The notes: generated by a model from the letters alone, not told the origin. Counted from the first letter of the stretch, positions 1 through 64,000 are shown. The stretch: 64,000 nt of DNA from an uncultured Mycoplasmatota bacterium (GCA_900552495.1 URZY01000001.1:55502-119501); one strand, 5' to 3'. A program made the numbers and translations.

Positions 1-1752
1 CCAATTATTCAAGTTTTGGAAGAAGTTACGGGTACTCCACATGAAAATGAAACTAAGAAAAATTCTATAGTAGCAATTTTATATGATGAAGAAAAGGATA
101 AATATTTAACGATTAATTGGCATGATAAAGGTGGAAGATTGTTTGTAGGAGGCACTATTCAAGATGGAGAGTCTGCTTATGATTGTGCCGTTCGAGAAAT
201 TTTAGAGGAAACAGGTTATAAGAATGTTGAATTTGTTCACGAGCTGCCTAAGATTAATCATCATTACTATGCTTATAATAAGGATAAGTATTTTAATATT
301 GAATGTACAGGGTTCTTATTTAAATTGAAAAATTATGAACAGGATACACAACAACTTGATGATGATGAAGAGTTTGATGTAGAATGGGTTGATGCTAAAG
401 TAATTAATAATGAGATTAAAGACGAATTACACGCAAAAACTTATCAATATGCTATGAATCCTGGGGCTATGTGTGGTGATGGTATTCATATTAATTCAGA
501 AATGTTAGATGGACTAAATAAAGAAGATGCTATTAAAGTAATGTTGGAATGGTTAGAAAAGAATAATTGTGGAGAGAGAAAAGTTAACTACAAGATGCGT
601 GATTGGATTTTCTCTAGACAAAGATTCTGGGGCGAACCAATTCCAATGATTAATTGTCCAAAATGTGGTTGGGTTCCAATGAATGAGGAAGATTTGCCAT
701 TATTACTACCAGATGTTGCTGAGTATGAGCCAACAGAGAATGGGGAGAGTCCATTGGCTAATATTAGTGATTGGGTTAATTGTAAATGTCCAAAATGTGG
801 TCATGATGCAAAGAGAGAAACTGATACAATGCCTAACTGGGCAGGATCTAGTTGGTATTTCTTAAGATTTATGGATGCTCATAATACGCATGAATTTGCT
901 TCAATGGAAGCGATGAAATATTGGAATAGGGTTGATTGGTACAATGGTGGTATGGAACATACGGCGAGACATTTATTATATGCAAGATTTTGGGTACAAT
1001 TTTTATATAATATTGGCTTAGTTCCAAATAAAGAAATGATTTGGACAAGAGTGAGTCATGGTATGGTACTTGGTTCAAATAATGAGAAAATGAGTAAGTC
1101 TAAAGGTAATGTTATTAATCCAGATGATATTGTTAATGAATATGGGGCAGATACGTTACGTTTGTATGAAATGTTTATGGGTGATTATCAACAAGATGCC
1201 CCTTGGAGTACAGATTCATTAAGAGGTTGTAAGAGGTTTATTGATAAAGTTATTAGACTTAAAGATAAAGCTATTGATAGTAATGAACTTACAAAAGATT
1301 TGGAGGTAATTCAACATAAAACAATAAAAAAAGTTACTAATGATTTGACTAATATGGCTTATAATACTGCTGTATCAGCCTTAATGATTTTAGCTAATGA
1401 ATATGATAACCATGAGTTTACTAAAGCCGATTATCGTCTATTATTAACACTTCTTAATCCGATTTCACCACATATAACGGAGGAGTTGAACGAAAAACTT
1501 GGATATGAAGCATTATGCTATGCTGAGTGGCCTGTTTATGATGAGGCAAAAACAGTAGAGACAGAGGTAGAAATTGGTGTCCAAGTAAATGGTAAAGTAC
1601 GTGGAACTATTAAGATTAGTGTTGATGAAGAAGATGAGACAATAAAAAATAAAGCTATGAATGATGAAAATGTTAAACGTCATATAGCTGGAAAAGAAAT
1701 TGTTAAGGTTATTATCATTAAAGGAAGAATTGTTAATATTGTTGTGAAATAA
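1..1752 (+). CDS. leuS: Leucyl-tRNA synthetase, C-terminal ~580 aa; the 5' end lies outside the window. Contains a Nudix-box segment ahead of the catalytic KMSKS region.
   Basis: Frame is open from nt 1. Motifs GERKVNYKMRDWIFSRQRFWGEPIP (post-CP1 LeuRS signature) and KMSKSKGN (KMSKS) are present, followed by an anticodon-binding C-terminal region. Near the N-terminus of the visible part: GGTIQDGESAYDCAVREILEETGY, an exact Nudix box. Confidence 0.9.
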   Translation, partial: PIIQVLEEVTGTPHENETKKNSIVAILYDEEKDKYLTINWHDKGGRLFVGGTIQDGESAYDCAVREILEETGYKNVEFVHELPKINHHYYAYNKDKYFNIECTGFLFKLKNYEQDTQQLDDDEEFDVEWVDAKVINNEIKDELHAKTYQYAMNPGAMCGDGIHINSEMLDGLNKEDAIKVMLEWLEKNNCGERKVNYKMRDWIFSRQRFWGEPIPMINCPKCGWVPMNEEDLPLLLPDVAEYEPTENGESPLANISDWVNCKCPKCGHDAKRETDTMPNWAGSSWYFLRFMDAHNTHEFASMEAMKYWNRVDWYNGGMEHTARHLLYARFWVQFLYNIGLVPNKEMIWTRVSHGMVLGSNNEKMSKSKGNVINPDDIVNEYGADTLRLYEMFMGDYQQDAPWSTDSLRGCKRFIDKVIRLKDKAIDSNELTKDLEVIQHKTIKKVTNDLTNMAYNTAVSALMILANEYDNHEFTKADYRLLLTLLNPISPHITEELNEKLGYEALCYAEWPVYDEAKTVETEVEIGVQVNGKVRGTIKISVDEEDETIKNKAMNDENVKRHIAGKEIVKVIIIKGRIVNIVVK

Positions 1753-1904
1753 AATAAGAAGAGAGTTCTAGATGAGCACTCTCTTTTTTAGTAGAGATAT
1801 AAGCCCTTTACTTTTTAAAATTTAGGTGGTAGAATTAGTCTATTTAATTAAATGGTGTTATGGACAAGGAAATATAAGCGGTATTTTTAAGGAGTAATTT
1901 GTTT

Positions 1905-2801
1905 ATGGGAAAAGGAATAGATTTACATATTCATACTATTTGTTCTGATGGGACTTTGTCGCCTAAAGAAGTAGTTGATAAGGCAAAGGAAAAGGGGATT
2001 AGTGTTATAGCGATAGCTGACCATGATACTGTGGAGGCTTATACTCCTGAGTTATTGGGGTATGCAAAAGAGCAGGGAATTAAATTAATTCCGGCTGTTG
2101 AAATCTCTACTAAGATGGGGAAAAATGGATTGCATATTTTAGGTTATAATATTGATTTTTCGAATGACGATTTATTAAGGAAACTTAATTCTTTGCGAAA
2201 TGCAAGACATGATTATTTAAATAATGTTGCAAAGAAATTGATTGATTTAGGTTATACTTTGAATGTTTTAGAATTAGATAAGATTGCTGCGGTTACGAAA
2301 GCACATATTGCATTAGACATTATTAATAATGGTAAAAATAAGGATTTATTATTAAAAGAGTTTGGACACATTCCTGATAAAGGAGAATTTATTGAAACGG
2401 TTATGAATGAGGGGTGTTTAGCTTATGTAGTTAAAGACAGTATTACGCCGGTTGTCGCTGCTGACTTAATTCGTAAGGCTGGTGGGAAGGTGGTCTTAGC
2501 TCATCCTGTTGCTTATAGATATGAAGATAAATTAACGAGTTATGATATTTTGCAGATTATTAAGGATATGAGGGCTGATGGCATCGAAGCTAATTACATT
2601 TATATTGATAAAAATAATAAAAAAATTAATGAAGTGGCATTTTGGAATTCTTTTGCTGAGGAAAATAATTTAATGGCAACGATTGGAAGTGATTTTCATA
2701 TTGAAAATGGCATTTATCCGGAAATTGGGTTACTCAATGAAGAAATATATTTAAGTGAGAAAGATTTAAATTTAATGGTTAATTGGCTAGAAAAAAACTA
2801 G
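1905..2801 (+). CDS. PHP-family metal-dependent phosphoesterase (TrpH/YciV-like).
   Basis: N-terminal IDLHIHTICSDG...IAIADHDT is typical of the PHP domain. RBS AAGGAG lies 10 nt upstream of the ATG at 1905. The track's TTG at 1899 is an alternative start. Confidence 0.75.
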   Translation: MGKGIDLHIHTICSDGTLSPKEVVDKAKEKGISVIAIADHDTVEAYTPELLGYAKEQGIKLIPAVEISTKMGKNGLHILGYNIDFSNDDLLRKLNSLRNARHDYLNNVAKKLIDLGYTLNVLELDKIAAVTKAHIALDIINNGKNKDLLLKEFGHIPDKGEFIETVMNEGCLAYVVKDSITPVVAADLIRKAGGKVVLAHPVAYRYEDKLTSYDILQIIKDMRADGIEANYIYIDKNNKKINEVAFWNSFAEENNLMATIGSDFHIENGIYPEIGLLNEEIYLSEKDLNLMVNWLEKN

Positions 2802-2866
2802 TATTTTTCTTTTTTTATTAATAGAGTGATGAAAATATTGTATTATTTGGAATTTTATGTTATAAT

Positions 2867-3844
2867 ATGTTGAACTTAATGAATGGGGGAAAAATAATGG
2901 GAGATAAAAATGAAGTTGTAAAAAATTTGGATTTTTTAGGTGTAGATGCATCTTTTATAATTCAAGAAATGTTTTTAGGTTATAAGTATCGTAAGCATAA
3001 CGGATCTTTATATAGTAATGATGCGGATGTACCAACAAAATTAATAAAACTATATTATACCTTGAAGCCAACAGGTGTTAGTTTTGATGAAATGAAGAAA
3101 GCTTTTGTTAGAAGATATGTATTAAATGAAAGTAAATTAGAAAATGTTCATGGCGAAGAAGAAATGGCTGGCTTTGAAAAGATGTATGAGTATATTCACT
3201 CTGATGATATAAATTATAGATTTGATGTTTATACTTTGAAGGATTTGCATCGTCTTTTATTTTCTTGTGTTCCAGATGCGTCTTTCGGTGGAGATTTTCG
3301 TAATTCGCCAGCATGGATTCCTGGAAGTAGAGCAGAACTTGCTGATTGGACAGAAATTAGATATCGTTTAGATATGTTAGACAAGGATGTTCAGTTTTTA
3401 TTGGAAATGGGAGAGTTGGTTAAGGATTCTGGTGATGTAGATTTAATGCTTCAGTATTTAGATGAATGTGTGGAGTTGAATGCTAAGTTAATTAAAGTTC
3501 ACCCATTTGCAGATGGTAATGGAAGAACAATCCGAGGTTTTACTAACAAATTACTTGAAAATGTTGGCTTTCCACCAATTTATGTAAAAGCAAGTGAAAA
3601 AGAAGAATATCGTGCAGCTATGAATAAAGCTATTAATGAGGAAGATTATGCTGATTTGAAAGGTTTTTATCGTTATAAGATTTGTGATTCTATTATTGAA
3701 TTGGATATTAATGATACAGTTCGTAAATATAATAGGAACCGTAAGGATATTTTTGATGTTACTTCTTCAACGGCTTTATCTATTCCTGATTCTGGGGCAA
3801 AAGTTATGCAGAAAAGAAGAGACGAAACAAAAAAGAATAATTAA
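2867..3844 (+). CDS. Fic/DOC-family protein (probable AMPylator).
   Basis: Canonical Fic motif HPFADGNGRTIRGF. An alternative start is the ATG at 2897, preceded by GGGGGA. Confidence 0.8.
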   Translation: MLNLMNGGKIMGDKNEVVKNLDFLGVDASFIIQEMFLGYKYRKHNGSLYSNDADVPTKLIKLYYTLKPTGVSFDEMKKAFVRRYVLNESKLENVHGEEEMAGFEKMYEYIHSDDINYRFDVYTLKDLHRLLFSCVPDASFGGDFRNSPAWIPGSRAELADWTEIRYRLDMLDKDVQFLLEMGELVKDSGDVDLMLQYLDECVELNAKLIKVHPFADGNGRTIRGFTNKLLENVGFPPIYVKASEKEEYRAAMNKAINEEDYADLKGFYRYKICDSIIELDINDTVRKYNRNRKDIFDVTSSTALSIPDSGAKVMQKRRDETKKNN

Positions 3845-3867
3845 GAAACCGGTTGGGTTTCTTTTTT
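3845..3867 (+). terminator. Rho-independent terminator after the fic-like gene.
   Basis: GAAACC-ggttg-GGTTTC stem-loop followed by TTTTTT. Confidence 0.6.
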
Positions 3868-3914
3868 CGTCTAATTTTTTAGGTTTTAAATGATATATTT
3901 TAATGGGTGAAAAT

Positions 3915-4085
3915 ATGAAAGTTAAAATTTTTGATTTAGAAGATGAAAAAGATTTAGAAGAAGAAGTTAATAATTTTTTAACGGAGAATACAATTAATGT
4001 AATTGATATTAAATATCAAGTTAGTGTGGGTGTATTTAGTGAAGAACAAGTCTTTTGTTTTTCAGCTATGATTATTTATAGTTAA
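3915..4085 (+). CDS. Small Cse60-like sporulation protein (about 56 aa).
   Basis: MKVKIFDLEDEKDLEEEVNNFL...IDIKYQVSV...FSAMIIYS resembles the B. subtilis Cse60 family as I remember it. The gene has its own terminator immediately downstream. Confidence 0.5.
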   Translation: MKVKIFDLEDEKDLEEEVNNFLTENTINVIDIKYQVSVGVFSEEQVFCFSAMIIYS

Positions 4086-4086
4086 T

Positions 4087-4117
4087 ACTAAGATTTAAGT
4101 CTTAGTGTTTTTTTTTG
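4087..4117 (+). terminator. Rho-independent terminator.
   Basis: ACTAAGA-tttaag-TCTTAGT stem followed by GTTTTTTTTT. Confidence 0.6.
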
Positions 4118-4154
4118 TCTTTTGTGGTATGATAATAATATTAGGAGGAATACA

Positions 4155-5789
4155 ATGAAAGATAAGACCTTAAAGAAAAACTCTTTTGTTGCGGGTGCTT
4201 TTATTACGACGCTTGGAATAGTTATTTCGAAAATTCTTGGAATTGTCTATGTTATTCCTTTTCATGCAGTAATAGGTGAACAAGGCGGAGCTTTGTATGG
4301 TTATGCTTATACTATTTATGCTCTTTTTATGTCGCTTGCAACTGCGGGTATTCCTTTAGCAATGAGTAAAATTGTGTCAGAATATCAAACTCTTGGTTAT
4401 TATGGAGCTAAGAAGAGAGCTTTTGTTTTAGGAAAGAAAATAGCTTTATTATTAGGTTTGATTTGTTTTATTATATTGATGTTTACAGCTCCATTGTTAG
4501 CAAAAGCTATACTTGGAGATTTAGTTGGTGGAAATACAGTCGAAGATGTAACCTTTGTTATTAGAGTTATTTCAACTGCTATTTTAGTAGTGCCTGTTTT
4601 AAGTATTTATAGGGGATATTTTGAAGGGCATAGATTTATGAGCCCACCCTCTATTTCACAAGTGTTGGAGCAGATTGTTAGGGTTTTAATAATTGTGGTT
4701 GGCAGTTATACGGCTATTAAGATTTTTAAATTAAATTTGACAAGTGCAGTTGGAATTGCTTTAGCAGGGGCAACAGTAGGAGCATTAGTTTCTTATATTT
4801 ATTTGGTAGATAAAAGACGGAAAAATAAAAAGAAATTTGATGAAAAAGTACGGAATGTTAATGAGCCAATTATTACTAATAAAATGATTTTTCGAAAGTT
4901 AGCAGTTTATGCTATACCATTTATTTTAATTGATATATTTAAATCATTATATAATTATGTTGATATGGTTACTGTTGTTCAAGGGCTCGTGGATATTGCT
5001 AAATATAGTGTTAGTGATGCAGAAACGATTATGAGTATGCTCTCTACTTGGAGTTCTAAGTTTAATATGATTATTTTGTCAGTGTCAACAGGTGTTATAG
5101 TTAGTTTAATTCCTAATTTGACGCAAAGTGTTGTGAAAAAGGATAAAAATGATATTAATAAAAAGATTAATCAGGCACTTAGTATTTTACTGTTTTTGAT
5201 GTTGCCGATGACAATAGGTCTAAGTTTTTTAGCAGAACCAGTATGGATGCTATTTTATGGTAAGAGTGTTTATGGTGCAAGTGTGTTGTCTTACTTTATT
5301 TTTGTTGGTCTTTTTATGGGATTATTTACGGCTGCAATTTCTATAATTCAAGTACTTAAGGACTATAAGACTGTGTTTGTGAGTTTAGCAGTTGGTGTAG
5401 TACTGAAAGTTATTTTAAATACTAGTTTGATCGAAACTTTTGCGAAACTTGGACTTCCGGCTTATTATGGCGTTATTACGGCTAGTTTAGTAGCATATTC
5501 CGTTTCCTTTATTATATGTTTAGTTGTTTTACATGGTAAGTATAAAATTGATTATGAAGAAACGGTAAGGAATTTTTTAGATATTTTATCGGGTTGTATG
5601 TTGATGGTGGTAATGTTATTTTTGGTTAAATTTGTTATTCCTATTGTCAGTGCTAATCGAATAGTTAATTTGTTTATTATTCTAGGTTATACGATAATAG
5701 GGGGAATTGTTTATCTGTTTTTTATGTGGAAAACTAAGACTATTCAAAATGTTTTTGGTAATAAATTGAAAGGGTTTATTAAGAAGTAA
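4155..5789 (+). CDS. MOP-superfamily polysaccharide / lipid II flippase (SpoVB/MurJ-like), polytopic membrane protein.
   Basis: Many predicted TM helices. N-terminal KKNSFVAGAFITTLGIVISKILGIVYVIPF...GIPLAMSKIVSEY is typical of the Polysacc_synt / SpoVB family. AGGAGG RBS lies upstream of the ATG at 4155. Confidence 0.75.
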   Translation: MKDKTLKKNSFVAGAFITTLGIVISKILGIVYVIPFHAVIGEQGGALYGYAYTIYALFMSLATAGIPLAMSKIVSEYQTLGYYGAKKRAFVLGKKIALLLGLICFIILMFTAPLLAKAILGDLVGGNTVEDVTFVIRVISTAILVVPVLSIYRGYFEGHRFMSPPSISQVLEQIVRVLIIVVGSYTAIKIFKLNLTSAVGIALAGATVGALVSYIYLVDKRRKNKKKFDEKVRNVNEPIITNKMIFRKLAVYAIPFILIDIFKSLYNYVDMVTVVQGLVDIAKYSVSDAETIMSMLSTWSSKFNMIILSVSTGVIVSLIPNLTQSVVKKDKNDINKKINQALSILLFLMLPMTIGLSFLAEPVWMLFYGKSVYGASVLSYFIFVGLFMGLFTAAISIIQVLKDYKTVFVSLAVGVVLKVILNTSLIETFAKLGLPAYYGVITASLVAYSVSFIICLVVLHGKYKIDYEETVRNFLDILSGCMLMVVMLFLVKFVIPIVSANRIVNLFIILGYTIIGGIVYLFFMWKTKTIQNVFGNKLKGFIKK

Positions 5790-5932
5790 TATGAAAAAGA
5801 AAAAGATGAAGTTATTTGATAAATTTTATATTGTTTGGTTGATTATTACGGGTGGCTTATTGATTGGCTGTATTTTATGGTATTTTTTAGTTGAAAGAGT
5901 TAATAGTTTATGCATATTTTATTGATTAAAAA

Positions 5933-5967
5933 AACTTATCTCTTGTTTTGAGATAAGTTTTTTATTT
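5933..5967. terminator. Bidirectional terminator between the convergent flippase and femAB genes.
   Basis: AACTTATCTC-ttgtttt-GAGATAAGTT perfect 10-bp stem, with U-runs on both sides. Confidence 0.65.
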
Positions 5968-7263
5968 GTGAATTCTTTTTTTTAAATTTTTTAATCCATG
6001 ATAAACACTGAAGGCTAGATTATAGGTATTATACCAAAACGGAGAAATAATAAGATCAAATTCTCCAATTAATTCTGATACATGTCCACCAAAACTTTTT
6101 TTGAAAAGAAATAATCCGTATAGAGGATTTTCCTTTCTAAAATCACCAGTTATACCATAAAAATTGTATTTTTTATAGTTATTATCTACGGCCATCTTTA
6201 TACCTGCAAAATGAACTGTATAGGCTGATTGAAATTGCATTAATTGTTCATTAGAGCCGCCGTATAATGATAGAACTTCATTTCCATAAATTAAAAATAA
6301 AATGCCTCCAAGAACGGCTTTCTCACCATGTTCTTGTTTTAGTGCTTCAATTTTTTCTAATTGCTTTTCTAATCGTGTAATAGTTTCTTCATTTTGTTTA
6401 TTACTTTGGTTATATTTTTTATCATTCATCTTTAATAAATTATTTTCTTTTTTGTAAATTCGATCTTCTAAATCTTTTTTATTTTGTTTTAATTCTTCTT
6501 CGGTGTTCTTTTTATATAAATTAAAATCTATTTCGGCAATTAAAATTTTTAGTATACCGCTGTCGTGTAGTGAATCCCACATACTTTCATAGTATGATAG
6601 TGGTCGATCAACAAATTCGCGGCGATCACTTGTATGTTGCATTATGTCTTTAAAGATTGGTAGTTCGTCTCTTGATATTTCGCGAGTTGTAATTCCACAT
6701 TTTTCATTTTTGCGGAGAATTTGTCTAGTTTTCGATTCCATATCTTGCATAATGGTATCAAGAGATTTATTTTCTGTTTCTATGACGTGCATCCATCTTG
6801 GCTGTAATGTATCTTGCATTAAATTGAAACCATAGTGTTTGTATGATAGTTTTGTTAGATTTTCAACTGCTTGTTTATTATTATAACCGTCTTTTACAAG
6901 GTCACCATTATTATTATGTTCCTGATATTCTATGTATGGATCTAACTTTACAAAGATAGCACCGTTTTTTTTGGCATATAATTTTAGCTGGTTTGTAAAT
7001 TCACTTAAGAGTTCAAAATTGTTATAGTCAATTAGGAAACCGCGAGGTGAATAGAACATTTTTTTCTTTATAAAGGGAACGTTTTTCGCGAGTAATAGTG
7101 CTGCAGCAACAATATTTTTATTGTCTTTTAAACCAACATAGTGAGCAGCCCAGCCATTTTTAGCTTTTAAATTTGCCCACTCTTTAGTTTGATGAAATGT
7201 TATTTGGTCATGTTTATCGGCCCATTTTTTGAATTCTTTTTCGTTAAGTGTTACTAGTTCCAT
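5962..7263 (-). CDS. FemAB-family peptidoglycan interpeptide-bridge aminoacyltransferase (FemX/FemA-like) with a coiled-coil insertion.
   Basis: Length of 433 aa and FemAB-type N-terminus (FHQTKEWANLKAKNGW...FYSPRGFLIDY), plus a long K/E/N-rich coiled-coil insert typical of FemA/FemB/MurM. Confidence 0.8.
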   Translation of the reverse strand: MELVTLNEKEFKKWADKHDQITFHQTKEWANLKAKNGWAAHYVGLKDNKNIVAAALLLAKNVPFIKKKMFYSPRGFLIDYNNFELLSEFTNQLKLYAKKNGAIFVKLDPYIEYQEHNNNGDLVKDGYNNKQAVENLTKLSYKHYGFNLMQDTLQPRWMHVIETENKSLDTIMQDMESKTRQILRKNEKCGITTREISRDELPIFKDIMQHTSDRREFVDRPLSYYESMWDSLHDSGILKILIAEIDFNLYKKNTEEELKQNKKDLEDRIYKKENNLLKMNDKKYNQSNKQNEETITRLEKQLEKIEALKQEHGEKAVLGGILFLIYGNEVLSLYGGSNEQLMQFQSAYTVHFAGIKMAVDNNYKKYNFYGITGDFRKENPLYGLFLFKKSFGGHVSELIGEFDLIISPFWYNTYNLAFSVYHGLKNLKKRIHK

Positions 7264-8476
7264 AATTTTCCTCCTTTTCCTTTTTAAAAATAGGTAGTAT
7301 TTTGCGAAGAATAATGTACATAAATGGATTAGTTATTATTTCATAGTCACCAATATATTCAATAAATTGTCCACCAAATTCTTTTTTAAATTCGTTTATA
7401 TCTGGATGATATTCAATGGGACTCAATTGTTTAAAAATACTAAAGCCATTGTCTTTGTAATATTTAATATATTCGTTATAGATGGTATAGCGAAGATTTG
7501 TTTCATCTAGAATATGATTGTTGGCTTCACTCAAAATCCAAACGGTTTTATTGTGCTCCATCATTAGATTGGCACTTATCGTTAAATAATTACCATATTT
7601 TAATTTATAATTCTTAAATTTTTCATAATCTTTGTTTAACTTTTCACGTTGAGTTTTTAAATTAGCAAGTTTTTCTTTGGATGAAGAATCTAAATTATCG
7701 ATGGGAATTATAGACATTTGATTATTTATTCTTCGAAGCTCTTTTTCAATTGTTTTTAAGGTTTTAGTTATATGAAGTTTTCCTAAGAATAACTTAATTT
7801 TAGTGTTCTCATTATTGCTAAAAATATCATATAAAGTTTCATAATAATCTGTTTTCTTATTCTTTTGAAGATTAAATAATTCATTTAAATCTTTAGCTGT
7901 TCCTATAGTTAATTCAATGTCATACATGGATGTTGAAGCAATCTTTTCTTTGATATTATTGGAGTAATTTTCTTGGATGATTTGATAGTTTTGTTCTAAA
8001 TCAATTAAATAATTGTATTCTAATAATTTAATATTAGATTTCTTTTTAAATCCTAAGTTTTTAATATTGTTTAGTTTTTCAATAGTTGAATTGTTTATAT
8101 GCTCTTGGTGATCTTTATCATAATATTTATATATAATGGCAGGATTAATTCTTAAAGAAATTGCTTTCTTATGATGGGCAAAGTCTTTTAATTTTTGAGT
8201 TAAGAGACTAAGTAAGCGTCGATCTCTATAATCTATTACAAAGCCACGGGGTGCATATAGAGAACAGAAATCCATTGATAAATGTTCTTCAAGAATTAGC
8301 GTTGCGGCGATGATTTCATTATTTTCATCTACTAATCCAAGATAATATGGAGTAGTGTGGTTAGTAATTTTGTCAAATTCTCCCCAGGAACTTGTTTGCA
8401 TGAAATGAGAGGAGTCAATTTTTGCTTGAGTAAAATTGTCAAACTCTTTTTTACTGATACTTCTAAGTTTTAACAT
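7244..8476 (-). CDS. Second FemAB-family aminoacyltransferase, in tandem with the first.
   Basis: FMQTSSWGEFDK...LYAPRGFVIDY and a 410-aa length. It overlaps the downstream femAB paralog by about 20 nt. Confidence 0.8.
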   Translation of the reverse strand: MLKLRSISKKEFDNFTQAKIDSSHFMQTSSWGEFDKITNHTTPYYLGLVDENNEIIAATLILEEHLSMDFCSLYAPRGFVIDYRDRRLLSLLTQKLKDFAHHKKAISLRINPAIIYKYYDKDHQEHINNSTIEKLNNIKNLGFKKKSNIKLLEYNYLIDLEQNYQIIQENYSNNIKEKIASTSMYDIELTIGTAKDLNELFNLQKNKKTDYYETLYDIFSNNENTKIKLFLGKLHITKTLKTIEKELRRINNQMSIIPIDNLDSSSKEKLANLKTQREKLNKDYEKFKNYKLKYGNYLTISANLMMEHNKTVWILSEANNHILDETNLRYTIYNEYIKYYKDNGFSIFKQLSPIEYHPDINEFKKEFGGQFIEYIGDYEIITNPFMYIILRKILPIFKKEKEENYGTSNT

Positions 8477-8550
8477 TTTTTTGTCATCCTTTCATGTATT
8501 TAGTATATCACATAGAGAAAGTTCTGGGCATAAAAAAAGATGAAAATCTA

Positions 8551-8757
8551 TTACATCATATGAAGATTGTCATCTTTTTGCATATAGTTTTGCTTTTGTT
8601 TCGTCTCTAATCTTTTTAAGCGTTCATTGAGATTAAATATTTCCTGGCGGATTTTTAGTAATTCCTCTTCAATGTTTGATGTCATCATTTGAGGCATTTG
8701 TCCGGGAATTGCTCCAGGGATTTGTGGACTTGGAAAAAATGGATATTGCATATTCAT
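8551..8757 (-). CDS. Small hypothetical protein (about 68 aa): proline/glutamine-rich N-terminus and coiled-coil C-terminus.
   Basis: The internal Met (MNMQYPFFPSPQIPGAIPGQMPQMM...LKIRQEIFNLNERLKRLETKQ) has an AGGTTGA-like RBS. The longer 131-aa track ORF has a low-complexity, hydrophobic N-terminal extension with no RBS. A hairpin terminator overlaps the 3' end. Confidence 0.4.
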   Translation of the reverse strand: MNMQYPFFPSPQIPGAIPGQMPQMMTSNIEEELLKIRQEIFNLNERLKRLETKQKQNYMQKDDNLHMM

Positions 8758-8836
8758 AATTATCAACCTGACTTTCGATTTTATTATATGCAAATAGTTT
8801 AAAATGTGTGATAAAATATAGATAGGTGATTGAGAA

Positions 8837-9478
8837 ATGCGACTTAGAAATGTGAAAAATAAAGAAAAGATATTAGAATCTTCTAAGTATTTAGTTAAAA
8901 ATGCTGAACAAAATATTGGTCGATGGGATAAAGTATTTGGAAACAATAATCCTATTTATGTTGAGATAGGAATGGGAAAAGGGAAATTTATTATTGAAAA
9001 TGCTCTTAGTAACCCAAATATTAATTTTATTGGAATAGAGAAATATGATAGTGTTTTAGCAAAATCTTTACCTAAAATACCAAATGATTTAGATAATTTA
9101 CTTATTATTAGAATGGATGCATTAAATATTGAAAGGATTTTTTCCAAAGAAATTGATAGGTTATATTTGAATTTTTCGGATCCATGGCCTAAGAATCGTC
9201 ATCATTTAAGAAGACTGTCGAGTAGAGTTTTTTTAGAAAAATATGATTCTATTTTTAAAGATGTATGTGAGATATATCAAAGAACTGATAATCAAGATTT
9301 ATATATTTATTCACTAGAAAGTTATAGTTCCTATGGATATACTTTGAGTGATATATCATTTGATTTACATAAAGAAAAGGAAGGTCTTATTACAACTGAA
9401 TATGAAGATAAGTTTGTTGGCAAAGGAATGCCAATTTATGCAGTAGTTGCAAGGAAGGGTGTCCAAAAAAGTAAATAG
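8837..9478 (+). CDS. trmB: tRNA (guanine-N7)-methyltransferase.
   Basis: VEIGMGKGKFIIENA...RMDALNIERIF...LNFSDPWPKNRHHLRRL matches the TrmB SAM-methyltransferase pattern. Confidence 0.85.
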   Translation: MRLRNVKNKEKILESSKYLVKNAEQNIGRWDKVFGNNNPIYVEIGMGKGKFIIENALSNPNINFIGIEKYDSVLAKSLPKIPNDLDNLLIIRMDALNIERIFSKEIDRLYLNFSDPWPKNRHHLRRLSSRVFLEKYDSIFKDVCEIYQRTDNQDLYIYSLESYSSYGYTLSDISFDLHKEKEGLITTEYEDKFVGKGMPIYAVVARKGVQKSK

Positions 9479-9538
9479 TAATAAAATATTTTTACATTTA
9501 CAAAAAATTTGGTATAATGTAATAAGAGTAGGTGAAAT

Positions 9539-10207
9539 ATGAAAAAGATAATTGTTTTGCTCTCTATTGTTGTATTGTTTTTATCTGGCTGTACAGTGAG
9601 GAAATTGGATGGAACGGATTTAGGTAAGAATATAAAAATCTTATTATCTGATGATGTAAAATTATACAACGTATTTTTTGATGGATATAAGTATTATGTT
9701 CCGAAAGGATTACAAGTTTTAAAAAAAGATGAATATAATGCAGTATTTTTAGATAAGAATGCGAATAAATATTATTTATATATTGATGCAATTAGTTATT
9801 ACCATAAAACAGAAAACACTTATATGGTTGACGATAATATTCATTATTCAAATAAGTTAAATTATAAAGGTAAGACTGGATATATCAATATAGAAGAAAT
9901 TGACGGGAAGTATTACGTTCAATTTATGTTTAATTATGCAAAGATGGAAGCATATGTATCAGAGGAAGATTTGACAACAGTAGTTAATAATATGTGTTAT
10001 GTTTTAAGAACTATAGAGTTTAATGATAAAGTTTTAGAAAGTTTAATTGGTGACAATGTGTTAAGTTATCAAGAGGAAGACTTTACTTTGTTTGATGATG
10101 ATAGTTCTAATGAAGATTTATTGGAAGTTGTTGGAGAAGGTGACGCAAGTAACAAGAATAGCCTTGATAAAGACGATAACTCAATAAGTGTGGATAAAGA
10201 CTATTAA
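9539..10207 (+). CDS. Lipoprotein of unknown function.
   Basis: Signal peptide with lipobox: MKKIIVLLSIVVLFLSGC. Confidence 0.7.
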   Translation: MKKIIVLLSIVVLFLSGCTVRKLDGTDLGKNIKILLSDDVKLYNVFFDGYKYYVPKGLQVLKKDEYNAVFLDKNANKYYLYIDAISYYHKTENTYMVDDNIHYSNKLNYKGKTGYINIEEIDGKYYVQFMFNYAKMEAYVSEEDLTTVVNNMCYVLRTIEFNDKVLESLIGDNVLSYQEEDFTLFDDDSSNEDLLEVVGEGDASNKNSLDKDDNSISVDKDY

Positions 10208-10219
10208 AGAGGTGAATTT

Positions 10220-11338
10220 ATGGGCTTATTTGATAAAATAAAGAATGCTTTATTTGAAGAAGAATATGTAGAAGTAGAAGAAAAACCTAAAAAGCCGAAG
10301 AAAGAAACTCCTAAAAGTAAGGAGGTTGAGCGTCCTATTGCGAAGAAGGTTGTTTTACCTGAGAAGAAAGAGCCTAGGGTAGAAGAACTTGAGGAAGATG
10401 AATTATTAGATGAAGATTTTGAAATTAAACCTAATGAAGTTAAACCTATAGAAGAAAAAAGAAGTTTTAAGGTAATGGATGATGATGATTTTAAAGTTGA
10501 TGATGAAAGAAGTTATCGTTCTAGTGAACCAAAAATTGTTAAAGTAATTGAAAAAGATGAGACTTCTACTCGAGAAGAGACAAGTTTTTATAGGAATAAG
10601 AAAGAAAAGAGTGTTTACGGTATTAATGATGCTAATAAGGTTAATATGCCAGAATATGGAAGCAATAAGAGTTCTTATGATAGTGTTTCTTCATCTTATA
10701 GTGGAATATATGAGAAAAAAGAGGATAGAACACATTTTAAACCATCACCAATTATATCGCCAATTTATGGAATTTTAGATAAAAACTATAAAAAAGAGGA
10801 TGTTGTAACAAAAAAAGAAATCCGTTTGACAAGTAGTTATGCAAGGGAAAATTTAAGTGTTGAAGACGTTCGAAAAAAGGCTTATGGGAGCTTAAGTGAT
10901 GATATAGTTCAGGAAATTGAAGAGGAGCCAAAGAGAAAGGTTTCTGAATCTACAAAAAAAGATGATGATGATACTAATTTATTAGTTGACTTAAGTGATG
11001 ATGAAGATAAACCATCAGTTAAAGAAGTAACTATGGGTGATGCTTTAGAATATTTTGAAGATTTAGGTTTAGAATATAATGTAGATTATGTTGATGCAAA
11101 TAAACCTGCTCCGACTGGTCGTAGAACTAAAGAAAGTTACGATGAGGAAAAAACTATTGCAGAGGATCCAGAAATTATTTCTAAAGTGGAAGAGACAGCA
11201 AAAGAGGACGATGTAGAAAAGAAGAAAGTTGTAGTTAAAGAGGAAGTTGAAGATCCTGTTATTGCGAAAGCAGAAAGTGTTGATTCAGATGATAATTTGT
11301 TTGATTTAATTGATTCAATGTATAAAGAAGACGAATAG
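10220..11338 (+). CDS. Highly acidic K/E/D-rich protein with an N-terminal amphipathic helix.
   Basis: The N-terminus MGLFDKIKNALFEEEYVEV resembles the membrane-targeting helices of SepF/MinD. The rest is low-complexity and charged. It has an RBS and sits 12 nt after the lipoprotein gene. Confidence 0.6.
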   Translation: MGLFDKIKNALFEEEYVEVEEKPKKPKKETPKSKEVERPIAKKVVLPEKKEPRVEELEEDELLDEDFEIKPNEVKPIEEKRSFKVMDDDDFKVDDERSYRSSEPKIVKVIEKDETSTREETSFYRNKKEKSVYGINDANKVNMPEYGSNKSSYDSVSSSYSGIYEKKEDRTHFKPSPIISPIYGILDKNYKKEDVVTKKEIRLTSSYARENLSVEDVRKKAYGSLSDDIVQEIEEEPKRKVSESTKKDDDDTNLLVDLSDDEDKPSVKEVTMGDALEYFEDLGLEYNVDYVDANKPAPTGRRTKESYDEEKTIAEDPEIISKVEETAKEDDVEKKKVVVKEEVEDPVIAKAESVDSDDNLFDLIDSMYKEDE

Positions 11339-11349
11339 GAGGAGAATGA

Positions 11350-11640
11350 ATGGAAGCTTTAAATGTAATTTTGCCTGTATTATTATATATAGCTGGTTTC
11401 ATATTATTAATAGTATTAATAATTTTAGGAATCAGATTAATTCAAGTACTTAATAAAGTAGATAGAATAGTTGATAATGTTGAGGAAAAGGTCAACTCTT
11501 TAAATACGGCATTTAATGTTGTTGATAGAGTATCAGATACATTAGCAACAGTTGGAGAATCGGTTATTACAACTATTGTTGGCGGAATTTCTAGAATTTT
11601 TAATAAGAGAATGAAGAAAGAGGAGGATTATTATGAGTAA
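11350..11640 (+). CDS. DUF948/YtxG-like small membrane protein.
   Basis: An N-terminal TM helix followed by a coiled coil, immediately followed by a YtxH-like gene as in the B. subtilis ytxGHJ operon. Confidence 0.6.
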   Translation: MEALNVILPVLLYIAGFILLIVLIILGIRLIQVLNKVDRIVDNVEEKVNSLNTAFNVVDRVSDTLATVGESVITTIVGGISRIFNKRMKKEEDYYE

Positions 11641-12040
11641 AGAAAAAAAATCAGGATTTGGAAAATTTTTGGCAGGAGCAGCTATTGGGGCAGGATTAGG
11701 AATTTTGTTTGCACCTAAAAAAGGTAGTGAAACACGAGCTGACTTAAAGGCTAAAATTGATGAGCTTGTTAAACAAGTTAAAAATATTGATATTGATGAA
11801 GTTAAAGAAGAGTTTGAAATGAAACTTGAAAGCTTAAAAGCAGAATTAGCAGACTTGGATAAAGAAAAAGTGTTAGATATTGCAAAGAAAAAATCAAAAG
11901 AATTAAAAGAAAAAGCTCAAGAATTAGTTGATTTAGCTATTGAAAAAGGTACACCAATCTTAAGAGATATGGCTGAAGAAGTTAGATTAAAAACAATAGA
12001 TGTTACTAAAGAAGTTTTAAAAAAACTTGAAAGTAAATAA
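11633..12040 (+). CDS. YtxH-like general stress protein.
   Basis: GFGKFLAGAAIGAGLGILFAPKKGSETR plus a K/E-rich coiled coil. It overlaps the end of the upstream gene. Confidence 0.65.
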   Translation: MSKEKKSGFGKFLAGAAIGAGLGILFAPKKGSETRADLKAKIDELVKQVKNIDIDEVKEEFEMKLESLKAELADLDKEKVLDIAKKKSKELKEKAQELVDLAIEKGTPILRDMAEEVRLKTIDVTKEVLKKLESK

Positions 12041-12093
12041 GAAGGGTGGCTTAAATATAAGTCATTCTTTTTTTTAGGGAGCATAATATTAGT

Positions 12094-13002
12094 ATGGGAA
12101 TTTTTAGTAAGACATATTTTAAAAATAAAATTGAGTTAGATAATAATGTAGTAGATATTTGTCCAACTGTTAACTATTCTGATATTGGTAATGATGGTTA
12201 TACGGTTCAAGGTTTAACATTTGCAAATAAATATATAATTATTTCGGCTTATCATAAGAATAGTGATGGTTTTTTAAAAAAGTCACGAATATATTTTTAT
12301 GCAAAAAAAACAGGGATGTATCGTGGGTTTATTGAATTAGATAATAGTGCCCATGTTGGTGGAATTAGTTATGATGATATTAATGATGTTCTATTTGTAA
12401 CTGGTAGTTATGGACGAGTAAATGCTTATAATCTGGCCAGTATTTTATCTGTACTTGACGGAAGTGGAAAGATAATAAAATACGATAGTAGTAATTTAGA
12501 TATTAGTTTGGTGTTAGAGGGAAATGTTAGTGCAGCTACGCTTTATTTTTACGAGGGATGTTTGTTGGTAGCTACCTGTTCAGAAATAGGAAGAATTGTT
12601 AAGTATAAACTTAGATATAGTAATGAGAAAATATTAGTGGATAGTTATCAAGTTTTTTCTAATTTACCGGCTTGCATTCAAGGATTATGTTTATTTAAAA
12701 ATGAAAATAAACTTTATTATGCTATGAGTCAATCTTATGGGAAGATTCCTTCTAAAATTGGAATTTATGATAATAGTTTTAATTTTATTGGTCAGTTTGT
12801 AACTAATGTGACAGGGGTTGAAGGAATTGATATTTCAAAGGATGGTAAAATATATATGGTATTTGAAAACTCTAGTACTAAGATGATGAATGTTCATTTG
12901 TCAAAATTTAAGGATAAGAGAAATAAAAAATTAGATGAACTATATATATCAAAAGGGAGAATACATCAAAATAAATTGGATGCTAGAGAAAAAATGTTAT
13001 AA
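12094..13002 (+). CDS. Hypothetical protein, 302 aa.
   Basis: Long ORF with good coding periodicity. I recognise no motif. Confidence 0.5.
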   Translation: MGIFSKTYFKNKIELDNNVVDICPTVNYSDIGNDGYTVQGLTFANKYIIISAYHKNSDGFLKKSRIYFYAKKTGMYRGFIELDNSAHVGGISYDDINDVLFVTGSYGRVNAYNLASILSVLDGSGKIIKYDSSNLDISLVLEGNVSAATLYFYEGCLLVATCSEIGRIVKYKLRYSNEKILVDSYQVFSNLPACIQGLCLFKNENKLYYAMSQSYGKIPSKIGIYDNSFNFIGQFVTNVTGVEGIDISKDGKIYMVFENSSTKMMNVHLSKFKDKRNKKLDELYISKGRIHQNKLDAREKML

Positions 13003-13039
13003 AATGTTTTAAATATTAAAATTTTATGTTATTATAGAT

Positions 13040-13256
13040 GTAAGTTTTCGATGAAGAATATTTAGTAGTTTATTTGCTGTTAAAATAGAGATTTAGTGGT
13101 TGGTGAAAACTAAAAAAGGTGAATAAATGAATTACGTGTTTGGAGAAAAAACGTTTATCGCGTTAAGATATGAAGTGCATAGACTTGGATAGTTTATGAA
13201 TTAAGGTGGTACCGCGAATATTTCGTCCTTAGGTGATTAGAAATATTCGTTTTTTT
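13040..13256 (+). promoter_or_regulatory. T-box riboswitch leader, probably tyrosine-specific, controlling the CYTH-tyrS operon.
   Basis: AGAGA box near 13087. Conserved T-box sequence AATTAAGGTGGTACCGCG at 13199-13216. Terminator GCGAATATTTC...GAAATATTCG followed by TTTTTTT at 13214-13256, whose 5' half can pair alternatively with the T-box (antiterminator). A UAC triplet in GAAUUACG (~13132) is a candidate specifier. Confidence 0.75.
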
Positions 13257-13272
13257 GTTAGGAGGGAAATAG

Positions 13273-13818
13273 ATGCATACAGAATATGAAGTAAGAATAT
13301 TGGAAATTGATACAAATGTTGTGGAAACAAGGTTAAAGGAATTGGGTGCTGAGTTTTGTTGGGATAAAATTCAAAGGCGATATGTTTACGATTTAATTCC
13401 AAAGGTTGATGGAAAATGGATTAGACTTAGAACTAATGGTGATAAAACAACTTTGACAATTAAGAATTTAGTTTCTTCGAAGATTGATGGAACACAAGAA
13501 TTAGAAATAGAAGTTGATAATTTTGAAAGGTGTCATCTAATTTTGAAAGAATTGGGCTATGAACCAAAAGGATATCAGGAAAATAGAAGAAGACATTATG
13601 TTTTAAATGGTGTTGATATTGATATTGATTTTTGGCCATTAATTCCTACTTATTTGGAAATTGAAGGCAGTAGTGAGGAGGCTGTTTATAAGACTTTGGA
13701 GGCATTAGGTTTTTCTAAAGAAACAGCTACTACGATGGATGTAGATGGTGTATATAAAAGTTATGGTCATAATTTAGAGGAAATATTTGATTTACGTTTA
13801 GAGGAGGAAAGAAGATAA
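13273..13818 (+). CDS. CYTH-domain protein (CyaB/triphosphate tunnel metalloenzyme family).
   Basis: N-terminal EYEVRILEID and beta-rich acidic motifs (ELEIEVD, DIDIDFW...YLEIEG) typical of CYTH. Its stop overlaps the tyrS start (ATGA). Confidence 0.75.
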   Translation: MHTEYEVRILEIDTNVVETRLKELGAEFCWDKIQRRYVYDLIPKVDGKWIRLRTNGDKTTLTIKNLVSSKIDGTQELEIEVDNFERCHLILKELGYEPKGYQENRRRHYVLNGVDIDIDFWPLIPTYLEIEGSSEEAVYKTLEALGFSKETATTMDVDGVYKSYGHNLEEIFDLRLEEERR

Positions 13819-15050
13819 TGACAAATTGGGAAGAGTTACAGTGGAGAGGTTTAGTTAAGGATGTAGCTGGCGATGGTATTGAAAATAAAATTAATAATGA
13901 GAGTGTTACATTTTATTGGGGAACTGATCCTACAGCAGATAGTCTACATTTAGGACATTATAGTTCTTTGGTTACAGCAAAGAGATTAATGTTGATGGGA
14001 CATAAGCCGATTCTTTTATGTGGTGGAGCAACTGGAAGAATTGGGGATCCTCGGCCAACGGCAGAAAGAGAAATAATGAGTCTAGAAGAATTAGATAAAA
14101 ATATTGGTTGTATTAGAGAACAAATAGATAAGATATTTGATGGTAAAGCTAAATTAGTTAATAATTATGATTGGTTTAAGGATTATAATTATTTAGACTT
14201 TTTAAGAGATATTGGAAAATATATTAATGTTAATTATATGCTATCAAAGGATATTATTGATCGTCGACTTGATAGTGGAATTACATATGCCGAATTTAGT
14301 TATATGTTAATTCAGGGATTTGATTTTTTACATATGTATGAGGAAATGGGCTGTGTAATGCAAGTAGAAGGTTCTGACCAATGGGGAAATATCACTACTG
14401 GTGTTGATTTGATTCGTAAAATTAAAGGTGAGGAAGCTTATGCCTTTACAATGCCACTTATTTTAGATGCAACCGGGAAAAAATTTGGTAAAAGCGAAGG
14501 GAATGCTTTATGGTTGGATGAAAAAAAGACCTCAAGTTATGAACTATACCAATATTTATTAAATACTGATGATTCAAAAGTATATGAATATTTAAAGGTC
14601 TTTACTTTTCTAACACCAGAAGAAATCGATTCTATTATGAAAGAACATATGAAATCACCACATTTAAGAGGAGCACAAAAAATGCTTGCAAAATGTATTA
14701 TTACTGATTTACATGGCGAAGAGTCTTATAATAATGCTGTTTTAATTAGTGAAAAGTTATTTAGTGGAGATATAAGTAGTTTTAATGAGAGTGATATTAA
14801 GGCAGCATTTAAAGGAATCGAGGCCTTTAAAATAGATTCTGATATTAATATTGTAGATTTATTGGTGAGTAGTGGCGCTTGTTCTAGTAAAAGAGAGGCC
14901 CGTGAGTTTATTAATAATGGTTCTATTACCTTTAATGGGAAGAAGATAGAAGAACAAGAATTAATGATTACTAAAGCAAATTGTTTAGTAAATAAATATA
15001 TGATTATTCGCCGTGGAAAGAAAAAGTATTATATAGGAATTTACGAATAG
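13818..15050 (+). CDS. tyrS: Tyrosyl-tRNA synthetase.
   Basis: HIGH-region equivalent DPTADSLHLGHY, KMSKS-equivalent KFGKSEGN, and a C-terminal S4-like domain. Confidence 0.9.
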   Translation: MTNWEELQWRGLVKDVAGDGIENKINNESVTFYWGTDPTADSLHLGHYSSLVTAKRLMLMGHKPILLCGGATGRIGDPRPTAEREIMSLEELDKNIGCIREQIDKIFDGKAKLVNNYDWFKDYNYLDFLRDIGKYINVNYMLSKDIIDRRLDSGITYAEFSYMLIQGFDFLHMYEEMGCVMQVEGSDQWGNITTGVDLIRKIKGEEAYAFTMPLILDATGKKFGKSEGNALWLDEKKTSSYELYQYLLNTDDSKVYEYLKVFTFLTPEEIDSIMKEHMKSPHLRGAQKMLAKCIITDLHGEESYNNAVLISEKLFSGDISSFNESDIKAAFKGIEAFKIDSDINIVDLLVSSGACSSKREAREFINNGSITFNGKKIEEQELMITKANCLVNKYMIIRRGKKKYYIGIYE

Positions 15051-15147
15051 TAAAATTGACAGAAAAAGAAAGTGCTATCTAGAGTATTTTCTTTTTTTCT
15101 GTGGAAAAGAATATAATATTTTGTTAGAATGATAATGGGAGGTTTTT

Positions 15148-16359
15148 ATGAGTAAGAAAAAAATTAGTAAAATATTAAAAATAGTCACTTTTATTTGTGT
15201 GGTTATTTTGGTTATAGAATTAGCTTATATTGGTTTTTTTATAGAAAAGAAGTCAATATATTTTGATGGGATAAATGCAGTTATTTCCGTTGAAAATGGG
15301 TTAGTAACTGTGGGAAGTAATAATAATAATGAACAGCACTTTGAAAAGGCAAAGATTACTAAATATAATTTGAAAAAAGAGAAAAAAATGGAAGTTTTGT
15401 ACAATAAAGGGTATAATGGTGTCTTTTTTGATGTCTTAGAAGATGAAAATAGTAATTTGGTAGCAGTTGGTAGTTACGAAGCTACTAAAGAGGAAAATGA
15501 AAAGGGCATTAGGACAGCATTAATTGTTAAATATGATAAAGAAGGCAATATTTTATATGAGGCTGATTTTCAATTATTAGGCAATTCTAAGTATACGAAT
15601 GTTTATGAAGTAGATGATGGTTATATTGTAGTTGGACAAAGTGTATATGAGGATATGATTGTTGGTTTAAGTGAAGATGGTGGAGCTTATATTGCTAAAT
15701 ATAATAAGGAGTTAGAAGTTGAATGGATGGAGCATTATGGAGATTCTAAGACTGCTATTTATAATGATTTAGTGATTGATAGTGGAAAAATTTATGCTGT
15801 TGGTAAGACTGATTCAGTTAAAGGTGTTGTCGCTTGTTATGATTTAGATGGAAAGTTATTGAAAAGTGTAGAATATGAAAATGTTGATAATTTGGGATTT
15901 ACTGGAATAGTAATTAAAGATGACAAATTGTTTGTTAGTGGTGGAAAGGTGATTGAAAATAATCAAACTGATAGTGACGGACTAATTGTTCAATATGATA
16001 AGGAACTTAATTATATAAAGGATGTTACTTATGATAATAAAGGAGTAGAGAGATTTAATCAATTGGTTATTGATGAAGAGGATGATGTAGTAGCAATCGG
16101 GACAGTTTCGTTACTTGATAAGGCTAATGATAAAGATGGTAAGGCATTTAATCATGATGGAGTAATTGCAAAGTATGATAAGGATTTAGAAAAAGTAATG
16201 ATTGTTCCTTATGGGGATGATAGAGATGATTATTTTACAGATATAATTATTTTTGAAGATAATTATTTGGTAGTTGGTTACTCATCATATGAGGATGGTA
16301 GTTATTTAAGTAAATTTATTACTTATAGTTATGCGCTTAAGACGTTGGGGGTAGAGTAA
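15148..16359 (+). CDS. Membrane-anchored protein with PQQ-like beta-propeller repeats.
   Basis: N-terminal TM helix, then about six ~45-aa repeats ((I/V)xKYDKxGxxxW...GYIVVGxS). Confidence 0.6.
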   Translation: MSKKKISKILKIVTFICVVILVIELAYIGFFIEKKSIYFDGINAVISVENGLVTVGSNNNNEQHFEKAKITKYNLKKEKKMEVLYNKGYNGVFFDVLEDENSNLVAVGSYEATKEENEKGIRTALIVKYDKEGNILYEADFQLLGNSKYTNVYEVDDGYIVVGQSVYEDMIVGLSEDGGAYIAKYNKELEVEWMEHYGDSKTAIYNDLVIDSGKIYAVGKTDSVKGVVACYDLDGKLLKSVEYENVDNLGFTGIVIKDDKLFVSGGKVIENNQTDSDGLIVQYDKELNYIKDVTYDNKGVERFNQLVIDEEDDVVAIGTVSLLDKANDKDGKAFNHDGVIAKYDKDLEKVMIVPYGDDRDDYFTDIIIFEDNYLVVGYSSYEDGSYLSKFITYSYALKTLGVE

Positions 16360-16902
16360 GTGAAATTAACGTTAGTAAGACATGGTCAAACAGAAAGCAA
16401 TTATTTAAATATTTGTCAAGGTAGTTCTAATATTTTACTTAATGATACAGGGAGAAGAGAATGTCAAAAATTAAGAAATAAAATAAAAAATAAACATTAT
16501 GATGTTTGTTATATGTCACCATTAGTTAGAGCGGTGGAAACAGCGATGATTTTAATTGGAGATAGAGTGCAGATGATCCCTGACAAAAGATTAATTGATA
16601 GAGATCTTGGTCAATTAGAGGGTAGGCCTAGAAGTGAATATGATGTTAATCTTTATTGGGACTATAATTTAAATAGCGACGAAAAGGGGGTAGAGGCTTT
16701 ACAAGATATTTTTAAACGTTGCCAGGATTTCCTAGATTTTTTATATGAACATCATTCTTGTCAAAGCGTTTTGATTGTAACTCATGCGGCAATTATTAGA
16801 GCGATGAGGCATATTATATTGAAGAGTGATTTAAATAAGAAATTGACTCTTCGAACAATTGAAAATTGTTATTTTGAGGAATTTGAATTAAAAGATAAAT
16901 AA
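16360..16902 (+). CDS. Histidine phosphatase (phosphoglycerate mutase) family protein.
   Basis: The RHG motif (LVRHGQTESN) at the N-terminus. GTG start overlaps the stop of the upstream gene. Confidence 0.75.
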   Translation: MKLTLVRHGQTESNYLNICQGSSNILLNDTGRRECQKLRNKIKNKHYDVCYMSPLVRAVETAMILIGDRVQMIPDKRLIDRDLGQLEGRPRSEYDVNLYWDYNLNSDEKGVEALQDIFKRCQDFLDFLYEHHSCQSVLIVTHAAIIRAMRHIILKSDLNKKLTLRTIENCYFEEFELKDK

Positions 16903-16946
16903 GATTTTAATTGTTTGATTTATGTATTTTGAAAGAGGTTATTTTT

Positions 16947-18542
16947 ATGGTAAAGAAAGGTTTATTTGGGGTTTCATTATTGACAATGGCTTGCTTGTAT
17001 GGAATGCTTGCGGCAGTTGTGTTTTTGATTTGTATTTTATGTGATATACAATTAAGTTTGGTAGTATTAATATCTATTATAATATTTGTATTGCAGTTTT
17101 TATTAGCACCATTTTTTACAGACATTGTTATGAAGTGGTTTTATAAGGCTAAGTTTGATTATCAGATGCCTGACTATTTTAAGGTTTTTGTTGAGGAAGT
17201 TTGTGCAACTAATAATATGAAGTATCCAAAAATTGGGTATATTGATGATGGTGCACCAAATGCTTTTACTTATGGTCGAACAAAAAATGATGCAAGAATA
17301 GTTGTTACTCGTGGTTTATTTGAACTATTAAATGAAGAGGAAGTTAAAAGTGTAGTAGCTCATGAGTTGGGACATGCTGTACATTATGATATGTTATTTA
17401 TGACAGTTGCACAATTGGTTCCATTAATTTTATATTATATTTATTTAACGTTTACATCTAATTTGGATGATGATGATAATAAATTAGCGATTATCGGATT
17501 AATAGCTTATATATTTTATGTTATTTGCCAATATGTTATTTTGTGGTTGTCAAGAGTTAGGGAATATTATGCGGATAGTTTTGCGGTAGAAGTTACGAAA
17601 AATCCTAATGCTTTAGCAGAGGCGTTAGTTAAGATTGGTTATGGTTTAACGACATCAACTACTAAAGAGGGTAAAATGTCTGCTTCTCGCCCTAATACTT
17701 TGGGTATAATGGATGCAAAAACATCGAAGTCACTAATTGTAAGTAGTTATGATGATGGTAAAATTTCAAAAGACAATATTAAGAGAGCTATGCGTTGGGA
17801 GAAATGGAATATTTGGGCAAAATGGTATGAATTTTTTTCAACACATCCTTTAATTTCTAAGCGACTTGAGGCTATTTCGGCTAGAAGTAATGAGTTTGAT
17901 CAAAATCCATATATTGTATTTGATGAAGTGCCAACAGAAAGTTATGTTGATGATTTCTTGTTTGAACTTTTATTAATAGCTATCCCTACTATTTTATTAA
18001 TATTGGCAATTGTACTTGTTGTAATGTATTTATTTTTGGAGAAAGTAATGTTATTAAAAGCATTAATGTTTTTTCCAGCTATCGCATTGTTATTTGGTTT
18101 GATTAAACTTAATCGGACACATAAAAATAAAGATTATAAGGAAACTAAAGTAGCCGATTTGTTAGCTGAAGTTAAGGTTTCTGGAGTTACTTCTGTTCCT
18201 TGTATTTTAGAAGGAGAAGTTATTGGAAGAGGGGATCCAGGTTGTATTTTTAATGAAGATTTTGTTTTAAAGGATGAGACAGGAATCGTTTTTGTCGATT
18301 ATAAAAGAGTAATTGGATTTATGAATATAATTGATGGGTTAACTAAAACTAAAAGCTTATTTGGTAAGAAGATAAGAGTTAAAGGTTGGTATAGACGAAG
18401 TCCAGTTCCTTATGTGGAAATATATGAAATGTGGGAGGGAAATGGTAAACATAAGAAATTTTATTCTTATGGTTTGTCAAAGTTCTTTATTATTTTATTT
18501 TTAATAATGGCTATAGTAATACCAATTATTTATTTGGTTTAA
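16947..18542 (+). CDS. M48-family (HtpX-like) zinc metalloprotease with a large C-terminal extension.
   Basis: HEXXH motif VVAHELGHAVHYD. TM helices at the N-terminus and again around residue 340-380. The C-terminal ~150 aa is unique. RBS GAAAGAGGT lies upstream of the ATG at 16947. Confidence 0.75.
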   Translation: MVKKGLFGVSLLTMACLYGMLAAVVFLICILCDIQLSLVVLISIIIFVLQFLLAPFFTDIVMKWFYKAKFDYQMPDYFKVFVEEVCATNNMKYPKIGYIDDGAPNAFTYGRTKNDARIVVTRGLFELLNEEEVKSVVAHELGHAVHYDMLFMTVAQLVPLILYYIYLTFTSNLDDDDNKLAIIGLIAYIFYVICQYVILWLSRVREYYADSFAVEVTKNPNALAEALVKIGYGLTTSTTKEGKMSASRPNTLGIMDAKTSKSLIVSSYDDGKISKDNIKRAMRWEKWNIWAKWYEFFSTHPLISKRLEAISARSNEFDQNPYIVFDEVPTESYVDDFLFELLLIAIPTILLILAIVLVVMYLFLEKVMLLKALMFFPAIALLFGLIKLNRTHKNKDYKETKVADLLAEVKVSGVTSVPCILEGEVIGRGDPGCIFNEDFVLKDETGIVFVDYKRVIGFMNIIDGLTKTKSLFGKKIRVKGWYRRSPVPYVEIYEMWEGNGKHKKFYSYGLSKFFIILFLIMAIVIPIIYLV

Positions 18543-18578
18543 TAAAATAAAAAAACTACACATTTTGTGTAGTCTTTT

Positions 18579-19181
18579 TTATTTGTTGTAGAATTCAACG
18601 ATTAATGCTTCGTTAATATCAGCGTTAAGTTCATTTCTTTCTGGAAGTCTAACGTATGTAGCTTCTTTTTTGTTTTCATCATAAGTGATGAATTCAACTC
18701 TTTTTGTAACTTTTTCTAGAGCTTCATTAACAACTTTTAAGTTCTTGTCATCTTCTTTTAATGAGATAACATCGCCAACTTTAACCTTGTATGATGGTAT
18801 GTCAACTTTTTTACCATTAACTGTTACGTGTCCATGGTTAACAAGTTGTCTAGCAGCACGACGAGTTGTTGCAAAACCAATACGGTATACTAGGTTATCT
18901 AAACGTGATTCTAATAATCTTAAGAAGTTAGTACCATGAATACCAGATAACTTTCCTGCCTCTAGGAAAGTCTTGTGGAATTGTTTTTCATTAACTCCAT
19001 ACATAAAACGTACTTTTTGCTTTTCTTTTAATTGTGTACCATAGTCAGATGGCTTACCTTTACGAGCATTACCATGTTGACCCGGACCATAAGGACGACG
19101 AGCTAACTCTTTACCAGTTTCACTAATTGAAAAGCCAACACGACGAGCTTGCTTATAAGATGGACCTGTGTATCTTGCCAT
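18579..19181 (-). CDS. rpsD: 30S ribosomal protein S4.
   Basis: [37 protein letters not shown]... Confidence 0.95.
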
Positions 19182-19483
19182 AATTTAATTTCTCCTTTCA
19201 TTTTTACAAATCAATGAAATGAATTGGTCGTATCTTAGGGAGTTTTTCTTACCTTTTCGCATAAACAGCTCTTGTTACTAAGCTAAGATTGAAAAACACT
19301 TTAAAACACTCCAATTCCGCTGTTTCAAGGAATTTGCATTATTAATTATAGGTTAAATATGTTGATATGTCAAGGATTTTATGTAACTAGTTAGCGTTAA
19401 AAGAAGAATTTTATCTAAAACAGTAGAAAATTGTTGTATATTTGTGATAGAATATGTTTAGAATTGAAAATAGAGGTGAGGAT

Positions 19484-21196
19484 ATGGAAGGACAATATCT
19501 TATTATTGGGTCGGCAGTTATTATTGCACTTGTTATTGTTATAATTATTCTTCACTTTATAAAGAAAATACAACTTAGATATTATCGTGAAAAGATTAAG
19601 AATTTAGAAGTCCAAAGAAATTTGGTGGCTTCAACTCCAGTTTTATTAGAACTTTCAAAAGTTGAACCTATTATCAAGAATGATAAAATGGAAGAAAAAT
19701 ATAATAGATGGCAAGATAGATTTTCCTATATTAGAGAACATCGTTTAACTAAAATTGATGATATGCTAATTGATTTAGATGTATTTATTGATAAGAGAGA
19801 TTATAAAACTTGTACTGTTAATATTGCGAAAATTGAAATAGAAATATATAAGGCTAGAGAGTCGGCGGAGAGACTTTTAGAAGAAATAAAAGATATAACA
19901 CTTAGCGAGGAGAAATATCGTGCTATTGTTATTAAATTAAAAACTAAATATCGTAGTTTAAATAAAGAGTTTTTAGATCATAAACAATTATATGATTCAA
20001 TGCAAGATGCTATTGGTTTGCAATTAGATAATATAGAAAGTAAATTTCTAGATTTTGAAAAAGTGATGGAAAAAAATGAGTATAATGAAGTTGTTCATAT
20101 TGTGAAAGCACTTGATACAATGATTGAACATATGGATATTATAATTAAAGAGGTTCCAGATGTTTTATTGATGGCTAAACAAGTTATTCCAAATAGGATG
20201 AAAGAAGTAGATTTAACATATAAAGATATGATTAATCAAGGATATCCTTTGGATTATTTGAATATAGAATATAATTTAGAGGAAACGAATAAAAATATTG
20301 AAGCGATTTTAGATAAGGTTAAGTTACTTAACTTAGAAGGTGCAATGTTTGATTTGAAGACAATGCTTGAGTATTTTGATGCTTTGTTTATTGATTTTGA
20401 GAAGGAAAGATTATCACGAAAAGTATTTGAAGAGGTAAATACTGATTTTAAGAAAAAAATTGGTAAAACTAATAAACTAGTTAGTGATGTTTATGAACAA
20501 TTAGATGATATCAAGAATATGTATGATTTAGAAGAACAGGATATTGAAATTATTCATGAAGTAAATAAAATATTGGTAGTAATTAATGATGATTATAAAA
20601 AATTGCTTCAAAAAGTAGAGGCTGGTGCTACTCCTTATTCAATGCTTAATGAAGAAGTAGAAAGTTTGACTTTAAGACTTTCTTCTATGGAAGATGACTT
20701 TGATAAAGCATTGAAATCATTAGGAAATATGTATGAAGATGAAGTTCGAGCAAGAGAACAGTTAGAAGAAATACAAGAGTTTTTAAAACAATGTAGGTCG
20801 AGAATGCGGGCTTATAAATTACCGGTTGTTACTGATAACTATTTTGTTCAATTGTCAGAAGCTAACGAAGCAATATTGGAAGTTATTAAAGAATTGGAAA
20901 AAAAGCCAATAGTAATTAAGATTTTAAATACAAGAGTAGATACAGCAAGGGATTTAGTTTTAAAACTTTATAATACGACTAATGAGATGATTAAGACAGC
21001 CCAACTTGCTGAAATGTCGATTGTTTATGGCAATAGATATCGTATGAGTTATCCGGAAGTTGATAAAGGCTTGTTTGATGCTGAACGACAATTCTTTAAA
21101 GGAAATTATAAAGATGCTTTAGATATTTCAATAAAAGCTACAGCTTTGGTTGATGAGGATATTTATAAAAAATTATTGCATGTGTATGATAAATAG
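19484..21196 (+). CDS. ezrA: Septation ring formation regulator EzrA.
   Basis: N-terminal TM helix followed by ~550 aa of coiled coil. Position between rpsD and thiI matches Bacilli. Start chosen at MEGQYLIIG, which has an AGGTGAGGA RBS. Confidence 0.8.
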   Translation: MEGQYLIIGSAVIIALVIVIIILHFIKKIQLRYYREKIKNLEVQRNLVASTPVLLELSKVEPIIKNDKMEEKYNRWQDRFSYIREHRLTKIDDMLIDLDVFIDKRDYKTCTVNIAKIEIEIYKARESAERLLEEIKDITLSEEKYRAIVIKLKTKYRSLNKEFLDHKQLYDSMQDAIGLQLDNIESKFLDFEKVMEKNEYNEVVHIVKALDTMIEHMDIIIKEVPDVLLMAKQVIPNRMKEVDLTYKDMINQGYPLDYLNIEYNLEETNKNIEAILDKVKLLNLEGAMFDLKTMLEYFDALFIDFEKERLSRKVFEEVNTDFKKKIGKTNKLVSDVYEQLDDIKNMYDLEEQDIEIIHEVNKILVVINDDYKKLLQKVEAGATPYSMLNEEVESLTLRLSSMEDDFDKALKSLGNMYEDEVRAREQLEEIQEFLKQCRSRMRAYKLPVVTDNYFVQLSEANEAILEVIKELEKKPIVIKILNTRVDTARDLVLKLYNTTNEMIKTAQLAEMSIVYGNRYRMSYPEVDKGLFDAERQFFKGNYKDALDISIKATALVDEDIYKKLLHVYDK

Positions 21197-21275
21197 GAAA
21201 TACTGATTAAATGTCAGTATTTTCTTGTTTAAAAATGGAGTTTTGTGATAAAATATGCGTGGTGGAGGAAGTCTT

Positions 21276-22463
21276 ATGAATAGAGTTATATTAATTAAGT
21301 ATGGAGAGTTAAGTACCAAAAAAGGAAATAGGAATTTTTTTATTAAAACTTTGTATGATAATGTAAAAAATAAATTAAAAAAATATGATGTAAAAATATC
21401 TAAAGATAGGGCAAGGATGTATATTGAATTTTTAGATAGAGATTTAGAGAGTATAAAAAAAGTAATTGATAGAGTATTCGGTATTCATATGTATCACATT
21501 GCATATATTGTTGATACTAATATTGAAGATATTAAAACACAAGTTTTGGATATTGTTAAGAGTGAGAATTTTAAAACTTTTAAGGTTGAAACTAAGAGAA
21601 GTAATAAAAACTTTCCTATTCATAGCCAAGAATTTAATCATGTGCTTGGCGGTGTGATTTTAAAAAATATTGATAATATTAAGGTTGATGTTCATAAACC
21701 AGATATTTTAGTAAAAGTGGAAATTAGAGAAAACAATACATACGTTTATCTTAATAGTTATAAGGGAAGTGGTGGCTATCCAGTTGGTACACAGCCTCGT
21801 GGGATGTTGATGCTATCTGGTGGAATCGATTCTCCAGTAGCTGGGTATTTGGCAATGAAACGTGGAGTAAAGATAGATGCCGTATATTTTGAAGCTATTC
21901 CGCATACTAGTTTAGAAGCTAGAAATAAGGTGATTGAATTATGCAAAAAATTGTCTTTTTATACAGATTATATCAATTTACATATTGTTAATTTTACACC
22001 TATTCAAGAGGAAATCTATAAGAATTGTCGAGAAGACTATTGTATTACAATTATGCGTAGAATGATGTATAGGATTATGGAAAAATTAGCTGAAAAATAT
22101 AGGGGATTGGCAATTATAAATGGTGAATCAATTGGTCAGGTTGCTTCACAGACACTTACTAGTATGAAAGTAATTAATAATGTAACTAATATACCGGTAA
22201 TAAGGCCAGTTGCTTGTTTAGACAAATTGGAGATAATGGACATTGCTAGAAAAATTAATACTTATGATATTAGTATTTTGCCATTTGAAGATTGTTGTAC
22301 AGTCTTTGTTCCAAAACATCCTGTTATTAATCCACGAATTGATGTATCAGTCTTTGAAGAAGAAAAATTTAATTATCAGGAAATGATTGAAGAAGCTGTT
22401 CTAAATATTGATACAATAAAAGTTGAAGAAACAATGGAAAATGAGTTTAATGATTTACTATAA
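21276..22463 (+). CDS. thiI: tRNA 4-thiouridine synthase ThiI.
   Basis: THUMP-like N-terminus and PP-loop SGGIDSPVAGY. Start chosen at MNRVILIKYGELSTKKGNR. Confidence 0.9.
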   Translation: MNRVILIKYGELSTKKGNRNFFIKTLYDNVKNKLKKYDVKISKDRARMYIEFLDRDLESIKKVIDRVFGIHMYHIAYIVDTNIEDIKTQVLDIVKSENFKTFKVETKRSNKNFPIHSQEFNHVLGGVILKNIDNIKVDVHKPDILVKVEIRENNTYVYLNSYKGSGGYPVGTQPRGMLMLSGGIDSPVAGYLAMKRGVKIDAVYFEAIPHTSLEARNKVIELCKKLSFYTDYINLHIVNFTPIQEEIYKNCREDYCITIMRRMMYRIMEKLAEKYRGLAIINGESIGQVASQTLTSMKVINNVTNIPVIRPVACLDKLEIMDIARKINTYDISILPFEDCCTVFVPKHPVINPRIDVSVFEEEKFNYQEMIEEAVLNIDTIKVEETMENEFNDLL

Positions 22464-22533
22464 ATTTCCAATAAAAAATATGTATTAAAAGTTCAAAAGT
22501 TCACATTCTAGTAATGTACAGGAGGTGAAACAA

Positions 22534-22740
22534 ATGAACAACAAAAACTCAATGAAGATGAGAGTTCCAGGAGCTAAACAAGCTATTGAAAAAATGAAAT
22601 ATGAAATAGCTAACGAATTTGGTGTTAATTTAGGACCAGATGCTTCTAGTAGAGCTAACGGATCAGTTGGTGGAGAAATTACTAGACGTTTAGTTCAAAA
22701 TGGTATGAACCAAGTTAGTGGAAGCTACAACAATAAATAG
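22534..22740 (+). CDS. Alpha/beta-type small acid-soluble spore protein.
   Basis: [40 protein letters not shown] is the SASP signature. Strong RBS GGAGGTGA 5 nt upstream. Confidence 0.9.
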
Positions 22741-22862
22741 TTAAGCTTAAAAGATAGGCCGATGGGTCTATCTTTTGTTTTTTAATTTGTAGTTTTGGGT
22801 GGAAAAATAAATATAATTCGTGTATAATACTAGTAGATTATTTGAAAGAGGTGTAAATTTTT

Positions 22863-24044
22863 ATGAAGATAATGTCGATAAACGCTGGTAGTAGTTCATT
22901 AAAGTTTAGTCTATTTAATATGGATAATGAAGAAGTTATTGCTAGTGGATTATTTGAGCGAATTGGGATTGAACAAAGTTGTTATACAATTAAATATAAT
23001 GGTGAGAAGATTAAACAAGAAATTGATTTGCCTGATCATAGTGTGGCAGTTTCTATTCTTTTAGAAAAATTAGTTGATTTAGGAATTATTAAATCGTTAG
23101 ATGAAATAAATGGAGTAGGACATAGAGTTGTTAGTGGTGGAGACCGTTATAGTGAATCCATTTTAGTTACTGATAAGGTTGTTGAGGATATTGTAGAATT
23201 GAAGGATTATGCCCCATTACACAATCCAGCACATGTACTTGGAATTAATGCGTTTAAAAAAGCTTTACCAAATGTACCTATGTCAGTAGTTTTTGATACT
23301 GCTTTCCATCAAACAATGGATCCAGTAAGTTATTTATATCCAGTACCTTATAGTTGGTATGAAAATTATAAAGTTAGAAAATATGGTGCTCATGGTACTA
23401 GTCATAGGTATATTGCTTTAAGCATTGCTGAAGAACTAAAAAGAGATGATTTGAAGATTATTTCTTGTCATTTAGGAAATGGTGGTTCAATTAGTGCAAT
23501 TAAAGATGGTAAATGTGTTGATACTTCAATGGGATTTACACCACTTGCTGGAATTATGATGGGAACTCGTTCAGGAGATATTGATCCTTCAATTATTCCA
23601 TTTGTTATGGAAAAAGAGGGAAAGAATGCTAGTGAAATTATTGACGATTTAAATAAAAAATCAGGATTCTTAGGAATTAGTGGAGTAAGCAGTGATTCAA
23701 GAGATATTGAAGAGGGAATTGCTAATGGAAATGAACAATGTAAGTTAGCACAAGATAAATATATTAGAACAGTAGTTGATTATATTGCAAGATACTATGT
23801 TTTATTAGGTGGCTGTGATGTATTATGTTTTACTGCTGGAATTGGTGAAAATAGTATTTCTACGAGAGCTGCGATTGTTGAAAAATTAGCTTGTTTAGGA
23901 TTTAAATTAGATGCCGAAGCTAATGATGTAAGAGGCAAATTTAGAAAGATTAGTGCTGATGATTCAAGTTCATTAATATATATTCTTCCAACAGATGAAG
24001 AATTAATGATTGCTAGAGATACGCTTAACTTAATCAATAGATAG
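22863..24044 (+). CDS. ackA: Acetate kinase.
   Basis: MKIMSINAGSSSLKFSLF... and acetokinase motifs. Confidence 0.9.
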   Translation: MKIMSINAGSSSLKFSLFNMDNEEVIASGLFERIGIEQSCYTIKYNGEKIKQEIDLPDHSVAVSILLEKLVDLGIIKSLDEINGVGHRVVSGGDRYSESILVTDKVVEDIVELKDYAPLHNPAHVLGINAFKKALPNVPMSVVFDTAFHQTMDPVSYLYPVPYSWYENYKVRKYGAHGTSHRYIALSIAEELKRDDLKIISCHLGNGGSISAIKDGKCVDTSMGFTPLAGIMMGTRSGDIDPSIIPFVMEKEGKNASEIIDDLNKKSGFLGISGVSSDSRDIEEGIANGNEQCKLAQDKYIRTVVDYIARYYVLLGGCDVLCFTAGIGENSISTRAAIVEKLACLGFKLDAEANDVRGKFRKISADDSSSLIYILPTDEELMIARDTLNLINR

Positions 24045-24055
24045 GAAAATGTGTG

Positions 24056-25012
24056 ATGTTTAAAGAGATATATAAGAAAATTGAGGAGTATGACACAATT
24101 GTTATCGCAAGACATGTGGGTGTTGATCCGGATGCCTTAGCGAGTCAGTTAGCATTAAGAGATGCGATTAAGTTAACTTTTCCAGGGAAGAAAGTTTTGG
24201 CGATTGGAACTGGAAGTGCGAAGTTTTATCAGATTGGTCGTTTGGATAGAATTGAAAAAGTAAGTAATGCTCTATTGATTGTTGTTGATACACCGGATAA
24301 AAAAAGAGTTGATTCTGTTGATTTTTCACAATTTTCTTATATGATTAAAATTGATCATCATCCATTTGTAGAAAAGTTTTGTGATTTGGAATATATAGAA
24401 GATACGGCTAGTTCAGCAGCAGAAATTATTATGAATTTTATTCTAAGTGTTAATTTAGAGTGTAATAAGAGTATTGCTGAGACATTATATCTTGGTTTAG
24501 TCTCTGATTCAAATAGATTTCTATTTGATAGTTGTAATTCGAAAACGTTTGGTTTAGTGTCAATTTTTTTAGATAAATATAATTTTGAACTTAGTGAGGT
24601 TTATAGAAAGTTATATTTGAGACCGATGAACGAGGTTCGTTTGGAAGGTTATATAGCCTTGAATATGATTGTTACAGATAATGGTTTGGGATATATAAAG
24701 ATTACTAATGAAATACTTAATCAATTAGAGGTTGATAGTGCTTCAGCTGGTAATATGATAAATAACTTTAATTTCATCAAAGAGGTTTTAGTTTGGGCGA
24801 CAATAACTGAAGATGTTAAGAATGATCAAGTTCGGGTATCAATTCGTTCTAGAGGGCCGGAAATAAATGAGGTTGCTGAAAAATATAATGGTGGGGGGCA
24901 TAAGTTTGCTTCAGGTGCGAAGCTAGCTACTTTTACTGAAGCAATGCATTTGATGCAAGATTTAGATGATTGTCTTATTGAATATAATAAGATAGTTAGT
25001 GAGGAGAAATAG
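24056..25012 (+). CDS. nrnA: DHH/DHHA1 phosphoesterase (NrnA-like oligoribonuclease / pAp phosphatase).
   Basis: DHH motif (IKIDHHPF) and DHHA1 GGGH motif (GGGHKFASG). Confidence 0.8.
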   Translation: MFKEIYKKIEEYDTIVIARHVGVDPDALASQLALRDAIKLTFPGKKVLAIGTGSAKFYQIGRLDRIEKVSNALLIVVDTPDKKRVDSVDFSQFSYMIKIDHHPFVEKFCDLEYIEDTASSAAEIIMNFILSVNLECNKSIAETLYLGLVSDSNRFLFDSCNSKTFGLVSIFLDKYNFELSEVYRKLYLRPMNEVRLEGYIALNMIVTDNGLGYIKITNEILNQLEVDSASAGNMINNFNFIKEVLVWATITEDVKNDQVRVSIRSRGPEINEVAEKYNGGGHKFASGAKLATFTEAMHLMQDLDDCLIEYNKIVSEEK

Positions 25013-25013
25013 T

Positions 25014-25607
25014 ATGGTTATTAAGGAAGCTAATTTGGAGGTTATTGCTACTCGAAGAAGTCAATATCCAATAGATGGTAAACCAGAGTTTTTACTTGTT
25101 GGACGTAGTAATGTTGGAAAGAGTAGTTTTATTAATTCAATTTTGTCAAGAAAAAATTTAGCTTATACATCAGCTAGACCTGGAAAGACTCAGACACTAA
25201 ATTTTTATGGGGTAAATGATTCATTTTATTTAATAGATGTTCCTGGTTATGGTTATGCCGCTGTTGATAAAAAGACTCAAGCTAAATTCGGCATGATGAT
25301 TGAAGAATATTTAGAGAAAAGATCAGAATTAAAAAGAGTATTTATGCTAATTGATTTTAGACATAAACCTTCAGAAGATGATTTGTTAATGTATAACTTT
25401 TTAAAATATTATAATGTTCCAGTAACAATAGTTGCGACTAAAGCAGATAAAGTAACTGGTAGTAAAAAAGAAAAAAATTTGAAGATTTTACTTGAGACGC
25501 TTGATTTAGTTGTAGGCGATGACTTAGTTGTATTTTCAAGTGTAACTAAGTTAGGAGTAAAAGATGTGCTTAGGAAAATTGAAGGCTTGGTAGAAGAAAC
25601 TATCTAA
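25014..25607 (+). CDS. engB: Ribosome biogenesis GTPase EngB/YsxC.
   Basis: G1 motif GRSNVGKSS, plus DVPGYGY, and characteristic length. Confidence 0.85.
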   Translation: MVIKEANLEVIATRRSQYPIDGKPEFLLVGRSNVGKSSFINSILSRKNLAYTSARPGKTQTLNFYGVNDSFYLIDVPGYGYAAVDKKTQAKFGMMIEEYLEKRSELKRVFMLIDFRHKPSEDDLLMYNFLKYYNVPVTIVATKADKVTGSKKEKNLKILLETLDLVVGDDLVVFSSVTKLGVKDVLRKIEGLVEETI

Positions 25608-25639
25608 GTCTTTTTTCATATACTTATATTGGTGAGTAT

Positions 25640-26095
25640 ATGAAAATAGAAATATGTGAAAAAGGAATATATAAAATTTTTGTTAATAAAGAAATAATTA
25701 AAAATGTTGATTATGAAAGTCGTGATGAAATTGTTAATTGTGTTAAAGATATTTTATATAAGTTAAAATTACGATTAGGACTATGTGGTTTTTATAAAAT
25801 AAAAGTTTTTCCACACAATAAAATTGGTATATTTTTAGAGGCAATAAAATTGGATGATTCAGAATATTCAAATAGTCTTGATTTGCGAGTTGTGGTTTAT
25901 ATGGATGAAAGATTTTATTTTGAAACTGATGATTATTTTGTAATTAAAGAATGTAATGATAAAAGGTATTTTGAGGGGCTTTTTTATTGCCTAGTAGATG
26001 ATAATTTTGATCCATTCATTGCCAAGGTTGAGTTCGGAAAATTTATTTATGGTAAAGATGTAAATAAAGTACTAAACAATAGTATTATTTTGTGA
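25640..26095 (+). CDS. Hypothetical protein, 151 aa.
   Basis: ORF with an RBS-like purine tract. No motif recognised. Confidence 0.45.
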   Translation: MKIEICEKGIYKIFVNKEIIKNVDYESRDEIVNCVKDILYKLKLRLGLCGFYKIKVFPHNKIGIFLEAIKLDDSEYSNSLDLRVVVYMDERFYFETDDYFVIKECNDKRYFEGLFYCLVDDNFDPFIAKVEFGKFIYGKDVNKVLNNSIIL

Positions 26096-26109
26096 TAAAA
26101 TTATACTAG

Positions 26110-26823
26110 GTGATGGTCATGAGTAAACAAAGGAAACTATTTTTATTTATTTGTTTTATTATTATTGATTTATTGCTTGTTAGTGGGATTTTGTTACTTA
26201 GAGATGTTACTTTGAAGAATATTTTAAGTAATGAGGTTAATGCATTAGGAGATCTTAACTTTTTTAAAGATGATTACAGTTATTCGATTAAAAGCCGTGG
26301 TAATTATGCGGTGATTGAAGAAGCTATTAAAGATTATTTGAGTAATTATGCAACCCTTGTTCAAAAGGTTGCTAATGCTTCTAATGGGGTGGAATTAAGT
26401 GGGCTACTTCTTACTAGTAGTATAGAAAGTGATGGACCTTTATTTGAGCAGACATTAAAATATCTTGATGAATATCAAGTTGAATTTAATCAAGATATGG
26501 ACGAAGTATTTTATTACTTGGATGATAATCTTTCAATTGATAATTATATTACACAATATACAGATAATCAGGAAGTAATTGAGTTATATCAAGAATTAAT
26601 TACAAAAAATCACTTTAGTGAGAAATTAGAAAATAGTAAACAACAGTTAGTGATAGAGAGAATTGATACTAATAGTTATATTGATTCGGTTAGAGCTGTT
26701 ATTATGTTTCTAAAAGATAATAGTAATAATTATACTATTTCGAATGGACAAGTCACTTTTAATGACAGTAACTTATTAAATGAATATGTTAAATTAAAAG
26801 ATAAAACAAAAAGAATCTACTAA
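26110..26823 (+). CDS. Hypothetical membrane-anchored protein, 237 aa.
   Basis: N-terminal TM helix (LFLFICFIIIDLLLVSGILLL). Confidence 0.5.
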   Translation: MMVMSKQRKLFLFICFIIIDLLLVSGILLLRDVTLKNILSNEVNALGDLNFFKDDYSYSIKSRGNYAVIEEAIKDYLSNYATLVQKVANASNGVELSGLLLTSSIESDGPLFEQTLKYLDEYQVEFNQDMDEVFYYLDDNLSIDNYITQYTDNQEVIELYQELITKNHFSEKLENSKQQLVIERIDTNSYIDSVRAVIMFLKDNSNNYTISNGQVTFNDSNLLNEYVKLKDKTKRIY

Positions 26824-26835
26824 ATAGTAGATTTT

Positions 26836-28311
26836 TTATATTACAATGGCAATCATATTGTTAGAACCTTTATTCACTACTTTGGATAGAGTTGTTTGTA
26901 ATTTAAAACGAATATTATCTGGCATCATATTAATTTTTGATTGAATTCCTTCTTGAACTATTGAATCAAGGCTTCTGCCAAATATTTCACTTTTCCAAAT
27001 GTCACCAGGGTTACGTTCGTGATCTTTCATTAAATAATCTATTAATTCTTTGCTTTGAACTTCGCTCCCGATTATTGGTTCAAAGGTTGATTCGACATCA
27101 ACTCTAATCATATGAATAGATGGGGCAACGGCTTTTAATTTCACTCCATAGCGTGGACCTTGTTTAATTATTTCAGGTTTATCTAATTTCATGTCTTCTA
27201 CTGATGGAGTTGCAACTCCATAACCGGTTTGTTTTACCATTTTTAAAGCATATTTTATTTGATCATATTCTCTTTTGGCAGTATTAAACTCTTGGAATAA
27301 TGATAATAGGTCAGCTTTATTGCGGACATCTATTTTTATTATTTCAGTTAGAACTTGTTGGTAAAGTTCTTTTTTGGCGGTTAAATTAACTGTGATTATA
27401 CCTGTTGAAGGATCGACATCTGATAAGTAGGCTTTTTCAATATATTCATTTTCAATAAAGTGGTTAGTAATATTTTCAATATCTTTTAATTTATCAATTT
27501 CAATGATACTTTCTTTAATAGATTCAATATATGATTTTTTTACAGGGTGATCAGGATTTAAAATGGCAATCCATTCTGGCATATTAACTTTTACCTCTAA
27601 AACTGGGAATTCATACAGTGCTTCACGTAAAATGTTATACATGTCTTTTTCTGTCATTGCTTCAATACTGATAGGTAAGACTGGGACGTTGTATTCCTCT
27701 TTTAAATTTTCGGCCATACGTTCAGTTTCTGGGAGTGATGGGTGAGTTGAGTTTAAAACGACAATAAATGGCTTACCAATAGATTTTAGTTCTGTTATAA
27801 CACGGGTTTCTGCCTCAATATAATCATTTCTTTCAAATTCACCAATTGAACCATCTGAGGTAATAACAATACCAATTGTTGAATGATCTTTAATGACTTT
27901 TTCGGTACCAATTTCAGCAGCTTCAGTAAAAGGTATTTCTTCGTTATACCATGGTGTTTTGACCATACGAGGACCATTTTCGTCACTTGCACCAATAGCT
28001 TTGTCAATCATATAACCAACACAATCAATTAAGCGAATATTGCAGTTAAAATCGTCTATTTTAATTTTAGCGGCATTATTTGGGACAAACTTTGGTTCCG
28101 TAGTCATGATGGTTTTTCCAGCTGCACTTTGTGGTATTTCATCTAATGCTCGTTTTTGTTCGTATTCATTTTCTATATTTGGGACAATTAAAGTTTCAAC
28201 AACACGTTTTATAAAAGTTGATTTACCAGTTCTTACTGCGCCAACGACACCTAGGTAAATGTCTCCACCACTGCGTTTAGCTATGTTTTTAATTATTTCT
28301 TGTTTATCCAT
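26836..28311 (-). CDS. spoIVA: Stage IV sporulation protein A (spore coat morphogenetic ATPase).
   Basis: GGDIYLGVVGAVRTGKSTFIK...PQSAAGKTIMTTEPKFVPN...VAPSIHMIRVDVES are near-identical to conserved SpoIVA blocks. Start at MDKQ with an AAGGAGA RBS. The 18-codon upstream extension in the track is rejected. Confidence 0.95.
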   Translation of the reverse strand: MDKQEIIKNIAKRSGGDIYLGVVGAVRTGKSTFIKRVVETLIVPNIENEYEQKRALDEIPQSAAGKTIMTTEPKFVPNNAAKIKIDDFNCNIRLIDCVGYMIDKAIGASDENGPRMVKTPWYNEEIPFTEAAEIGTEKVIKDHSTIGIVITSDGSIGEFERNDYIEAETRVITELKSIGKPFIVVLNSTHPSLPETERMAENLKEEYNVPVLPISIEAMTEKDMYNILREALYEFPVLEVKVNMPEWIAILNPDHPVKKSYIESIKESIIEIDKLKDIENITNHFIENEYIEKAYLSDVDPSTGIITVNLTAKKELYQQVLTEIIKIDVRNKADLLSLFQEFNTAKREYDQIKYALKMVKQTGYGVATPSVEDMKLDKPEIIKQGPRYGVKLKAVAPSIHMIRVDVESTFEPIIGSEVQSKELIDYLMKDHERNPGDIWKSEIFGRSLDSIVQEGIQSKINMMPDNIRFKLQTTLSKVVNKGSNNMIAIVI

Positions 28312-28373
28312 ATACATTCTCCTTATACAGTAAATCGTATGAATTTGAATAAAAAAAAAGAACAAAAGTTCTT

Positions 28374-29573
28374 TTAGTTTATGAATTTTGTAGAATCAAA
28401 TAATTGTTTATAAATAATTTGACAATTATTATCATATTGTGATGCATGTTCAGTGGTAATGGTATAAAGGTATTCTTTGTCTGTGGTTGCATATAGACCT
28501 TTTATATTATTTGAATTTTTTACTGTAAAACCATTCCAAGTAATATTTGGTGCATCATAGTAAAAGATATTAGAAACGGTTGTGTCAATATTATTATAAC
28601 TGTTATTTTCTACTAAATAAGAATATGCCGTATAATTTTTGTCATTATTGATAGCTTTAATAGAAATATTACATGTTGCATTATCTGATTTATAGTAATA
28701 TACTTTATAGTTATTTTGATCAATTATTGGTAGCAGGTTGGTTTGCTTTGAATAAGTTAAATTATTTAATTGATATGGGGTAGAAAATTCATTTATAGTT
28801 TCTTTATCGCTTGAAGTGTTTTCTTCCTTAATATATTTTTCTGGTAGCATAAAGCCTATTATTAAAAGGATAAATGGTATTATAATTGTGCCAATGATTA
28901 TTATAGTAATGACTTTGGCTAGAGAAACACCGCCTTTTTTGCGACATTCATCTAATAATTCAAGACTAGTTTTATCAAAGTTACTCTGTTTTATTTGTTC
29001 TACTTTACGTTCTGCATAAGCTAAATACAATTCGTTGAATTTAAATGCCATAATAATTCTAATTATTATATTTACCAACGTTGCATATTCACCTAGTAAA
29101 AAGAAAGAAGCAAGTGTTAAAACTAAGTAAGCAAAAGAAAGGGAATACATTTTTCTGTAAAGGATGTAGAAAATTCCAAAGAAAAATGTTCCTATTGAAA
29201 ATTTAGAATTTTTAATAGTATTATAACTTGGACCAATAAAGGCTTCTAAGTATTTTTCATCGCCAGCTGTTTGTGTTGGAATGTAGTTAAATTTACTATA
29301 TATGTAATTATAATCGTATTGCTCTTGGTGTGATTGATTTGTATTATAATCGCTTTTTTCTTTATTACTATAGTTGTAACTATAATTATATTGTTCAGCA
29401 TGACCGGCTAGAGAATCAATATTATATTTTGGTTGACTTTTATTGCTGTAGTTAAAATTATATTGGTATTGTTCAGCGTGGGTATTTGTTGAATCTGTTT
29501 GAACGTTTGCTCCACATCGTCTACAAAATTTTGCATTTGTTTGTAGGATTGTACCGCATTTAGGACAATTCAT
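28374..29573 (-). CDS. Zinc-ribbon membrane protein with tandem Q/Y/N-rich repeats.
   Basis: N-terminal CPKCG...CRRCG zinc ribbon. Three ~25-aa repeats (HAEQYQYNFNYSNK...). Several TM helices and a C-terminal extracytoplasmic domain. Confidence 0.6.
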   Translation of the reverse strand: MNCPKCGTILQTNAKFCRRCGANVQTDSTNTHAEQYQYNFNYSNKSQPKYNIDSLAGHAEQYNYSYNYSNKEKSDYNTNQSHQEQYDYNYIYSKFNYIPTQTAGDEKYLEAFIGPSYNTIKNSKFSIGTFFFGIFYILYRKMYSLSFAYLVLTLASFFLLGEYATLVNIIIRIIMAFKFNELYLAYAERKVEQIKQSNFDKTSLELLDECRKKGGVSLAKVITIIIIGTIIIPFILLIIGFMLPEKYIKEENTSSDKETINEFSTPYQLNNLTYSKQTNLLPIIDQNNYKVYYYKSDNATCNISIKAINNDKNYTAYSYLVENNSYNNIDTTVSNIFYYDAPNITWNGFTVKNSNNIKGLYATTDKEYLYTITTEHASQYDNNCQIIYKQLFDSTKFIN

Positions 29574-29643
29574 ATTTACTCCTCCTATTATCGATATAAG
29601 TGTATCATATTTTTTTCATTATAGGGGAGAAAAAACGGAAAAA

Positions 29644-29883
29644 TTAAAATAATTTGTCAATATTTGTAGGAACATTATCTTTTAAGATGGTATTGACAAT
29701 TTTGTCTTCTTTTTCTTTTGATACTTGTTTTCCAGTCATAGTACTAATATCATTAATTACTTCTCTTATAGTTTTCTCGTCTTTCATATTTGAATTTTGT
29801 AGTTTTTGAGCAAGTGATAGGATTGTCTCTTTATTAACATTAGTTTTGTTTTCGACTTTTTTAAAAAAGTTATCTCCGAACAT
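29644..29883 (-). CDS. Small SpoVIF-like sporulation protein.
   Basis: MFGDNFFKKVENKT...LAQKLQNSNMKDEKTIREVINDISTMTGKQVSKEKEDKIVNTI fits the SpoVIF family pattern as I recall it. Confidence 0.5.
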   Translation of the reverse strand: MFGDNFFKKVENKTNVNKETILSLAQKLQNSNMKDEKTIREVINDISTMTGKQVSKEKEDKIVNTILKDNVPTNIDKLF

Positions 29884-29925
29884 AAAAAACCTCCTACTAA
29901 ATTATATGTAGAAGGTTAATTTTTG

Positions 29926-30276
29926 TTAAAATAACTTGTTATTTTTTTGTGAAGCAAGTCGCTGCTTACCTAAGTCAGCACAGCGTTTATTAAATTCTTC
30001 TAGAGAAATTGTTCCTTGGTTTAGACGTTCATTTAAAAGAGCAAGGGTGCGATCTTTCATTTGATTAGTATTACTGGAATCAGCGTAGTGTTGTTCTTTG
30101 ATGTCTTTAACAAAAATATTTTTTGATTGCGGTCTATTTTCGTTATATTCTTTTATTTTGTTCCACTTATTTTCAAAACTATTATTTAGTTGATTATTTG
30201 TGTTGTTTTGATTATTGATTGATGAGCGGTGTTGATTTGCAAAACCTCGTGATGGATTGTTGTTATTAATTATCAT
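29926..30276 (-). CDS. Hypothetical N/Q-rich protein with a SHOCT-like C-terminus.
   Basis: C-terminal GTISLEEFNKRCADL resembles the SHOCT motif. Low-complexity N-terminus. Confidence 0.45.
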   Translation of the reverse strand: MIINNNNPSRGFANQHRSSINNQNNTNNQLNNSFENKWNKIKEYNENRPQSKNIFVKDIKEQHYADSSNTNQMKDRTLALLNERLNQGTISLEEFNKRCADLGKQRLASQKNNKLF

Positions 30277-31586
30277 TACTCATCATCTCCATTTCTATTC
30301 TTAAATTGTAGGGTAATTGGAGTACCAGTAAAGTCAAAATTTTCTCTAATTTTATTTTCTAAATATCTTTCGTAAGAAAAGTGAACTAACCCCTTACTAT
30401 TAACTCTAAATGTGAATTTTGGTGGTTTGGTTCCAGTTTGAGAAGTAAAATATATTTTTAAACGTTTACCTTTATATGATGGTGGTAAGTTTAATTGATA
30501 GGCATCTAATATAACATTATTAATAACACTGGTTTTTATTTCACGTTTGATATTTTCTGCAACTTTAATAATTTCAGGCATTAAAGTATGAATTCTTTTT
30601 TTTGTAAGAGCAGATAAGTAAACAATAGGTGCGTAGGTCGCAAATTGGAATTCTGCTCGCATTAATTTTTCGAATTCTTGAATTGTGGTGTCTGTTACAG
30701 TATCCCATTTGTTTACTACAAAAATAAGACCTTTCCCACGTTCAATAGCATAACCAGCAATATGTTTATCATGTTCTTTGATTCCTTCTTCTGCATTAAT
30801 TACAACTAGACAAATATCACTACGATCAATGGCTTTTAGAGAACGAAGTAAACTATATTTTTCGATGGCTTCAAAAACTTTACCTTTTTTACGCATACCA
30901 GCGGTATCTATTAAAACGTATTCTTCATTATGATACTTTAAAACAGAATCAATTGAATCTCGGGTAGTTCCAGCGATATTTGAAACAACAACGCGATCTT
31001 CATTAAGTAAAGCATTCATGAGACTACTTTTTCCAACATTTGGACGACCAATAATAGAAAATTTTAGTCGATTATCAATGACTTCTTCATGTTCATGAAA
31101 ATCCATGGTAATAGTATCCATTAATTCAACATAACCCGTATTATGAATACTACTGATTGGAATATAAGTATCAAAACCTAATTCATAAAAATCATATATA
31201 TTATTTTTAGCATCTTTAACATCCATTTTATTAATGGCAACAATTACTCTTTTATTAGATTTTCTAAGAATATCTCTTACAATTAAATCATTGTGAGTTA
31301 GTCCTTCTTTTCCATCAACAATGAATACTACAACGTCGGCATCTTTAATAGCAATTTCTGCTTGCATTTTTATTTCGTCATTAAAAGTCATTTTTGTAGC
31401 ATCAATTCCACCAGTATCAACTAAATAAAATTTCTTTTTATTATAAATTGCTTCTTGGTAGATTCTATCTCTTGTGACACCAGGTATATCTTCAATGATA
31501 GAAACTTTTTTTCCAACTATTTTGTTGAAAAGTGTACTTTTTCCAACATTTGGTCTTCCAACTAAGGCAACTGTAGGCATAGACAT
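30276..31586 (-). CDS. der: Ribosome-associated double-domain GTPase Der (EngA).
   Basis: Two GTPase domains (GRPNVGKSTLFN and GRPNVGKSSLMN) and a KH-like C-terminus. GGAGGGGA RBS. Confidence 0.9.
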   Translation of the reverse strand: MSMPTVALVGRPNVGKSTLFNKIVGKKVSIIEDIPGVTRDRIYQEAIYNKKKFYLVDTGGIDATKMTFNDEIKMQAEIAIKDADVVVFIVDGKEGLTHNDLIVRDILRKSNKRVIVAINKMDVKDAKNNIYDFYELGFDTYIPISSIHNTGYVELMDTITMDFHEHEEVIDNRLKFSIIGRPNVGKSSLMNALLNEDRVVVSNIAGTTRDSIDSVLKYHNEEYVLIDTAGMRKKGKVFEAIEKYSLLRSLKAIDRSDICLVVINAEEGIKEHDKHIAGYAIERGKGLIFVVNKWDTVTDTTIQEFEKLMRAEFQFATYAPIVYLSALTKKRIHTLMPEIIKVAENIKREIKTSVINNVILDAYQLNLPPSYKGKRLKIYFTSQTGTKPPKFTFRVNSKGLVHFSYERYLENKIRENFDFTGTPITLQFKNRNGDDE

Positions 31587-31707
31587 AGTATCCCCTCCAA
31601 ATCAGCTTTAATTATATCATATTATTGTCAAGTTTCAAAGAAATTTTAGTTTCTTTTTCGAAGATGCTTATTTGTTGTGGTATAATCAAGATAAAGGATG
31701 GTGGATA

Positions 31708-32811
31708 ATGATGAGCAGGGAAGTAAAAAAAACAAATGATGTTGAATGGTTTAATAATCCTAATTTAATTACGACTTTTATTATTGGTTTAATTGCTTTA
31801 ATTGTATTACTTAGTCAAAGTTTTGCGATTAAAAATAATTTGAGTCCAGTTACAATGCTTGGGAGTATTTTAAATCATAATATAATGTATTTATTGGTTT
31901 GTATTTATTTTATAGCTTTAAAGACTAAGACTGGGAAGAAGTATTTTGATTTTTTAAATATATTTTTAATTGTTTTATACTTATTAGCAGCGGTTACATC
32001 TTTACTTACAGTTTTTCAGTCGTTTGGGCTTTCTAGTTTACTACAATTTATGATTGATATTTTAATATTAATTTATTTATTTCATACATTACTACGTAAT
32101 ACGAGATTATGGGTTAATGCGGAGTTAGGAAAATCGCCGTTTAATGAAATCTCTAATAATGGTTATTTTAGTACAATTTTAATTTTGGCGATTACATTAT
32201 TAGCGGTTGATTTAATATCTAGTACTAGTTTTGATGGAACGGTACTATCATTATTAGATACGTTTTATGTTGGATTGTTTGTAAGGTATGTGTATTTATA
32301 TGGAATGTATTTAGATAAGAAGAAGATAGCAATAAATAATGATGGTAGTTTTGATGAAATAAAAGAGAAGATCGAGAAGACAGTAGATGATTTTGTTCAA
32401 GATCATAATTTGGATGAGAAGTATGATAGTATAAAGAATAAAGTTAGTGATATATCTGAGGATGTTAGTGAGAAAGTTAATGATATTAAGGAAGATATTC
32501 AAGATATTATTAAAGATAATAAGTTAGATGAAAAATTGGATAAGGCAAAAGATGTGGTAAGTAATTTTGTTGAAGATGTTGTAGATGAAGCAAATGAATT
32601 AACAGAAAAAGCTGTCAAGATGTATAAAGATTCTGAATTAGATGAAAAACTTAGTGAACTTCCGGAAAAATCTAAAGAAGTTGTTGCTAAGATTGTAGAG
32701 AATGATAAGAAGACTGATAAAAGTGATAAGGTATTGAAAAAAGAGATAAAAAGTCGAAAAAAACCAATAAAGAAGAAAGATAATAAAACTACTAAGAAGG
32801 TGAGTAAGTAG
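31708..32811 (+). CDS. Polytopic membrane protein with a C-terminal charged repeat region.
   Basis: Several TM helices, then about 10 imperfect 11-aa K/D/E-rich repeats (DxxxKVxDIxED...). An extended -10 (TGGTATAAT) lies upstream. Confidence 0.55.
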   Translation: MMSREVKKTNDVEWFNNPNLITTFIIGLIALIVLLSQSFAIKNNLSPVTMLGSILNHNIMYLLVCIYFIALKTKTGKKYFDFLNIFLIVLYLLAAVTSLLTVFQSFGLSSLLQFMIDILILIYLFHTLLRNTRLWVNAELGKSPFNEISNNGYFSTILILAITLLAVDLISSTSFDGTVLSLLDTFYVGLFVRYVYLYGMYLDKKKIAINNDGSFDEIKEKIEKTVDDFVQDHNLDEKYDSIKNKVSDISEDVSEKVNDIKEDIQDIIKDNKLDEKLDKAKDVVSNFVEDVVDEANELTEKAVKMYKDSELDEKLSELPEKSKEVVAKIVENDKKTDKSDKVLKKEIKSRKKPIKKKDNKTTKKVSK

Positions 32812-32813
32812 AT

Positions 32814-33149
32814 ATGAATATGTTTGAGGAAATTGAAAGATCAAAAACAGAGTTACCAAAGGTTAATACGATTCATAAAAGTTTAAGAAAATTAACTTTT
32901 AATTTTTATCAGATATTTGCTGTCGTTGTATTTTTAATTATTTTTATGGTTGGAATTTTGTTTGGAAATTTATTTCCAACCTGTGGTTCTAGTTCTACTT
33001 TGTACTCAGGAACTTGTCTAACAACAGAGTTTAATTTTTCGTTGATGTTGTTTATTTGGTTTTGTGGTTTAATATTGTGTTTGTTTATTTTCGCTATAGG
33101 ACATATTATTCAATTATTGGAAGCCATTAACAAGAAACTAAAAAAGTAA
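32814..33149 (+). CDS. Small membrane protein, 111 aa.
   Basis: Two hydrophobic helices, 3 nt after the upstream gene. Confidence 0.45.
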   Translation: MNMFEEIERSKTELPKVNTIHKSLRKLTFNFYQIFAVVVFLIIFMVGILFGNLFPTCGSSSTLYSGTCLTTEFNFSLMLFIWFCGLILCLFIFAIGHIIQLLEAINKKLKK

Positions 33150-33477
33150 TTGTGATTTATAGAAGAAGAAAATAAATTCTTCTTTTTTGTGATAGGTTGA
33201 GATTACAATAGAAAGAAAAAATATATTATTTAAGTAGTTAAATATGTAATATATGTGGCCATAAAAAGAAAAAGTATTTGGAACAAAAATGTGGGTTTAC
33301 CAAAACAGAAAAACTTAGGTGGCGACGTCTAAGATAAATAAATTTATTTTATTCTTTTGTTCTTGTTTAAAATAATAAAATGTTGTTGATATTACTTGCA
33401 TTTGTCTATAAAGTATGGTAATTTTAATATGTAAGCATAACATAATGCTTAATTAAAAATAGGGAGGTAAATTTAGT

Positions 33478-33750
33478 ATGAAAAAAGTTGAATTAGTAGA
33501 AGCTGTTGCTGAAGCTGCTGGATTAACTAAAGCTGATGCTACAAAAGCTATCGATGCTACATTCGCTGCTATTACAGAAGCACTAGTTAAAGGAGATAAA
33601 GTACCACTAGTTGGTTTTGGAACTTTTGCTGTTTCTGAAAGAGCTGCTCGTGAAGGACGTAATCCAAGAACTGGTGAAGTTGTTAAGATCGATGCTAGAA
33701 AAGCTGTTACTTTCAAAGCTGGTACAGCATTAAAAGATGCTGTAAACTAA
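33478..33750 (+). CDS. hup: DNA-binding protein HU.
   Basis: MKKVELVEAVAEAAGLTKADATKAIDATFAAITEAL...GFGTFAVSERAAREGRNPRTGE is the classic HU sequence. Strong RBS GGGAGG. Confidence 0.95.
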   Translation: MKKVELVEAVAEAAGLTKADATKAIDATFAAITEALVKGDKVPLVGFGTFAVSERAAREGRNPRTGEVVKIDARKAVTFKAGTALKDAVN

Positions 33751-33850
33751 TATTAAATTTAGTTAAAAAAGAACCTATAAGTAGGTTCTTTTCTTTTGAT
33801 ATGGTATAATATATTTAGGAGTAAGAGATGAATACAAGGTGGTGATATCA

Positions 33851-34942
33851 TTGAAGGAAGTTGCTTTAAAAGTAATTGAAGAAATTTGTTCTCATGGGTT
33901 CTTAGCTTATATTGTAGGTGGATTTGTTAGAGATAATATATTAGGCATAGACTCTAATGATATTGATATTACAACGAATGCAACCCCTAAAGAGATTAAA
34001 GAAATATTTGCAGATAGCTGTTTACCTAGTGAGGATTATGGTTCAGTTACAGTAATGATGAAAGGTGTAAGATTTGAAATAACAACATTCCGAAAGGAAA
34101 TTGGTTATGTTGATAATAGGAGACCGGCAAGTATTAAGTATATAGATAATTTATATGAAGATTTATTGCGCAGAGATTTTACTATTAATACTATTTGTAT
34201 GGATAAGAATGGAGAAATAGTAGACTTGCTTAATGGACGAGAGGACTTAGAAAAAAGGGTGATTAGGACAGTTGGTGATGCAAGAATTAGGTTTGAAGAG
34301 GATGTTTTACGAATCCTTAGAGCTGTAAGATTTGCGACTATTTTAGATTTTAAGTTAGATATAGAGGTTATTGAAGCGATAAAAGAGCAAAGCTATTTAT
34401 TAGATACTTTGTCTATTAACCGCAAAAAGGAAGAATTAGATAAAATTTTTTCTAGTCCACAAGCGGATAGAGGGATTGAACTTTTATTAGCATTGGGATT
34501 AGATAAACAATTAAAATTACCTAATTTACCTAAAGTTAAGTGTACTAGTAGTTTAATTGGTGTTTGGACTGTGTTAGATGCATTGGATGTATATCCTTTC
34601 TCTAGTAATGAAAAGGAGCTTATAAAGGCTGTTAAAGAGGCAATGAGTCATAATAATTTAGATCCATATGTATTATATAAATATGGCTTATATGCAAATA
34701 GTGTTGCAGGAGAAATTAAAGGTTTAGATATTAAAAATATTACAGAAGCATATAATAATTTAGCTATTCAAAGTAAAAAGGATATTTTGATTACTAGTCA
34801 AGAGATTATGGAATTGTTGAATAGAGAGCCAGGTAGCTATATTAAAGATATATATAGTGATTTGGAAAAAGAAATATTATATAGAAGACTTAAGAATGAG
34901 AAGGATAGAATTATAGAATATATCGAAAGTAAGTATAGATAG
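33851..34942 (+). CDS. cca: CCA-adding tRNA nucleotidyltransferase.
   Basis: GGFVRDNILG...DIDITT nucleotidyltransferase motif and HD-like C-terminus. Start at TTG 33851 (AAGGTGGTGA RBS) preferred over the track's GTG at 33839. Confidence 0.8.
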   Translation: MKEVALKVIEEICSHGFLAYIVGGFVRDNILGIDSNDIDITTNATPKEIKEIFADSCLPSEDYGSVTVMMKGVRFEITTFRKEIGYVDNRRPASIKYIDNLYEDLLRRDFTINTICMDKNGEIVDLLNGREDLEKRVIRTVGDARIRFEEDVLRILRAVRFATILDFKLDIEVIEAIKEQSYLLDTLSINRKKEELDKIFSSPQADRGIELLLALGLDKQLKLPNLPKVKCTSSLIGVWTVLDALDVYPFSSNEKELIKAVKEAMSHNNLDPYVLYKYGLYANSVAGEIKGLDIKNITEAYNNLAIQSKKDILITSQEIMELLNREPGSYIKDIYSDLEKEILYRRLKNEKDRIIEYIESKYR

Positions 34943-35002
34943 TGGTTCTATCTTTTTTTCTTAGTTTATGATATAATATGAACATTAATGGAGATGATAA
35001 TG

Positions 35003-35680
35003 ATGAAAAGTTCGAAGTTAATAGAAATATTTAAACAGGGGAATATGGTTATTCCAATTTATTTTTTACAGCATTATAGAGACTTTAAATTATCTATGGA
35101 AGAATTTATATTTTTAATGTATTTATATAATATGGGGAATAAGTTTTTGTTTGATCCTGTTAAGTTTAGTAGTGATTTAAATATGGAACTTACGGAAGTA
35201 ATGAATTATGTAGGTGTTTTAACGGATAAGCATTTTATTAGAGTTGAAGTTTTAAAGAATGAGAAGGGATTAATGGAAGAGGTTGTAATTATGGAAGAAT
35301 TTTATAATAAATTATCTATGATTACGATAGATGAAGTTAATAAGACTTCTATTAATGATAATTCGAATATTTTTGAAATAATAGAGAAAGAATTTGGTCG
35401 GACTTTGAGTCCAATAGAATTTGAAATTATTAAAGCTTGGCTTGATGGAGGTTTTAGTGAGGAACTTATTAAAGAGGCTATAAAAGAAGCAACTATGAAT
35501 AATGTTTCTAATTTACGGTATATTGATAAGATTTTATTTGAATGGGGGAAAGCTGGGATTAAGAGTTCTGCGGATGTGGAAAAGAATCGTAAGATGCGAA
35601 ATGATGTTAAAAACAAACACGACGAAAATATAGATTTAGATATAATTGATTATAATTGGTTTGATGATGATGACGAGTAA
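35003..35680 (+). CDS. dnaD: DnaD-family replication initiation / membrane attachment protein.
   Basis: DnaD C-terminal domain (IEKEFGRTLSPIEFEIIKAWLDGGFSEELIKEAIKEA). Followed by nth as in B. subtilis. A -10 TATAAT at ~34971 favours an internal Met start. Confidence 0.75.
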   Translation: MKSSKLIEIFKQGNMVIPIYFLQHYRDFKLSMEEFIFLMYLYNMGNKFLFDPVKFSSDLNMELTEVMNYVGVLTDKHFIRVEVLKNEKGLMEEVVIMEEFYNKLSMITIDEVNKTSINDNSNIFEIIEKEFGRTLSPIEFEIIKAWLDGGFSEELIKEAIKEATMNNVSNLRYIDKILFEWGKAGIKSSADVEKNRKMRNDVKNKHDENIDLDIIDYNWFDDDDE

Positions 35681-36296
35681 AATTGAAGAATATTTAGATT
35701 ATTTGTTTCCTGATCCAAAATGTGAACTTAATTATAATAATGATTATGAATTGTTGATTGCAATAATGCTTAGTGCGCAATCTACAGATAAAAGAGTAAA
35801 TACCGTAACTCCAATTATATTTTCTAGGTATAAGAATTTAGAGGAATTAAAGAAAGCTGATGTTTCAGATTTGGAGAATATTATTAGACCAGTTGGTTCT
35901 TTTCGAAAAAAGGCTTCTTATACTAAAGAGATTGCTCGAATTTTGGTAGATGAATACGATGGTGTTGTTCCGACCGAAAGAGAAAGATTAGAGGCTTTGC
36001 CTGGAATAGGGCGAAAAACAGTTAATGTATTTTTAAGTGAGTTCTATGGTGTTGCAGCCATTGCTGTTGATACACATGTGGAAAGAGTGTCGAAACGTTT
36101 AAAATTGGCTTATCAAAAAGATGATGTTCTAACAATAGAGAAGAAATTAATGCGGAAATTTGATAAAAAAGTATGGGGAAGGAGACATCTACAATTAGTT
36201 TTATTTGGGAGGTATTATTGTAAGGCTGTAAAACCGGAGTGTAAGAATTGTAAATTGAAAGACATTTGTAGAGAAAAAAAGAAGAATCTTGATTGA
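35664..36296 (+). CDS. nth: Endonuclease III.
   Basis: HhH-GPD motif LPGIGRKTVNVFL...AVDTHVERV and a C-terminal 4Fe-4S Cys cluster (CxxxxxxCxxCxxxxxC). Confidence 0.9.
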   Translation: MMMTSKIEEYLDYLFPDPKCELNYNNDYELLIAIMLSAQSTDKRVNTVTPIIFSRYKNLEELKKADVSDLENIIRPVGSFRKKASYTKEIARILVDEYDGVVPTERERLEALPGIGRKTVNVFLSEFYGVAAIAVDTHVERVSKRLKLAYQKDDVLTIEKKLMRKFDKKVWGRRHLQLVLFGRYYCKAVKPECKNCKLKDICREKKKNLD

Positions 36297-36304
36297 TTCT
36301 TCTT

Positions 36305-39019
36305 TTATGTTGTTGGTTCCGGAGATGGTGATGGCGAAGGTGATGGTTCTGGTTCCGGTGTTTCAGCTTCTTCTTTTAGAGTATACGAAGCTGCGGCACT
36401 TTGAATACCACTATATGATTTATAAGTTGCAACAACGGTATATGTAGAATATGGACTCGTTGTTTCAAAGGTATAACTTGTTTTTGTTGTCCAGTCGAGT
36501 AGGACGCCATCTTTATAGATATTATAACCAAAACTACCATATTCTTCCTTAGCTTGGGAACTTTGTGCGACAGGGCTCCAACTTAAAGTAACACGATTAG
36601 TTAATTTATTGTAAGTTGCTTTAAAATTAGATGGGGTTGCAAGTGGTGGTTCATCATATTCAGTAGGAACATATTTTGTTTTAAAGTATTCATAGACAAC
36701 ATTTTTTGTTGTTGGAGAAGCTAATTTTGCTGGATTGGATCCCATTGCAACGGCAACCTTTGTTACACTGGATGGTTGTTTAAATGCAGCTCTATTGGAC
36801 TCCATAGCTCCTTGTTTAATTAAAGCATTAAAGATTTGATCCTTTCGTCTTGAGTCTGGGAAGTTATGTAGTACATAGACTGGATCGATTTTGTCATAAC
36901 CATACCACATTGCGACAGCTGTTTTAGTTGAGTATCCAACTGCCCAAGAGTCTTTGATAGCATCATCTGGTAAACCTTTACTAGCCATTAAGTCATATGG
37001 GTAGTTAGTCGTTCCTGTTTTTACAGCAACATTGCTTGGTGTACCACCATTTAGGGCAACGTCTTGTAAAACATCTGAAATCATAAATGCTGTTGCTTCA
37101 GACATGGCTTTTCTTTTTATAACATAATTGTCAGAGGTACGTTCGTGAGTTTCACCAGTTGTTCTATTAATAATTTTTGAAACACTATATGGTTCGTTGT
37201 AATAACCACCATTAGCAAAAGCAGAATAAGCAGCGGCCATATCTAATGGTGAAACTCCGTCGAAGGCTCCTATTGAATGAGCTTCATGGGCTTTACCGCC
37301 AGATAATTCTGGTTCAATTCCTAGATTTGTAACAAATTCTACAATTTTTTTATTATCAACTTGTTGAAATGCTTTTAAGGCTGGAATGTTACGTGATGTT
37401 GCAAGTGCACGTCTTAGAGTGATGGTTCCATAGTATCCACCATCCCAGTTTTTAATTGATTGCCCTGATGAATATTGATATGGTGAGTCGTCAAACAATG
37501 TGTAAGTAGACCAGTTGTTATATTCAATACCTGGACCATAGTCGAATAATGGTTTTGCTGATGAACCAGGTTGACGTTTGTTATCAGTGGCGTAATTCCA
37601 GTTATCTATTTGTTTGCTGGCACGCTTTCCAATGTCTCGTCCAGCCCCAATAGCAAGAATTTTACCTGTTTCCGTATCCATAACGGCAACTCCGCATTGG
37701 ACTACATCATTAATCCAAGTATAAGCTTCACCACTTAGTACACGATTTACAGCATCTTGTTTGGTTGGATCGAGATTTGTGTATACTTTTAATGAAGTGG
37801 TATATGGATTAACTTTGTATTTTGCTTTTACTTCTTCTACAACCGTATCTATATAACCTTGGTATTTGTCATATTTTGGGTTGGATGCAGAAGAGTCGAC
37901 TAGTGATTCGACGGGAATACTATTTGCCATTTCTTTTTCTTCTTCAGTTATATATCCATGGCGTTCCATTAAATATAGTACGGTGCTACGACGTTTTTCA
38001 GCATTTTCTGGGTTTGTGTCTGGTCGATAGTAGTTAGGAGACTTAAACATTCCAGCGATAATAGCTGCTTCACTTAAGTTAAGTTCACTAACTTTTTTTC
38101 CAAAGTAAACTTCACTTGCTTCTGATACACCATATATATTTCCACCTAGGAAATGGTTATTAACATAGAATTCTATTATTTCTTGTTTTGTGTATTTTTT
38201 TTCTAATTTGAATATTGCGATGTAAATGTCTTGAAATTTACGAGCAATTCCTTCAAGGTTCATTCCTGATGCTATTTCACCATCTTCTTGACGAGAGAAG
38301 GTATTTTTAGCAACTTGCATTGTAATAGTAGAAGCACCACCAGCGTCGGAACTTCCTAATACTTGCCCAATTGATGCTTTTAAGAAACGTGGTGCATCAA
38401 AGCCGTTGTGTTGGAAGAATCTTGAGTCTTCGGTTGCTATAATAGCATCAACTAAAACTTCTGGTAATTCTTCATATGTAACCTTAGTTCTTTGCTCAGT
38501 CCCAAGTTTAGCAAAAACATCACCATTAATATCATATAATAGTGTTGTCTCTGCTGTTTGCAGACCTTTTTCTTTTTCAGCAAATTCTGGATCAGCAATA
38601 CTCTTTACGTATAAGATAAAGGCTCCGAACGCTACAATTCCTAAAATACCGATTGTTAGGATAAAAATAATAATGATATTGACTAATTTTCGGCGTTTGG
38701 CATTGTTTTTTACTTTTCTTAATAATAAACCAACTCCGATAATTAGACCAGCACCTAGCGTTGCTATGGCCGCAAATTCAATGCCTAGGGCAATATAAAC
38801 AATGATAATTGCTAAAACCAATAGTCCTAAAGCAATAAGTTTGTATTGTTTATCTTGTTTGGTATCTTTAATACTTACTCTTTTTTTAATTTGATTTGAA
38901 TCTACTTTGCTATTGTTAGTACTAGTTTTTTTGACAGGGAGTCTCTTTTTTATTTGACTTTTTAAACTAGAACGTTTAGGAGTAGTTCTTTTTGTTTTTC
39001 CTTTTACTTCTTTTTGCAT
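36305..39019 (-). CDS. ponA: Class A penicillin-binding protein (PBP1A/1B; transglycosylase plus transpeptidase) with a C-terminal FN3-like domain and PE/PS repeat tail.
   Basis: Glycosyltransferase-51 motifs (EDSRFFQHNGFD, GASTITMQ). Transpeptidase SxxK/SxN/KTG motifs (KTGTTNYP). C-terminal PEPEPSPSPSPSPEPTT. GGAGGT RBS upstream of the MQKEVKG start. Confidence 0.9.
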   Translation of the reverse strand: MQKEVKGKTKRTTPKRSSLKSQIKKRLPVKKTSTNNSKVDSNQIKKRVSIKDTKQDKQYKLIALGLLVLAIIIVYIALGIEFAAIATLGAGLIIGVGLLLRKVKNNAKRRKLVNIIIIFILTIGILGIVAFGAFILYVKSIADPEFAEKEKGLQTAETTLLYDINGDVFAKLGTEQRTKVTYEELPEVLVDAIIATEDSRFFQHNGFDAPRFLKASIGQVLGSSDAGGASTITMQVAKNTFSRQEDGEIASGMNLEGIARKFQDIYIAIFKLEKKYTKQEIIEFYVNNHFLGGNIYGVSEASEVYFGKKVSELNLSEAAIIAGMFKSPNYYRPDTNPENAEKRRSTVLYLMERHGYITEEEKEMANSIPVESLVDSSASNPKYDKYQGYIDTVVEEVKAKYKVNPYTTSLKVYTNLDPTKQDAVNRVLSGEAYTWINDVVQCGVAVMDTETGKILAIGAGRDIGKRASKQIDNWNYATDNKRQPGSSAKPLFDYGPGIEYNNWSTYTLFDDSPYQYSSGQSIKNWDGGYYGTITLRRALATSRNIPALKAFQQVDNKKIVEFVTNLGIEPELSGGKAHEAHSIGAFDGVSPLDMAAAYSAFANGGYYNEPYSVSKIINRTTGETHERTSDNYVIKRKAMSEATAFMISDVLQDVALNGGTPSNVAVKTGTTNYPYDLMASKGLPDDAIKDSWAVGYSTKTAVAMWYGYDKIDPVYVLHNFPDSRRKDQIFNALIKQGAMESNRAAFKQPSSVTKVAVAMGSNPAKLASPTTKNVVYEYFKTKYVPTEYDEPPLATPSNFKATYNKLTNRVTLSWSPVAQSSQAKEEYGSFGYNIYKDGVLLDWTTKTSYTFETTSPYSTYTVVATYKSYSGIQSAAASYTLKEEAETPEPEPSPSPSPSPEPTT

Positions 39020-39020
39020 T

Positions 39021-39590
39021 TTATTTACCTCCAATTAAGTTATCTACAATCTTTAAATAATCAATCCGTGGTTGATATCCATCTTTAATTAGATGAGCTT
39101 GACTTCTAAAAAAGTCAATTGGAATTGATTGCCTATCTGTTGTCTCTAAAAAAATATTTAGTTTTTTTGCTGATAATAGATAGGTTTCATTTAAGGTTGT
39201 GAATCTTACAATTAAAAAAGCAATTCCGTGATGTCTATCTATGTTTTTTAAATGTTCTATCTGATGTGGATGAATATTTGTAAGAGCAAATGCAGTTGAA
39301 CTCTTTGTTTCCTTAGCTTCAAAGTCGATATAAAAGCCTTTATACAAACCATTGTAGTCTGTGGTAGATGGTGTTGTAAAAAAGCCTTCTTTAATCATGG
39401 CTTTATTTCTTGAAGGATAATCCACTTTAGTGATTTTTATAGGGGTAGGCTTTTTGTATATATAAGCTTTGTCTATCTCTCTATAATATTCATTTGATAG
39501 GTTAAGCTCATTTTCTAGAGTCATACCTCTATTTTTATGAGTAGTTATACTAACCGTAGACATTCTTTTAATTCCATTTGGATAGTTCAT
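39021..39590 (-). CDS. recU: Holliday junction resolvase RecU.
   Basis: YPNG...NRGMTLENELN...YY matches the RecU N-terminus. Adjacent to ponA as in Bacilli. Confidence 0.9.
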   Translation of the reverse strand: MNYPNGIKRMSTVSITTHKNRGMTLENELNLSNEYYREIDKAYIYKKPTPIKITKVDYPSRNKAMIKEGFFTTPSTTDYNGLYKGFYIDFEAKETKSSTAFALTNIHPHQIEHLKNIDRHHGIAFLIVRFTTLNETYLLSAKKLNIFLETTDRQSIPIDFFRSQAHLIKDGYQPRIDYLKIVDNLIGGK

Positions 39591-39840
39591 CTAATCACCT
39601 ATGTTTTATTATACTATAAAGACTGGAAAAATTCTATATTATTTCAATGATATTTTTATGGAATTTTTTATCTAACTTGGTCGAATTTATGATTTTTGTT
39701 AAAAAAAGTATTAAGATGGTTTTGGGTGATAAAAAATATGAATAATTTTGAGGTTGTGAGGTTATTGGGGAGAATGCTTGATAATACAAGAGAAATATCG
39801 ATTTCTTCAAGAATTCACTATATAAAGACGGCGTTAATAA

Positions 39841-39869
39841 TTGACAAAAACAGTCATTGATGTAATAAT
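39841..39869 (+). promoter_or_regulatory. Sigma-A-type promoter for gpsB (and probably rnpB read-through).
   Basis: TTGACA, 17 nt spacer, TGTAATAAT extended -10. Confidence 0.55.
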
Positions 39870-39897
39870 ATTAGCATAAGGGAAAAAGGTGATATAT

Positions 39898-40239
39898 ATG
39901 TATCAAAATAAAATTTCACTTATGCCACAAGATATCTTAAAAAAAGAGTTTAAAATTGACACTCGAGGATATCGTTTAAAGGAAGTTGATCAATTTTTGG
40001 ATGTTATCATTGATGACTATGAACAATTTCTAAATATGATAGATGCTTTAGAAAAGGAAAAGGCTGATTTGCTTGCGGAGATTATGTCATTGAAACAGGA
40101 ACTTCGTAATACTAAGCTTAGTATGGAAGTTGTTAAAAACAATGTTGATAGTTCAGAAGTTACAAATGTTGATATTATCCGTAGATTATCACAACTTGAA
40201 AAGATGGTGTATGGTTTGAAATCTAAAAATGAAGATTAA
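39898..40239 (+). CDS. gpsB: Cell-cycle protein GpsB (DivIVA-domain).
   Basis: ILKKEFKIDTRGYRLKEVDQFLDVIIDDYE matches the DivIVA/GpsB N-domain. Sits beside recU-ponA and upstream of rnpB as in B. subtilis. Confidence 0.85.
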   Translation: MYQNKISLMPQDILKKEFKIDTRGYRLKEVDQFLDVIIDDYEQFLNMIDALEKEKADLLAEIMSLKQELRNTKLSMEVVKNNVDSSEVTNVDIIRRLSQLEKMVYGLKSKNED

Positions 40240-40242
40240 GTA

Positions 40243-40598
40243 ATAACAAGTAATATATAGACAAACGCTGGGATTCTTGAGATCCTTGAGGAAAGTCCAT
40301 GCTCTCACAGTCTGCGATGACTGTAGTGTTCGTGCCTAGGAAAAAAATAACCTAGGGTAGTTTTTTCTAACGGCGGAGAAGAACCTAAGTTTTTAATATG
40401 GTTCTATCCATAAAGTGCCACAGAGACGAATTCTTTGGAAACGAAGAGGTGAAACGTGGTAAACCCCGCGAGAGAGAAATCCAAATTTGGTAGGAGAGCT
40501 CTAACGAAGGAAGCAAACGGAGTTAGGGACCGGGCAACTGGTAGATAAATGTTTGTCACCTAGAAATAGGAACAGAACATGGCTTATTTATATTATTG
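40243..40598 (+). ncRNA. rnpB: RNase P RNA, type B (Bacillus-type).
   Basis: Conserved blocks GAGGAAAGUCCAUGCUC, GUAGUGUUCGUGCCUAG, AAAGUGCCACAGAGACGAA, GGUAAACCCCGCGAGAGAGAAAUCCAAAUUUGGUAGG and ACAUGGCUUA. 5'/3' ends chosen by P1 complementarity, roughly +/-5 nt. Confidence 0.9.
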
Positions 40599-40618
40599 TT
40601 AATTATAGTGAGGTGTTT

Positions 40619-41113
40619 ATGAAAGAGTTAGGGGAATATTTAAAGCGTACTAGAACGTCTAATGGTGTTAGTATTGCTGAAGCAGCAGAGGACTTGGAAC
40701 TTTCTACATCTCAAATTGAAAATATAGAAAGTGGAAATGTTAGAGCTTTTAAAGATGTATATAGTTTAAAAGAATTAATTAAGCAATATGCTAAATATCT
40801 TGGGCTTGATCCTGAGAAAGTTGTAGATGAATTTAATGAATTCTTGTTTGAACATACTTCCAAAATATCTTTAGATGATATTAAAGCTGCTCAAAAAAAA
40901 CTAGAAGAAAGTGAAAAGAAAACAAAGTCGCCATATACTATGGAATATAAGAGAAAAATTTCCATGTGGACAATTGGGGTTGTTGTTGGGTGTTTTATAC
41001 TTTTAGTTTTAATAATATATCTTATAATTAGTAATGCTAATAAAGCTCCAACGCAGGTAGAAGAGTTAAAACCATTTGGTGGAAAGGAGTACATTTATGA
41101 ATTTACCTACTAA
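40619..41113 (+). CDS. RodZ-like HTH (XRE) membrane protein.
   Basis: HTH (GVSIAEAAEDLELSTSQIENIESG) then one TM helix. Immediately upstream of pgsA-recA, as ymfM/rodZ is in B. subtilis. The track ORF's 5' extension overlaps rnpB and is rejected. Confidence 0.7.
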   Translation: MKELGEYLKRTRTSNGVSIAEAAEDLELSTSQIENIESGNVRAFKDVYSLKELIKQYAKYLGLDPEKVVDEFNEFLFEHTSKISLDDIKAAQKKLEESEKKTKSPYTMEYKRKISMWTIGVVVGCFILLVLIIYLIISNANKAPTQVEELKPFGGKEYIYEFTY

Positions 41114-41699
41114 ACTTACTGTTCTAAGATTGATTTTGTCATTGGTTATTGTGGGATTGTTGTGTTTCCCATTTTATGAAGTTGGGTTGCAATTTCCAAC
41201 TTACACGATTGGTGGTGTAGCTGTTGAGTTACAATATATTATTTCAGGAGTGATATTTATTATTGCTAGTCTTACAGACTTTTTGGATGGATATTTGGCT
41301 CGCAAAAATAATCAAATTACTGATACTGGAAAGATGTTAGATGCAATTGCTGATAAGGTGTTAGTTAATTCTGTATTAATTATTTTAGCAGCACATCAGT
41401 TTATTCCTGTAATTATTCCTGTAGTTATTGTTTTGAGAGATATTGTTGTTAATGCAATAAAAATGGAGGCAGCAGGGAAGGGAAAGGTTGTTGCAGCTAT
41501 TGGTTCAGGAAAATTAAAAACAGCAACATTAATGGTTGGTACAACTTTAGCATTTTTCTACAATTTGCCATTTGCAATGTGGAATATTAGAGTTGACGAT
41601 TGCTTGCTATATATTGCATGTATTTTATCAATTATATCTGCTGTACAATATTTTAATATGAATAAAGAAATTATTTTTCCAAAAACAAAAAAGAATTAA
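41097..41699 (+). CDS. pgsA: CDP-diacylglycerol--glycerol-3-phosphate 3-phosphatidyltransferase.
   Basis: CDP-alcohol phosphatidyltransferase motif DFLDGYLARK...GKMLDAIADKV. Start at MNLPTKLT with AAAGGAG RBS. Confidence 0.85.
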   Translation: MNLPTKLTVLRLILSLVIVGLLCFPFYEVGLQFPTYTIGGVAVELQYIISGVIFIIASLTDFLDGYLARKNNQITDTGKMLDAIADKVLVNSVLIILAAHQFIPVIIPVVIVLRDIVVNAIKMEAAGKGKVVAAIGSGKLKTATLMVGTTLAFFYNLPFAMWNIRVDDCLLYIACILSIISAVQYFNMNKEIIFPKTKKN

Positions 41700-41781
41700 T
41701 CAAAGAATTGTAAGTAGCAAAAATTCTCTTTTATTAGGGAATTTTTTATTTTTTGGTATAAATTGGCTTAGATTTTAATAA

Positions 41782-41793
41782 AACAATTGTTCG
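41782..41793. promoter_or_regulatory. Candidate LexA (Cheo-like) box upstream of recA.
   Basis: AACAATTGTTCG approximates GAAC-N4-GTTC. Right half is perfect, left half is AAAC. Lies ~70 nt upstream of the recA start. Confidence 0.35.
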
Positions 41794-41860
41794 AAAAGAT
41801 ATTGATTTTTCTTTTAAGATAAGTTACAATGGTATTGTAAGTTATTTATTAGGAGGAAAT

Positions 41861-42904
41861 ATGAAAACAGTAACTGATAAAGATAAAGCTTTAGAGCAAG
41901 TATTAAATGATATAGAGAAACAGTTTGGTAAGGGATCTATTATGAAACTTGGTGATAGTAAACATACTAAGGTTGATGTTTGCTCTAGCGGTTGTCTTTC
42001 TTTAGATATTGCCTTAGGTGTAGGTGGATATCCACGTGGAAGAATTATTGAAATTTACGGTCCTGAGTCTAGCGGTAAGACGACATTTGCTTTGCAAGCA
42101 ATCGCTGAACATCAAAAATTAGGTGGTAGAGCGGCTTTTATTGATGCAGAACATGCATTGGATCCCGTTTATGCAGAGAGACTTGGCGTGAATATTGATG
42201 AACTTTTATTGTCACAACCTGATACTGGTGAGCAGGCTTTAGAAATTTGTGAGGCTCTTGTTAGAAGTGAAGCTGTAAGTATTATTGTAATTGATTCTGT
42301 TGCTGCACTTGTTCCACAAGCAGAAATTGATGGTGAAATGGGAGATTCTCATGTTGGATTACAGGCGAGGTTAATGTCACAAGCTTTAAGAAAATTATCT
42401 GGAACTATTAATAAAACAAAAACAACCTGTATTTTTATTAACCAATTACGTGAGAAGGTTGGTGTTATGTTTGGAAATCCTGAGACTACTCCTGGTGGTA
42501 GAGCACTTAAGTTTTATTCAACAATTAGGCTTGATATTCGCCGTAATGAACAGTTAAAAATGGGTGATGGAATAGTTGGTAATAAGACAACAATTAAGGT
42601 AGTTAAAAATAAGGTTGCCCCACCGTTTAAATCAGCAGTTGTTGATATAATGTATGGTGAAGGTGTTTCACGTGAGGGGGAAGTTATTGATTTAGCAGTT
42701 GAAGCCGGTATTGTGGAAAAAACAGGTGCTTGGTATTCTTATCAAGGCGAGAAGTTAGGTCAAGGGAAAGAAAACGTTAAATTGTTGTTAAAAGATACTC
42801 CAGAATTGCGAGATGAAATTGAACTTAAAGTAAGGAAATATTATGATATTGCTTTAGAAGTAAAGGATGATAAAGCTGCAAAAGCTGGAGCAAAAGACAA
42901 ATAA
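41861..42904 (+). CDS. recA: Recombinase A.
   Basis: Walker [10 protein letters not shown], ...IDAEHALDP..., and RecA length. Confidence 0.95.
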
Positions 42905-42950
42905 TTGTCTTTTCTTTTTTTGATTAACATAATATTTTTTAGGAGGCTGT

Positions 42951-44348
42951 ATGAAAAAGTTAAATGAAATTGTAGATTGTGAATATGACATTGATATAAT
43001 TGGAGTTGCCGATGATTCACGGAATGTGAGTGAAGGGTATTTGTTTGTAGCAACTAAGGGTTATTATGTTGATCATTTTGATTATATAGAAGATGCCATA
43101 AATAATGGGGCTGTAGCAGTAATTGTTGATCGAAATGTAAAATTGAAAATTCCTACAATAGTGGTTGAGGATATCAATGATTATTATTTTGAGGTTTGTA
43201 AGAGATTCTATGATGTTAGTCCAAGTGATTTCTCCTTTATAGGAATTACTGGTACAGATGGGAAGACAACTACAGCGACAGTTGTTAGTCAACTTTTAAA
43301 TAAAGTAGAATTATGTGCTTATATTGGTACTAATGGTGTTCAAATAAACGACAGTTATTATCCAACAACAAATACTACTCCATGTGTAGGGGAACTATTT
43401 AAATGTTTAAAATTTATAAAAGAAAGAAATTGTAAATTGGTAGTTATGGAAGTGTCAAGTGAAGCTTTGCTTCACGAAAGATTGAAAGGCTTTAATTATG
43501 ATATGGTAGCATATACAAATATTACAGAAGATCATCTTAATATTCATAAAACTATTGATAATTATAGGGAATGTAAATTTAAATTATTGTCTTTATTAAA
43601 GCCAACTGGAATTGTTATTATAAACGGTGATGATAATAATTGTCGTATGATTGACAGTTGTAATTTACATACTTTTGGAATTAATAGTGACAATGAATAT
43701 GTTATAAGCAATGTAAATGAAATGTCTAATAGTGTTAAATTTAATTTGTGTACAAATGAAAATAAATATGAGATAGTTAGTCCGTTAAAAGGACAATATA
43801 ATGTTTATAATGTAGCGATGGCTTTTGTTATTTGTTTATTAAAAGGAATGAATCCTAGCGGTTTGATTGACGAAATTTCAAAATTAAAAGTAGTTAAAGG
43901 ACGAAGAGAGTATTTAAATTTTGGGCAAGATTTTGATATTATATTAGATTATGCACATACATATAATGGAATAAAATGTTTACTTGAAAGTGTAAAAAAT
44001 TATAAAAAAATTATTACGATTACTGGGGCCGCAGGTGGCAGAGAAGTTGAAAAAAGGAGTAAAATTGGAAAGTTGATTTTAGATAAATCAACAATAGCGA
44101 TTTTTACAATGGACGATCCACGATATGAAGATGTTAATGATATCATTGATCAAATGGTTTCTAGTAGTGAGAAAAATTATATTAGAATTGTTGATCGAAA
44201 GACTGCGATTTTTAAGGGTTTAGAGTTAGCAGACAAAGAGAGTGTTGTTTTGGTAATTGGTAAAGGTAGAGATAATTATATGGCAATTGAAAATAGACGT
44301 GAAGAATATTCTGATTATGAAAGTATTAAGAATTTTTTTATTAAGTAG
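42951..44348 (+). CDS. murE: Mur ligase family protein, MurE-type (UDP-MurNAc-tripeptide synthetase).
   Basis: Mur ligase ATP-binding GITGTDGKTTT, and a DDPR motif in the C-terminal domain (MDDPRYEDV). Confidence 0.75.
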   Translation: MKKLNEIVDCEYDIDIIGVADDSRNVSEGYLFVATKGYYVDHFDYIEDAINNGAVAVIVDRNVKLKIPTIVVEDINDYYFEVCKRFYDVSPSDFSFIGITGTDGKTTTATVVSQLLNKVELCAYIGTNGVQINDSYYPTTNTTPCVGELFKCLKFIKERNCKLVVMEVSSEALLHERLKGFNYDMVAYTNITEDHLNIHKTIDNYRECKFKLLSLLKPTGIVIINGDDNNCRMIDSCNLHTFGINSDNEYVISNVNEMSNSVKFNLCTNENKYEIVSPLKGQYNVYNVAMAFVICLLKGMNPSGLIDEISKLKVVKGRREYLNFGQDFDIILDYAHTYNGIKCLLESVKNYKKIITITGAAGGREVEKRSKIGKLILDKSTIAIFTMDDPRYEDVNDIIDQMVSSSEKNYIRIVDRKTAIFKGLELADKESVVLVIGKGRDNYMAIENRREEYSDYESIKNFFIK

Positions 44349-44459
44349 TTAAAGGCTTTAAGCTTTAAACCTTTTTCTTTTCCTTGACAATATTTGAAAT
44401 TGTATTCTACAATATAATTAGATTAGAGGTTTAGTACCTGGTCTAGATGGAGGAATGTT

Positions 44460-46013
44460 ATGAATAATACAATGATCTCCATTTTACTTATAGCCGTTGG
44501 TTTACTAATCGGTTTTATTATAGCTTTTGTTATAAATAGTTTAAAAGTTAGTAAAGCATCTAAAAAGGCGGAATCTATGATTGCGAGTGCAAAAAAGGAA
44601 ATAGAAAAAGCTAAAAGGGATGCTGCTATTGAACAAAAAGAAGAAGCTCATAAATTAAAGATGGATTTAGATAAGGAAATTCGTGAAAGAAAGGAAGAGT
44701 TAAAGGAATCTGAAAATAGATTATTACAACGTGAAGCTAATATTGATAAGCGTGATGAAATGTATCAAAAACGTGAGTTAGCATTAGATGAAAGAGAAGA
44801 AAAACTTTCTGAACGCCAAATTGAAATTCAAAATGAGAAAAGTAAAGTGGAGGAAATTAAAAAGGAACAATTAGATTTATTGGAAAAAATTTCAGGATTT
44901 AGCAAAGAAAAAGCTCGTGAACAAGTAATGAGTCAAGTTAGAGAAAACATGAGTAAGGAAATCGCTGAATATATCCACGAAAGAGAAAATGAAGCAAAAC
45001 TTCAGGCTGATAAGTCAGCTAGAGAGTATATTGTAAGTTCAATGCAGAGATATGCTGCTGATATTGCTAACGATCAGACTGTAACAGTTGTTGATTTACC
45101 TACAGATGAAATGAAAGGGCGAATTATTGGTCGTGAGGGACGTAATATCCGTACAATAGAAGCAATTACCGGAGTAGATTTAATTATTGATGATACACCA
45201 GAAGCAGTGGTTTTATCTAGTTTTGATCCACTAAGAAGGGAAATTGCTAGAGTAACGCTTGAGAGTTTAATTAAGGATGGTAGAATTCATCCAACGAGAA
45301 TTGAAGAATTATACGATAAAGTTTGTAAAGATATGAAACAAAAGATTATTGAGTATGGACAAGAGGCTATATACGAGCTTGGGTTAACCAAGTTTGATCC
45401 AGCATTACTTGAGATTGTAGGAAAACTACACTTTAGAACAAGTTATGGTCAGAATGCTTTGCGTCATTCAATTGAAGTTGCTCAGTTGTCAGGTTTGATA
45501 GCTGGTGAATTGGGAGAAAATGTTGCTTTGGCTAAGAGAGCAGGACTTTTGCATGACATTGGAAAAGCTATTGATCATGAAATCGAAGGAAGTCATGTTG
45601 ATATTGGGGTAGATTTAGCTAAAAAGTATCGTGAAAATGAGGTTGTAATTAATGCAATTGCTTCGCATCATGGTGATACCGCTGCTAATAGTGTAATTGC
45701 TACAATAGTTGCTATTGCCGATGCGTTATCAGCATCTCGCCCTGGAGCCCGTAATGATTCACTAGAAAATTATATTAATAGACTTTCACAACTTGAAGAA
45801 GTTGGAAATGAAATTGCCGGAGTTGAAAAAACTTATGCGGTTCAAGCAGGACGTGAGTTAAGAGTAATTGTAAAACCTGAAGAGGTAGATGATTTAGAAG
45901 CTCATAAGATTGCTAGAGAAGTCAAAGAAAAAATTGAAAGTACAATGAAATATCCTGGAACTATTAAAATTACAGTTGTTCGTGAGACAAGAGCACAAGA
46001 AGAGGCTAAATAG
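44460..46013 (+). CDS. rny: Ribonuclease Y.
   Basis: N-terminal TM helix, coiled coil, KH domain ([21 protein letters not shown]) and HD domain (LLHDIGKA...). Confidence 0.95.
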
Positions 46014-46066
46014 ATAGTCTCTTTTTTTTGAAAAAATTTTCTTTTAGATAATAATATTAACAGGAG

Positions 46067-46435
46067 GTGATATATATTAATTGTGTTCAGTCGATTTTTT
46101 TCTTTTGGAAGATTGGTCAAACTGTAATGAATAGTAGAAATTATTGTTGGAATCCGGCATTAAAATTATCAACATTTTATTCATATAAATATGGTTTTAG
46201 TGAGTTGTTTTCAATTAGTAATGTTAGATATATGGAAAAATTTTATAAATGCTTTCCGATTTATTATGATGAACTTAATAAATTAACATTTGAACATTAT
46301 AAGCTTTTGGTTAATGTTTCTGATGTTACACGACGTTATTTTTATTATCGTGTGGCCTTGTTTTGTCGAAGTGGTGTAGTGGAATTGAGGCAATTTATTG
46401 GGGAAGATATGTATTTAAAGATAAAAAAAAGATAA
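46067..46435 (+). pseudogene. Truncated remnant of a DUF1016 / YhcG-like (PD-(D/E)xK nuclease family) gene: N-terminal-domain fragment only.
   Basis: YGFSELFSISNVRYMEKFYKCFP and LTFEHYKLLVNVSDVTRRYFYYRVALFCRSGVVELRQFI match conserved blocks of the DUF1016 N-terminal domain. The nuclease domain and first ~40 aa are missing. Strong RBS AGGAGGTGA is present but no properly spaced start codon follows. The ORF is abutted by the convergent rnjA 3' end. Confidence 0.5.
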
Positions 46436-46440
46436 CAATT

Positions 46441-48132
46441 TTAGTTGTTATCTTTGTCTTTTTTTATATCTAAGATAATTGGTAGAATAATTGGTTTTCT
46501 ACCTGTTAGATTGTAAATAAATGGATATAAGTTTTCTGTTAAATCATTTTTTAGATTGGCAAATGTTGAGCGTGGATCCTGAAGAGATAATTTAATTGAA
46601 TTTTCAGCTTTGGTTTCAATTTTGTGAATTAATTCTTCGTTTTCGTTTACTAAAATAAAGCCTCTTGTTGTAATATTAGGTTTAATTAGTAGTTCGCGCT
46701 TTTTCATATCAACATTAATAATTACTACTAAAATACCGTCATTAGCCATAATTTTGCGATCTTTTATGACAGCACTACCAATTTCGCCAATCCTGTTACC
46801 GTCAACATAGATATCAGCTCCAGGCATACTTTCGCCTCTGGTAATAATGTGATTTTTTAAATTAAGTGTATCACCATTTTTTAAAATAAAAGTATTTTCC
46901 TTTGGGATACCACAACTAATACCAATATCAGCTTGCTTTTTTAGCATGCGGTAATCACCATGGAATGGCATTAAGTATTTTGGTTTTAATAAGCGAATCA
47001 TTAATTTTACCTCTTCTTCGTTGGCATGTCCAGATGTATGTAAATCGGCTAATGCATTATTGGTATAAACTTTAACGCCTTTTAAGTATAATTTGTTTAC
47101 TATTTTTGAAATACTTAATGCATTTCCTGGAATGGCACTTGATGAGAAGATTACAACGTCATCAGGACGTAGTTTGATCTGTTTATGAGTACCATTAGAA
47201 ATTCTTGATAAGGCCGCTAGAGGTTCACCTTGACTTCCAGTACATAGTAATGTTACCTCATTTGGTTTTAAATTATTGGCTTCCTCTGGTGTTACTAGTA
47301 ATTCTTTATGGTCGATATAACCACCATTAATAGAAATATTAATATTGTTTTCCATACTTCTTCCAAAGATGCATATTTTTCGGTTATGTTTGTAGCATGT
47401 TTCAAAGATGTGTTTAACACGATAAATGTTTGAAGCAAAAGTTGCAATAATAATACGGCTATTTTTACATTTATCAAACATTTCACCAAGTGTTTCATCT
47501 ACAACTGATTCACTATTAGAAAATCCTTCATTTAGTGCGTTAGTAGAATCTCCAATCATTAAATCTACCCCATCTTCACCCAAGCAGGCCATTTTGTATA
47601 AATCGGCCATTGGACCAACTGGGGTTAAATCAAATTTGTAATCTCCAGTTGTGCATATTCTTCCATCGGGCGTTTTAACGCTAATCCCATGTGAATCAGG
47701 TATAGAGTGAGTAGTTCTAAAAAACTCTATTTCAATCTCCTTAAATTTTAATTTTGTATTTTCAGTATAGACAAATAAATTATCATATCTGATATTACGA
47801 TCCTGTAATTTTACAGCAATTAATTCTTTAGCATGGTTAGGAGCGTAAATTGCAGGAATATTAATACTTTGAAGTAAAAAGGGAATTCCTCCAATGTGAT
47901 CTTCGTGACCATGAGTTATTAGTAAAGCTTTAATCTTGTTTTCATTTTCTTTTAAAAATGTAAAATCAGGTAAAACGTAGTCTACTCCCATAAGTTCACT
48001 TTCTGGGAAACTAACACCGGCATCAATAATAACAATTGCGTCTTTATGCATTACACAATACATATTTTTTCCGACTTCTCCTAAACCACCTAAAACAACT
48101 ATTTTTGTTTCATTGGTTTTTTGATTATTCAT
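46441..48132 (-). CDS. rnjA: Ribonuclease J.
   Basis: Metallo-beta-lactamase HxHxDH (ITHGHEDHIGG), beta-CASP, and C-terminal domain. 563 aa. Confidence 0.9.
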   Translation of the reverse strand: MNNQKTNETKIVVLGGLGEVGKNMYCVMHKDAIVIIDAGVSFPESELMGVDYVLPDFTFLKENENKIKALLITHGHEDHIGGIPFLLQSINIPAIYAPNHAKELIAVKLQDRNIRYDNLFVYTENTKLKFKEIEIEFFRTTHSIPDSHGISVKTPDGRICTTGDYKFDLTPVGPMADLYKMACLGEDGVDLMIGDSTNALNEGFSNSESVVDETLGEMFDKCKNSRIIIATFASNIYRVKHIFETCYKHNRKICIFGRSMENNINISINGGYIDHKELLVTPEEANNLKPNEVTLLCTGSQGEPLAALSRISNGTHKQIKLRPDDVVIFSSSAIPGNALSISKIVNKLYLKGVKVYTNNALADLHTSGHANEEEVKLMIRLLKPKYLMPFHGDYRMLKKQADIGISCGIPKENTFILKNGDTLNLKNHIITRGESMPGADIYVDGNRIGEIGSAVIKDRKIMANDGILVVIINVDMKKRELLIKPNITTRGFILVNENEELIHKIETKAENSIKLSLQDPRSTFANLKNDLTENLYPFIYNLTGRKPIILPIILDIKKDKDNN

Positions 48133-48302
48133 AAAAACTCCTTTCTTATATTTAAAAATTTATATAAAGAATTAACTCTAAAATTATACTATAAAAATTT
48201 TTATTTGTCTAGGTGTACTAATGTATTAATGTGAATATAATTTTACGAGCTTTGTCTTTGTAAATGTTGCTTATTTATGATAAAATGGAGATGGTGATAT
48301 AG

Positions 48303-49388
48303 ATGGGATTATTTAATAAGATTAAAAGTATGTTTCAGAAAAATGAAACGTTAGATGAAAATGAAATAAAGAAAAATAATTTAGATGAAAATAATATTCA
48401 GGAAGATTTAAATGAAACCGACACTAATATTGATAATGTAGATGAGTTGCAGTCTAAAAATAAAGATGTTAGAATCTATGAAAAAGGATTAACTAAATCA
48501 CGTCAAGGTTTTGTGTCTAAATTGGCTAATTTAACTAATAAGTATAGAAAAGTTACGGATGAGTATTTTGAAGAATTGGAAGAAATTCTAATTATGGCGG
48601 ATATTGGTGTTAATACTGTTATGGAATTTATTGATCGCCTGAGAGATAGAGTTCAAAAAGAGAAATTAGAAGATCCAGAAATGCTTAAGGAAATAATAGT
48701 TGATGAGTTATTTATTATTTATGTAAATGATTCTGTATTAACTAGTAAAATTACTTATAATGATAATGGACCAACGGCTATATTGTTTGTTGGGGTTAAT
48801 GGGGTTGGAAAAACAACAACTATTGGAAAGATTGGGTATCAATTAAAAAAGGAAGGAAAGAAAATTCTATTAGTAGCAGCAGATACTTTTAGAGCTGGAG
48901 CGACAGCCCAACTTAGAGAATGGAGCGAAAAAATAGGTGTTGGGTTTTATGGAAAAGAAGAAGGGGCTGATCCAGCGAGTGTTGTTTTTGATGGATTAGA
49001 AAAGGCAAAGAAAGAAGAATATGATGTCGTTTTAATAGATACAGCAGGAAGACTACAAAATAAGGTTAATTTAATGAAAGAACTTGAGAAAATGAATAAA
49101 GTAATTGATGGACAGATAGAAGGTGGAACGACAGAAACTTTATTAGTGATTGATGCTACAACTGGTCAAAATGGGATTAGTCAAGCAAAGGCATTTAAAG
49201 AAATTACAAATATAACAGGTATTGTATTAACAAAGTTGGATGGAACTGCAAAGGGTGGAATAGTTCTTGCTATAAAGGAATCAGTAGGAATACCTGTGAA
49301 GTATATTGGGCTTGGTGAAACAAAAGATGATTTACAAGTATTTGATATTGAAAAATATATTTATGGATTATTTAAAGATATGATGTAG
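48303..49388 (+). CDS. ftsY: Signal recognition particle receptor FtsY.
   Basis: SRP54-type GTPase GVNGVGKTTTIGK, DTAGR. Confidence 0.9.
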   Translation: MGLFNKIKSMFQKNETLDENEIKKNNLDENNIQEDLNETDTNIDNVDELQSKNKDVRIYEKGLTKSRQGFVSKLANLTNKYRKVTDEYFEELEEILIMADIGVNTVMEFIDRLRDRVQKEKLEDPEMLKEIIVDELFIIYVNDSVLTSKITYNDNGPTAILFVGVNGVGKTTTIGKIGYQLKKEGKKILLVAADTFRAGATAQLREWSEKIGVGFYGKEEGADPASVVFDGLEKAKKEEYDVVLIDTAGRLQNKVNLMKELEKMNKVIDGQIEGGTTETLLVIDATTGQNGISQAKAFKEITNITGIVLTKLDGTAKGGIVLAIKESVGIPVKYIGLGETKDDLQVFDIEKYIYGLFKDMM

Positions 49389-49397
49389 GTGATTCTT

Positions 49398-49763
49398 ATG
49401 ACAAAGAAAGAGATAAAAGGAAAAGAAAACAAGATAAAGAAAAAAACAAAAGGTGCAAAATTACTGGAGGAAATGCCAGGAGAAGAAAAATATCAGGGAA
49501 TTAGTCCTATCAATAGGTTTAATATTTTATTTGCTGATTTACAATTTATATTTACAATTTTCACTTTGATATGTTTTGTTTGGTATTTGTTTAATGATAA
49601 AGTATGGGATGTATTACAGTTTGTTTTAGCGATTACCTTATTTATTATTGGTTATAACAATAAAATTATTTATAATAAATCAAAGAAGGCCTATTTTTAT
49701 TATGCTTGTGGGGCAATTATTTTAGTTTTGGAAATTCTTACATTAATTTTAGAGGTGATTTAA
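49398..49763 (+). CDS. Small membrane protein (2-3 TM helices) between ftsY and ylxM.
   Basis: RBS GTAGGTGA. Hydrophobic helices. Stop overlaps the ylxM start (TAATG). Confidence 0.5.
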   Translation: MTKKEIKGKENKIKKKTKGAKLLEEMPGEEKYQGISPINRFNILFADLQFIFTIFTLICFVWYLFNDKVWDVLQFVLAITLFIIGYNNKIIYNKSKKAYFYYACGAIILVLEILTLILEVI

Positions 49764-50056
49764 TGGAGGATGTAGTTTATTTTAATGAGTTATATGATTT
49801 GTATGGAGATTTATTAACTGCTAAGCAAAAGTTATATTTTGAAGATTATTATTTTAATAACTTGAGTTTCTCAGAGATGTCTGAAAATTACGATGTTAGT
49901 AGAAATGCAATTTTTAAGCAAATTCATATTGTTACTGACAAATTAAAAGAATATGAAAGTATTTTGAAACTTTATGAGAAAAGGAATACTTTGTTAGCAC
50001 TATCAAGTAAAATAAAGGATGAAAATGTTAGAGAACAATTGGAAGAATTATTGTAG
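49763..50056 (+). CDS. ylxM: YlxM (UPF0122) putative HTH protein of the SRP operon.
   Basis: LSFSEMSENYDVSRNAIFKQIHIV is the sigma70-region-4-like HTH typical of YlxM. Located between ftsY and ffh as in Bacilli. Confidence 0.8.
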   Translation: MEDVVYFNELYDLYGDLLTAKQKLYFEDYYFNNLSFSEMSENYDVSRNAIFKQIHIVTDKLKEYESILKLYEKRNTLLALSSKIKDENVREQLEELL

Positions 50057-50085
50057 GTAAGTTGTGAACTAACTTATCTTTTTTC

Positions 50086-50114
50086 TTGTAAAAATTAATG
50101 AGAGAATGTATAAT
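50086..50114 (+). promoter_or_regulatory. Sigma-A-type promoter dedicated to the HerA-like ATPase gene.
   Basis: TTGTAA, 17 nt spacer, TGTATAAT (extended -10), about 50 nt upstream of the ATG. Confidence 0.55.
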
Positions 50115-50165
50115 TTATAATATATGATAGGGTGAGAAGAATAAAAACTGAAATGGGGTAATGCT

Positions 50166-52733
50166 ATGTTTGATAAAATAACATTTATTAGTGATGAGGG
50201 TGCGACAATCAGATTGAAAGATAGTGAAAATCTTACAATGAATTTAATGAATTTGCATTTGGTTTTTGAAGACGAAACAAAAAAGATATTAGGGGAAGTT
50301 AATGATGTTAATGGTGATACTGTAAATGCTAGTTTTTTAGGGGAAATTGTTGGAAATAGATTTTTAGGTGGTACCATTAGAAAACCACGCTTGGATGCTA
50401 AAATTCGTGTTATTAATAATGATGAGATTCAATTAATTACAGGACGGGATGAAAGAGGATTTATGAAATTGGGAAATACCCCTTTTTATGAAGGATCCTC
50501 AGTATTTTTGGATGTTAATAATTTTTTTAGTAGTCATTTTGCAATTTTTGGTAATAGTGGTTCTGGTAAATCATGTGGTATTTCAAGATTATTCCAAAAT
50601 ATGTTTAGAGATGAGAGACTTAATCCATGTAATGCTAATATTATTATGTTAGATTCATCTGGTGAATATTATAATGCCTTTAGCAATTTAAATAGTATAA
50701 ATCAAAATTTTCACTATCGATTCATTAGTACTAATGAGAATGCTCCAGGAAGTGATAGTTTAAGAATTCCTATTTATTTATTGAATGTTGATGATTTAGC
50801 CTTATTATTACAAGTAACTACTCATTCACAATTGCCAATTGTTGAAAGAATGAGAAAATTAGCATTAGTTTTTTCTCAAAAGGATATGGATGCTAATAAT
50901 TATAAAAATCATTTGATTGCAAAAGCAATAATGACTATTCTATATACAAATGAGACTGCACCAAATAAAAGAAATGAAGTTTTTTCAATTTTAGCTAGTT
51001 GTTCTACCCCCCAATTTAATTTGGAAGCAGTTGTACAAGGAATTGGTTATACGAGAAAGTTTCGAGAGTGCTTTTTAATTGATAATAGTGGTAATTTTTC
51101 TGAAAGTGTTTTACTTACAGAATATGTTTCTTCATTTATTGATGATGAACTTGATTCTTATGAGCCAGCAGATGGGGCTTTTTATACATTAGATACGTTG
51201 GAAAAGGCTCTTAATTTTACATTGATTAGTGAAGGTTGGTTAAGAAATAAAAATACTTATGGTGATGCTGTTACGTTAAAAGTTCGTTTGCATTCATTAA
51301 TTGTTAGTAACAATGCTTCGTTTTTTGATGTTCGGGAATATTTAACGGTTGAACAATATTTAAAGTCTTTAGTTAATAAGGATGGACGAAAGTACCAGTT
51401 TGTTAATATTAATTTGGATGATGTTGATGATAGTTTTGCTAAGGTAATTACGAAGATTTTTTCGAGATTAATATTTGATCATTCCAAAGCGTTAGTTCAA
51501 AGAGCTAGTGATCCTTTTCATATTATTGTTGAAGAAGCACATCGTTATATTCAAAATGATACGGATAGATTTTTGCTTGGATATAACATTTTTGAGAGGA
51601 TTGCTAAAGAAGGACGTAAATATGGTGTTATTCTTGGTATTATTACACAAAGACCGGTAGAACTTTCAGATACTGTAATTTCTCAGTGTTCTAACTTTTT
51701 AATTTTTAAAATGAACCATCCTGTTGATCTTGAGTATATTAGAAAAATGGTTCCAAATATTAGTGATGAAATTGTGGAAAAACAAAAGAATTTACAGGCT
51801 GGAACTTGTTTAGGTTTTGGAAGCGCTTTTAGAATTCCGATGATTGTTAGAATGGATATGCCGGATCCTGCACCTTGGAGTGGAAACTGTGATGTTGTTT
51901 CTTATTGGGGAGGAGGTTCAGCTGTTACTACTAAGCCTGCTACTAATGTTGAGTCAGTAACGACTACTAGTAATGGGGCGATTCCAGAAATTGCGACAAG
52001 TCCATCGACGACTACTAATGTGGTAGGAATTTTGGAGCCAGTGGCACCTAGCGATGTTACAAATGCTAAAGAGACTAGTTTGGTTACTTTAGCTGATGGT
52101 AACTCGGTTTCAACGCATGGTAATGGTCAGTTTGGGTTGTTAAGTGATGATGGGACAAATGCGGCTGGTGAGAAACGTGTAGAAGAAGATTTGGATGGTG
52201 TGCCAATTGTAACATCTAATCCAATGCCACCGGTTAGTTCATTTGTGGATCCTAGTGTTTCGGCTATGGAAGTTGCGCCTTCAAATGGTGGTAGTCAAAC
52301 ACTAGTTAATTTCTTAGGTGGAGAGACTTTTAAAACACAAAATATGACAGTTAATACTGTTGCTGAAGAAAAACCACAGGCTGTAGAGCCGGCACCAACA
52401 TTGGTTTCGTTTAATAGTGCTAGTAATGTTACTATGGATAATTCTAATACTTTAACTCAGGTACCAGGACAAATGCTAAATACTAATTCCCCTGTTAGCG
52501 CGCTTGATGTTAATAATGTTTCACCAGGCGATGAAAATCAAAAAGATACATTTGGTAAACCTGATGTTACAAATATAAATAATTTTAGTCCAATAAATCC
52601 TAATATGGCATTAGTAAATGCTGTTGCTTCACAAACAGAAGGTTTTACTACTAATATACCAAGTAATATGAATTTAGCTAGTGATGGAGATAGTGGAGTA
52701 GCAACGGGAACAGAAATGGTAAAATTTGTATAA
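50166..52733 (+). CDS. HerA/FtsK-superfamily (DUF87-like) ATPase with an N-terminal HAS-barrel-like domain and a ~290-aa disordered S/T/N/P/V-rich C-terminal tail.
   Basis: Walker A FGNSGSGKSCG, Walker B/DEAH-like HIIVEEAHRY, TQRP sensor region ITQRPVELSDTVISQCSNFLIFKM. Residues ~560-855 are low-complexity with no TM helix. Own promoter and terminator. No partner nuclease gene nearby. Confidence 0.8.
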   Translation: MFDKITFISDEGATIRLKDSENLTMNLMNLHLVFEDETKKILGEVNDVNGDTVNASFLGEIVGNRFLGGTIRKPRLDAKIRVINNDEIQLITGRDERGFMKLGNTPFYEGSSVFLDVNNFFSSHFAIFGNSGSGKSCGISRLFQNMFRDERLNPCNANIIMLDSSGEYYNAFSNLNSINQNFHYRFISTNENAPGSDSLRIPIYLLNVDDLALLLQVTTHSQLPIVERMRKLALVFSQKDMDANNYKNHLIAKAIMTILYTNETAPNKRNEVFSILASCSTPQFNLEAVVQGIGYTRKFRECFLIDNSGNFSESVLLTEYVSSFIDDELDSYEPADGAFYTLDTLEKALNFTLISEGWLRNKNTYGDAVTLKVRLHSLIVSNNASFFDVREYLTVEQYLKSLVNKDGRKYQFVNINLDDVDDSFAKVITKIFSRLIFDHSKALVQRASDPFHIIVEEAHRYIQNDTDRFLLGYNIFERIAKEGRKYGVILGIITQRPVELSDTVISQCSNFLIFKMNHPVDLEYIRKMVPNISDEIVEKQKNLQAGTCLGFGSAFRIPMIVRMDMPDPAPWSGNCDVVSYWGGGSAVTTKPATNVESVTTTSNGAIPEIATSPSTTTNVVGILEPVAPSDVTNAKETSLVTLADGNSVSTHGNGQFGLLSDDGTNAAGEKRVEEDLDGVPIVTSNPMPPVSSFVDPSVSAMEVAPSNGGSQTLVNFLGGETFKTQNMTVNTVAEEKPQAVEPAPTLVSFNSASNVTMDNSNTLTQVPGQMLNTNSPVSALDVNNVSPGDENQKDTFGKPDVTNINNFSPINPNMALVNAVASQTEGFTTNIPSNMNLASDGDSGVATGTEMVKFV

Positions 52734-52747
52734 TATAGAGATAGAAA

Positions 52748-52780
52748 ATAGTATAGAGATATACTATTTTTTGTTTTTTA
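52748..52780 (+). terminator. Rho-independent terminator after the HerA-like gene.
   Basis: AATAGTATA-gaga-TATACTATT followed by TTTTTGTTTTTT. Confidence 0.65.
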
Positions 52781-52816
52781 GGTTTTTTTTTGCTATAATA
52801 AATTTAGGTGATATAT

Positions 52817-54124
52817 ATGTTTGAAAGTTTAGGCGAAAGATTACAAAATGCATTACATAAAATTAAGGGATATGGAAAAATTACAGAAGATAATATTTCT
52901 TTGATGATGCGAGAGATTAGATTAGCTTTGCTGGAAGCAGATGTTAATTATAAAGTAGTCAAGGAGTTTACAAATACGGTAAAGGAAAAAGCTTTAGGTG
53001 AAGAAGTTATTAGTAGTATTAATCCTGGAGATTTATTCGTTAAAATTGTAAAAGATGAGTTATGCGAATTGTTGGGGGGAGAAAATGCACCACTTAATAC
53101 CAATGGTAATCCAGCTATTTTGATGTTAGTTGGTTTACAAGGTTCTGGTAAAACAACTACAATTGGAAAGTTAGCAAATTTTTTGCGAAAAAAGCACAGT
53201 AAAAAGCCTCTATTAGTTGCTTGTGATGTTTATAGACCAGCAGCTATCGATCAGTTAAAACAGCTTGGTAAGCAATTAAATATTGAAGTGTATGATGAAG
53301 GTAAAAATGATCCGGTAAAAATTGCGACTAATGCTTTGAATTATGCAAAAGAAAATGGTTATGATTATGTACTTGTTGATACTGCAGGTAGACTACATAT
53401 TGATGAAGAATTGATGGATGAATTGGATTGTATTAAGAATAATATTAATCCGCAGGAAATATTATTAGTTATAGATTCAATGATGGGACAAGATGCTATT
53501 AATGTAATTACTGGCTTTAATGATAAATTACCACTCACAGGTGTTATTTTAACTAAATTAGATGGTGATACCCGTGGCGGAGTAGCATTGTCTGTTAGAC
53601 ATTTGACTAATGTACCAATAAAGTTTATGGGTACTTCAGAAAAATTGGATGGGTTGGAACTTTTTGATCCAGAGCGTATGGCCGGTAGAATTTTAGGAAT
53701 GGGAGATATTATTTCTCTTGTTGAAAAAGCTACCGAAGTGATTGATGAGAAGGAAGCTGAGAAAGCAGCAAAGAAAATGCAGCAAGGTAAATTTGATTTA
53801 GAAGACTTTTTATCAACGATGAAACAAGTGAAAAAACTTGGTCCTTTAGAAAAACTTATAAAAATGATTCCTGGAGCGCAGAAGATGGGACTTACTAATA
53901 TAGAAATTGATCCAAAGCAAATGGCTCATGTTGAAGCAATTGTCTTGTCGATGACGCCAAAGGAAAGAAGAAATCCTGATATTATTAAAGCAAGTCGTAA
54001 AACAAGAATTGCGGCGGGAAGTGGTAGATCTGTTCAAGAAGTAAATAGATTACTTCAGCAATTTGATCAAATGAAAAAAATGATGAAACAAATATCAAAT
54101 GGTAATATGAAGTTACCGTTTTAG
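52817..54124 (+). CDS. ffh: Signal recognition particle protein Ffh.
   Basis: GLQGSGKTTTIGK, DTAGR, TKLDGDTRGG and an M-domain at the C-terminus. Own extended -10 (TGCTATAAT). Confidence 0.95.
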   Translation: MFESLGERLQNALHKIKGYGKITEDNISLMMREIRLALLEADVNYKVVKEFTNTVKEKALGEEVISSINPGDLFVKIVKDELCELLGGENAPLNTNGNPAILMLVGLQGSGKTTTIGKLANFLRKKHSKKPLLVACDVYRPAAIDQLKQLGKQLNIEVYDEGKNDPVKIATNALNYAKENGYDYVLVDTAGRLHIDEELMDELDCIKNNINPQEILLVIDSMMGQDAINVITGFNDKLPLTGVILTKLDGDTRGGVALSVRHLTNVPIKFMGTSEKLDGLELFDPERMAGRILGMGDIISLVEKATEVIDEKEAEKAAKKMQQGKFDLEDFLSTMKQVKKLGPLEKLIKMIPGAQKMGLTNIEIDPKQMAHVEAIVLSMTPKERRNPDIIKASRKTRIAAGSGRSVQEVNRLLQQFDQMKKMMKQISNGNMKLPF

Positions 54125-54136
54125 GAGGATAAGAAT

Positions 54137-54682
54137 ATGAATATAAGTGAAGTTAAAAAAATGATTGAAGGGGCAAGTTATGAAGAGAAGATTCAGGTAT
54201 TAGAAAATATCTGTAGAAGAGTTGGAGACCGCTTAGAAAATGGTTATTTGGGAAGTAGTGTAGCTAATATTTCTTATGATGATTTTGGATATGTGGAATT
54301 TCAATCAGAGAAAGTTGAAGAGGCGATAACAACACAGTCTAAGGGAACTGTTTTAGATAATTCGGTTATTATAATGCAAGTTCAACAAAGTACTACAAAT
54401 AAATTGCTAAATCTTTATTCATGGAAATTAGATGGGAGTAGTTATACGTATTTTGCATTTGATAGTAAAGCAGCCTTGGAACACGCTTATCAGGCTATAA
54501 AAAAGGCTAATAAGGTATTTTTGGCTGAAAATTTAGATAATGATTTACAGGAACTTGGAATTATGTATCGTGATATTATGAATGTGAAAGTTGCTGTTAA
54601 AGTAGGAGAGATGCCAATTCAAACCGAGATGACAACAGAAGATATGCAACAATCAGAATTATTAACTTCATTTAGTGTATAA
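54137..54682 (+). CDS. Hypothetical protein (181 aa) translationally coupled to ffh.
   Basis: AGGAGG RBS, 13 nt after the ffh stop. No recognisable motif. A terminator follows. Confidence 0.55.
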   Translation: MNISEVKKMIEGASYEEKIQVLENICRRVGDRLENGYLGSSVANISYDDFGYVEFQSEKVEEAITTQSKGTVLDNSVIIMQVQQSTTNKLLNLYSWKLDGSSYTYFAFDSKAALEHAYQAIKKANKVFLAENLDNDLQELGIMYRDIMNVKVAVKVGEMPIQTEMTTEDMQQSELLTSFSV

Positions 54683-54710
54683 GAATTACGGTTTAGTAAT
54701 TCTTTTTTTG
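54682..54710 (+). terminator. Rho-independent terminator.
   Basis: AGAATTAC-ggttta-GTAATTCT followed by TTTTTTT. Confidence 0.65.
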
Positions 54711-54811
54711 TTAAAAATTATTATTAAAAAAGGTCTAAATTAAATAGGATATTTAATAAGTTTTTGTGTCTCAAATTTTTAAGAAACATATTATAAGGTA
54801 GGAGGTATATT

Positions 54812-55039
54812 ATGTTTGATCAAGGTATGAATCAAAATTTTGGTTTTGATAATCAAGTTGTTGGAAACAACAATACAATTGAAAATGATATGAATGTTGA
54901 TGTTACAATGATGGGAATGAATAATATGATGCAGGATAATATGAATGGTTATAATGCTCCAATTAATGAAGGTGTTCAACAAAGAGTGGTAAACAGAACT
55001 TTTGTTCATGAGGTTCCACAAGTGAGTCCTTTTATGTAA
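54812..55039 (+). CDS. Small CotD-like spore coat protein (75 aa, N/M/Q-rich).
   Basis: RBS AGGAGGT. C-terminal VVNRTFVHEVPQVSPF resembles the CotD family repeat. Own terminator. Confidence 0.45.
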   Translation: MFDQGMNQNFGFDNQVVGNNNTIENDMNVDVTMMGMNNMMQDNMNGYNAPINEGVQQRVVNRTFVHEVPQVSPFM

Positions 55040-55075
55040 GACTAGAGTAAGTGGAGTTAAATAAGTACGAGTTAA

Positions 55076-55102
55076 AGGCATTCGATAGGTGAATGTCTTT
55101 TT
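55076..55102 (+). terminator. Rho-independent terminator.
   Basis: AGGCATTC-gataggt-GAATGTCT (one G-U pair) followed by TTTTT. Confidence 0.55.
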
Positions 55103-55144
55103 GTGTGGTATAATTTAATTAGTAAATCTCGTGGAGGTATAAAA

Positions 55145-55744
55145 ATGAAATTAGTGAAATTAAAATGTCAAGGTTGTGGAGCAATATTGAAGGTAAACGA
55201 AGAATTGAAAAAAGTTACTTGTAATTATTGTGGTACAGATTTTTTAGTAGATGACGAAGTTAAAAGAGTCGAAATAACAAAAAATATTAATCATCATAAG
55301 ATTTATACTGATGAAGCAAAAATAAAAGAAAATGAAAGAAAGATAAAGGAATTAGAATATAAAGATAAAGGAAAAAAACGTGATAATATTGTGATTTTTG
55401 TTTGTTTTGGTATTATGATATTTATGGGTTTATTTTCTGTTGGTATGTCGTTTTATTATGATAAACAGAGTGAACCTGATAAGCATGAACTAAAAGTACC
55501 TATGAGTGCAAAAAAATATAGGGGAGAAAACTATGAAGTTGTTGTTCAGCAATTAGAAGATGCTGGATTTGAAAATGTTGAATCAAAAGCAATAAAGGAT
55601 TTAGTTACTGGATGGATGACAAAAGATGGTGAGGTTGAAAGTGTTTCTATTGTTGGTGATACAGGATTTGAAGAAGGTGAAATATTTTCAAAAGATTCTG
55701 AGGTTGTTGTGACATATCATACTTTTAAGAAGGAGAAGAAATGA
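55145..55744 (+). CDS. Zinc-ribbon / single-TM protein with a C-terminal beta-rich domain.
   Basis: CQGCG...CNYCG zinc ribbon, a TM helix (IVIFVCFGIMIFMGLFSVGMSFYY), then ~95 aa of soluble domain. Own extended -10 promoter and GGAGGT RBS. Confidence 0.6.
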   Translation: MKLVKLKCQGCGAILKVNEELKKVTCNYCGTDFLVDDEVKRVEITKNINHHKIYTDEAKIKENERKIKELEYKDKGKKRDNIVIFVCFGIMIFMGLFSVGMSFYYDKQSEPDKHELKVPMSAKKYRGENYEVVVQQLEDAGFENVESKAIKDLVTGWMTKDGEVESVSIVGDTGFEEGEIFSKDSEVVVTYHTFKKEKK

Positions 55745-57033
55745 AATTAAAATTGGGAAACAAAAATAGTAAATCAATAATTGAAAATAATTTTGAAAAG
55801 AAAAAATTAATTGATAATAATAGCATACTTATTATAAAAAACTATTTGAATGAAGATATTATAAGGATTAACAATAGTGTTGCTGTTATTGAAAATAAGA
55901 ATAATTACATTCAATTAGCGGAAGATGTTGTTCCAAGGGTTGATGCAATATTTAAATCAGTTCCAGAGATTGCAGAAGTAATTTCCAGTAAAGATGTATA
56001 TGAAGTTATTTATGATAAAGGTTTAGGCACACTTCAAAAATCAGCAAAACATCCAGGTTATGTGCTTGGAAACATTGTTGATTCTTCAACTAATACAAAT
56101 TATAAAGGTTCTGCATTATTAAAACCTGTATCTGGAGTTCAACAAGCTGTCGGTTCAGTTTTTTCTGTGATGTCAGTTGCTACAGGTCAATATTATATGG
56201 ATAAAATAGATAATAAACTTGAATCAATCTTTTCAGATGTAGAACAAATTAAGAGTTTTTTGAGTGATGATAAAAAAAGTAATTTAGAGAGTTATGAACA
56301 TTATTTTCGCAATGTAATTAATAATTTGCAAGTATGCTATGATAATGAAAACTATAAAAGTGCTGTGTTAAACGAATTACAATCTATTCAAAATAATATA
56401 TATAGTTCTATTCAACTTTATAAAAAACAAATAAATAAACATAAAGAAAAAGTTAATCAAAAAGATAAGGCAAAAGTTGTCGTTGAAAATATAAGCGAAT
56501 TATGCGAGTTGATTTCGTCATATAAATATTCTGTAACTTTATATATGTACTGTAAATTATTAGAAATTATTGTTTCTGAAATAAGTGATGAAATTTATTT
56601 AAATTCTATTATAGATGATTTAAATAATATTCAAAATGATCATAAAGTGAATTTTTCTGAATGGGAAGAAATATATAATAAATATATAAATTCTGCTAAA
56701 GCATATAAAGAAAGTGAGATATTAAATGTTGTATCACATTTTAAAGATAATAGTTTTATTTCAAATAATTTAATGCTTAATTTAGGAGTGAAATTAGTTG
56801 GGCATGGTGCTGATATTTGGTATAACAAGGATAAAGAAAAGAAGCAAAACGAAAAGAGTAAACAAATAGATTCAATAAAAATACTATTTAAAGATAATTC
56901 AGAAGAATTAAAAAAATATACAAAATATTTGTCTTATTATAGTAGTTTGTACAATAAACCACTTAAAGTTATTAAGGATAATAATCAAGTTTATATAGAA
57001 TTGTTAGAAGATAATAATAACAGCACAAAATAA
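55741..57033 (+). CDS. Hypothetical protein (430 aa) translationally coupled to the upstream zinc-ribbon protein.
   Basis: ATGA overlap with the upstream gene. N/K-rich, no TM helix, no recognisable motif. Confidence 0.55.
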   Translation: MKLKLGNKNSKSIIENNFEKKKLIDNNSILIIKNYLNEDIIRINNSVAVIENKNNYIQLAEDVVPRVDAIFKSVPEIAEVISSKDVYEVIYDKGLGTLQKSAKHPGYVLGNIVDSSTNTNYKGSALLKPVSGVQQAVGSVFSVMSVATGQYYMDKIDNKLESIFSDVEQIKSFLSDDKKSNLESYEHYFRNVINNLQVCYDNENYKSAVLNELQSIQNNIYSSIQLYKKQINKHKEKVNQKDKAKVVVENISELCELISSYKYSVTLYMYCKLLEIIVSEISDEIYLNSIIDDLNNIQNDHKVNFSEWEEIYNKYINSAKAYKESEILNVVSHFKDNSFISNNLMLNLGVKLVGHGADIWYNKDKEKKQNEKSKQIDSIKILFKDNSEELKKYTKYLSYYSSLYNKPLKVIKDNNQVYIELLEDNNNSTK

Positions 57034-57240
57034 ACACAAAATTTCTACTAAATAAACCATGGATTCCAAATTATATATGTTAGAATGTGACTAAATAAGC
57101 TTATTTTGAAAGAAGAGTTAGCTATAACTTTTCTTTTTTTGTGTAATCTCGGTAAATGTGTTAATTTTTAAATCACCGGAATTTGTTAGAACCTATATAA
57201 ATAAAGGGATAAATCGAGTTTTTACTTGATAATGGGATTG

Positions 57241-57258
57241 ATTTTGCAAGTGCAAAAT
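57241..57258. repeat. Perfect 18-bp palindrome ATTTTGCAAGTGCAAAAT in the non-coding stretch upstream of the recombinase gene.
   Basis: Read directly from the sequence. 8-bp arms around an AG centre. Confidence 0.7.
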
Positions 57259-57646
57259 ATGTTTGGTGTCATATAAAACATTGAAATTACTTGGTAATTT
57301 TAATGTTGCGGCACCACGCTCTTATCCTGATATAAAAATTACTATTAAAAATAGTGGTTTTTGGGATTGGTAATTTTAGACCTTATTGGTCTTTTTTATT
57401 GGAATAAAGGAAGTGTAGTAATGAATAATCATAGTACTGAAGTCATAAGTTTTTTTATAGTAATGAGGATGATTTAATAATGGGAGATTATAATATTAAT
57501 GTTATTTTTAGTGAGGATAATATTTCTTTAGAAGATATCTTTACTAAAGTATTATTAAAAGAACTCTTAATGATTTTGAAAAAGGAAAATAATATGATAG
57601 AGTCATCTTGTACTTATTTATCTCTAAATAAAGATGGAGGTAAGAA

Positions 57647-59233
57647 TTGAATTATTTAGAGAGTTTAAATAAGATTTATAATGTTGGTATTTATATAAGA
57701 TTATCTAGAGAAGATGATGAGAAGATTTATGAAAGTGAAAGCATTACTAATCAAAAGAGTTTATTACTTCAGTATGTTAAAGAAAATAATTTAAGAGTTT
57801 TTGATATATATGTTGATGATGGTTATTCAGGTACAAATTTTGATAGACCTGGTTTTAAAAGATTAATTAATGATATTGAATCTAAAAAGATTAATATGGT
57901 TATTACCAAAGATATGTCTAGGTTAGGCAGAGATTATATTGGTACTGGTAATTTAATTGAAAAGTATTTTCCAGAACATAATGTTAGATATATTGCTGTT
58001 ACTGATAATATTGATACTTACTTAGATAATTCCAATAATGATATAGCACCGTTTAAAGCAATAATGAATGATATGTATGCTAAAGATATATCTAAAAAAA
58101 TAAAATCTAGTTTAAGAGCAAAACAAAAAGAAGGTAAATGGGTTGGGGGAAGATGTCCTTTTGGATATATGCAAGAGCCTAATGATAAAAATCATTTAGT
58201 TATTAACGAAGAACAAGCTATTATTGTTAGAAGAATATATGATATGTGTTTAGAAGGATTATCTTTTTTTAAGATAGCTAAAAAATTAACTGATGAAAGA
58301 GTTAAGACTCCTGCACAATATTATAGTTTTGAATGGAAGAGTAATTATAATTTAAAGTTAGGTGAATGGCATTCTAAATCAATAAGAGATATTTTAACTA
58401 ATCAAATTTATACTGGCGATTTAGTACAAAATAGAAGAAGTAAAGTTAATTATAAAGTTAAAAAAGTCGTTAGAAATAATCCTAAAGATTATATTATAGT
58501 TGAAGGAACACATGAACCTATTATTGATAAAGAAATTTTTTATGAAGTTCAAAAGAGAATACCAAAGAATGTAGGTAGAAATGAAAAGAAAGAAGTTCAT
58601 TTATTAGATGGATTAATGTATTGTGGAGATTGTGGCCATAGAATATCAGTTCAACCAAGAAGAAAAAAAGATAATAGATGTTATACAATATGTAATTATT
58701 ATAGAACTTATATAAGACAGAAATTTTGTACATTACATTGTAATAACTATGATGTTTTAGAGCAAGTTGTATTAGATACTTTAAGAAGTTATTGTCTTAA
58801 ATATTTAGATAGTAAGAAAGTAAAAGAAAGAGTATTAAGTAACTTAAATGATAATGAAGTAGATAATAGTCTAAAAGAAATTAAACTACTTGAGCAAGAA
58901 ATAAATCGTATTAATGAAAATTTAGATAGTATTTATTTAGATAAGCTTAATAAGGTGATTAGTGAAGAACAGTTTAATAGAGTAAAGATAAAATTAGAAA
59001 ATGAACTAAAGATTAAGCAAGATAAGCTAATGAAATTGATTGATTGTAGTAATGATACTTTTAATAAAGAAGAACAAAATAAAATGATTGAAAAGTATAT
59101 TAATAAATTTTTATCTATGAAAAATCCTAGTAGAGAACTTGTTATTAACCTTATTGATAGATTAGATATTTATGAAGATAAAAAACTTGATATTAAATTT
59201 ACTTTTAATGTTGAAACAAGAACAAATGTTTGA
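57647..59233 (+). CDS. Large serine recombinase (resolvase/invertase N-terminal domain, recombinase domain, zinc-ribbon/coiled-coil C-terminus).
   Basis: N-terminal YIRLSREDD...SITNQ (catalytic Ser region)...GYSGTNFDRPGFKRL...DMSRLGRD. CxxC...C...C zinc-ribbon motif around residues 325-365. 528 aa. TTG start with GGAGGT RBS. Confidence 0.85.
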   Translation: MNYLESLNKIYNVGIYIRLSREDDEKIYESESITNQKSLLLQYVKENNLRVFDIYVDDGYSGTNFDRPGFKRLINDIESKKINMVITKDMSRLGRDYIGTGNLIEKYFPEHNVRYIAVTDNIDTYLDNSNNDIAPFKAIMNDMYAKDISKKIKSSLRAKQKEGKWVGGRCPFGYMQEPNDKNHLVINEEQAIIVRRIYDMCLEGLSFFKIAKKLTDERVKTPAQYYSFEWKSNYNLKLGEWHSKSIRDILTNQIYTGDLVQNRRSKVNYKVKKVVRNNPKDYIIVEGTHEPIIDKEIFYEVQKRIPKNVGRNEKKEVHLLDGLMYCGDCGHRISVQPRRKKDNRCYTICNYYRTYIRQKFCTLHCNNYDVLEQVVLDTLRSYCLKYLDSKKVKERVLSNLNDNEVDNSLKEIKLLEQEINRINENLDSIYLDKLNKVISEEQFNRVKIKLENELKIKQDKLMKLIDCSNDTFNKEEQNKMIEKYINKFLSMKNPSRELVINLIDRLDIYEDKKLDIKFTFNVETRTNV

Positions 59234-59280
59234 TATAATATGTTTTGTAAATTGTTAAATAAAAGGGAGGCTTGGTACAT

Positions 59281-64000: not shown

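Follow-up and report, generated by a model that had tools for sequence, protein, structure and literature searches.

HerA-type ATPases of bacteria have so far been placed in two settings, one in which they work with a NurA partner in DNA-end processing and one in which they serve as a scaffold that activates Sir2 or DUF4297 in phage defence. The archaeal and Deinococcus-Thermus HerA-NurA proteins (PDB 4d2i, 9x1m) share the HerA fold and ATPase motifs with the protein described here (TM 0.54–0.58), and their role, which is housekeeping rather than defence, we count as a likeness; however, identity is only 15–17% and our gene has no NurA neighbor. Much closer are the defence proteins Sir2-HerA (Nezha) and DUF4297-HerA (8yhx, 8j4u, 8su9, 8xau, 8ziq, 9c1m; PMC11514289; bioRxiv 10.1101/2024.10.24.620088), which have the same three-part fold, share the motif set GxxGxGKS, hhhhxEEAH, EGRKYG, and (T/S)QRP, and are both the best PDB sequence matches (E 2e-43) and the best structural matches (TM 0.62–0.72). 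The closest solved and plasmid relatives are nevertheless distant, at about 20–30% identity. Firmicute plasmid Sir2-HerA pairs reach ~30% over residues 53–581; in those systems the SIR2 gene overlaps herA by 8 nt, whereas our herA has no Sir2 or DUF4297 gene alongside. It further differs from the defence genes in being chromosomal, syntenic, vertically inherited, and conserved like FtsY, and its product in having ~100 divergent N-terminal residues, which the best defence models leave uncovered, and a motif-bearing tail of 273 aa, absent from the solved HerAs.

The gene lies at 50166..52733 within a 64,000-nt stretch of DNA, hereafter the window, and encodes 855 aa; it and all features below are on the + strand. 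Literature searches for HerA with RF39, HerA with SepF and DivIVA, and standalone HerA/DUF87 returned nothing on this herA family. Such a solitary HerA represents a third setting, that of an essential-style core gene across a large, abundant, and uncultured group of gut Bacilli.

Family assignment and predicted fold

The gene product is a HerA-type P-loop motor ATPase, as the preliminary description of this DNA had recognized from its motifs. Combining the ORF call with HMM, AlphaFold, and Foldseek analyses, we found that it matches the Pfam model PF01935 (DUF87, "Helicase HerA, central domain") with 72.4 bits against a cut-off of 23.2 (E 7e-20), that its top PADLOC model is HerA (PDLC04102, E 3e-104), and that all 50 matches listed by Foldseek against the PDB are HerA chains, aligned over their full length with TM up to 0.72. 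Motif location and a family alignment of 50 sequences placed the Walker A motif GNSGSGKS at aa 129–136 (50550..50573), with G129, G132, G134, K135, and S136 invariant, and the Walker B motif with the catalytic acid, HIIVEEAH, at aa 452–459 (51519..51542), with E456, E457, A458, and H459 invariant. In alignments with HerA chains 9c1m and 8xau the latter falls on their CEEAH and YEEAH motifs, so that what had been called a DEAH-like Walker B is in fact EEAH, as in antiphage HerAs. An EGRKYG block (aa 482–487), which probably marks the arginine finger position, and the TQRP block noticed earlier (aa 494–497; together 51609..51656) are identical or nearly identical to those of 9c1m and 8xau and invariant among the family. 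All four motifs are unchanged in the 50 family members, whose identity extends down to 38%. Given these intact motifs and strong purifying selection, the herA product is presumably an active ring-forming motor.

A first AlphaFold run, based on a shallow alignment of 29 sequences that were all at least 75% identical, gave a pLDDT of 62.5, with the insertion domain below 50; a second, which used the 50-sequence alignment including relatives of 38–47% identity, gave a pLDDT of 85.5 and a pTM of 0.84. The predicted structure has the three-part HerA architecture: a HAS-type beta-barrel at aa 1–120 (50166..50525; strands E2–E116, block pLDDT 67–92), where the preliminary description had anticipated a HAS-barrel-like region, is followed by a RecA-like core and by a helical insertion or bundle domain at aa ~208–387 (50787..51326; helices H208–H387, model m2382cd1832a7) that is rich in invariant columns. 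A helical-bundle domain is known from HerA structures (PMC11514289).

Genomic position and transcription signals

In the window, herA lies among ftsY, a small membrane ORF, ylxM, and ffh, and no partner gene is adjacent, which bears out its description as solitary. The upstream neighbor ylxM (UPF0122; 49763..50056) encodes 97 aa and matches Pfam PF04297 (E 2e-22); the downstream neighbor ffh (SRP54; 52817..54124) probably starts at the ATG at 52817 (MFESLG...). The gene call in an identical contig (L081) likewise gives 97 aa for ylxM, with 435 aa for ffh. We compared at least 80 loci from different species of uncultured gut Bacilli and found herA between ylxM and ffh in ~60 of the 80 species-level genomes listed, the full order rny-rnj-ftsY-ylxM-herA-ffh recurring in ~60 of the 80 loci listed and the herA-ffh gap being mostly 44–80 bp. 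Across species the HerA core is 65–88% identical (mean 74%; FtsY, 73.7%), and core divergence is correlated with the divergence of ffh (rho 0.75) and of rnj (rho 0.82). Because synteny is this widespread and divergence tracks that of ffh and rnj, herA is, judged from these comparisons, a core gene that has been passed on vertically throughout an entire lineage of uncultured gut Bacilli and not, as the word "inserted" had implied, a recent acquisition. The GenBank labels "Mycoplasma sp. CAG:877" and "Clostridium sp. CAG:451" we take to point to the GTDB order RF39. More than 8000 homolog clusters at 90% identity collapse into about two at 50% identity, and one relative alone accounts for 737 blocks of the contig collection.

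Sister lineages encode relatives of ~590 aa that lack the tail, are 41–48% identical, and are likewise solitary, and the genes that flank them are housekeeping genes. Among the 80 loci listed, the order yqeG-yqeH-herA occurs in 31, and herA stands directly upstream of sepF, in the order herA-sepF(-divIVA), in 18, with variable genes on its upstream side; in some relatives recO, dnaE, dinB, or comEA/comEC is only a few kb away. The tabulated neighborhoods thus place the homologs at fixed housekeeping positions and not in defence islands. The preliminary description had reasoned that ubiquitous, syntenic core homologs with a known housekeeping role would speak against its defence proposal; the homologs are largely of this ubiquitous, syntenic core type, with a housekeeping role that is so far putative.

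herA is a monocistronic gene. Its own promoter, proposed in the preliminary description, is well supported: a promoter-like site at 50086..50114, with 10 of 12 consensus matches, consists of a −35-like TTGTAA (50086–50091), a 17-nt spacer, and a −10-like TATAAT (50109–50114). A CTTGTAAAA ... TATAAT pattern is kept upstream of herA across loci, and TTGnnn-16..18-TAnAAT is found there in 63 of 76 loci compared with 12 of 76 in the control. The site does not contain the canonical TGn extended −10 that had been read into it, since the TG abuts the hexamer directly with no spacer nucleotide. Between the ylxM stop and the promoter lies a weak, A/T-rich, terminator-like hairpin with a T-run (50057..50085). 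Many orthologous loci have a comparable hairpin ahead of the herA promoter, and a strict test for a 7-bp stem with a T-run after ylxM was positive in 22 of 76 loci and negative in the window locus. The 5′ UTR of herA contains a conserved and unexplained purine-rich leader element, GATAGGGTGAGAAGAATA (50126..50143), whose consensus (G)ATAGGGTAAAA(A/G)GAATA recurs at the same site in most orthologous loci; an Rfam search of 48000–55200 at E ≤ 1 returned no match, so the leader is not a known RNA family. A 102-aa antisense ORF (50069–50377) was rejected as spurious because it runs across the conserved promoter and into the conserved coding region of the N-terminus.

On the 3′ side of the herA stop we identified a terminator-like hairpin with a T-run (52745..52779) from folds and locus comparison. 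Its stem (52745–52770) consists exclusively of A-T pairs and was not flagged by a scan that required G+C pairs, so that calling the terminator strong, as reported earlier, was an overstatement; the hairpin and T-run are nevertheless conserved in position in orthologous loci. The stem sequence differs between species: a test that asks for an 8-bp stem without mismatches and then a T-run was positive in 25 of 78 loci, which among them have 22 different stem sequences, compared with 1 of 1872 control tiles inside the gene. This strict test replaced a looser one that was non-discriminating (63 of 78 loci; control, 40 of 78). Farther downstream an extended −10 box, TGcTATAAT (52791..52799), is located ahead of ffh, and a TAYAAT box occurs between the herA terminator and ffh in 40 of 41 loci, in agreement with the earlier proposal that ffh has its own promoter.

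The disordered tail and its motifs

Based on pLDDT, composition, and alignment, the C-terminal part of the protein (aa 583–855; 51912..52730) is an acidic tail rich in N, S, P, V, and T with a net charge of −20, predicted to be disordered, with AlphaFold pLDDT below 50 from residue 575 onward. The long disordered tail of the preliminary description is therefore present, although it comprises 273 aa and not 290. No 19-aa window reaches the hydrophobicity of a membrane span (the highest Kyte-Doolittle mean is 0.75), and the tail DNA contains no tandem repeats. Where cores are 85–89% identical, tails are only 22–35% identical and cannot be aligned. What is kept is short: the motif (S/T/P)-L-(V/I)-x-(F/L) occurs in four copies in the window protein, namely SLVTL (aa 638–642; 52077..52091), TLVNF (aa 712–716; 52299..52313), TLVSF (aa 745–749; 52398..52412), and, at the extreme C-terminus, EMVKFV-COOH (aa 850–855; 52713..52730). 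A second conserved motif, NIPSNMNL (aa 830–837; 52653..52676), is also found in locus L001; the 47%-identical relative P0122, in which the same tail motifs are present, has it in the form RIPSNLTL.

Members of the window subclade have three to five motif copies per tail. The motif matched 56 times in 72 tails and not once in the cores, compared with 5.2 ± 2.3 matches in shuffles, and a motif of the C-terminal class falls within the last 15 residues of 32 of the 72 tails compared with 0.4 expected from shuffles; these enrichments are partly circular, since the motif was defined from the same sequences, and species kinship inflates the counts. Half of the tails do not contain the regular-expression motif and have other tips instead, such as the acidic ...DDDLGPDFS or SPIPEVMPG. 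On the question of tail conservation, then, the short motifs are retained and the overall sequence is not. As far as sequence comparison can tell, the tail is an acidic, disordered linker that evolves fast and bears a short linear motif in repeated copies, and it provides a clear natural case of a freely drifting linker in which short putative docking motifs are retained and multiplied. In other subfamilies a disordered extension is N-terminal instead and has the conserved tip MGLFGENL, which suggests that a linker plus tip recurs as a design in the HerA family.

Two described proteins have a comparable layout. FtsK/SpoIIIE belongs to the same superfamily of ring-shaped pumping ATPases as HerA, though to another clade than the window protein, and in FtsK a long, poorly conserved, disordered linker joins the motor to the anchoring part; the order of parts is reversed in the window HerA, in which the motor comes first and the linker last. 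A further likeness is that relatives of the window herA adjoin the division genes sepF-divIVA. The second is FtsZ, with which the similarity is an architectural analogy only and not homology: a disordered linker, variable in both length and sequence, terminates in a short hydrophobic peptide that is conserved. The core of this peptide, I-P-x-F-L, binds FtsA and SepF and is, we presume, resembled by the tail motif L-V-x-F-(L/V/I). The HerA tail differs in that its motif is repeated several times along the tail. A search for ftsZ in the 1.9 Mb of sequence examined found no match.

Proposed role and alternatives

Of the two possibilities offered in the preliminary description, a single-gene defence module and a DNA translocase, we favor the translocase. 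Our leading reading, held tentatively and at somewhat less than even confidence, is that of a housekeeping HerA motor that is tethered by a linker with multivalent docking motifs and is possibly tied to division or chromosome handling. Family membership suggests a hexameric translocase that would act most likely on double-stranded DNA, as characterized HerAs do, and the tails of the ring, presumably six, could form a multivalent tether to a putative cellular partner or hub. Our best guess is the segregation or clearance of DNA at the septum, a form of chromosome handling coupled to cell division. This division link comes from the adjacency to sepF-divIVA in one sister clade; in the window lineage the neighbors are SRP genes, another sister clade adjoins yqeH, which encodes a ribosome-assembly GTPase, and the nearest characterized relatives are defence proteins, which counts against a housekeeping reading. 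A more specific version, a novel housekeeping HerA of division or segregation that shares a branch with anti-phage HerAs and is tethered, for example to SepF or FtsA, by motifs like the FtsZ C-terminal peptide, we regard as unlikely. At least two of the sepF-linked genomes also encode an FtsK with alpha, motor, and gamma domains, so the relative there is not a simple FtsK replacement; in local sequence, comprising the window and the RF39-type flanks, no FtsK was found.

If herA were instead a fixed ("domesticated") single-gene anti-phage system, phage DNA or phage proteins would be sensed by the HerA ring, and the response would come from the tail or from an unlinked effector. Among solved structures and among plasmid relatives the closest are the Sir2-HerA and DUF4297-HerA defence ATPases, the PADLOC HerA match is strong, and an arms race could explain why the tail evolves so very fast. 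Defence genes, however, are typically patchy and lie in variable islands, whereas herA occupies a fixed syntenic position in ~60 species, appears vertically inherited, and is as conserved as FtsY, so that its distribution is neither patchy nor mobile. The protein falls far short of the NCBIfam antiphage equivalogs (158.3 bits vs. 850 for HerA_antiphage, NF042943; 144.9 vs. 800 for HerA_antiphage_2, NF042944), and a phage collection gave no more than two matches, both weak and partial, of which one bears a terminase annotation. No effector gene is nearby: tblastn with the plasmid SIR2 protein detected no SIR2 in the window or the chromosomal loci, PADLOC gave no match below E 0.0097 for the neighboring ORFs, and no unassigned ORF of a size suiting DUF4297 is adjacent to herA. 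With synteny fixed, the antiphage models missed by a wide margin, and relatives at fixed housekeeping positions, we consider a defence module improbable. Equally improbable in our estimate is a HerA-NurA-type repair motor for end resection or fork processing, with its nuclease encoded elsewhere and its tail recruiting it to sliding-clamp or SSB hubs. The HerA fold and motifs would suit it, as would the relatives located near recO, dnaE, dinB, or comEA/comEC, and the acidic tips of some subclades (DDDLGPDFS; NFDIPFG in P0319) presumably resemble the SSB C-terminal tip DDDIPF. On the other hand, the DNA-related neighbors vary from clade to clade, no NurA-like gene is adjacent in the ~170 chromosomal loci examined, no nuclease gene adjoins herA, and the scores lie well below the NCBIfam repair cut-offs (92.8 bits vs. 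970 for helicase_HerA; 99.5 vs. 800 for HerA_Thermprot).

Slightly less probable again is a motor that acts on a non-DNA substrate, whether a protein or an RNA-protein complex, and has ties to the adjoining SRP or ribosome-associated GTPase operons. The neighbors in three clades, ftsY/ffh, yqeH, and era, all encode GTPases that act on or with the ribosome, and the FtsK-HerA superfamily includes protein-translocating ATPases, among them EssC/EccC and VirB4. Against this, the herA promoter and terminator imply that the gene is not co-transcribed with the SRP genes, the change of neighborhood from clade to clade argues for historical accident rather than functional linkage, the close structural relatives found with Foldseek are all DNA-dependent HerAs, and the window HerA has no membrane segment. 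We assign next to no probability to a VirB4/TraC-type conjugation ATPase or an FtsK/SpoIIIE ortholog, for which there are sub-threshold matches only. The conju_CD1110 model scores 26.6 bits against a cut-off of 325 in a neighborhood of core genes without conjugation genes; FtsK_SpoIIIE scores 17 bits against 24, neither an N-terminal membrane domain nor an alpha or gamma (KOPS-reading) domain is present, and true FtsK coexists with relatives of the window herA.

The division or segregation reading concerns Mollicutes-like gut Bacilli, with the tether proposed for the RF39-type lineage. Should the housekeeping reading hold, a motor of the defence type and a cellular one would go back to a recent common origin, a new component of the cell cycle would be added to these reduced genomes, and pipelines that label every such protein a "defence HerA", as the PADLOC match at E 3e-104 would do here, would need a caveat.

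Identity and Predicted Fold of the ATPase

The ORF at 50166–52733 on the forward strand encodes an 855-aa protein that is a member of the HerA family by profile score, sequence motifs, and fold. It matches the Pfam DUF87 model (Helicase HerA, central domain) with 72.4 bits (cut-off, 23.2), and FtsK_SpoIIIE stays below threshold (17 against a cut-off of 24), in line with the P-loop assignment in the preliminary description; we consider an assignment to VirB4 or FtsK to be extremely improbable. PADLOC HerA models match the protein strongly, the top one being PDLC04102 (E value 3e-104, residues 97–581), and the top matches in a sequence search against PDB are exclusively HerAs, namely HerA of the HerA-DUF4297 system (9c1m, E value 2e-43), 8xau, 8ziq, 8j4u, and Sulfolobus HerA (4d2i). 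In the sequence alignment, Walker A (GNSGSGKS, aa 129–136), Walker B (HIIVEEAH, aa 452–459), the EGRKYG block (aa 482–487), and the TQRP block (aa 494–497) pair residue for residue with those of solved HerAs, and a family alignment revealed that the catalytic residues are invariant throughout the wider family. All of the ATPase motifs described previously were found, with the correction that Walker B is EEAH rather than DEAH, as it is in solved HerAs.

An AlphaFold model based on a shallow alignment was poor (pLDDT 62.5), and a second model using 50 sequences that included relatives of 38–47% identity reached a pLDDT of 85.5 and a pTM of 0.84. This second model predicts a β-barrel (residues 1–120), a RecA-like core, and a helical insertion (approximately residues 208–387), and its confidence collapses from residue 575 onward. 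When it was compared with PDB using Foldseek, all 50 of the 50 matches listed were HerA chains with the highest TM score (0.72) for 8yhx, a HerA from the Sir2-HerA system of Staphylococcus aureus.

Genomic Position, Inheritance, and Transcription of herA

A scan of one genome per species identified at least 80 loci with herA, and the source assemblies of all listed loci are of the uncultured gut Bacilli, Mycoplasma sp. CAG:877, or Clostridium sp. CAG:451 type, which we take to correspond to GTDB order RF39. In about 60 of the 80 listed loci the gene order is rny, rnj (reverse strand), ftsY, (a small membrane ORF), ylxM, herA, and ffh, and the gap between herA and ffh is 44–80 bp in most loci. 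Identity to the ATPase core of the window protein (residues 1–582) is 65–88% with a mean of 74%, the same as for FtsY (73.7%) and higher than for YlxM (58%), and it tracks the identity of ffh (Spearman 0.75) and rnj (0.82) across loci. Identity at this level that correlates with ffh and rnj marks the gene as vertically inherited and subject to purifying selection. The gene had been described as inserted; as a recent event, insertion is contradicted by the shared synteny and by a divergence that follows ffh and rnj. In the protein database the family forms more than 8,000 clusters at 90% identity and about two at 50%. The remaining genes of the window are ordinary Firmicute core genes (tyrS, ezrA, thiI, ackA, der, cca, dnaD, nth, ponA, recU, gpsB, pgsA, recA, a Mur ligase gene, rny, and rnj).

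A subgroup of the orthologous loci (L048, L054–L056, L058, L060, L062, L075, and L077) has lost the ftsY-ylxM synteny upstream of herA and has approximately 3 kb of additional genes, fmt among them, between herA and ffh. In L048, NUDIX and Fic-like genes take the upstream place, and the 3 kb contains an unknown 403-aa gene, fmt, and a 246-aa gene. The tails of this subgroup end in SPIPEVMPG...NPTxI.

Upstream of herA in the window is a promoter-like site with TTGTAA (50086), a 17-nt spacer, and TATAAT (ending at 50114), which matches the consensus at 10 of 12 positions; a TG directly abuts the −10 hexamer, which excludes a canonical TGn extended −10. Downstream of the stop codon, an 11-bp hairpin composed exclusively of A-T pairs is followed by a T-run (52745–52779), and it was not flagged by a terminator scan demanding G-C pairs. 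Because promoter-like sites are as numerous in shuffled sequence as in this region, the signals in the window alone are weak evidence. Orthologous loci share the upstream order hairpin, T-run, CTTGTAAAA, approximately 17 nt, TATAAT, the leader ATAGGGTAAAAAGAATA, and a G-rich ribosome-binding site, and the promoter pattern was found in 63 of 76 loci compared with 12 of 76 in the control. Most orthologous loci also have a hairpin and T-run downstream of the herA stop codon; under a strict test (a perfect 8-bp stem and at least six T in eight), 25 of 78 loci scored, with 22 distinct stem sequences among them, compared with 1 of 1,872 tiles within the gene. In 40 of 41 loci a TAYAAT box lies upstream of ffh. 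These patterns are conserved, and therefore we agree with the preliminary description that herA is a separate transcription unit and that ffh has its own promoter.

In most species, the herA leader contains a conserved, purine-rich element, (G)ATAGGGTAAAA(A/G)GAATA, between the −10 box and the ribosome-binding site; it occupies 50126–50143 in the window and the same place in loci L001–L046. A search of Rfam gave no match for this element, no pairing partner is obvious, and it could serve to bind a protein or to control translation. A 102-aa antisense ORF (50069–50377, reverse strand) is most likely spurious because it spans conserved sense-strand features, covering the promoter together with codons 1–70 of herA. 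For ffh, the mechanical ORF starts at GTG 52808; orthologs and gene calls start at ATG 52817 (MFESLG...), which is located 7 nt past the ribosome-binding site AGGTGAT.

Relatives Outside the Lineage and Known HerA Systems

An exhaustive search of 50%-identity representatives revealed a step down to full-length relatives that are 32–47% identical and mostly 576–663 aa long. None of the nine relatives with genomic context examined has a Sir2, DUF4297, or NurA neighbor. A metagenome scan added 80 loci encoding proteins 41–48% identical to the window protein, nearly all approximately 590 aa and tail-less. The arrangement yqeG-yqeH-herA is present in 31 of these loci, and in 18 herA is followed within 900 bp by sepF, usually with divIVA next; the upstream genes of the latter vary (M16 peptidases, PP2C, and others), and in the other 31 the context differs or the flanks are not long enough for an assignment. 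Two sepF-linked relatives are located a few kilobases from true FtsK genes that encode the alpha, motor, and gamma domains, so the herA relative is not a simple FtsK substitute in those genomes.

The nearest plasmid homologs (Listeria, Enterococcus, and Lactobacillus; approximately 30% identity) are classic SIR2-HerA pairs with overlapping genes, whereas a tblastn search with plasmid SIR2 as a query detected no SIR2 in the window or in the chromosomal loci. Consistent with the earlier observation that herA lacks an adjacent partner, herA has no linked effector. Set against the plasmid pairs, the family is thus a lineage-core branch whose members are chromosomal and solitary and most closely resemble the defense HerAs. 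The window protein scores 158 against 850 and 145 against 800 on the curated equivalogs for anti-phage HerAs and likewise differs from them in partner gene and distribution; the single-gene defense module proposed from the sequence was therefore not borne out. HerA-NurA, FtsK, and VirB4 were also considered, and the window gene did not classify with any of them. The literature searched contains no description of this solitary HerA family. Among bacterial HerAs such solitary lineage-core behavior was not expected, and it can be tested; its significance is limited by a function that we infer, by uncultured organisms, and by a protein family that is itself well known.

Disordered Tail, Candidate Role, and Flanking Genes

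The window protein has a long, unstructured tail rich in N, S, P, V, and T as originally described, although it comprises 273 aa (residues 583–855) rather than 290. It is almost devoid of R, K, H, Y, W, and C, has a net charge of −20, and contains neither a segment hydrophobic enough to span the membrane nor tandem repeats in its DNA. Tails range from 0 aa in L073, a 587-aa protein whose gene still follows ftsY and ylxM, to 422 aa in L003. Between the window protein and its nearest relatives the core is 85–89% identical and the tail 22–35%, and the tail as a whole is conserved in composition alone; short motifs nevertheless recur. The main one approximates G-x-(P/S/T)-L-(V/I)-(N/S/T)-(F/L/I), and its enrichment (56 matches in 72 tails compared with 5.2 ± 2.3 in shuffles and none in cores; within 15 residues of the C-terminus in 32 of 72 tails, with 0.4 expected from shuffles) is that of a motif derived from the same sequences in related species that are not independent samples. 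Tails in the window subclade have three to five copies. Those of the window are SLVTL, TLVNF, TLVSF, and C-terminal EMVKFV, and peptides of the tail include GSQTLVNFLGGE, PAPTLVSFNSAS, and C-terminal GVATGTEMVKFV. A second motif, NIPSNMNL, located approximately 20 residues from the end, recurs in L001 and in P0122, a 47%-identical relative. The tails of other subclades terminate differently, either with an acidic tip such as LTLDDTDDDLGPDFS or with SPIPEVMPG. SepF and FtsA bind the I-P-x-F-L core of the FtsZ C-terminal peptide. In our view the tail motif L-V-x-F-L resembles this core and the acidic tips are similar to that of SSB, and we treat both likenesses as leads, not tests.

P0122 is 943 aa long and has a long tail with SLVNFNN, SLVTFNN, RIPSNLTL, and ...SPLSSFIDNM. 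Its ATPase motifs are degenerate (GNDGFGKS, LLIDNAH in place of VEEAH, and no TQRP), and this single sequence may be a pseudo-ATPase that keeps the tethering function alone. In a sister subfamily (P0126, P0280, P0320, P0327, and P0370; loci L092 and L094) the disordered extension is instead N-terminal, approximately 110–185 aa, and rich in V, P, Q, and N. Its tip, MGLFGENL or MSLFGENF, is conserved in four of the five proteins, and the genes for P0320 and P0370, the two looked up, adjoin sepF-divIVA. The window FtsY likewise starts with MGLFNKIK.

Taken together, the comparisons show a HerA with invariant catalytic residues that is expressed alone, is inherited vertically, and has no linked effector. 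It is quite probable that this HerA belongs to the housekeeping core of the lineage rather than being a mobile defense gene. Family membership suggests a ring-shaped motor on DNA, the architecture of the tails would suit flexible multivalent tethers to a partner, and the sister-clade neighborhood may point to division or chromosome handling; we propose the combination of these with the housekeeping role only tentatively, at slightly under even probability. A defense gene that became fixed would agree with the similarity to defense HerAs, but the equivalog scores, partner gene, and distribution make it unlikely. We give a similarly low probability to a repair motor with an unlinked nuclease. 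Gene position in the lineage and in the yqeG-yqeH loci would suit a motor that acts on something other than DNA and is connected with the neighboring SRP and ribosome-GTPase operons; we regard this as slightly less probable still.

Between ftsY and ylxM, a small ORF (49389–49763) that overlaps an extended ylxM ORF encodes 121–124 aa with hydrophobic stretches. It has no family match, is kept at 31–80% identity in approximately 15 related loci, and is absent from others. In Bacillus, ffh is followed by rpsP. In the window, rpsP is not next, and the region 54137–59233 encodes a 181-aa protein without family match, an N/M-rich ORF of 75 aa, a zinc-ribbon protein (55103–55744), a 430-aa protein that matches no family significantly, and a large serine recombinase (57647–59233). 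At least seven further species (L007, L010, L013, L016, L025, L028, and L032) have a recombinase 70–82% identical to the latter at 1.5–3.6 kb downstream of their ffh, and this recurrence suggests that the region is an integration hotspot or contains a resident element.
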